Below the pieces are notes generated by a model. The model was not told where the DNA came from. It saw nothing but the letters and a program-made list of their open reading frames with translations, and did no database searches. DNA of 32,000 bases from Candidatus Odinarchaeota archaeon (GTDB lineage: Archaea > Asgardarchaeota > Odinarchaeia > Odinarchaeales > Odinarchaeaceae), in assembly GCA_016839265.1 (NCBI GenBank), contig JAEOUO010000002.1:90001-122000 (forward strand), in the 5' to 3' direction. The stretch's first letter is position 1, and every line of letters begins with the position of its first letter. Below, piece after piece: positions 1 through 32,000 of this stretch. The translations under genes and the position numbers were made by a program.

Positions 1-1161
1 TGTTTTAATGATAACTGCATATTTATTACGGACCGCGGAGACACTGAAATCCTTTTCAAAAATTTCTTGAAATCTTTTAACGCAGTTAACAGATATTTTC
101 TCTCTAAGATTTTCATTATCCAATAATTTTTTAATCAAATCTGCAAGTTTATGTGTCTCACCCGGATTGAAAAGAAATCCGTTATAGCCGTCGGTGATAA
201 GGTAGGGCACACCTCCAATTTTAGAGGCGATTACCGGAACCCCGCACGCCATCGCCTCCAAGATTATATTCGGCATTAACTCTAAATATGAGGTGTTAAC
301 TAAAACATATGTTTTTCTTAAAATTTTAATGAGTTCTCTATGAGGCACCGTCGGAATTATTTTAACAATTTCTTGAAGTTTATTTGCGTCTACAAATTTT
401 TTAATTACATTCTCTAAGCTACCGTTGCCTATAATTAAACTTTTAAAATCACTTCTAATTTTTGAAATATCTAGTATGGACTTCAAAAAACTTAACGGCC
501 CCTTCTCTAATTCCAATCTCCCAGCAAATAATATATTTTTTTCACCAAATTTTTCTCTAGCATCCCCAGGAATCTCATCTATAATATCGGGGATGAAAAC
601 TGTTTTATATTCAAATCCTTTAAGTTTTTGATAATATTTTGGCGGCGATACTGAAATAATTCTATTCGATAATTTGAACACTGCTTTCTCTAATATTGAG
701 CAAATTTCGTATACTACTCTGTTCAGTAATCTAGATATACAACCTTTATTTTTATATGAGAATAGAGCCACGTCTACACTCTCAGTGACTCTTAGAAAGT
801 TTTTTCTACCTGTTACTATAGCGGCTAATACATCTACTAATCCTAGGGTGAAGTGTCCTGAGACATTTGTAATGAAAAAAATTTGCGGGTTCTTCTTTAT
901 AACGTCAACTGTTTTTTTAAATAATCTGATTAGAAATATTAGATGATATAATAAACCAGTTGTATTCTTATAAATAATATTTTTAACAGGGTGTTTCACC
1001 GCTTCTTTTAAACTGGAGTTAACATAATAATTTTCATCGCATATTACATGAATGTTTTTAACTAAACCTTGAACTCCGTTGATTATTTTCTTTAGTTTAT
1101 TATCAGCTAATATTATAAAATGCCGGCTGGGTGTTTTCTCATTCACTATAATTAAATCCAT
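1..1161 (-). CDS. Glycosyltransferase family 4 (GT-B fold), 3' end truncated by the window edge
   Basis: Not in the ORF track. Manual translation from ATG at 1161 stays open to position 1 and contains ILFAGRLELEKG and ELMPNIILEAMACGVPVIASKIGG (GT4 E-x7-E motif). Confidence 0.92.
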   Translation of the reverse strand, partial: MDLIIVNEKTPSRHFIILADNKLKKIINGVQGLVKNIHVICDENYYVNSSLKEAVKHPVKNIIYKNTTGLLYHLIFLIRLFKKTVDVIKKNPQIFFITNVSGHFTLGLVDVLAAIVTGRKNFLRVTESVDVALFSYKNKGCISRLLNRVVYEICSILEKAVFKLSNRIISVSPPKYYQKLKGFEYKTVFIPDIIDEIPGDAREKFGEKNILFAGRLELEKGPLSFLKSILDISKIRSDFKSLIIGNGSLENVIKKFVDANKLQEIVKIIPTVPHRELIKILRKTYVLVNTSYLELMPNIILEAMACGVPVIASKIGGVPYLITDGYNGFLFNPGETHKLADLIKKLLDNENLREKISVNCVKRFQEIFEKDFSVSAVRNKYAVIIKT

Positions 1162-1304
1162 TAAAAAACCAACCTCTTACAATAATTGTTTCATGTTCTT
1201 CTCTTTCTAATACTATTTTATTAAATTGCTTAAAGAAATTGCTATAAATTAAATATATTTTTATATTAATACTTATTATAAATTTGTAAATTTAGGTGGT
1301 TGAC

Positions 1305-1634
1305 ATGGAAACAAAATTAAGTTTCACACATATTCCTGGAAGGAGAAATACTTGTAAAATAACTGTTTACGCGCTGTCTACTTGCGGGTTTTGTAGACGT
1401 GCTTTAAATTTTTTGAAGGAGAATGAAGTAGAATTCGAATATATATATGTGGATCAGCTTCCTTTAAATGTTCAAGAAGAGCTTGTAGCTAAACTAGAGA
1501 AGGAATTTAATAGACATGTCGCTTTCCCCTTTCTGGTTGTCGACGGGCGGGAGTGTTATGTGGGTTTTGATCTAGAAAAATATCAGCGGATTTTAGAGGA
1601 AATCGATCTTAAAGAGGCTTTTAAAAATGCCTGA
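1305..1634 (+). CDS. Glutaredoxin/NrdH-like redoxin
   Basis: CGFC CxxC motif after VYALST, plus AFPFLVVDG cis-Pro segment. SD-like AGGTGG at 1294-1299 favours ATG 1305 over GTG 1296. Confidence 0.88.
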   Translation: METKLSFTHIPGRRNTCKITVYALSTCGFCRRALNFLKENEVEFEYIYVDQLPLNVQEELVAKLEKEFNRHVAFPFLVVDGRECYVGFDLEKYQRILEEIDLKEAFKNA

Positions 1635-1965
1635 AATAAAATCTAATAAAACGACTGCGGATACTGAGAAATATGTTAAAATGGTAGCTTCCCATAGAGG
1701 TTGGGTGCTTAACTGGGATAATGAATTAATGAGCTTTCTTATAGAAGGGCTCACCGCTAATTGGAATAAATACGGCTACTATAACTGTCCTTGTAGGCTG
1801 TCTAAAGGGGATCGAAATAAGGATAGAGATATTATATGTCCTTGTGTATACGCGGAGGCGGATATTAAACAGTACGGTCACTGTTACTGTGGTTTATACT
1901 TGTCTAAAGAATTTTATGATTTGAAAAAACCTGTCTCCCCTATACCTGACAGACGCTACCTGTAA
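1627..1965 (+). CDS. Ferredoxin:thioredoxin(glutaredoxin) reductase catalytic beta subunit
   Basis: YGYYNCPCR, ICPCVY and GHCYCGLY are the CPC/CPC/CxC motifs of the FTR catalytic chain; overlaps the glutaredoxin stop by 8 nt. Confidence 0.93.
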   Translation: MPEIKSNKTTADTEKYVKMVASHRGWVLNWDNELMSFLIEGLTANWNKYGYYNCPCRLSKGDRNKDRDIICPCVYAEADIKQYGHCYCGLYLSKEFYDLKKPVSPIPDRRYL

Positions 1966-2019
1966 ATTTTATAATTACAGATGCTCGGTGTTCTAAAATG
2001 GCGTATTTTAATTTATTAA

Positions 2020-3378
2020 TTATTTTATTATTTTTAGAATTAAATCTGTTATTTTTCTAAAAATCAAATTAAATGTTTTACTTAATGAACCTTTTTTCAT
2101 TAATTTATGTTGAAGTAGCCCTTTATACATGGCTATTCGAAGTTTTAATTCTGTGAATCCGCTTTTATATAATAGATCGTGTCTAGTTGGGGATCCTCTT
2201 TTCTTACGCCATTCGCGCTTAGTTATTCTATCTTTAACTTTTTTATATAGTCCTGTTCCTGGTATTGGGTAAGGGAAACTATATGAAAGATAATCTAATG
2301 GGAGAGTTGATGAAAAATTAACGGTCTCTATTATAGTATTTTTCGTATCCCCTGGATAACCTAAGATAAAGAATCCCCCAGTTTCTATTCCAGCTTTATG
2401 AGCCGCATGCACAGCATGGGCAGCATTTTTCTTTGTTATTCTCTTACCTATTATTTTTAGAACTCTATCGCTGCCTGATTCTATACCGAAGAATATACGT
2501 TTGCAACCAGCTTTAGCCATTAAATCCGCTACTCTCTGAGTTAATTTATCAACTCTGCTTAGGCACTCCCATTCTAAATCAAGTTTTTCTCTAATAATTA
2601 TCTCACATATTTTTTCAATCCGTCTCAAGTTTTGGGTGAAACAATCATCTGTGAAAAAGATTCTTTCGTATCCTAATTCTTTTATTTTTATCATTTCGTG
2701 TATAACATTGCTCGGACTTCTCTCCCTGTAGCTTATTCCGAAAACAGGGTTACTGCAAAAATCACATGAATAAGGGCAGCCCCTTGTTGAAATAATACTT
2801 GTAGAAGTATAGCCGTGAAATTTTCGCCAATACCATTTATATTCTTTATTTGGGAATAACTCTCTGGCTGGGAAGGGGATGTTATCTAAATTTTTGATTA
2901 AATCTCTTTTACCTGTTATTATAATTTTATCGTCGTGTTTGTAAGCGATGCCTTTAATATTCTTCCAATTTTTCTTTGACTCATATTCATTTATTACATC
3001 GATTATAGTCTCCTCTCCCTCTCCTAGTATAACTATATCAAAGTTGTTTAAATAGTTCTCAGGTGTTAGAGTTGGGAGAGGTCCTCCTGCTATCATTAAA
3101 TCAACATTTTCACGTAAAGCTTCAGCTATTTTAATAGCATTATAATTTATGGTAACCATTGAGTATACTCCTAGTATTCTCGGATTCAACTTAGATATTT
3201 CTCTGATACTTTTTTCAAGTGTTTTAAAAGTGCAATCTACTATTTTGACATTTAGCTCACTTTTTTTATTCAATATGCTGGATGCTAGGTATCCTAAACC
3301 TAAAGGGGGGTATCTGAAAATAGATCTATCATATTCGACGTTTATATAGGGGTACACTAATACGATATCAGTTTTCAT
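2020..3378 (-). CDS. Cobalamin-binding radical SAM protein (class B methyltransferase-like)
   Basis: N-terminal B12-binding region (PPLGLGYLAS, AGGPLPT, GEGEET), then TRGCPYSCDFC (CxxxCxxC), GIESGS and FILGYPGDT. Confidence 0.9.
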   Translation of the reverse strand: MKTDIVLVYPYINVEYDRSIFRYPPLGLGYLASSILNKKSELNVKIVDCTFKTLEKSIREISKLNPRILGVYSMVTINYNAIKIAEALRENVDLMIAGGPLPTLTPENYLNNFDIVILGEGEETIIDVINEYESKKNWKNIKGIAYKHDDKIIITGKRDLIKNLDNIPFPARELFPNKEYKWYWRKFHGYTSTSIISTRGCPYSCDFCSNPVFGISYRERSPSNVIHEMIKIKELGYERIFFTDDCFTQNLRRIEKICEIIIREKLDLEWECLSRVDKLTQRVADLMAKAGCKRIFFGIESGSDRVLKIIGKRITKKNAAHAVHAAHKAGIETGGFFILGYPGDTKNTIIETVNFSSTLPLDYLSYSFPYPIPGTGLYKKVKDRITKREWRKKRGSPTRHDLLYKSGFTELKLRIAMYKGLLQHKLMKKGSLSKTFNLIFRKITDLILKIIK

Positions 3379-4199
3379 TAAACTCCGCTCATATTTTCAA
3401 TGTTGCCTATTTTTATCTGATAAGAAATTTTTTTAACAGGTGGAGATGATAGTATTATACCACTCCAACTATGTTTCGGGGAGAAAACCTCTCTACCCAT
3501 AAAACCTTTTAAACCGGTAGGTATAACTACTTTGAACCCTATTTTTATATTAGGAGAGTAGAATACTGCGTAATCTGAGTTAATAGTTTGCCAGCCTCTT
3601 ATTTGAGTGTCTCTAAGTTTAAGCCCGGACCCGTCGAAATAATGTGTGAAAAAATGACCTCCCAGCTCATTGCACATATATATTTTCTGGAGGCCCCTCA
3701 TGTAGACGTTTTCAAAGAGGGCCTCAATATTAATTCTATTATTTTTCTCTTCGTAATTAAATTTGACTTCTGCGAAACCTTTGCTTTTAACTTTAATAAA
3801 ACATGTTGAGGAAATTTTATCTTCGATTTGAATCCTTTTTCTTAACTTCTCCCACAGATAAAGATAGAAGTAACCTAAATCAGACTTATATGCACGGTTT
3901 ACTAATCGAGCTGGAACCCATGAGAAATACTTAATATTTTGAGTTTCTTTTTGATTTCTTTCGATTAAATTAAAATAGAATTTTTTACTAGTTAAATTCA
4001 AATTTTTTTCTAATAGTATTCTACTATCTCCAGGGAAATAAAAATCTCTCTTATATTGTAGAATTGGAACACCAAATCCTAGACCTTCCTCACATAAATC
4101 TGTTTTTAAACCGTTTAAAACAGGTATTAAACCCTTCTGAACATAAGCCGATTTACCTTTACAGGGGTAGGCGCTCTCATATAATTTAAAACTTATCAT
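3378..4199 (-). CDS. Hypothetical protein translationally coupled to the radical SAM gene
   Basis: 273-codon ORF; its TAA overlaps the radical SAM ATG (TAATG at 3376-3380). GGGGG SD-like run upstream of ATG 4199. No family recognised. Confidence 0.8.
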   Translation of the reverse strand: MISFKLYESAYPCKGKSAYVQKGLIPVLNGLKTDLCEEGLGFGVPILQYKRDFYFPGDSRILLEKNLNLTSKKFYFNLIERNQKETQNIKYFSWVPARLVNRAYKSDLGYFYLYLWEKLRKRIQIEDKISSTCFIKVKSKGFAEVKFNYEEKNNRINIEALFENVYMRGLQKIYMCNELGGHFFTHYFDGSGLKLRDTQIRGWQTINSDYAVFYSPNIKIGFKVVIPTGLKGFMGREVFSPKHSWSGIILSSPPVKKISYQIKIGNIENMSGV

Positions 4200-4328
4200 T
4201 AAACCCCCTTTCTTCAAGTTAAAATCTTTTTCAACGTTTTAAAATATTAGTTTCAGCCATCTCTCTATATACTTATTAATAAATTCCTTAATAATAAATA
4301 TTTAATAGTAATTTTTAAGGTGTATCCG

Positions 4329-5462
4329 GTGTTTGTTGAGGCTATAAGAAAACTTATTGAGAAGCTTAGCGAGCGAATGAGCTATGTTGAAGTGGGAAAG
4401 CCCTACTTCGCTCACCCCCCTTACAAAGTATATGAGATTAACCCGAGTTGTTTCAATCCTATAAAGAGGCTTGAAAGCGATCGGCGTATTTTCTTCGTAG
4501 ACGGGGGTAATAATTCTATTTTAGAAGGTGCTGGTGTTTCAATTCAATATAATCGTGTCTACTTTAATATTTTTAACGGTGGCTTAAGGGTTAACCCTGT
4601 TAGAATCCCTGAGGGAATTGACTTTCTATCCGCTTCTATTAACGTTTTAAGAGATGAACAGCCTTTCTTTGAAACTATTATCCTCCCATTAAACGAGAGT
4701 TTTAAAAATTATCTTCCAACTGAATCAGATCTCTTATTCTCCTTCAAAGATCGTAGTATAATAGTCGGCTCATCTGAAACAGAGGTTACTATAGACTTTA
4801 GTAGAGTATCTTCTATGGCTAGAAGATTCGCGGAGCTTCAACTAGCTTATCATCTAGTGAAGGAGGAGATGGCTGAGGGTGATATTCTTGTCCTCGACAG
4901 AACTTTGCAAACATCTTATACAAATGAATCTAAGTATTCTGATAAACTGTTTGAAGCTGCTAATAACAAGGGTGTTATTGTTTCAGGGCTGTCTAAAACC
5001 AACCGCGTGTTCACCACAACGGGTATGGCTTTACTAGAAGCGGTTCAACTCACAGCTAAAGAAGTTGAATATGATCGATGGTATATTCTTTTAGCTGAAT
5101 CCTCTACTAAAGATCATAATGCAGCTATATTCGCGGTTAAACTTAACCCTATAAGTGAATATGTTTTCAGATATGAAATCTTAGGAGAACAATACTCTAA
5201 GATGTCTGATAGAGATCTTGGAGAAGTTTTATGGAAGCTTTGTGAGAATTCATCTGATTTATGTTTTCCAGGTTACCCTTACGGACTTATATCCGTTGAT
5301 AGATTTGCTCGTGTTCGTTTTAATGAAATTGAAGCTTATAAAACGATTCTAATCTCGGAACTATCTAAAACAGATATATTTGAAAAAATTATAAGTAGAG
5401 TGAAATCAGCTAACGCTCACGAGGTGCTTGATAATCTCGCCTCTGAGTTTGGAGGTGTATGA
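4329..5462 (+). CDS. nurA: NurA 5'-3' nuclease
   Basis: FFVDGG first acidic motif, LVLDRTL second motif, GYPYGL and C-terminal AHE; directly upstream of herA/mre11/rad50. AGGTG at 4318-4322 favours GTG 4329 (track gives 4320). Confidence 0.88.
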
Positions 5463-5463
5463 C

Positions 5464-7008
5464 TTGGATGTTGTCGGTAGTGTGATAGGAGGTTCTATCG
5501 GTAAAATTATTTTAAGGCAGAAGTCTGGTGAACGAATAGAATTAGGTGATTTACTTGTAGCTGAGGAGGCTGGAGGATTAGTTATAATGCAAGTCTATGA
5601 CTTAGCTTACGGTAGTCAAATACCACTCACAAATATAGAGATGATCGCAGGTCTTCGACTTGAAGGCTACGGTGAAAGATCTGATTTAAACCTTATAGAC
5701 GCGGAGCTTAGACACTATGTTATAGCCTTTGTGAAAGCTGTTCTAAGAGTAGAGAACGGTGTTCCAAGGATACCTAAAAATCTGCCTAGTTTTCTTTCAT
5801 CTCTTAGAAGAATTAAACCTGAAGATCTCAGCTTTCTCACTAAGCCAGCTAAACCTATATACGTAGGTAATTTGAGAAGCGGCTCAAAGGTTTTAGGTCT
5901 CCCAATATATCTCGACGGCCCTGAAGTTTTAACCCATCATGTTATCATCCCAGCGACTACTGGGAGAGGTAAAAGTAATCTAGTGAAGGTTATGCTTTGG
6001 AGCTTAATGGATCAAGATAGTTTCGGCGTTCTCGTTTTAGACTCTCATGATGAATATTACGGCCGCCACGGGAGAGGATTGAAAGATCACCCTGACGCAG
6101 ACGACCGGTTAGTCTACTATACGTCAACTACACCTCCTTCCGGCGGGTTCAGCCTTATAATCGACTTAGAATCGATTAAACCCTTCCACTTTAACGGTAT
6201 AGCTGAGTTCTCAGACGCACAGTCAGATGCGATATACATGTATAACACTTCGTTCAAGGAGAAGTGGATTGAAAAAATTTTAAAAAATGAGCTGCCTGAA
6301 GGTGCTGAGAATAAGATTAAACCTGGAACACTCGCAGTCCTTCAACGAAGACTTGAACATTTCTTGGGAGTCAGATGCACTGAAGAAAATAAATTAGAAT
6401 TCTTTAATAGTGTTTTCAGCGATAATAAAGGTCAGTCTACGGTGAATGATATTGTAGATTCATTAGAAGAGGGTAAAATTGTCATAATAGACACTTCCCG
6501 TATATCCGATATCACCGAGCTTCTTATCGGCGTGATAATTGTAAGCGAGGTTTTCCAACGATACCAGAAATATAAATACACAGGTGAACTTGATAGTAAA
6601 CCTGTTATAAGCATTGTTATAGAGGAAGCTCCACGCGTTATAGGTGAAGATGTTTTAGATAGAGGGGATAATATTTACAGTACTGTAGCCAGAGAGGGGC
6701 GTAAATTCAAAGTTGGTTTGATGGCTATCACCCAGCTTACAAGTGTGATACCAGGCCCGATACTAGCTAATATGAACACTAAGATAATTCTCGGAAACGA
6801 GATGGCTGCTGAAAGGAATGCTATCATCGCTTTCGCACCGCAGGATCTCTCAGATGATTCTCAGACTATAGCCAGCTTGGATAAAGGAGAGGCTATTATC
6901 AGCAGTAACTTCACTAAATTCGCTATTCCTGTTAAAATACCATTATTCGAAGAATATATTAAAGATAAACTCGCTAAAACCTCTAGTAAAGATATCGCTT
7001 ATCTTTAA
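5464..7008 (+). CDS. herA: HerA helicase/translocase (FtsK-HerA ATPase)
   Basis: N-terminal HAS-barrel-like region, ATTGRGKS Walker A, LDSHDEY, IVIEEA Walker B, REGRKF and ITQ. GGAGGTG at 5451-5457 favours TTG 5464. Confidence 0.93.
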
Positions 7009-7020
7009 AGGTGTAAAATC

Positions 7021-8271
7021 TTGTACAGGTTCGCTCATATAGCTGACTGCCATCTAGGCGCTAACAGGGAGCCTGAGCTTCGACAGCTTGAAGTTGAAGC
7101 GTTTAAAAAAAGTATAGACACGTGTATTAGTAGAGGAGTAGACTTCATTATTATAAGCGGAGATATCTTCCACTCTAATCTCCCGGATATGTGGGTTGTA
7201 AACGAAGCTGTGAGAAAGATGAGGGATGCTGTTGATAAAGGTATCCCGATATACGTGGTGTACGGTAGCCACGATTATAGTCCAACCGGCACCTCTATCA
7301 TTGATATTCTAGACAGCGCTGGCTTAGTTAAGCGAATCGGCGCCGGCGAAGTTAAAGACGGAAAGCTTTTTCTAAAATTCGTTGAAGACCCTAAGACTAA
7401 AGCTAAACTGACAGGTATATCTGCTAGAAAACTCGGTATTGAAAAAGAATATTATAAGATTTTAAACCGTGAGCTTCTTGAAGCTGAAACCGGGTTTAAA
7501 ATCTTCGTCTTCCACACCATGCTCTCAGAGCTGAAACCAGCTGACTTAGCTAAAACTGATTCAATACCTGTATCATATCTACCAGTAGGCTTCAACTATT
7601 ATGCCGGCGGGCATCCTCATAAAAATATAGTTGAAAACTTCAAAAACTACCCGTACATCGTATATCCAGGTCCATTATTCGCTAAGGATTCAAAAGATTT
7701 CGAGGAGGCTGCTAAAGATGTTAAAAGAGGCTTCTACATAGTTGATTTCGATTCACAGATTATAAATATAGAGTTTATAGAAGTGAAAGTATGCGACTAC
7801 TATTTCGAAGAATACGATGCAAGCGGTAAGAGCCCCGCTCAAATTATGAATGATTTAACCGAGCGTATGAAGAAAGCTGATTTAACCAATAAAATAGTAT
7901 TATTGAAATTAAGCGGAGAGCTAGCCTCAGGTAAAACATCAGATATAGATTTCACAACTATTCGACGGATAATCATGGATCAAGGTGCGCTACATGTTCG
8001 AATAAACCGGTATGCTTTAACCTCTAAAGAATACGCTTCGATTAGAGTTAAAGGCGGCGATGTGCATGAGATCGAAGAGAAAATATTCGAGGAGAATATT
8101 CGCAGTGTTAAAGTCTCCAACCCTAAGCTTACCTCACCTGAAGGCGTGAAGATGGCTGTGAATCTTTTAAAAGCTTTAAGAGATCCACCTAAAATAAACG
8201 AGTCTAAAGAAGACTATTTTAACAGGATTCGAAGCCAAGCTTTAAAAATTTTAGGGCTGCCGGAGGGATAA
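7021..8271 (+). CDS. mre11: Mre11 nuclease
   Basis: Phosphoesterase motifs ADCHLG, SGDIFH, GSHD, FHT and GGHPH; between herA and rad50; SD AGGTG at 7009-7013. Confidence 0.95.
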   Translation: MYRFAHIADCHLGANREPELRQLEVEAFKKSIDTCISRGVDFIIISGDIFHSNLPDMWVVNEAVRKMRDAVDKGIPIYVVYGSHDYSPTGTSIIDILDSAGLVKRIGAGEVKDGKLFLKFVEDPKTKAKLTGISARKLGIEKEYYKILNRELLEAETGFKIFVFHTMLSELKPADLAKTDSIPVSYLPVGFNYYAGGHPHKNIVENFKNYPYIVYPGPLFAKDSKDFEEAAKDVKRGFYIVDFDSQIINIEFIEVKVCDYYFEEYDASGKSPAQIMNDLTERMKKADLTNKIVLLKLSGELASGKTSDIDFTTIRRIIMDQGALHVRINRYALTSKEYASIRVKGGDVHEIEEKIFEENIRSVKVSNPKLTSPEGVKMAVNLLKALRDPPKINESKEDYFNRIRSQALKILGLPEG

Positions 8272-8274
8272 GCG

Positions 8275-10302
8275 ACGATTATTAAATCAATAGAGTTAAA
8301 GAATATTAGAAGCTACGCTGATGTGAAGATTACATTTCCCACCGGCGTAATCCTATTCGAAGGCGACATAGGATCCGGTAAATCCACTATTCTTTTAGCT
8401 ATAGAATTCGCTTTATTCGGGTTAGGTGATTTGAAGGGCAGTTATCTTCTAAGATTAGGTTGCACTAGCGGATATGTGAAGCTGTGTTTCGAGGTTGAGG
8501 GGAAAGAATATGAAGTTTATCGGCGACTTGTTAAGAAAGGTAACTCTGTAGTCCAGGAGGAAGGTTACATAGAATTTGAAGGTGTTAAAAAGATTCTATC
8601 CGCCTCCGAGTTGAAGCAGACTATTCTAGATATTTTAAAATTTAATGAGCCGCCTAACCCTAGAGCTCAAAGCATAATATACCGTTACGCTCTTTACACA
8701 CCTCAAGAACAGATGAAAGAGATATTATGGGCTAAACCTGATGAAAGACTTCAAACATTAAGAAAAGCATTCGGTATAGAAGACTATAAGATTGCTTTAG
8801 AGAATGTTCATAACTTAGTCGGAGCGTTGAAGGAGCGGGCTAGCATATTAAAAGATCGCATCAGAGATATAAGCGAAGTGTCAGGTAAACTTGAAAAATC
8901 TAGACTTCTTCTCCAAGACTATAAAGCAAAATTCACAGAAGTTAGCGGAAAATATAATGAATTAGAAAATGAGCTTAAAAGACTTCAATCAGAGTTAGAA
9001 TCACAAATGAATACTGAGAAAGAGATTGAAGCTTTAAAGCGTCAAATACCTCTTTTAAAAAGTGAATTACAGGAGAAGACTAACCGGATTATTAAACTAT
9101 CCGGTGAATCATACACGTTTTATAAGAAAATGTTAGAGGAAATGAATCGTGTAGAAACGCTTCCTAAAATAGATAAACCTACAGAGATGGGTGAAGCGGA
9201 GATTAAAACTAAACTTAAAGAACTAGATTTAAATATAAGCGAACTGCGTAGGAGAGAGGCTGCTATCGAATCTAAGATCAGCGACTACCGTCAGATACTC
9301 GATAGACGGATATGCCCTACTTGCGATCGCCCGACTGATCCGGCTGATATTCAAAGTAAAATAAACTCTAAACAGGTTGAAAAAGACGCGGTTTCCAATA
9401 ATATTAAGGAACTTGAAAACTCTAAGAATATCTTAGAAAACACCTTAGAAAAGCTGAGAGAATACAACCAGCTGCAGGCTGAATTAAAAAACCACTTGAA
9501 TAATTTAGAGCACTATAATAATATTGTTAATAAAAACTATGAGGAGATTACTAGCTTAGCTGACCGCCGTTTAAAAATAATGGTGGAAGTTTCGAAATTA
9601 GATGATAAAATTCGACTTCAAGAAGATTTAGCTGCTAAAATATCGGCTTTGAAAAAAACTGTTGCAGAGAAACAGGCAGAGTTAACAAGACTCTCTTCAG
9701 AGAGAGGCGGCTTAGAGAAAGCTATACTTAACTTAGAAGAGGAGATTCGAAACCTTGAAAAACAGTTAGCTGAGAAAGAGGAGTTTAAACGTTTACTAAG
9801 TGTTTTCGAAGAGTATCTTATCTGGCTTAAAGAATACTTTGAAAACAGTTTAGTCGATATAGAGAAACATGTGATGGTTTCCATCAACCAAGAGTTTAAT
9901 AATAGATTTCAACGCTGGTTTAGCATTCTTGTAGAAGATAACACGAAAGAGGCTCGCGTCGACGAGGATTTCAACCCAATTATAGAGCAGGAAGGATATG
10001 AGCCGCCTATTGAATCTTTAAGCGGCGGTGAGAAGACAAGTATAGCTTTAGCTTACCGGCTTACTTTAAACACGATTGTTCAACGCTTAGCTGTTGGATT
10101 AAAATCTAATCTTCTAATATTAGATGAACCTACAGACGGCTTCAGTAAAGAGCAATTATTCAAGATAAGAGATATTTTAGACGAGATTAAAGCACCTCAA
10201 GTTATAATCGTCTCTCATGAACGGGAGCTTGAAAGCTTCGCAAACCATGTTTTTAGAATCGAGAAAGTGAACGGTTTATCTAAAGTTATCTCCACTAGTT
10301 AA
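8275..10302 (+). CDS. rad50: Rad50 ABC ATPase with zinc hook; probable non-canonical ACG start at 8275
   Basis: Walker A GDIGSGKST, Q-loop YTPQ, CPTC hook near mid-protein, LSGGE signature, LLILDEPT Walker B, VSHE switch. The conserved N-terminal IIKSIELKNIRSY lies upstream of the track's GTG 8323. Confidence 0.95.
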   Translation, partial: TIIKSIELKNIRSYADVKITFPTGVILFEGDIGSGKSTILLAIEFALFGLGDLKGSYLLRLGCTSGYVKLCFEVEGKEYEVYRRLVKKGNSVVQEEGYIEFEGVKKILSASELKQTILDILKFNEPPNPRAQSIIYRYALYTPQEQMKEILWAKPDERLQTLRKAFGIEDYKIALENVHNLVGALKERASILKDRIRDISEVSGKLEKSRLLLQDYKAKFTEVSGKYNELENELKRLQSELESQMNTEKEIEALKRQIPLLKSELQEKTNRIIKLSGESYTFYKKMLEEMNRVETLPKIDKPTEMGEAEIKTKLKELDLNISELRRREAAIESKISDYRQILDRRICPTCDRPTDPADIQSKINSKQVEKDAVSNNIKELENSKNILENTLEKLREYNQLQAELKNHLNNLEHYNNIVNKNYEEITSLADRRLKIMVEVSKLDDKIRLQEDLAAKISALKKTVAEKQAELTRLSSERGGLEKAILNLEEEIRNLEKQLAEKEEFKRLLSVFEEYLIWLKEYFENSLVDIEKHVMVSINQEFNNRFQRWFSILVEDNTKEARVDEDFNPIIEQEGYEPPIESLSGGEKTSIALAYRLTLNTIVQRLAVGLKSNLLILDEPTDGFSKEQLFKIRDILDEIKAPQVIIVSHERELESFANHVFRIEKVNGLSKVISTS

Positions 10303-10314
10303 ACGTGGTTTTCT

Positions 10315-11094
10315 ATGTCTTCAACAATTAAGAATACTATTATCTTAGACGGTGTCAGCTTAGAATACTATGTGAGGCGGCGGCGTGTTAAAAACACTCG
10401 CATAGAGGTTAAACCTTGGGGTGTTTTAGTTGTGCTGCCGGTGAACTGTGGTGAACCTTTAGAGTTGATTGAACGTAATAAGAACTGGATTTTAAAAGTT
10501 TATAGGAGATTAAAGGAGAATGAGCTTCTATACCAGTCTCCTGTGAACGTGTTTCCGTTACTAGGCGCTTCGTATACTCTTATTTTAGATGAACAAATTA
10601 ACAAGTTTGAAGTCGACCATATACGTCACCTGATAAGAATAGGGTCTAATTTTAACTTAGCTGGTTTCAAAAATTTTTTGAAAAAAACTTTACTTGATCG
10701 AATACTCCTTTTTTTGAATAGTTTACCAGGTGAAGTTGATAAACAATATAATAAGATCACTATTAAAAATCAGAAAACAAGGTGGGCTAGTTGCTCTGTT
10801 AAGCGTAATCTGAATTTTAATATTAAAATGATTTCTCTACCTGTTAAACTAATAGAGTTTATAGTATTCCATGAGCTTATGCATTTTAAAATTAGATCTC
10901 ACAGTGAATCTTTTTATAAGCTGGTAGCTTGCAGGTACCCTGATTACCAGGCTATTCGAAGAATATTAAATGAGTATTTTATCGCGTTTAACTTGAACAA
11001 GCTCTGGCAGTTAATCTGTCAACCCCATTTTTCGAAGCAGACTATTTCTTCTAATGTTTTTCGACTGGTGGGCTTAGGTTCTATGTCAGGGTAG
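10315..11094 (+). CDS. YgjP/DUF45-type M48 zinc metallopeptidase (WLM/SprT-like)
   Basis: QKTRWASCS and FHELMH...HSESFY...YPDY match the HExxH...H pattern; N-terminal RRRRVKNTRIEV...VVLP typical of YgjP. Confidence 0.9.
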   Translation: MSSTIKNTIILDGVSLEYYVRRRRVKNTRIEVKPWGVLVVLPVNCGEPLELIERNKNWILKVYRRLKENELLYQSPVNVFPLLGASYTLILDEQINKFEVDHIRHLIRIGSNFNLAGFKNFLKKTLLDRILLFLNSLPGEVDKQYNKITIKNQKTRWASCSVKRNLNFNIKMISLPVKLIEFIVFHELMHFKIRSHSESFYKLVACRYPDYQAIRRILNEYFIAFNLNKLWQLICQPHFSKQTISSNVFRLVGLGSMSG

Positions 11095-11531
11095 CCGATG
11101 GGGATCATAGTGACAACTCTTATATTTTTCGGTATCCCCAGGATTTCTTTAACTTTATCCTCGTAGAAGGCTCCAAGCCAGCATGTTCCTAAACCTTCTT
11201 CAACAGCTTTTAACACTAGATGAGTTACAGCTATTGAAACATCTACTACATAGGATGGTTGACCGCAGGTCATCACATAATCTGTTTTAGTCCCGCATGC
11301 AACTATCACTACAGGGGCTTGAGCTACGAAGGCTTGGCCTTTAGCTGCTTCCATTAGTTTCTCTTTAGTCTCTTTATCTTTAACGATGATAAACTTCCAG
11401 TCTTGCAGGTTTCTAGCTGAAGGCGCTAGCTTGGCTGCTTCAAGAACGCGTTTAAGCTTATCTTCTTCTATAAGTGTTTCTTTAAATCTTCTGATGCTTC
11501 TTCTTTTTTGAATAACTTCCATTAACTCCAT
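11019..11531 (-). CDS. Nitroreductase family protein
   Basis: IQKRRSIRRF, APSARNLQDWKFIIV, GLGTCWLGAF and IPIGYP. GGTGAGG SD upstream favours ATG 11531 over 11615. Confidence 0.93.
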   Translation of the reverse strand: MELMEVIQKRRSIRRFKETLIEEDKLKRVLEAAKLAPSARNLQDWKFIIVKDKETKEKLMEAAKGQAFVAQAPVVIVACGTKTDYVMTCGQPSYVVDVSIAVTHLVLKAVEEGLGTCWLGAFYEDKVKEILGIPKNIRVVTMIPIGYPDIEPKPTSRKTLEEIVCFEKWG

Positions 11532-11991
11532 TTCCCTCACCTTTCCACTTACCAGATCGATTTTATTTTTGTATTTAATTACTTCATATATTTTTCGAGT
11601 AAATTTTTCAATCATTTTATGTATTCTAAGGTGTCTTCTGAGATAAAGATTTGAAAAATCTTCATCTAAATCTTTTATTACGTTTTCTTCAGTTACTATT
11701 AGTAACTCTATGCCTGTTTAGGTTTTCCTCTATTACTGGAAAAGTATTATAAAAGTTGGAGGCGTCTATCTGCTTTTTAATGATATTTCCTATACTCTTT
11801 AATCTTAGACTCGTAAACTTATAACATGTGTTTTCAAGTCTAAGCAGTTTTATGCTCTACGGGATTAACATACATGTTAAATTATATTTTACTCTATTCT
11901 CGCTATTCTTCTATGAATTTTTATTCTAGTATTTTTTGTATTCTATGTGTTTACGATCTTAGATTTCAGAGAATATGTTTAAACAGTTAAT

Positions 11992-13362
11992 TTACCCTGT
12001 GACTTGAAGACTGCTTGCAGCTATGGTTGGTGTTATGGTATTTCCTTCAATCACCTGTTTTTTTGATAACGCGAAGATATTTTTAAGAAGGCTGGTCTCC
12101 GTCTTCGAGTTCACGGGTTCTATTACTTTCCCGGAGATTTGCCCTCCTTTAACTGTATGAGTTATTTCACCGTTAACTATCAGATATCCGTTTCGAATCT
12201 CTGACCCGAATGAAGTGGTTATAGGATCAGGGTTAAGCCACGCGAATTTTCTTATTAGAATACCTTTTTTAACGTTAGCGATGATTTCATCAAGCTCCCA
12301 GTCCCCGGGCTTTATCTCCAGGTTGTTTACTGTATTAGATATTTGCCCGTTATATTTCTGCTCAACGGTTGCTCCGAATCTAACACCGTTACCTGTCGAC
12401 TTTCCGCCTGTTAATAAACCGTATAATTGATCGAAAACATGATTTTTGAAAACACCTTTATCTATTATCATTGTTTTACGCTGCGGTGTTCCTTCATCAT
12501 CGAATGGGCTTGTGTTAAGCGCATATGGATATAAACCGTTATCTATTACTGTGAGATTCTCTTTCGCTATACTCTGGTTTTCTTCGAATAATGAGACCTT
12601 CTTATATAAGGCTTGGCCTGAAGCATGATAACCTATTGTCGGCGGCAATAATTCTGCTACTATGTCCGGAGGGAATATAACATCCATTACACCTGTAGGA
12701 GGCGGTTTAGCCTGGAGGGAGTCCACAGTTAGCTGAACCCAGTCTTCTATAGTCTCCTCTATGTTGAAATCTCTTACTCTTCTATAATATTTATCAGGCC
12801 AGTACTCCGCTATTTTACCGTCTTCTTCAGCTTTCAACGCCAGTTCTAAGTAGAAGTAGGTTTCTTTTTTTCGAGCGTCTAGATTATTCGAATTATAGAT
12901 GTTAGTGTATACTTGATATGATCTAAGTTTGCAGAACGTGAGCTTAACTCTACTATATTTTGCGAGAGCTGTTTTAAGGTGATCCGCTTTATCTAAAAGA
13001 GTATCTAAAGGGTTTTTCATGATTTCATGGTCTACTATTCTTGTTTTAGGATATTTCTCTGGCTCAGGGAACAGGTAGACTGGCAGATGAGTCATAGAAG
13101 CGTTTTTTAAAGCGGTTTGAACTGTTTTCTTTACCGATGTTTCTTTCAGTGAAGAATTTGAAGCGGATCCTATTCCGACACCTTGACCTGTTTTTTTCAA
13201 CACTCTTATACTGTAACCAGTGTTTTCTAAAGAGTCTCTAACCGCTTCTATTTCCAATCCTCTTAAGTGAACTTCGGATTCAACTATTCTTTGAATATAT
13301 ATCTCCCAGTCTTTAACTGAGTGTTCCTCTACTACTCCCCTTATATTTTTAACATCTATCAT
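11992..13362 (-). CDS. pmbA: PmbA/TldE family non-catalytic peptidase subunit
   Basis: PFDDEGTP, KGVFKNHVFD and STGNG motifs; no HExxxH; adjacent to tldD. Confidence 0.88.
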   Translation of the reverse strand: MIDVKNIRGVVEEHSVKDWEIYIQRIVESEVHLRGLEIEAVRDSLENTGYSIRVLKKTGQGVGIGSASNSSLKETSVKKTVQTALKNASMTHLPVYLFPEPEKYPKTRIVDHEIMKNPLDTLLDKADHLKTALAKYSRVKLTFCKLRSYQVYTNIYNSNNLDARKKETYFYLELALKAEEDGKIAEYWPDKYYRRVRDFNIEETIEDWVQLTVDSLQAKPPPTGVMDVIFPPDIVAELLPPTIGYHASGQALYKKVSLFEENQSIAKENLTVIDNGLYPYALNTSPFDDEGTPQRKTMIIDKGVFKNHVFDQLYGLLTGGKSTGNGVRFGATVEQKYNGQISNTVNNLEIKPGDWELDEIIANVKKGILIRKFAWLNPDPITTSFGSEIRNGYLIVNGEITHTVKGGQISGKVIEPVNSKTETSLLKNIFALSKKQVIEGNTITPTIAASSLQVTG

Positions 13363-13366
13363 ACGC

Positions 13367-14764
13367 TCAACCTTGGCTTACTATTCCTTTAGATCTTATA
13401 TAAGAGCCCCCGCTGCCTACAGGTACATAGTCTTCATGTCCTTTTCCGCAGGTTCCACTGTCTAATTCGAAATCACTGGCGCAGCTTATAGCGTCGATAT
13501 CTTTTACAAATTTTAGAACATCTCCTGTTAAAGCTAGATTAGATAAAACTTTGGTGATCTTCCCGGACTCTACTAGATATCCTTTTTTAGCTTTTAACTG
13601 CATTCCCCCTCCAGCAGGGTCCTCCATTCCAGATTCAAATCTAGTCATTAACACGCCTAGTTTAATATCTGAGATCATCTCGTTTAGCTTCCAGTCTCCG
13701 GAGGCTATGTAAGTGTTAGTCATTCGAATAAAGTTTTTACGCATGAAACTTTCTCTTCTACTATTCCCTGTCGGCTTCGCATTCATGTAAGCGGCTGTTA
13801 CACGATCATGTAGAAATGTTTTTAACACGCCTTTTTCAACGATCGCAGTTTTAGATGTTTTCACACCTTCATCATCGAATAATATTGTTCCGTAGCCTCC
13901 AGGATATGTACCGTCATCATATAATGTGAAGTCTTCTCCGCCTATTTTTTCGCCTATGTGCTTGATTAAATACGATCTATTTCGTAAAACCTGATCTGCT
14001 TCACATCCATGACCGAATGATTCATGTGCGAAGGTCCCGGTCATGCTCGGGCTTAAAACTACTGGTAGACGGCCGGCCGGGGCTTCCACTGCATTTAACA
14101 ATTCTACAGCGCTTCTTGCAACAGCAGCCGCGTCTTCTTCTCTAATTCTCTTCACCAACTCGTATCCTCCTGTATGCCCTAATGATAGATAGTCGTAGTC
14201 TACTCTATCAGCTTCTTTTGCTACACATAGAACACTGAGTCTGGTTCTAGGGATTAACTGTCTTAAACTAGAGCCTTCGCTGTTAACGAATATCTTCTCG
14301 TTTATAGACTCCGAGTATACTATACGCGTGTTGATGATTCTCTTATCTGTTTTCGAAGCTATAGTGAATGTGTGTTTAACGTTTTCAAGTTTTTCTTCTA
14401 GTGAAATGTTTTTGAAGTGAACTGACGGTTTTATTTCACTGTTGATTTTCCAAGGCTTCACTGGGTAAAAATTAAAGTTTCCACCGGTGGATTTACTTCT
14501 TCTACTGAGTTTTCTAATAGAATTTAAGAGTTTACGTTTCCCTGTTAAATCGCAGGTTGCAGTCTCCAGCCACACTCCTTCACCGCTTAATATTCTGATA
14601 ACTAAACCTGAACTCATATTCGGGTTGTAGATTTTCTCCTCTACTTTATCTTTTAAAATCGCGGTGCTTTCAACCCGGTCGAAGAGCACGTCAGCGTATA
14701 AACTGTTTTTAACAGCTTCAGTTAAAGCTTTCTCCATGAAATCAATGATGTAATTATATTCCAT
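13367..14764 (-). CDS. tldD: TldD family zinc metalloprotease
   Basis: FAHESFGHGCEAD (HExxGH), FDDEGV, TGNSRRES...RMTNTYI and C-terminal CGKG...VPVGSGG. Confidence 0.93.
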   Translation of the reverse strand: MEYNYIIDFMEKALTEAVKNSLYADVLFDRVESTAILKDKVEEKIYNPNMSSGLVIRILSGEGVWLETATCDLTGKRKLLNSIRKLSRRSKSTGGNFNFYPVKPWKINSEIKPSVHFKNISLEEKLENVKHTFTIASKTDKRIINTRIVYSESINEKIFVNSEGSSLRQLIPRTRLSVLCVAKEADRVDYDYLSLGHTGGYELVKRIREEDAAAVARSAVELLNAVEAPAGRLPVVLSPSMTGTFAHESFGHGCEADQVLRNRSYLIKHIGEKIGGEDFTLYDDGTYPGGYGTILFDDEGVKTSKTAIVEKGVLKTFLHDRVTAAYMNAKPTGNSRRESFMRKNFIRMTNTYIASGDWKLNEMISDIKLGVLMTRFESGMEDPAGGGMQLKAKKGYLVESGKITKVLSNLALTGDVLKFVKDIDAISCASDFELDSGTCGKGHEDYVPVGSGGSYIRSKGIVSQG

Positions 14765-14917
14765 TCATCACACCGTTAACTCAGCCGCTTAATTCTAGTA
14801 GGTTTCTTTTCAAATTTAACTAAAAATTTTAAATACTAGCTTCCTCTCTTATACTCTATATAAATATATATTTTAAGAATAAAAGTTGACCTATACATAT
14901 TTCAAGGCGGTTGAAAT

Positions 14918-16459
14918 ATGCACGGCGGTTATAAGATTGTTTTAACATCAGATCGAACGCTTATGAGTAATTATAGTGGCTCACTGTTCATAGGATTCAC
15001 TACATGCGGGCCTAAGACGATGATTAACCCTCGTTTATTTTTCACTTTTATAGCTCCTAAAATGAAAACAGTGAATGGTAGAGTGAAAGCTGCTCCATAT
15101 GGGTTAAGGAAGATTGAAGCTGCGTTACTCTCAGACGGTTTTACTGAAGAGGAGGTTATCACCGTTAACCCTGATGATGTTAAAAACTATATTGGACCTG
15201 AGACTCGTGTTATAGGTATATCTGCGATGGATCCTCTAGGTCAGGGCCCTGCTACTAATACGTTCGCAGGACCAGGCGGGCTTGTAAAAGTGGATTCTTA
15301 TTTAGCCTGGAAATTTAAAGATTTAGTTGAGGATATTAGATCTTATGCACCGCATGTTAAAATTGTAGTGGGCGGTTCAGGCGCTTGGCAGCTTAAAAGA
15401 GAGTCTGAAGTTCGCAGAAACCTTGGCATTAACACCGTGTTGATAGGTGAGTCTGATTTAACAGCTCCGCAAATTTTCAGACAGATATTGGAAGGAGACG
15501 ATGTTCCTGAAATAGTTGATGAAGTGCTTGTTCCAGTGGATAAAATCCCACGGATTAGAAACGCTGCTATCGGCGGTGTGGTGGAGATTACTAGGGGTTG
15601 CGGTCGCGGATGTGATTTCTGTATTCCTACTATGAGGAAGTTACGGTCTAGACCTTTAGAGGATATTTTAGAGGAGGCTAAAGTTAATATTAAAGGCGGT
15701 GAGAGATGGATTACCCTGCACGGTGAGGATGTTTTAAGGTATAAGGCTAAGGGATTGGAGTTAGATCATAATGCGGTTGTTGAACTTTTCGAGTCTGTGA
15801 ATAAACTGGATGACTGTCTTGGTGTGGGTGCCAGCCACTTCTCTTTAGCTGCATCTTGTCAAGATCCTAAACTATTAGAGGATATTGCGCACGCTGTCGG
15901 TATCGGTTCTTCTAAGCTTAAACCTTGGATGGGATGTCAGACTGGTGTGGAGACAGGTAGTGTAAAGTTGATTAAAAAATATATGGAGGGTAAAGTTAAA
16001 CCGTTTAAACCGGAGGAGTGGCCTGATATCGTTGAGCAGGCTTTCGCTTACTGTCATGATTATAAGTGGGTTCCCGCGGCTACTTTAATTATCGGTTTTC
16101 CGGATGAAACGGTTGACGATATCATGGATACCTTAGAGCTTTTAGATAGGCTTAAAAAATATAAGAGTTTAATCGTCCCATTATTCTGTGTTCCGATAGC
16201 TGAGCTTTCTGATCAGCCTTTCTTCGGAACAGATAGAATGGTTAAAGCTCACTGGGATGTTTTCCTATCGTGCTGGGATCACTTGAGAATCTGGTTGAAA
16301 GAGTTAGCTGTAGATCATACAGCGGGTATGAATCCTATAGCCGGCTGGTTTATTAGACGCTTCGTAAATTACGCTATTAATAAATCTGATAAAAAGGTTA
16401 GAGAAATCTTGAAGCGTAAGCGCGATCAAGCCCCTGAGACGTTTTCAACCTCTACATAA
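14918..16459 (+). CDS. Radical SAM protein resembling GDGT ring synthases GrsA/GrsB
   Basis: KIVLTSDRTLMSNY, APYGLRKIEAALL, DPLGQGP and EITRGCGRGCDFC. The N-terminal motif series resembles the Grs family as I recall it; radical SAM identity is firm, the Grs assignment is inferred. Confidence 0.75.
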   Translation: MHGGYKIVLTSDRTLMSNYSGSLFIGFTTCGPKTMINPRLFFTFIAPKMKTVNGRVKAAPYGLRKIEAALLSDGFTEEEVITVNPDDVKNYIGPETRVIGISAMDPLGQGPATNTFAGPGGLVKVDSYLAWKFKDLVEDIRSYAPHVKIVVGGSGAWQLKRESEVRRNLGINTVLIGESDLTAPQIFRQILEGDDVPEIVDEVLVPVDKIPRIRNAAIGGVVEITRGCGRGCDFCIPTMRKLRSRPLEDILEEAKVNIKGGERWITLHGEDVLRYKAKGLELDHNAVVELFESVNKLDDCLGVGASHFSLAASCQDPKLLEDIAHAVGIGSSKLKPWMGCQTGVETGSVKLIKKYMEGKVKPFKPEEWPDIVEQAFAYCHDYKWVPAATLIIGFPDETVDDIMDTLELLDRLKKYKSLIVPLFCVPIAELSDQPFFGTDRMVKAHWDVFLSCWDHLRIWLKELAVDHTAGMNPIAGWFIRRFVNYAINKSDKKVREILKRKRDQAPETFSTST

Positions 16460-16464
16460 ATTTT

Positions 16465-17178
16465 TTAGTTTTCATTTTTTCTACCAGTGGCTCTCACCAT
16501 AAGATACGCATCCGCGCCGTCGTGATAGTATCCTTTAATAGTTTTAACTGTTTTAAATCCTAGTTTCTCATATATTCGAATAGCTTCATAATTGCTGGTT
16601 CTAACTTCAAGAACCTGCTCCGAGGTATTCGCTTTCTCCATTTCTTTTAACGCTTTAAGTAGGATCGCTTGACCTACTCCCTGTTTTCTATAAGGATGGT
16701 CTACAGCTATCGAAACTACATGCCCTTTTTTAACCCATTTAAATCCGAAACTTGATATTCCGCTTTCAAGCCTGCACATTATGTAACCGATAATTTTAGG
16801 ATCGGTGATTAACTCGTATTTGCTTAAACCGTTTTCATAATATTTTTTAAAGAATTTGAATGGAGGGGTGAGTGTATCAGAATAGTTTAAAACTTTCTCT
16901 AAAAGCATCTTAGATTCATCGTATTCTATGTTCTTCAAATCCATTAATTCTTCAACTGTTATTGTTTTCAAATCTTCTTCTCTCATTAACTTAATCAGGT
17001 TTAAAGCTTCAGGATCCTCTGATAAAACTGTCTCCGAGTTCTTCTCCGCTACTATGAAGAACTTCGGATATGTTAATAATAATTCTTTAAAAAATATTTC
17101 AGGGTAGTTTTCAGGTAGACATGTTTTATTTAACTCCATCACAGCGGGTATGTCTTTCTCTTCAGCGAATCTTACCAT
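16465..17178 (-). CDS. Ard1/Naa10-like N-terminal acetyltransferase (GNAT) with internal ~80-aa insertion
   Basis: CLPENY, IIGYIMCRLE, KGHVVSIAV...YRKQGVG (acetyl-CoA motif), LEVRTSN...IYEKLGF and YYHDGADAYLM. Confidence 0.9.
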   Translation of the reverse strand: MVRFAEEKDIPAVMELNKTCLPENYPEIFFKELLLTYPKFFIVAEKNSETVLSEDPEALNLIKLMREEDLKTITVEELMDLKNIEYDESKMLLEKVLNYSDTLTPPFKFFKKYYENGLSKYELITDPKIIGYIMCRLESGISSFGFKWVKKGHVVSIAVDHPYRKQGVGQAILLKALKEMEKANTSEQVLEVRTSNYEAIRIYEKLGFKTVKTIKGYYHDGADAYLMVRATGRKNEN

Positions 17179-17337
17179 CCACCCTTTGAAACATTCCGTG
17201 TTAATCCCACCTGAAGATACTGGTTTTAAATTTTAGGATTTAATCTATAATTTATATCTTTTGTTAAAAACGTGTTAAACTATGAAAACGTATATTACTT
17301 TTTTCAACTATTATATTTTTATAACTGGTTTTTAGAG

Positions 17338-18462
17338 ATGATTTCGAATATGAGTGGTTTAATCACAGTGGAAGCGTTGAAGGATATTGATGAAAAAATC
17401 AGGGTATTGTTTAATGTTAAAGTTGTTTTTAAAGAAACCGGCTCTGTTACTCCAACATATATTATCAGATTAGATTCGAATCTTAAAGAGTCTTTTAAAA
17501 AACTTTATCTGTTTCTCCGAAATTATGGTTTAATCCCTAAACTATTCGTTGATGAAAAGAACGCTTTCAGTGGCGGGCATGTTTTCTTAAAGCTTTCATT
17601 TTTAAACCCTGTTAAATCTCATCGTGTTTCAATTAATATTCTTCTATTCTTGTTAACGTTAATCACTACGGCTTCAACGGGTTTTTATATCTGTTTAAGC
17701 GGTCCTTTTTTAGAGGTTTACCCTGAGAGTAATATTTTTCTTGTAAGCTTCAGCTTCACTTTAAGCTTGATAGGTATTATCGGTTTACATGAGCTGGGGC
17801 ATATTTTTTCTTTGAGGAAAGCGGGATGTGAAACCAGTCTACCTTATTTTATTCCAGGTATTCCAATTATAGGGTTACCTACTTTCGGAGCGGTGATTCT
17901 TCAAAGAACGCCTCCAGTTAACCGTGACGCGCTTTTCGATTTAGGTTTAAGCGGGCCTTTAACCAGCTTTATCCTCTCTTTTATTGTTATAACTGTAGGT
18001 TCTTTACTGTCGAAGACTGTTTCCCTCTCTTACGCTGAGTATCTTTTCGAGAAATATCCGGGGATTTCCACTCTACCGGTTCCTCTCTTATTTTTAATCA
18101 TTCAAATTTTAATCTTCCCCTCCTCTGGGGGTGTGGTTTTCATGCACCCTATCGCTTACGCGGGTTGGCTTGGACTTTTAATAACCGCTCTTAACCTTTT
18201 CCCTATAGGTCAACTTGACGGCGGGCACTCTGCTAGAGCTGTTTTAGGCGAGAAATTCAGCCGTTACGCGTCGTATATTATGTTGATTTTACTTGTAGTT
18301 TTAGGCTACTGGTTGATGGCTTTACTGGTTTTTCTTATCAGCGGTTTAAAACATCAGGGTCCATTAGATGATGTATCCCCGGTTTCGAGGAGTAGAATAA
18401 TATTATGGATTATCTCAATGTTTTTATTAGTGTTGTCTTTAACACCTTTACTAGTGTTTTAA
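17338..18462 (+). CDS. Site-2 protease (peptidase M50) with N-terminal soluble domain
   Basis: LHELGH, LSGPL and LNLFPIGQLDGGH motifs with several hydrophobic segments. Start uncertain (17338 or 17350 more likely than 17272). Confidence 0.92.
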   Translation: MISNMSGLITVEALKDIDEKIRVLFNVKVVFKETGSVTPTYIIRLDSNLKESFKKLYLFLRNYGLIPKLFVDEKNAFSGGHVFLKLSFLNPVKSHRVSINILLFLLTLITTASTGFYICLSGPFLEVYPESNIFLVSFSFTLSLIGIIGLHELGHIFSLRKAGCETSLPYFIPGIPIIGLPTFGAVILQRTPPVNRDALFDLGLSGPLTSFILSFIVITVGSLLSKTVSLSYAEYLFEKYPGISTLPVPLLFLIIQILIFPSSGGVVFMHPIAYAGWLGLLITALNLFPIGQLDGGHSARAVLGEKFSRYASYIMLILLVVLGYWLMALLVFLISGLKHQGPLDDVSPVSRSRIILWIISMFLLVLSLTPLLVF

Positions 18463-18467
18463 CGGTG

Positions 18468-19169
18468 GTGGAATTGAAGAAATGGCAGGGTGAACTGGCT
18501 GAGTTTTTAGCTAGGCAGGGTGCTCTCTTATTCGGGGAGTTTAAACTTAAAAGCGGCCGTTTATCGCCGTTTTTCTTTAATATCGCGAAGACAGTTAGTA
18601 ACGGTGAGGGGCTTTTAAGAATAGGGGAGTTTTATTTTAAAGGGGTCTTGGATATACTAGGCGGTGTTAAATTCGACTTTATCCTCGGACCGGCTTATAA
18701 AGCTATACCTTTAGCAGCTGTTATCTCGATGCTAATTTATAGTAAACAAGGTGTGAATATCCGTTGGGGGTATGATCGTAAAGAGGAGAAGGCTTACGGT
18801 GTTTCAGCTGAAAAATGGTTTGTAGGTGAACTGTTTAAAGGAGATCGGCTGCTGTTAGTGGATGATGTAGCTACCACGGGGAGGACAAAAATCGATCTGA
18901 TACGTAAACTGAGAGAAGTTTTCAGCGACTATAATCTACGTTTTCAAGGTGTTTTAATACTGTTAGACCGTGAAGAGATAGGGGAGGATGGGAGATATAG
19001 CGGTGATATTTTAAGAGATGAAGGTGTTCCTCTTTATTCCCTGTTAAAGGTTAGCGAGGTTTTCGAATACTTGTATAATAAGCCTGTGGATGATAGAATA
19101 CTTGTATCGGAGAAGGAGTATCGTTTATTCCAAGATTACAGGAAAAAATACGGTGTTTCAACTCGTTGA
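18468..19169 (+). CDS. pyrE: Orotate phosphoribosyltransferase
   Basis: FKLKSGRLSPFFFN, GPAYKAIPLA, DRKEEKAYG and PRPP loop LLVDDVATTG. Start uncertain between 18465 and 18474. Confidence 0.92.
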   Translation: MELKKWQGELAEFLARQGALLFGEFKLKSGRLSPFFFNIAKTVSNGEGLLRIGEFYFKGVLDILGGVKFDFILGPAYKAIPLAAVISMLIYSKQGVNIRWGYDRKEEKAYGVSAEKWFVGELFKGDRLLLVDDVATTGRTKIDLIRKLREVFSDYNLRFQGVLILLDREEIGEDGRYSGDILRDEGVPLYSLLKVSEVFEYLYNKPVDDRILVSEKEYRLFQDYRKKYGVSTR

Positions 19170-19832
19170 CTACTCTTCATTTTTATTCTTATACTCTTTT
19201 TTCGCTATTTTCTCGGTTTCTCTCAATTCTTCATCTGTCCATAATGTATTCTCGTTTTTACCTAGATTAGTTTTCTCCGCCGGTTTATAATAATCATACA
19301 ATATATAGATTATTAATATCGCTACTATTGTAATTAGTAAATATTGAAGATAGCCGGCTATTGGCCTTAATATAACTAAAGGTAAACCTATTCGCGGTAT
19401 AGCGAACACAACTCTCCCTATTACGTTAGAGTAGGGGGTGGGTTCAGGGTCTGGGTAGGGATTTGTCTCAGGGTTTACTCCTTGAGTCCAAAAATACCAT
19501 TCTCCTCCTATTAGTTGTTTATCTATAACTCGGTGAACAACAGGTATATTTGCATTGGGGTCTGTTGGCGGTATCCAATTGGCGTGGAAGACTATATCTG
19601 TTCCGATAGTTATTTCATCCGGGGTAGCGTATTTAACGAATAATATGTCTCCCTCCCAGTATACAGGGTGCATGCTCCCAGATGTAACTACTACTACAGG
19701 TGCGCTGCTTCCCAAATAAACTGAAATGGAGAGGTATCCTACCCCCACCGCGCTTACTAGTATTATTATAGCTGCGACTGGTTTAATCAGTGTTTTCAAG
19801 TTTCCTGTTTTATTATTTTTTTCTTCGCTCAA
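19170..19832 (-). CDS. Signal peptidase I, archaeal/SEC11 type
   Basis: VVTSGSMHP (catalytic Ser), GDIL, VVHRV (catalytic His), N- and C-terminal TM helices. Confidence 0.92.
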   Translation of the reverse strand: MSEEKNNKTGNLKTLIKPVAAIIILVSAVGVGYLSISVYLGSSAPVVVVTSGSMHPVYWEGDILFVKYATPDEITIGTDIVFHANWIPPTDPNANIPVVHRVIDKQLIGGEWYFWTQGVNPETNPYPDPEPTPYSNVIGRVVFAIPRIGLPLVILRPIAGYLQYLLITIVAILIIYILYDYYKPAEKTNLGKNENTLWTDEELRETEKIAKKEYKNKNEE

Positions 19833-19854
19833 AAGATCACTCTCTAAAAAATTA

Positions 19855-20304
19855 TTATTTTTTATCTTCTAATTCTTTTACAAGGATTTCTATGAAAAGA
19901 GGGTAACAGCATCCTTTTAGTATATCTTCGTAGGATTGAATGATTTTTCTCTGTGTATAGTATATTTCAAGGTTTTCTTTGAAACCGTGTAGGAATGGTT
20001 TTTTAATTAAGTTTAGGAGGTGTTTACTCACTTTCTCTGGGAGGCTGCTGCTTGTAAGCATGCTGAAAATAATGTTTCTTTCTTTAATATACCATATTTT
20101 ATGACAGTTTAACTTGTAGCTGTTTAATTTTCTGCTTTTCATTTTTTTATTGTAATTGTTTTTCATAGCTTCTAGTAATTGTGAGTCTATTTCCCTGTGA
20201 CTGTATGAAACTAATACGCTTCCTGCTTTATCGAATATATAGATGGCGTCAACGCTTTTTTCAAACTCGCATGTTTGTTTTTCCTCAGCATTATCTCCCA
20301 ACAT
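19855..20304 (-). CDS. Hypothetical protein, probable stand-alone longin-like domain
   Basis: Pattern AIYIFDKAGSVLVSYS / helix / KIWYIK / IIFSMLTS / helix EKVSKHLLNLIKKPFL fits longin (sigma-adaptin/sedlin) topology. The fold call is inference. Confidence 0.55.
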   Translation of the reverse strand: MLGDNAEEKQTCEFEKSVDAIYIFDKAGSVLVSYSHREIDSQLLEAMKNNYNKKMKSRKLNSYKLNCHKIWYIKERNIIFSMLTSSSLPEKVSKHLLNLIKKPFLHGFKENLEIYYTQRKIIQSYEDILKGCCYPLFIEILVKELEDKK

Positions 20305-20365
20305 TTCTATCACAATTTTGTAGTAAAACTACATAATTATTTATATTTCTCATATAAAAACCTTG

Positions 20366-21289
20366 TTAAACTGGCAGAGAGTAAACTGGAAGATATCCAG
20401 TGTTATTAGCGATTAACTGACCTACAGGCCCCAGACACCAGTCAATGTAAGCTGCGATGTAACCTCGCGGAACACCGTTTGTAATCACGTAAAGATATCT
20501 TGCGATAGGATAGGTGAAATTTTTAATATTATCAAGGCTAGGCTCAACAGGGATACCTGTAATCGGGTCATTCACTGATATAACTTTTACACTAGAGGTT
20601 TGAGCGTAAGCTGCACCTACGTAACCTATTCCACTAGGATCTTCAGCTATAGCTGAAATAATCGCGGAGTTTCCTGCTAAAGACTGAACATTATCCGCGT
20701 AATCATCGTTATTCATCACATGCTCTTGAAAATAACCGTAAGTTCCTGAAGACGGATCACGTGAGTAAGCTACTACCGCTCCTAAAGATGAAAGTGCAGG
20801 ATCCACCTGGCTCCACTGAGTGATAGAACCGTTATAGATGCCTCTCAGAATAGCGAAGCTTATATTAGTAATAGGATTTGAAGGATGAACTATGATAACT
20901 ATCCCATCGATGCATACAGGTGTTACATGCAGTTCAACTCCTTTACCGGCTGCTATAGAATACTCGGCTGAGCTTGGAAGCCTAGAGGCGTCCGCTATAT
21001 CTATTATCCCGTTTATAAGTTGGCTTATCCCTACAGATGATCCTGCTCCACCTACCACAATATTCACTCCGGGATTATACTGCATGTAATGGTAAGCCCA
21101 AGTTTGTTGTAATTCAAATAATGTATTTGATCCTTCAATGTTTATTTGAGCGTTGAACCCTCCGACTCCTCCAGGTCCAAGATAAGCGCCTAGAAAGAAA
21201 CCGCCTAGAAAACCGCCTCCTAAAACGAAGATGAATATTAAAATTAATATTCGCCTACTAAACCCGATCTGGAATTCCTCTAACTCCAT
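20366..21289 (-). CDS. pstS: Phosphate ABC transporter substrate-binding protein PstS
   Basis: N-terminal TM anchor, IEGSNTL, GAGSSVGI, DIADASR, SRDPSSGT, GIGYVG and YPIARYLY. GGTGA SD favours ATG 21289. Confidence 0.93.
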   Translation of the reverse strand: MELEEFQIGFSRRILILIFIFVLGGGFLGGFFLGAYLGPGGVGGFNAQINIEGSNTLFELQQTWAYHYMQYNPGVNIVVGGAGSSVGISQLINGIIDIADASRLPSSAEYSIAAGKGVELHVTPVCIDGIVIIVHPSNPITNISFAILRGIYNGSITQWSQVDPALSSLGAVVAYSRDPSSGTYGYFQEHVMNNDDYADNVQSLAGNSAIISAIAEDPSGIGYVGAAYAQTSSVKVISVNDPITGIPVEPSLDNIKNFTYPIARYLYVITNGVPRGYIAAYIDWCLGPVGQLIANNTGYLPVYSLPV

Positions 21290-21318
21290 AAATTCACCGT
21301 CTTCTAACTGAATTAAGA

Positions 21319-21378
21319 TTTTAGATAACATATAAAATTTACTGCTATCTTAAGTTGTATTCTTTAGCTTTTAGATAA
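21319..21378. promoter_or_regulatory. Direct repeat TTTTAGATAA x2 in the pstS/pstC divergent promoter region
   Basis: Identical 10-mers at 21319-21328 and 21369-21378, 50 bp apart. The region is AT-rich, so chance is not excluded. Confidence 0.3.
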
Positions 21379-21436
21379 AAATTAATATAGTTGTTTTCTT
21401 TTATTGCTTTTTGAAATAGGTTCGGTGTGAATTTAA

Positions 21437-22393
21437 ATGGGGGACGTATCCCTGTCTAATACTGGTGAAAGAATTTCAGAGCGGGTGAAAACTTCTAATT
21501 TAAAGAGGAACTGGGTGGAGTTTTTAATTGAAAAAGCTCTTCTAGCCTCTGGGCTCTTCGCGGTTATATTCGTTATTTTAATATTCACATATATTATTTA
21601 TGAAGCGATCCCCTTCTTCCTTCAAGTTAATCCTTTAGAATTCTTTTTAGGCGCGAGTTGGCACCCTGAATCTCCTTCTAATCCTCAGTATGGTTTACTT
21701 CCACCTCTTTGGGGTAGTTTCTTTGTAACAGTGATGGCTTTAGCGATAGCGATACCTGTAGGTGTAGTTTCGGCTATGTATATTTCTCAGATTGCCCGTA
21801 AACTGGAGAGAAATATATTGAAGCCTTTAATTGAAATCTTAGCCGGGATCCCCTCCGTTATCTACGGGTTCTTCGCTCTCGTGATAATGGCTTCTGTTTT
21901 ATCAACTTTATTCGGTGAAGCTGTGCTGACTAGACTTAACGCGTTGAATGGTGCGATTATATTAGCGGTAATGGCGTTGCCTACGATTATAAGTATATCT
22001 GAGGATTCTCTTACAGCCGTACCTAGAGAATATAAGGAGGCTGCTTTAGCTTTAGGTTCATCTGACTGGGAGGCTCTTAGAAACGTTACTTTACCTGCAG
22101 CTAAACCTGGTATTCTTACAGCTATTCTATTAGGTTTCGGCCGTGCTATCGGTGAGACTATGGCTGTTTTAATGGCTACCGGTAACAGTCCTCTTTTAGC
22201 TTTTAATCCTTTACAGTCTATTCTAGCTATGACTTCTTTAATCGCTAGAGACTTCGGGGAGGTGGCTATCGGCTCAATCTGGTATCATTCTATTTTCGCA
22301 GTGGCTTTAATTCTTTTAATTATCACGTTACTCGTTAACTGGGTGGCTACATCAGTGGTTTCTAAAAAGATCGGCTGGAGGATTAGACGTTGA
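21437..22393 (+). CDS. pstC: Phosphate ABC transporter permease PstC
   Basis: W.P...YGLLPPLWGS, LAGIPSVIYG, EAA.ALG EAA loop and GRAIGETMAVLM. Confidence 0.95.
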   Translation: MGDVSLSNTGERISERVKTSNLKRNWVEFLIEKALLASGLFAVIFVILIFTYIIYEAIPFFLQVNPLEFFLGASWHPESPSNPQYGLLPPLWGSFFVTVMALAIAIPVGVVSAMYISQIARKLERNILKPLIEILAGIPSVIYGFFALVIMASVLSTLFGEAVLTRLNALNGAIILAVMALPTIISISEDSLTAVPREYKEAALALGSSDWEALRNVTLPAAKPGILTAILLGFGRAIGETMAVLMATGNSPLLAFNPLQSILAMTSLIARDFGEVAIGSIWYHSIFAVALILLIITLLVNWVATSVVSKKIGWRIRR

Positions 22394-23253
22394 CTTCGAA
22401 ATATACTAAACAGAAAGTGTATTTTTGGATTATGCGCATAGTTGCGGCTATCCCTTTAATCTTTTTAGCGTGGATTGTTGGTACTATTCTGTTCTACGGT
22501 ATTCCCGCACTGAAGCCGAGTATTCTAGGCGCCCCCACTCCTGGTAGCTATGAAACTTACGGTATCGGACCGGCTATTTTAGGTTCGATTTATGTGATGG
22601 TTTTTACTATGATTTTCAGCCTTCCAATAGGTGTTTTAGCTGCAATCTATCTTGTGGAATATGCTAAAGATAATTTATTCACAAGAATTATACGTATGGC
22701 TATTAATACGCTGGCGAGTCTGCCATCTATTATTTACGGCGTTTTCGGTTTTGTTTTCTTTCTAATTATTTTACATTTCCCTAAATCTGCGATTGTAGCT
22801 GCTTTAACTCTATCTCTGTTAACTTTACCTGTTATTATATCAGCTTCTCAAGAGGCTCTTTTATCTGTTCCTAAAAGTTACCGTGAAGCTGCTTTAGCTG
22901 TTGGGGCGACTAAATGGCAGGCTATAAGAGATCATGTTCTACCTAACGCGATTTCAGGTATTATGACAGGTGGAATATTAGGGTTAAGCAGAGCAGGCGG
23001 TGAGACAGCGCCTATTCTCTTTGTTTACGCTGTTGGTTTATCAGGTTTCGTATTCTCTCCTTTAGCTCCCTCCATGGCTTTACCGTTTACAATATATAAT
23101 TTAACTCTTCAATCAACCGGTTTAGAATACACTCTTCCGCTTGCATTCGCCGCCTGTCTTATACTTTTAATTATAATTGTGGCTTTGAATATTGTAGCGA
23201 TTTATATTAGAAGTAAAGCTAGGAGAAAACTTGAAAAAGTAAGGGTTTCATAG
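22390..23253 (+). CDS. pstA: Phosphate ABC transporter permease PstA
   Basis: [39 protein letters not shown] and SRAGGETAP; TTGA overlap with pstC. Confidence 0.95.
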
Positions 23254-23264
23254 GTGAAATTGAA

Positions 23265-24074
23265 ATGCTTGTAGATGATGACTGGCTTAAAGATTTTCTT
23301 GTTAGAGAAGATTTTAAAACATTGCCAAGTGTTATTTCAGTTAAAAACCTTAATTTATGGTTCGGTTCAACGCATGTTTTAAAATCTATCAGTTTAGAGA
23401 TTAAAAAAAACCGTATAACCGCTATTATTGGTCCTTCAGGTTGCGGTAAAACTACGCTGATTCGAACATTTAATCGAATGTGTGATTTAGATAACGCTCA
23501 TGTTGAAGGCGAGATTATCTTCGAGGGACATAATATTATCGGGAACAGTGTTGATGTGGTTGAACTTCGGAGACGTATCGGAATGGTTTTTCAGAAACCT
23601 AATCCTTTCCCTAAATCTATTTTCGAAAATGTAGCGTACGGTCCTCTAATCCATGGGGTGCGAAGTAAATCTAAACTTTATAAAATTGTTCAGGAGAGTT
23701 TAGAACGAGCTGCATTATGGGATGAGGTTAAAGACCGATTGAAGGATAACGCGTTAAGTCTTTCAGGCGGTCAACAGCAGAGGCTTTGTATCGCTCGTGC
23801 TTTAGCTGTTAATCCTGAAATTCTTTTAATGGATGAACCATGCTCCGCTTTAGACCCTATCTCCACAGCTAAAATAGAGGATCTTATGATAGATCTTAAA
23901 GATTCTCTCACTATCGTTATAGTCACTCATAACATGCAGCAGGCTGCTAGAGTATCCGATTACGCTGCATTCCTGTATATGGGTGAGCTTGTAGAATTCG
24001 GTCCTACTAGTTTAATATTTGAACGGCCTAGGGAGGAGAAGACGAAAGCTTATATAACTGGGAGGTTTGGTTAA
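23265..24074 (+). CDS. pstB: Phosphate ABC transporter ATPase PstB
   Basis: [46 protein letters not shown] and [10 protein letters not shown]. Confidence 0.97.
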
Positions 24075-24106
24075 ATATATTTTAAACTCTTTCATGGAGG
24101 TTTTAA

Positions 24107-24766
24107 ATGCAAGTTAGGAAGCGTTATCAGCAGGAGTTAGCTAATTTAACTAGAAGTGTTATTAGAATGGGAGAACTGGCAGCCAGTCTTATAGATGTGG
24201 CTGTGACAAGTCTAGCTAACAAGGACGGTTCTTTAGCGGATAAAGTTTTAGCTGAAGCTGCTAAAATAGACGACTATGAGCTTCGAATTGAAGAAACATG
24301 TATTCAGCTTATAGTCCGTCAGCAACCTGTGGCTGATGATTTGAGAGCGATTATCTCATACTTGCGAATTATAGGTGATTTCGACAGAATCAGTGATTTA
24401 GCCTCTAATATTGTTAAAATAACTAAGCAGACGCTTGATAAACCTTTAATTAAACCTTTAATTGACATTCCTAGAATGAGTAGAATGACTCAGGAAATGG
24501 TTAAATGCAATCTAGAATCGCTTGAAAAAGGTAGAGTACTGGACTGTATAGAGAAACTTTCTGAAAAAGATGATGAAGTGGACGCTTTATGGTATCAAGT
24601 TTACCGTGAACTGGTTTCGATGATGATTGAAAACCCGCGTCTTATAAGCGATGCGACTGATCTTATGTTAGTAGCCAGATACCTTGAGAGAATGGCTGAC
24701 CACGCTTGCAATATAGGGAGTAGGATTATATATATGTTTACAGGGGAGCGGCGGAAGCTTCAATAA
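24107..24766 (+). CDS. phoU: Phosphate transport regulator PhoU
   Basis: QQPVADDLR, DFDRISD and RYLERMADHACNI; follows pstB. Confidence 0.96.
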   Translation: MQVRKRYQQELANLTRSVIRMGELAASLIDVAVTSLANKDGSLADKVLAEAAKIDDYELRIEETCIQLIVRQQPVADDLRAIISYLRIIGDFDRISDLASNIVKITKQTLDKPLIKPLIDIPRMSRMTQEMVKCNLESLEKGRVLDCIEKLSEKDDEVDALWYQVYRELVSMMIENPRLISDATDLMLVARYLERMADHACNIGSRIIYMFTGERRKLQ

Positions 24767-24885
24767 TTCCAATTCTTAATAATATTTAAATACTTTTTAA
24801 ATTATATAATTAAAAAGCCTAAGTAATCTAGTTTAAAATAATTAAAAATATGAATTTGTAAACTGGATGATTTACTGGTGGTTGT

Positions 24886-25176
24886 ATGCCGTTATTTAAA
24901 GATGTGGAGAAAGTTAAATTTTTTGTTAAAAAAGTTTTCGACTTAGCTACAGAGTTGAAAATCCCTATTTTAGATGAGAAAACTGTTTCCGATTTGAAGA
25001 TTAATCCAGGAGCGGTTGCCTGGGTTATAGAAATGAAAGTTGAACCGGAGGATGAAACACCGATTAAAGCTTTTCTGGCTTTAGCCCAGTATTTTAGAAG
25101 TATAATTATTAAAAGAGGGGATGTATTCTATATACCGCACGGCTCTGAGAGCTATAAATTAGAATGCGCCGGTTGA
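24886..25176 (+). CDS. Hypothetical protein (96 aa)
   Basis: ORF with GGTGG SD-like site upstream and globular composition; no family recognised. Confidence 0.7.
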   Translation: MPLFKDVEKVKFFVKKVFDLATELKIPILDEKTVSDLKINPGAVAWVIEMKVEPEDETPIKAFLALAQYFRSIIIKRGDVFYIPHGSESYKLECAG

Positions 25177-25210
25177 TTTTATAGTCTTCTACAGCTTTAA
25201 CTTGCCGGCG

Positions 25211-25244
25211 GGAAGTCTTCTTCCGAGAGGGAGGGGTAATTCAC
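25211..25244 (+). mobile_element. Decayed IS200/IS605 right-end hairpin (GGAAG-stem-TAATTCAC)
   Basis: GGAAG-T-CTTCTTCC-GAGA-GGGAGGGG-TAATTCAC: 8-bp stem with three G-U pairs and terminal TCAC, same architecture as the copy at 26595. Confidence 0.6.
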
Positions 25245-25852
25245 GTCATACCAGTCATAAGCTTCTTAAGTCGTTTCAACTCTTTCAACATTTCGCTTTT
25301 AAGCGAGCTTACTGAAGTTTGATCCATTCCCGCCTCTTCTACAGACGCTGAAGGTATTTGTGGAACGCTTGCAGGTATAACAGCCGCTTGTACTTCAGGT
25401 TCCGTTTCTACAGCTTCAGCTGCTGGCGGGGTTGGTGCGGGTTCAAAATCCGGAGCCTTCGGCGGTGTGGATATGGAGGGTGTTTTTATTTCAGGGACTT
25501 GTATCCTAGGTGGCGTGGTTGGTGTTACAGATGGAGGTGGCGGGGGTGTTTGCTGAACTGCAGTGGTTTGAATTACAGGTTTACCTGTTAATAATGTCCA
25601 TAAATCCTCCGGGGACATGATTTCCCCTCTTTTAGATAGAACAGTTGTTATCACGGAGGTTGAGGTTGCTCTTTCACTAGCCGGTAGTTTTCCAAGCTCA
25701 ATTGATTTTAAATCTTTTTCAATTCTTTTTAAACTGTCTGTAAGTGTTTTCGTAGCTTCGTTGACTGTTTTAGAAAATTTATCAATCGCTTCTAGAAAAT
25801 AGTCTTTTATCCTAGATAGCACTCGGACCGCTTTCTGTGTTTCATCCTCCAA
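25241..25852 (-). CDS. Hypothetical protein: N-terminal coiled coil, proline-rich linker, C-terminal amphipathic helix
   Basis: 203-aa ORF, TTG start with GAGGGG SD; TPPPPPSVTPTTPP; ends SLKSEMLKELKRLKKLM. Confidence 0.8.
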   Translation of the reverse strand: MEDETQKAVRVLSRIKDYFLEAIDKFSKTVNEATKTLTDSLKRIEKDLKSIELGKLPASERATSTSVITTVLSKRGEIMSPEDLWTLLTGKPVIQTTAVQQTPPPPPSVTPTTPPRIQVPEIKTPSISTPPKAPDFEPAPTPPAAEAVETEPEVQAAVIPASVPQIPSASVEEAGMDQTSVSSLKSEMLKELKRLKKLMTGMT

Positions 25853-25980
25853 GATATTCCCCTCAATGTTAGCGTGAAATTTATTTATTTAAATTTATAT
25901 AATGTTAACTAGCGCTGTTATATTAATTTTTCTTAATATTGTTTACGTAATTTTACTACGAAATATAATATAACTTTTCC

Positions 25981-25988
25981 TTTATAAA
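25981..25988. promoter_or_regulatory. TATA-box-like TTTATAAA about 25 nt upstream of the tnpB/omegaRNA remnant
   Basis: Perfect archaeal TATA-like 8-mer, but palindromic; the purine-rich BRE-like run is on the minus-strand side, so orientation is ambiguous. Confidence 0.35.
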
Positions 25989-26006
25989 GTTCTTTTCAAC
26001 TCTTAA

Positions 26007-26063
26007 CTGTCTTACCATAATGGCGCTATGAACATATTCAAGCGAACTACGGGGCTGCCTTGA
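26007..26063 (+). pseudogene. tnpB: 3'-terminal stub of tnpB (RuvC-III motif remnant)
   Basis: Reads LSYHNGAMNIFKRTTGLP*, matching the TnpB D-x-N-[GA]-A-x-N-I motif with TAC (Tyr) at the catalytic GAC (Asp). No upstream tnpB sequence (in-frame TAA at 26004). Confidence 0.65.
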
Positions 26064-26157
26064 CACAGCTCGAACTGGGTAGGATGAAGCATAAGCTGGC
26101 AACCCTGGAATCTCCCGACTTTTCGATTGGCATAGAAAAATTAAAATATATTTTTTT
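26010..26157 (+). ncRNA. Candidate stand-alone TnpB omegaRNA/reRNA-like structured RNA
   Basis: 52% GC over 26021-26130 versus 14% over 26131-26220. Stem GGGCTGCC(26052-59)/GGCAACCC(26098-105), 7 of 8 paired. GGAAT-CTCCCGAC-TTT is the 5' half of an IS605-type right-end hairpin. T7 tract at 26151-26157. Confidence 0.55.
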
Positions 26158-26244
26158 AATTTTATATTTAGCTAGTATAAGTTAACATTTAATTGCTAAA
26201 ACATTAATATATCTGATTGTATACTCAGCTATCGAGGTGTTTTT

Positions 26245-26529
26245 ATGTCTCAACAGGCTAAAGGTAAAGCTAAAGGTAAAAAGCGGGCTGCTCCTGAAAA
26301 AATTGAAAAAAATATTAAAGATGTTGAACTGAAACAGGATTTGCTTCAATCTCTTGTTAAAGAGGTTCCTAAAATGAAGGTTATTACTCCGAATATGATC
26401 GGTGTTAAATATAATCTTCGTTTAAGTGAAGCTAAAAAAGCTCTTCTTCAATTGGCTGAAAAAGGTTTAATTAAACCAGTCTCCGATAGTAGACGTATTA
26501 AGATCTATACGGGGACCGCTGCCTCCTAA
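26245..26529 (+). CDS. rps25e: 30S ribosomal protein eS25
   Basis: Basic N-terminus, KEVPKMKVITP...YNLRLSEAKKALLQLAEKGLIKPV...IYT; SD GAGGTG. Confidence 0.93.
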   Translation: MSQQAKGKAKGKKRAAPEKIEKNIKDVELKQDLLQSLVKEVPKMKVITPNMIGVKYNLRLSEAKKALLQLAEKGLIKPVSDSRRIKIYTGTAAS

Positions 26530-26594
26530 ATTATTTTTAATAAAATTTAATCTTATTTTTTAAACTAATTTTTTAATATTATCGTGCCATACAC

Positions 26595-26627
26595 GGAAGC
26601 CCATGACTTTAGTCATGGGTAGCTCAC
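26595..26627 (+). mobile_element. Intact IS200/IS605 right-end hairpin (PATE-like remnant)
   Basis: GGAAG-CCCATGAC-TTTA-GTCATGGG-TAGCTCAC: GAAG guide, perfect 8-bp stem and terminal TCAC. TTAT lies just upstream at 26579-26582. No transposase in the window. Confidence 0.82.
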
Positions 26628-26694
26628 AACCATCAAAATACTTATATTCTTTTCTCAAATACTCTAAAATATAATTAATTACGGAGTGGTGGAA

Positions 26695-27453
26695 ATGAGT
26701 CTTATAAGCGGTAAGCAGCCTATCGCTGAAGGTAAAACTAAACGTGTATACCTTCATGACGAACCGGATAAAGTTATCTTATACTTTAAAAACGATATCA
26801 CCGCGTTAGACGGATTAAAACATGATGTAATCCATGGTAAAGGATATATTAACGCTTATATAACTAAGTATCTTTTCGAAAAACTTGAAAAAGCAGGTGT
26901 TCCAACTCAACTAGTTGAATACGTTTATCCGAATATCATTATCGCTAAAAAAATTCAAATGCTTCCGATAGAAGTTGTCTGCAGAAACATAGCCGCCGGG
27001 CATCTCGTTAAAAAACTTCCGTTTTTTAAAAACGGTCAACCCCTCAACCCGCCGGTGATCGAATTCTTTTATAAATCAGATGAACTCCACGATCCGATGG
27101 TTAACGAATATCATCTTCAAGCTCTCCGTATAACCTCCGAGAAAGAAACACTACAGATGAAAGATTATACGTTGAAAGCTAACCGTGTTTTAAAAGATTT
27201 CTTTAATAAACGCGGCTTAATCTTCGTTGATTTTAAAATAGAATTCGGCCGTTTAAGCGAAGACAACCTTGTTATAGGTGATGAGTTAAACGGTGACTCT
27301 ATGCGGCTTTGGGCGTCTCCTGATGGTAGAAAAGCTTTTGATAAAGACGGTTATAGAAGCGGTGACGCTTTAGATAAAGTGAGGGAAACATATATAGAGA
27401 CTTTTAAAGTTATAACAGGTGAAGAACCTTTAAAAGAGGGTCTTGAAAGTTGA
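26695..27453 (+). CDS. purC: SAICAR synthetase
   Basis: AEGKTKRVY, LPIEVVCRNIAAG, EFFYKSDELHDP and VDFKIEFG; SD GTGGTGG favours ATG 26695. Confidence 0.96.
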   Translation: MSLISGKQPIAEGKTKRVYLHDEPDKVILYFKNDITALDGLKHDVIHGKGYINAYITKYLFEKLEKAGVPTQLVEYVYPNIIIAKKIQMLPIEVVCRNIAAGHLVKKLPFFKNGQPLNPPVIEFFYKSDELHDPMVNEYHLQALRITSEKETLQMKDYTLKANRVLKDFFNKRGLIFVDFKIEFGRLSEDNLVIGDELNGDSMRLWASPDGRKAFDKDGYRSGDALDKVRETYIETFKVITGEEPLKEGLES

Positions 27454-27716
27454 AAGAGTATACTGTTGAAGTTGTTATTGAAAGCAAACCTTACGCGAAG
27501 GATCCTGAAGGTATGACTATAATGAGGGATTTAATGCATAAAACAGGATATGAGAGAGTTAACTCTGTGAGAACCGGTAAATTTCTTAGAATAAAAGTGT
27601 CAGCTGAGAACGGTGAAGAAGCTAAAAACTATGTGGTGAAGATGATTAATGATCTTAGAATATATAATCCTGTAGCTCACACATATAGTATAGTTTTAAA
27701 GGAGAGTACCGGTTGA
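27450..27716 (+). CDS. purS: FGAM synthase subunit PurS
   Basis: DPEG, VRTGKFL and IYNPV motifs; between purC and purQ with TTGA overlaps. Confidence 0.93.
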   Translation: MKEYTVEVVIESKPYAKDPEGMTIMRDLMHKTGYERVNSVRTGKFLRIKVSAENGEEAKNYVVKMINDLRIYNPVAHTYSIVLKESTG

Positions 27717-28420
27717 AAATCGCTATAATTCAATTCCCTGGATCCAATTGTGAATACGATGCTTTGCACGTGTTAAAAAACGTGTTTAGACAGGATACTC
27801 ATCTTGTATGGCATAAAGATTTTAACAGCGGAGACTTCGACGCTGTTATTCTCCCTGGCGGATTCTCTTACGGTGATCATCTCAGAGCCGGTGTAATCGC
27901 AGCTTACAGTCCAGCTATGCGGCATGTCAGGGAAATGGCGGCTGAAGGTAAACCTGTTCTCGGAATCTGTAACGGCTTCCAGATATTAATTGAATCAAAA
28001 CTATTAGACGGTGCTCTTCTTCAAAATAATTGTTTAACCTTTGTCTGTAAATGGGTGAACCTCCGTGTTGAGACTACGCGTACACCTTTCACCAAGTTTA
28101 TTAATGAATCCTCTATTCTCAGAATACCTATAGCTCATAAAGAAGGTAGATATGTTAACACTCGTAGAAGAATCAAGGAGTTATACGATAACGATCAAAT
28201 AGTATTCAAATACGTTGATGAAAATGGTTTCGAATCCAGTGATTCTAATCCTAACGGGTCAATGGATAATATCGCTGGTATATGTAATCTAGACGGGAAT
28301 GTGGTTGGATTAATGCCGCATCCTGAACGGGCTTCTGAAACGATTCTCAGCCCTTATAAAACCGAGCACGGTCGTTTAATCTTCGAATCGCTTATAAAAT
28401 ATTTTAACGGTGGTCGTTGA
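27713..28420 (+). CDS. purQ: FGAM synthase glutaminase subunit PurQ
   Basis: FPGSNCE, PGGFSYGDHLRAG, LGICNGFQIL, NPNGS and LMPHPER triad. Confidence 0.97.
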   Translation: MKIAIIQFPGSNCEYDALHVLKNVFRQDTHLVWHKDFNSGDFDAVILPGGFSYGDHLRAGVIAAYSPAMRHVREMAAEGKPVLGICNGFQILIESKLLDGALLQNNCLTFVCKWVNLRVETTRTPFTKFINESSILRIPIAHKEGRYVNTRRRIKELYDNDQIVFKYVDENGFESSDSNPNGSMDNIAGICNLDGNVVGLMPHPERASETILSPYKTEHGRLIFESLIKYFNGGR

Positions 28421-30649
28421 ATGACTTTTATTGACGGTGTTAAAGTGAACCTTACAGAGGAAGAAGTTGAAAAAGCTAAAACTCTTCTAGGCCGTGACCC
28501 GAATCAAGTTGAAGCAGGTATGATTGATGTAATGTGGTCTGAGCACTGTTCTTATAAATCTTCTAAACCTTTCCTTAAACAATTACCTAAAGAAGGTCCT
28601 AGAGTACTTGTAGGTCCAGGTATGGATGCAGGTGTCATCGATATTAACGACGGGGATGTGGTTGTCTTCAAAGTTGAGACACATAATCACCCTTCCGCTA
28701 TTGAACCGTATAATGGTGCGGCTACAGGTATAGGTGGTATTGTCCGGGATATTCTATGTATGGGCGCTCGCCCTATCGCGTTATTCGATAATCTTAGATT
28801 CGGTAAACTTCGTAGCAATCACTCTAAATGGCTTTTCGAATATGTTGTGAAAGGTATAAGCGACTATGGTAATTGTATCGGTGTGCCGACTGTCGGAGGG
28901 GATGTTGAATTCGACGACAGTTATGAGAATAATTGTTTAGTTAATGTAGGCTGCATCGGATTAGCTAGGCGGGAGGAGATAGCTTTAAGCGTGGCTAAAA
29001 ACATCGGTGATATTCTAATATTGATGGGGGGCTCCACAGGTAGGGATGGGATACACGGTGTAACTTTCGCTTCCCGTGTTTTAACAGAGGAGTCTGAAGC
29101 TGACAGACCGGCTGTTCAAATAGGTGACCCCTTCACTAAGAAACTTATTATTGAAGCTACTTTAGAAGCGTTGAAAACCGGTTACGTCACTGGTTTAAAA
29201 GATTTAGGAGGGGGAGGTTTAACCTGCGCAGCTTCCGAGATGTCAGGTGCAGGGGGAACAGGAGTTGAAATAGATCTTGACAAGGTTTTCTTAAGAGAAG
29301 AGAATATGATACCCTATGAAATAATGATATCTGAATCTCAGGAGCGTATGCTTTTCGTAGTTAAACCGGAGGGTGTGGATAAAATAACTCGGATATTCGA
29401 TAAATATGAGCTCTCTTACAGTATTATTGGAAGAGTTGATGGATCTCAGAAAGTTAACGTTTATAAAAACGGTCAACTTGTAGCTCAAGTTCCTTCTAGA
29501 ATGTTGTCTGATCCGCCTGTTTTAAACAGACCTGTTAAACGCCCATCTTATATAGATCAACTAGCAGAGGTATCAGCGCCTCCTACTCCTTTAAACTTAG
29601 CTGATGTTGTTTACAAACTTGTAGGATCCCCGAATTTAGCGTCTAAAGCATGGGTTTACCGTCAATACGATCATGAGGTTGGTGATAGAACTGTTATTAA
29701 ACCAGGTCAAGCGGATGCAGCTGTTCTGAGAATTCTAGGTAAGAATAAAGCTATAGCAGCTAAATCAGATGCAACCCCCAGTCACTCTTATCTTGACCCT
29801 TATAACGGTGGTGCAGGTGCTTTAGCTGAATCATGCAGGAATATCGCTGTTACAGGAGCTGAACCTTTAGCATGGGTGGATTGTTTAAGCTTCGGTAACC
29901 CTGAGAATCCGGAGGTTTTATGGTGTTTCAACGAAACTATTAAAGGTTTAACCGACTATGCTTTAAAATTAAATATCCCCTGCATAGGCGGTAATGTAAG
30001 CTTCTATAATGAAGACCAGGTAAGCGCTCGCGTTGTTAAACCTTGCCCTGTAGTTCTCACAGTCGGCTTAATAGAAGACTGCTCATATATTACTACTATG
30101 AGTTTTAAACAACCCGGTGATAGAATTCTTATGATCGGTTTAACTTATCGTGAAATGGGTGGTTCTGAATACTATACGTTTTATCATAATATTCAAGGCG
30201 GTCGTGCGCCTGTCGTAAACCTTGATCTTGAAGCAGTTACATTGAAAACAGTTTTAAAAGCTGTTAGAACAGGTAAAATTTCAGCAGCGCATGACTGTTT
30301 CAGGGGTGGTATAGCTGTAAGCTTGATTGAAATGGGTATGGAGAATAATCTTTCAGCTAGTGTTAACTTAGACGGGTTAAGTGACCTTGATTTAAAATTT
30401 GATGAGCTTTTATTCTCTGAAAGTCACAGCCGTTACATTCTCACGACTAGAGAAGAATATTTAAATGATATTATTGAAATCTTCACTCAAAATAATATTC
30501 CAGTTAAAGAAATAGGTGTGGTTACTGATTCAGGTAGATTTGAATTCGAATATAAGAATAGAAGGGTATCCTGTTCTATGAGTAAGCTTAGAAAACTATA
30601 TTATGAGACGATACCCAAGTATATGGGTGTTACTGAATGGATGAAGTGA
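28421..30649 (+). CDS. purL: FGAM synthase subunit PurL (small type)
   Basis: WSEHCSYKSS, ETHNHPSAIEP, DLGGGGL, SESQERM, QYDHEVG, GGNVSFYN and FSESHSR. Confidence 0.97.
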   Translation: MTFIDGVKVNLTEEEVEKAKTLLGRDPNQVEAGMIDVMWSEHCSYKSSKPFLKQLPKEGPRVLVGPGMDAGVIDINDGDVVVFKVETHNHPSAIEPYNGAATGIGGIVRDILCMGARPIALFDNLRFGKLRSNHSKWLFEYVVKGISDYGNCIGVPTVGGDVEFDDSYENNCLVNVGCIGLARREEIALSVAKNIGDILILMGGSTGRDGIHGVTFASRVLTEESEADRPAVQIGDPFTKKLIIEATLEALKTGYVTGLKDLGGGGLTCAASEMSGAGGTGVEIDLDKVFLREENMIPYEIMISESQERMLFVVKPEGVDKITRIFDKYELSYSIIGRVDGSQKVNVYKNGQLVAQVPSRMLSDPPVLNRPVKRPSYIDQLAEVSAPPTPLNLADVVYKLVGSPNLASKAWVYRQYDHEVGDRTVIKPGQADAAVLRILGKNKAIAAKSDATPSHSYLDPYNGGAGALAESCRNIAVTGAEPLAWVDCLSFGNPENPEVLWCFNETIKGLTDYALKLNIPCIGGNVSFYNEDQVSARVVKPCPVVLTVGLIEDCSYITTMSFKQPGDRILMIGLTYREMGGSEYYTFYHNIQGGRAPVVNLDLEAVTLKTVLKAVRTGKISAAHDCFRGGIAVSLIEMGMENNLSASVNLDGLSDLDLKFDELLFSESHSRYILTTREEYLNDIIEIFTQNNIPVKEIGVVTDSGRFEFEYKNRRVSCSMSKLRKLYYETIPKYMGVTEWMK

Positions 30650-32000
30650 AAGAGGCTTGCGGTGTAGTCGGCGTTTACTCTTTAAGCCGTGATTTCAACG
30701 TAGCTCATCTACTATATGATGGTTTACTTATCTTGCAGCATAGAGGTCAGGAATCAGCTGGTATAAGCGTGCTCACCGGTAAAAGCATCCGCTCCATTAA
30801 AGGGATGGGTGGAGTTGATGAAGCTATACCTGAAGAAAGCTTGGCTAAATTATTCGGTAATATAGGTATAGGACACACCAGGTACTCTACAGCAGGCTCC
30901 AGTAATGAAGCTAATATTCAACCTTACACTATTGATATAGGTGACACACAGTTCGCTTTAGCCTTCAACGGTAATATTACAAATCATTTAGAGCTTAAAA
31001 AAAACCTCATACGCCGCGGGCACACTTTTACATCAGACGCAGACACTGAAGTTATCGCTCATCTTATGATATCTTATCTACTAGAATCTGATTTAAACTA
31101 TAATAAAGCGATTGAACGAACTATGGAGCTTCTTGAAGGAGCTTACTCTCTTGTATTAATAAATAACAGCGGTCAGCTTTACGCGATCCGGGACCCTCTC
31201 GGCTTCAGACCTTTATCTATAGGTGAACTAGATAAAGGCTCTTATGTTATCTCATCTGAAACCGTGGTTTTCGACATTCTTGAAATAAATTATCTCCGTG
31301 ATATTCAACCGGGTGAAATTCTATTAATCAACAACGGTCGCCTTGAACCACGCCGCGTATTCGAGTCATCTAATTCAGCTCAACCCACCGCTCACTGCAT
31401 GTTCGAATACGTATACTTTGCTAGACCTGATTCGATTGTTAACGGTATCTCCGTTCATGATGTTCGTATGAAACTTGGTATGAATTTAGCTAAATTTCAC
31501 CCTGTGGAAGCGGATGTCGTGGTGCCGATACCGGATTCAGGTAGAGTCGCCGCGATCGGATACTCTCAACAATCAGGTATCCCTTTAGTTGAAGGGCTTA
31601 TAAGGAACAGGTCTATTTGGCGTACATTTATACTTCCATATCCTGAGCTTCGTGAAAGATATGTGAAATTGAAGATTAACCCTGTTAAAGAGGCTATTAA
31701 AGGGAAGAGAGTGGTTTTAATCGATGATAGTATTGTTAGAAGTACAACGTCAAGGCGTATAGTTAACATTGTCAGAAAGGCTGGAGCTAAAGAAGTTCAT
31801 TTCAGAGTAAGCTGTCCGCCTATAATCTCACCCTGCTATATGGGGATTGATTTTCCGCGTAAAGAGGAGCTTGTAGCCGCTAATAAATCAGTTGAAGAGA
31901 TAAAAGAAGAGATAGGGGTTGACAGCTTAGGTTATCAGCCTTTAGAAGGTTTAATTGAGGCTATCGGTCTTGATCGAAGCCGTCTTTGTATGGCTTGTCT
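30637..32000 (+). CDS. purF: Amidophosphoribosyltransferase, Fe-S type, truncated by the window edge
   Basis: Not in the ORF track. MDEVKEA|CGVVG (propeptide then catalytic Cys), LQHRGQES, GHTRYST, CMFEYVYFARPD, DDSIVR, CPP...PCYMGIDFP and LCMAC. Start is ATG 30637 or GTG 30646. Confidence 0.96.
   Translation, partial: MDEVKEACGVVGVYSLSRDFNVAHLLYDGLLILQHRGQESAGISVLTGKSIRSIKGMGGVDEAIPEESLAKLFGNIGIGHTRYSTAGSSNEANIQPYTIDIGDTQFALAFNGNITNHLELKKNLIRRGHTFTSDADTEVIAHLMISYLLESDLNYNKAIERTMELLEGAYSLVLINNSGQLYAIRDPLGFRPLSIGELDKGSYVISSETVVFDILEINYLRDIQPGEILLINNGRLEPRRVFESSNSAQPTAHCMFEYVYFARPDSIVNGISVHDVRMKLGMNLAKFHPVEADVVVPIPDSGRVAAIGYSQQSGIPLVEGLIRNRSIWRTFILPYPELRERYVKLKINPVKEAIKGKRVVLIDDSIVRSTTSRRIVNIVRKAGAKEVHFRVSCPPIISPCYMGIDFPRKEELVAANKSVEEIKEEIGVDSLGYQPLEGLIEAIGLDRSRLCMAC

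Follow-up and report, generated by a model that had tools for sequence, protein, structure and literature searches.

A probable relic of a miniature IS200/IS605 element upstream of rps25e in a Candidatus Odinarchaeota genome

A GC-rich patch precedes rps25e in the genome of a Candidatus Odinarchaeota archaeon, within a stretch of 32,000 nucleotides which was analysed as a whole (the window, whose numbering is used for all bare coordinates below). The reading preferred here, with a probability of about 0.85, is that positions 26016-26131 hold a fragment, decaying and no longer mobile, of a miniature element of PATE/MITE-like kind, derived from an IS200/IS605 parent with both tnpA and tnpB. As such, the stub is to be seen as a commonplace fossil of the genome rather than a functioning guide RNA, and relics of this sort are already a known kind. 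A first-pass annotation, made from the letters of this DNA, had proposed an orphan omegaRNA-like locus with its own promoter and terminator. The GC island on which it was founded is borne out by a GC content of 0.53-0.58 at 26020-26109 vs 0.12 at 26140-26199. The features on which the argument depends are the following, in order along the window:

25981-25988, no strand assigned: TATA-like box TTTATAAA, a palindrome preceding the stub by 27 nt, aligned with a box in stub-less relatives
26012-26015, + strand: target motif TTAC, directly abutting the stub; the same motif precedes the left end of intact and miniature family copies
26016-26046, + strand: leftover of the terminal tnpB codons (HNGAMNIFKR, from the RuvC-III region but lacking its Asp), from identity to the paralogue, translations and tblastn
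26052-26071, + strand: scaffold stem-loop 2 (GGGCUG / CAGCUC), kept, with a C>T change at 26070 that makes one G-C pair G-U, from the family structure and its covariation, the model alignment and invariant columns
26075-26108, + strand: scaffold stem-loop 3, inner hairpin and GAUGA...CUGA internal loop, from the family structure, the model alignment and invariant columns
26111-26122, + strand: from the terminal hairpin of the right end, the 5' arm with its loop (UCUCCCGAC UUU), up to the last homologous position, 26122
26123-26131, + strand: decayed or non-homologous remainder, the 3' arm and TGTCAA terminus being gone, from alignment to relatives and family
26151-26157, + strand: T7 run within AT-rich spacer; relatives have shorter, interrupted runs of T there

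Descent from an IS200/IS605 family

Homology to an IS200/IS605 family, namely to its last tnpB codons, omegaRNA scaffold and right end, covers the segment 26016-26122 (or as far as about 26131), and 26016 is its 5' limit against family members and against a second copy in the same genome alike. Residues 317-347 of a full TnpB match the tnpB remnant by tblastn. Judged by its sequence, the stub derives from a tnpB 3' end together with the adjoining right-end/omegaRNA region, as had been proposed at first pass; this is supported by homology to the ends of full tnpB genes and by a match of 39.4 bits (E 3e-8) to a covariance model of the family. The boundaries were partly misplaced in that proposal, which had taken the 5' end for a dead RuvC-III-like start with TAC in place of the catalytic Asp codon. 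The translation of 26013-26063 is indeed YHNGAMNIFKRTTGLP followed by a stop, and in this respect the proposal stands; the TAC at 26013-15, however, belongs to the flanking TTAC target motif, homology beginning only at 26016, and cannot be counted as a mutated Asp codon. At the corresponding place the second copy reads DHNGAMNIFKRATGLP and a stop. The right-hand description was confirmed, since GAAT is found at 26108-11, followed by the 5' arm UCUCCCGAC at 26111-19, and neither a matching 3' arm nor a TCAA or TCAC terminus comes next. Two reading frames which overlap the stub were rejected as genes: a 41-aa ORF at 26060-26185 is an out-of-frame tail of the tnpB reading frame, and an antisense 48-aa ORF at 25956-26102 spans the lineage-specific insert. 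No tRNA was found in the window with ARAGORN.

The family to which the stub is related was followed through public sequences. Matches of 81-90% identity occur in a Baldrarchaeota genome, only distantly related within the phylum, one of them at the end of a TnpB reading frame, and an exact 27-nt pattern of the stub is present in contigs labelled Archaeoglobus, Ca. Alkanophaga, Ca. Mnemosynella, Nitrososphaerota and Baldrarchaeota; the parent family is widespread among archaea of hot and subsurface habitats. In two loci (L020 and L023) this pattern ends TnpB reading frames of 365 and 389 aa with OrfB_IS605 and Cas12f1-like_TNB domains, each preceded by a Y1 transposase gene (tnpA), the elements measuring 1579 and 1590 bp. 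Elements of the IS608 type carry tnpA and tnpB, insert 3' of TTAC and have a right end that finishes in TCAA. The parent family shares this plan: tnpA is followed by tnpB, the elements begin just after TTAC and finish in ...GGAGAGTGTCAA (a TGTCAA right end), and TTAC (TAAC once) is followed after 5-6 nt by GTCGCTAAG in L002, L019, L020, L083 and L023. The parent is therefore assigned to an IS608-like IS200/IS605 family, which differs from the known type in that the archaeal family has its own four-stem-loop scaffold, and of which the window keeps an internal 107-116 nt only. A terminal module of 33 nt, GAATCTCCCGRCTTNAGYCGNGGAGARTGTCAA, recurs exactly in more than 120 metagenome contigs among the matches listed (including L027-L146), behind very different upstream sequences; in about half of these contigs no TnpB homology was detectable upstream (within 1.5 kb).

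The second copy, or paralogue, agrees with the stub at 93% of positions along the 107 nt of window 26016-26122 and constitutes a complete miniature element of about 244 bp (genome contig C1:270273-270516, equivalent to L002:1483-1726 on the - strand), composed of a left end matching that of full elements with flanking TTAC, a short tnpB remnant, the scaffold and an intact right end. It sits between glmS and aEF1A, oriented like the latter and preceding it by about 170 nt, and it holds the only occurrence of the left-end motif in the genome; its contig diverges from the window after 26122 (loose end AGTCGTGGAGAATGT). Further miniatures, of 246 and 348 bp, are found on L083 and L019. The internal deletion of the independent miniature L083 ends about 2 nt from the 5' limit of the stub, which fits the scaffold part being kept in such derivatives, and to this extent the earlier remark that roughly the scaffold part had been retained is upheld. 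A third scrap (C1:252027-252065) consists of the right-end hairpin only, so that a decay series of complete miniature element, internal stub and right-end scrap is seen within one small genome.

Erosion of the scaffold and search for protein partners

The structure of the family was obtained from an alignment of 23 non-identical members of the closest subfamily, from which the covariance model was built. The scaffold comprises four stem-loops with 35 predicted pairs, 12 of them with compensatory changes. Full members score 121-123 bits with this model and the paralogue 81.5 bits, both above the window stub. Within the stub, 13 of 65 family-invariant columns are changed, including 26046, 26070, 26099 and 26103, and the paralogue differs at 3 invariant columns when the four columns trimmed from it are set aside. 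Stem-loop 1 is deleted in the stub, a deletion also present in the paralogue; the outer stem of stem-loop 3 is weakened to 5/6 pairs, 2 of them wobbles, with two invariant A residues replaced in this stem-loop, the one in its CUGA by G (26099) and another by C (26103); and only the 5' arm survives of stem-loop 4. Nor does the stub retain the left end (about 133 nt), the TCAA cleavage end or the second (3') arm of its terminal hairpin. Taken at the level of the sequence, these changes indicate a conserved scaffold that is eroding, not maintained, in the stub. The GAUGA...CUGA/UAAC internal loop conserved in the family (stem-loop 3, alignment columns 84-109) looks like a k-turn and, if real, could bind L7Ae in archaeal omegaRNAs.

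A stem of 7/8 bp had also been put forward for the stub. The complementarity of 26052-59 and 26098-105 is present as described, at 7/8 positions; its reading as a conserved fold was abandoned, because the stem is absent from the family structure and two of its pairs rest on bases departing from the family, namely G 26099 (found in the window only, where paralogue and family have A) and C 26103 (family A, with the A>C change common to stub and paralogue). Moreover, an RNA of 146 nt from the locus is no stabler than shuffled sequences (folding z-scores of +0.24 for the + strand and -0.70 for the - strand). In Rfam, nothing in the window reached a gathering score, and between 25850 and 26700 only chance-level matches appeared at E<=10 (MIR812, RsaOG). 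The stub was matched neither by HgcC (RF00062) nor by other Rfam families; full family members and the miniature loci are likewise unmatched, and Rfam therefore cannot judge the parent family.

No protein able to serve such an RNA was recovered from the genome. The TnpB core domain (PF01385) gave zero matches in an assembly that is 97% complete in six contigs, in a gap of which a repeated IS copy could lie. PF07282 gave only two stop-containing fragments and unrelated zinc ribbons, two full TnpBs used as tblastn queries found C-terminal scraps only, and the Y1 transposase domain (PF01797) had zero matches in the genome. Other PF07282 or tblastn matches were rejected as TnpB, since they proved to be a ribonucleotide reductase with an intein-like insert, a TFIIB-like protein and small zinc-ribbon proteins. 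Within the taxonomic order, intact TnpB genes occur in one congener and in three genomes of a second family, and none was found here; the group therefore has this type of element, which is apparently extinct in the present genome. A broken TnpB C-terminus (L009, C1:431980-432189, - strand) scores 47 bits with PF07282 and bears one internal TAA; it has a right end of its own, finishing in TTCACC, and adjoins an apparent tRNA gene (by eye).

These results bear most directly on the proposal that the stub is a trans-acting omegaRNA, which would load a TnpB encoded elsewhere and guide it to a target. The sequence is scaffold-derived, with stem-loops 2 and 3 largely present, and omegaRNAs encoded by PATEs and acting in trans have been proposed (PMC10055086). 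Nevertheless, neither a TnpB core nor any other RuvC-bearing relative was found in the 97% complete genome, the terminal hairpin is halved, the TCAA junction which sets the start of the guide is absent, stem-loop 1 is deleted, and the invariant positions 26046, 26070, 26099 and 26103 are altered. The proposal could not be sustained against this, and is considered extremely improbable. The companion statement, that the locus can no longer transpose, agrees with the loss of the left end, of half of the right hairpin and of TCAA, and with the failure to find a Y1 TnpA. Of the marks of a mobile IS200/IS605 element or PATE, the stub has kept no more than TTAC and one arm (5') of the right-end hairpin; against those of a functional omegaRNA, the scaffold is incomplete, the right-end boundary is missing and no cognate TnpB was found. 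The stub should thus be able neither to move nor to guide a nuclease. Most likely it does nothing, undergoing at most passive transcription from an older TATA-like element in its neighbourhood.

Age of the insertion and the older TATA-like box

Congeners G001 and G002 align with the window on both flanks at 76-85% identity, and the site between these flanks is empty in them, measuring 20-24 nt vs about 135 nt in the window. The conservation in close relatives which the first-pass annotation had named beforehand as a point on which its reading depended is accordingly lacking. In a DNA search, no copy of the stub was found in three congeners (G001-G003). As the stub has no counterpart at the syntenic site, the element is concluded to have arrived after the split from the sequenced congeners, and on these alignments it appears specific to this species. 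The population was represented by contigs from four oil-field/hydrocarbon DNA runs belonging to three studies, in which the stub is invariant and in the same context. No joint of an empty site was found among them, although assemblies drop rare variants, and apart from the window form and the paralogue they contained a few short, low-depth contigs from other family copies. Being uniform and without an empty form, the stub is taken to be fixed in the sampled population, with the same reservation about rare variants.

The course of events envisaged begins once the lineage had separated from the sequenced congeners: a miniature element of the family would then have entered the spacer on the 3' side of a TTAC; its left end and right terminus would subsequently have been lost; and point mutations would now be eroding the scaffold. 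As regards the first of these steps, a piece of 110 nt might instead have been copied from a miniature element into a break during its repair, with no transposition followed by decay. Both flanks are almost intact in comparison with the relatives' empty site, with which the sequence realigns from about 26126-26132, and 26126-26142 matches the relatives at 14-15 of 17 positions, which would put the right junction inside the hairpin 3' arm with a degenerate 5-nt duplication of about ATTAG (by eye). However, the left junction coincides exactly with a TTAC in the right orientation, as expected of a true insertion that lost its left end, and junction placement is no better than about 5 nt, so that the two origins are not separable. 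Capture is therefore held to be the less likely of the two, while deserving serious attention.

The remaining question concerns expression. The TATA-like box and the T7 run had been offered as promoter and terminator, and both are at the places described, at frequencies no higher than chance in the window (4 copies of TTTATAAA found vs 3.9 expected, and 22 T7 runs vs 35 expected). The role of the box as promoter of the locus was not supported, since G001 and G002 have TTAATAAA at the aligned position: being present in stub-less relatives, the box predates the insertion. A purine-rich stretch adjoins it on its minus-strand side (by eye). In archaea a purine-rich stretch (the BRE consensus) is expected upstream of the TATA box. 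Given that the box is palindromic and has its purine-rich side on the minus strand, it may serve a different unit, perhaps one on the opposite strand.

What has to be counted against a mere relic is the geometry, which fits a small transcription unit with the box 27 nt upstream of the stub and T7 about 30 nt downstream. An exapted or passively expressed small RNA or leader would arise if the older box fired on the + strand at about 26009-26016; the product would then be either about 140 nt long, with its end at T7, or a distal rps25e leader, and may have gained a regulatory role. Several observations are in keeping with this: the positions of TTTATAAA and T7 fit, the substitutions at 26099 and 26103 both add pairs to the 7/8 stem, and the stub is fixed in the sampled population. 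That a relic can be expressed is moreover known from transcribed orphan tnpB tails in other archaea: for H. salinarum, Gomes-Filho et al. 2015 reported a truncated tnpB pseudogene of 120 bp that is probably transcribed, as well as a PATE-derived RNA and intergenic Pyrococcus RNAs of tnpB-tail origin, with sRK48/sRK52 in P. abyssi (PMC4615843). Nevertheless, the stub is not conserved in congeners, its fold is no stabler than shuffles and the conserved scaffold is eroding; the box is palindromic with the purines on the wrong side for the + strand; and rps25e has a proximal TATA-like element of its own, about 35-40 nt before the ATG and conserved in relatives. An expressed product of this kind is therefore thought improbable. 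Its most ambitious form, in which an omegaRNA scaffold halved and set at the start site of an older promoter, in an Asgard-type archaeon without TnpB and TnpA, would now play a new, nuclease-independent part in the form of a roughly 140-nt small RNA or a distal rps25e leader, is given even less credit. The reading as a decaying fragment of a miniature element is accordingly retained.

Relation to known elements and further observations

Gene-less, PATE-like IS200/IS605 elements encoding omegaRNA have been described (Meers et al. 2023, PMC10055086), and haloarchaeal PATEs are cited there and in PMC4615843. The stub resembles PATEs in coming from a gene-less deletion derivative which keeps the tnpB tail and the right-end scaffold, the paralogue being a complete example. 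It differs from them in that the window copy is without left end and half of the right hairpin, and in that no TnpA or TnpB was found. With these parts missing, the window copy is to be regarded as a fragment of a PATE and not as a member of the class. Similarly, like sotRNAs and other tnpB-tail ncRNAs, including HgcC, the stub is an intergenic orphan consisting of a short tnpB 3' end, and the terminal hairpin of its parent family is of their UUCA/UUUA 'RE-like tetraloop' type, whereas the hairpin of the window copy is incomplete and the stub has no Rfam match. Among the public runs listed as containing this DNA none is an RNA run, a result which weighs neither way. The case illustrates that a GC island with a TATA-like box and a T run nearby, in the AT-rich spacer of an archaeon, need not be an RNA gene. 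A by-product of modest value is an archaeal omegaRNA/right-end family absent from Rfam, defined by four stem-loops, 12 covarying pairs, TTAC and the 33-nt terminal module.

Some observations in the vicinity are recorded in their own right. The intergenic block 25905-25990, which includes TTACTACGAAATATAATATAAC and the TATA-like box, is nearly invariant in three congeners, while coding DNA reaches only 76-85% identity; such conservation could reflect either a regulatory element or a small RNA. Between rps25e and purC, 26575-26637 (+ strand) holds the right-end relic of a different IS200/IS605 family, with a perfect hairpin around GACTTTAGTC and the end TAGCTCAC, which resembles the end of a broken TnpB locus at C1:185443 (L010) and has no counterpart in the syntenic spacer of either G001 or G002. 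Finally, a third hairpin (GGAAG-TCTT-CTTCC) with a ...TTCAC end is located at 25202-25245 (+ strand), in the spacer after the gene at 24886-25176, a spacer that does not align with that of G001 or G002.
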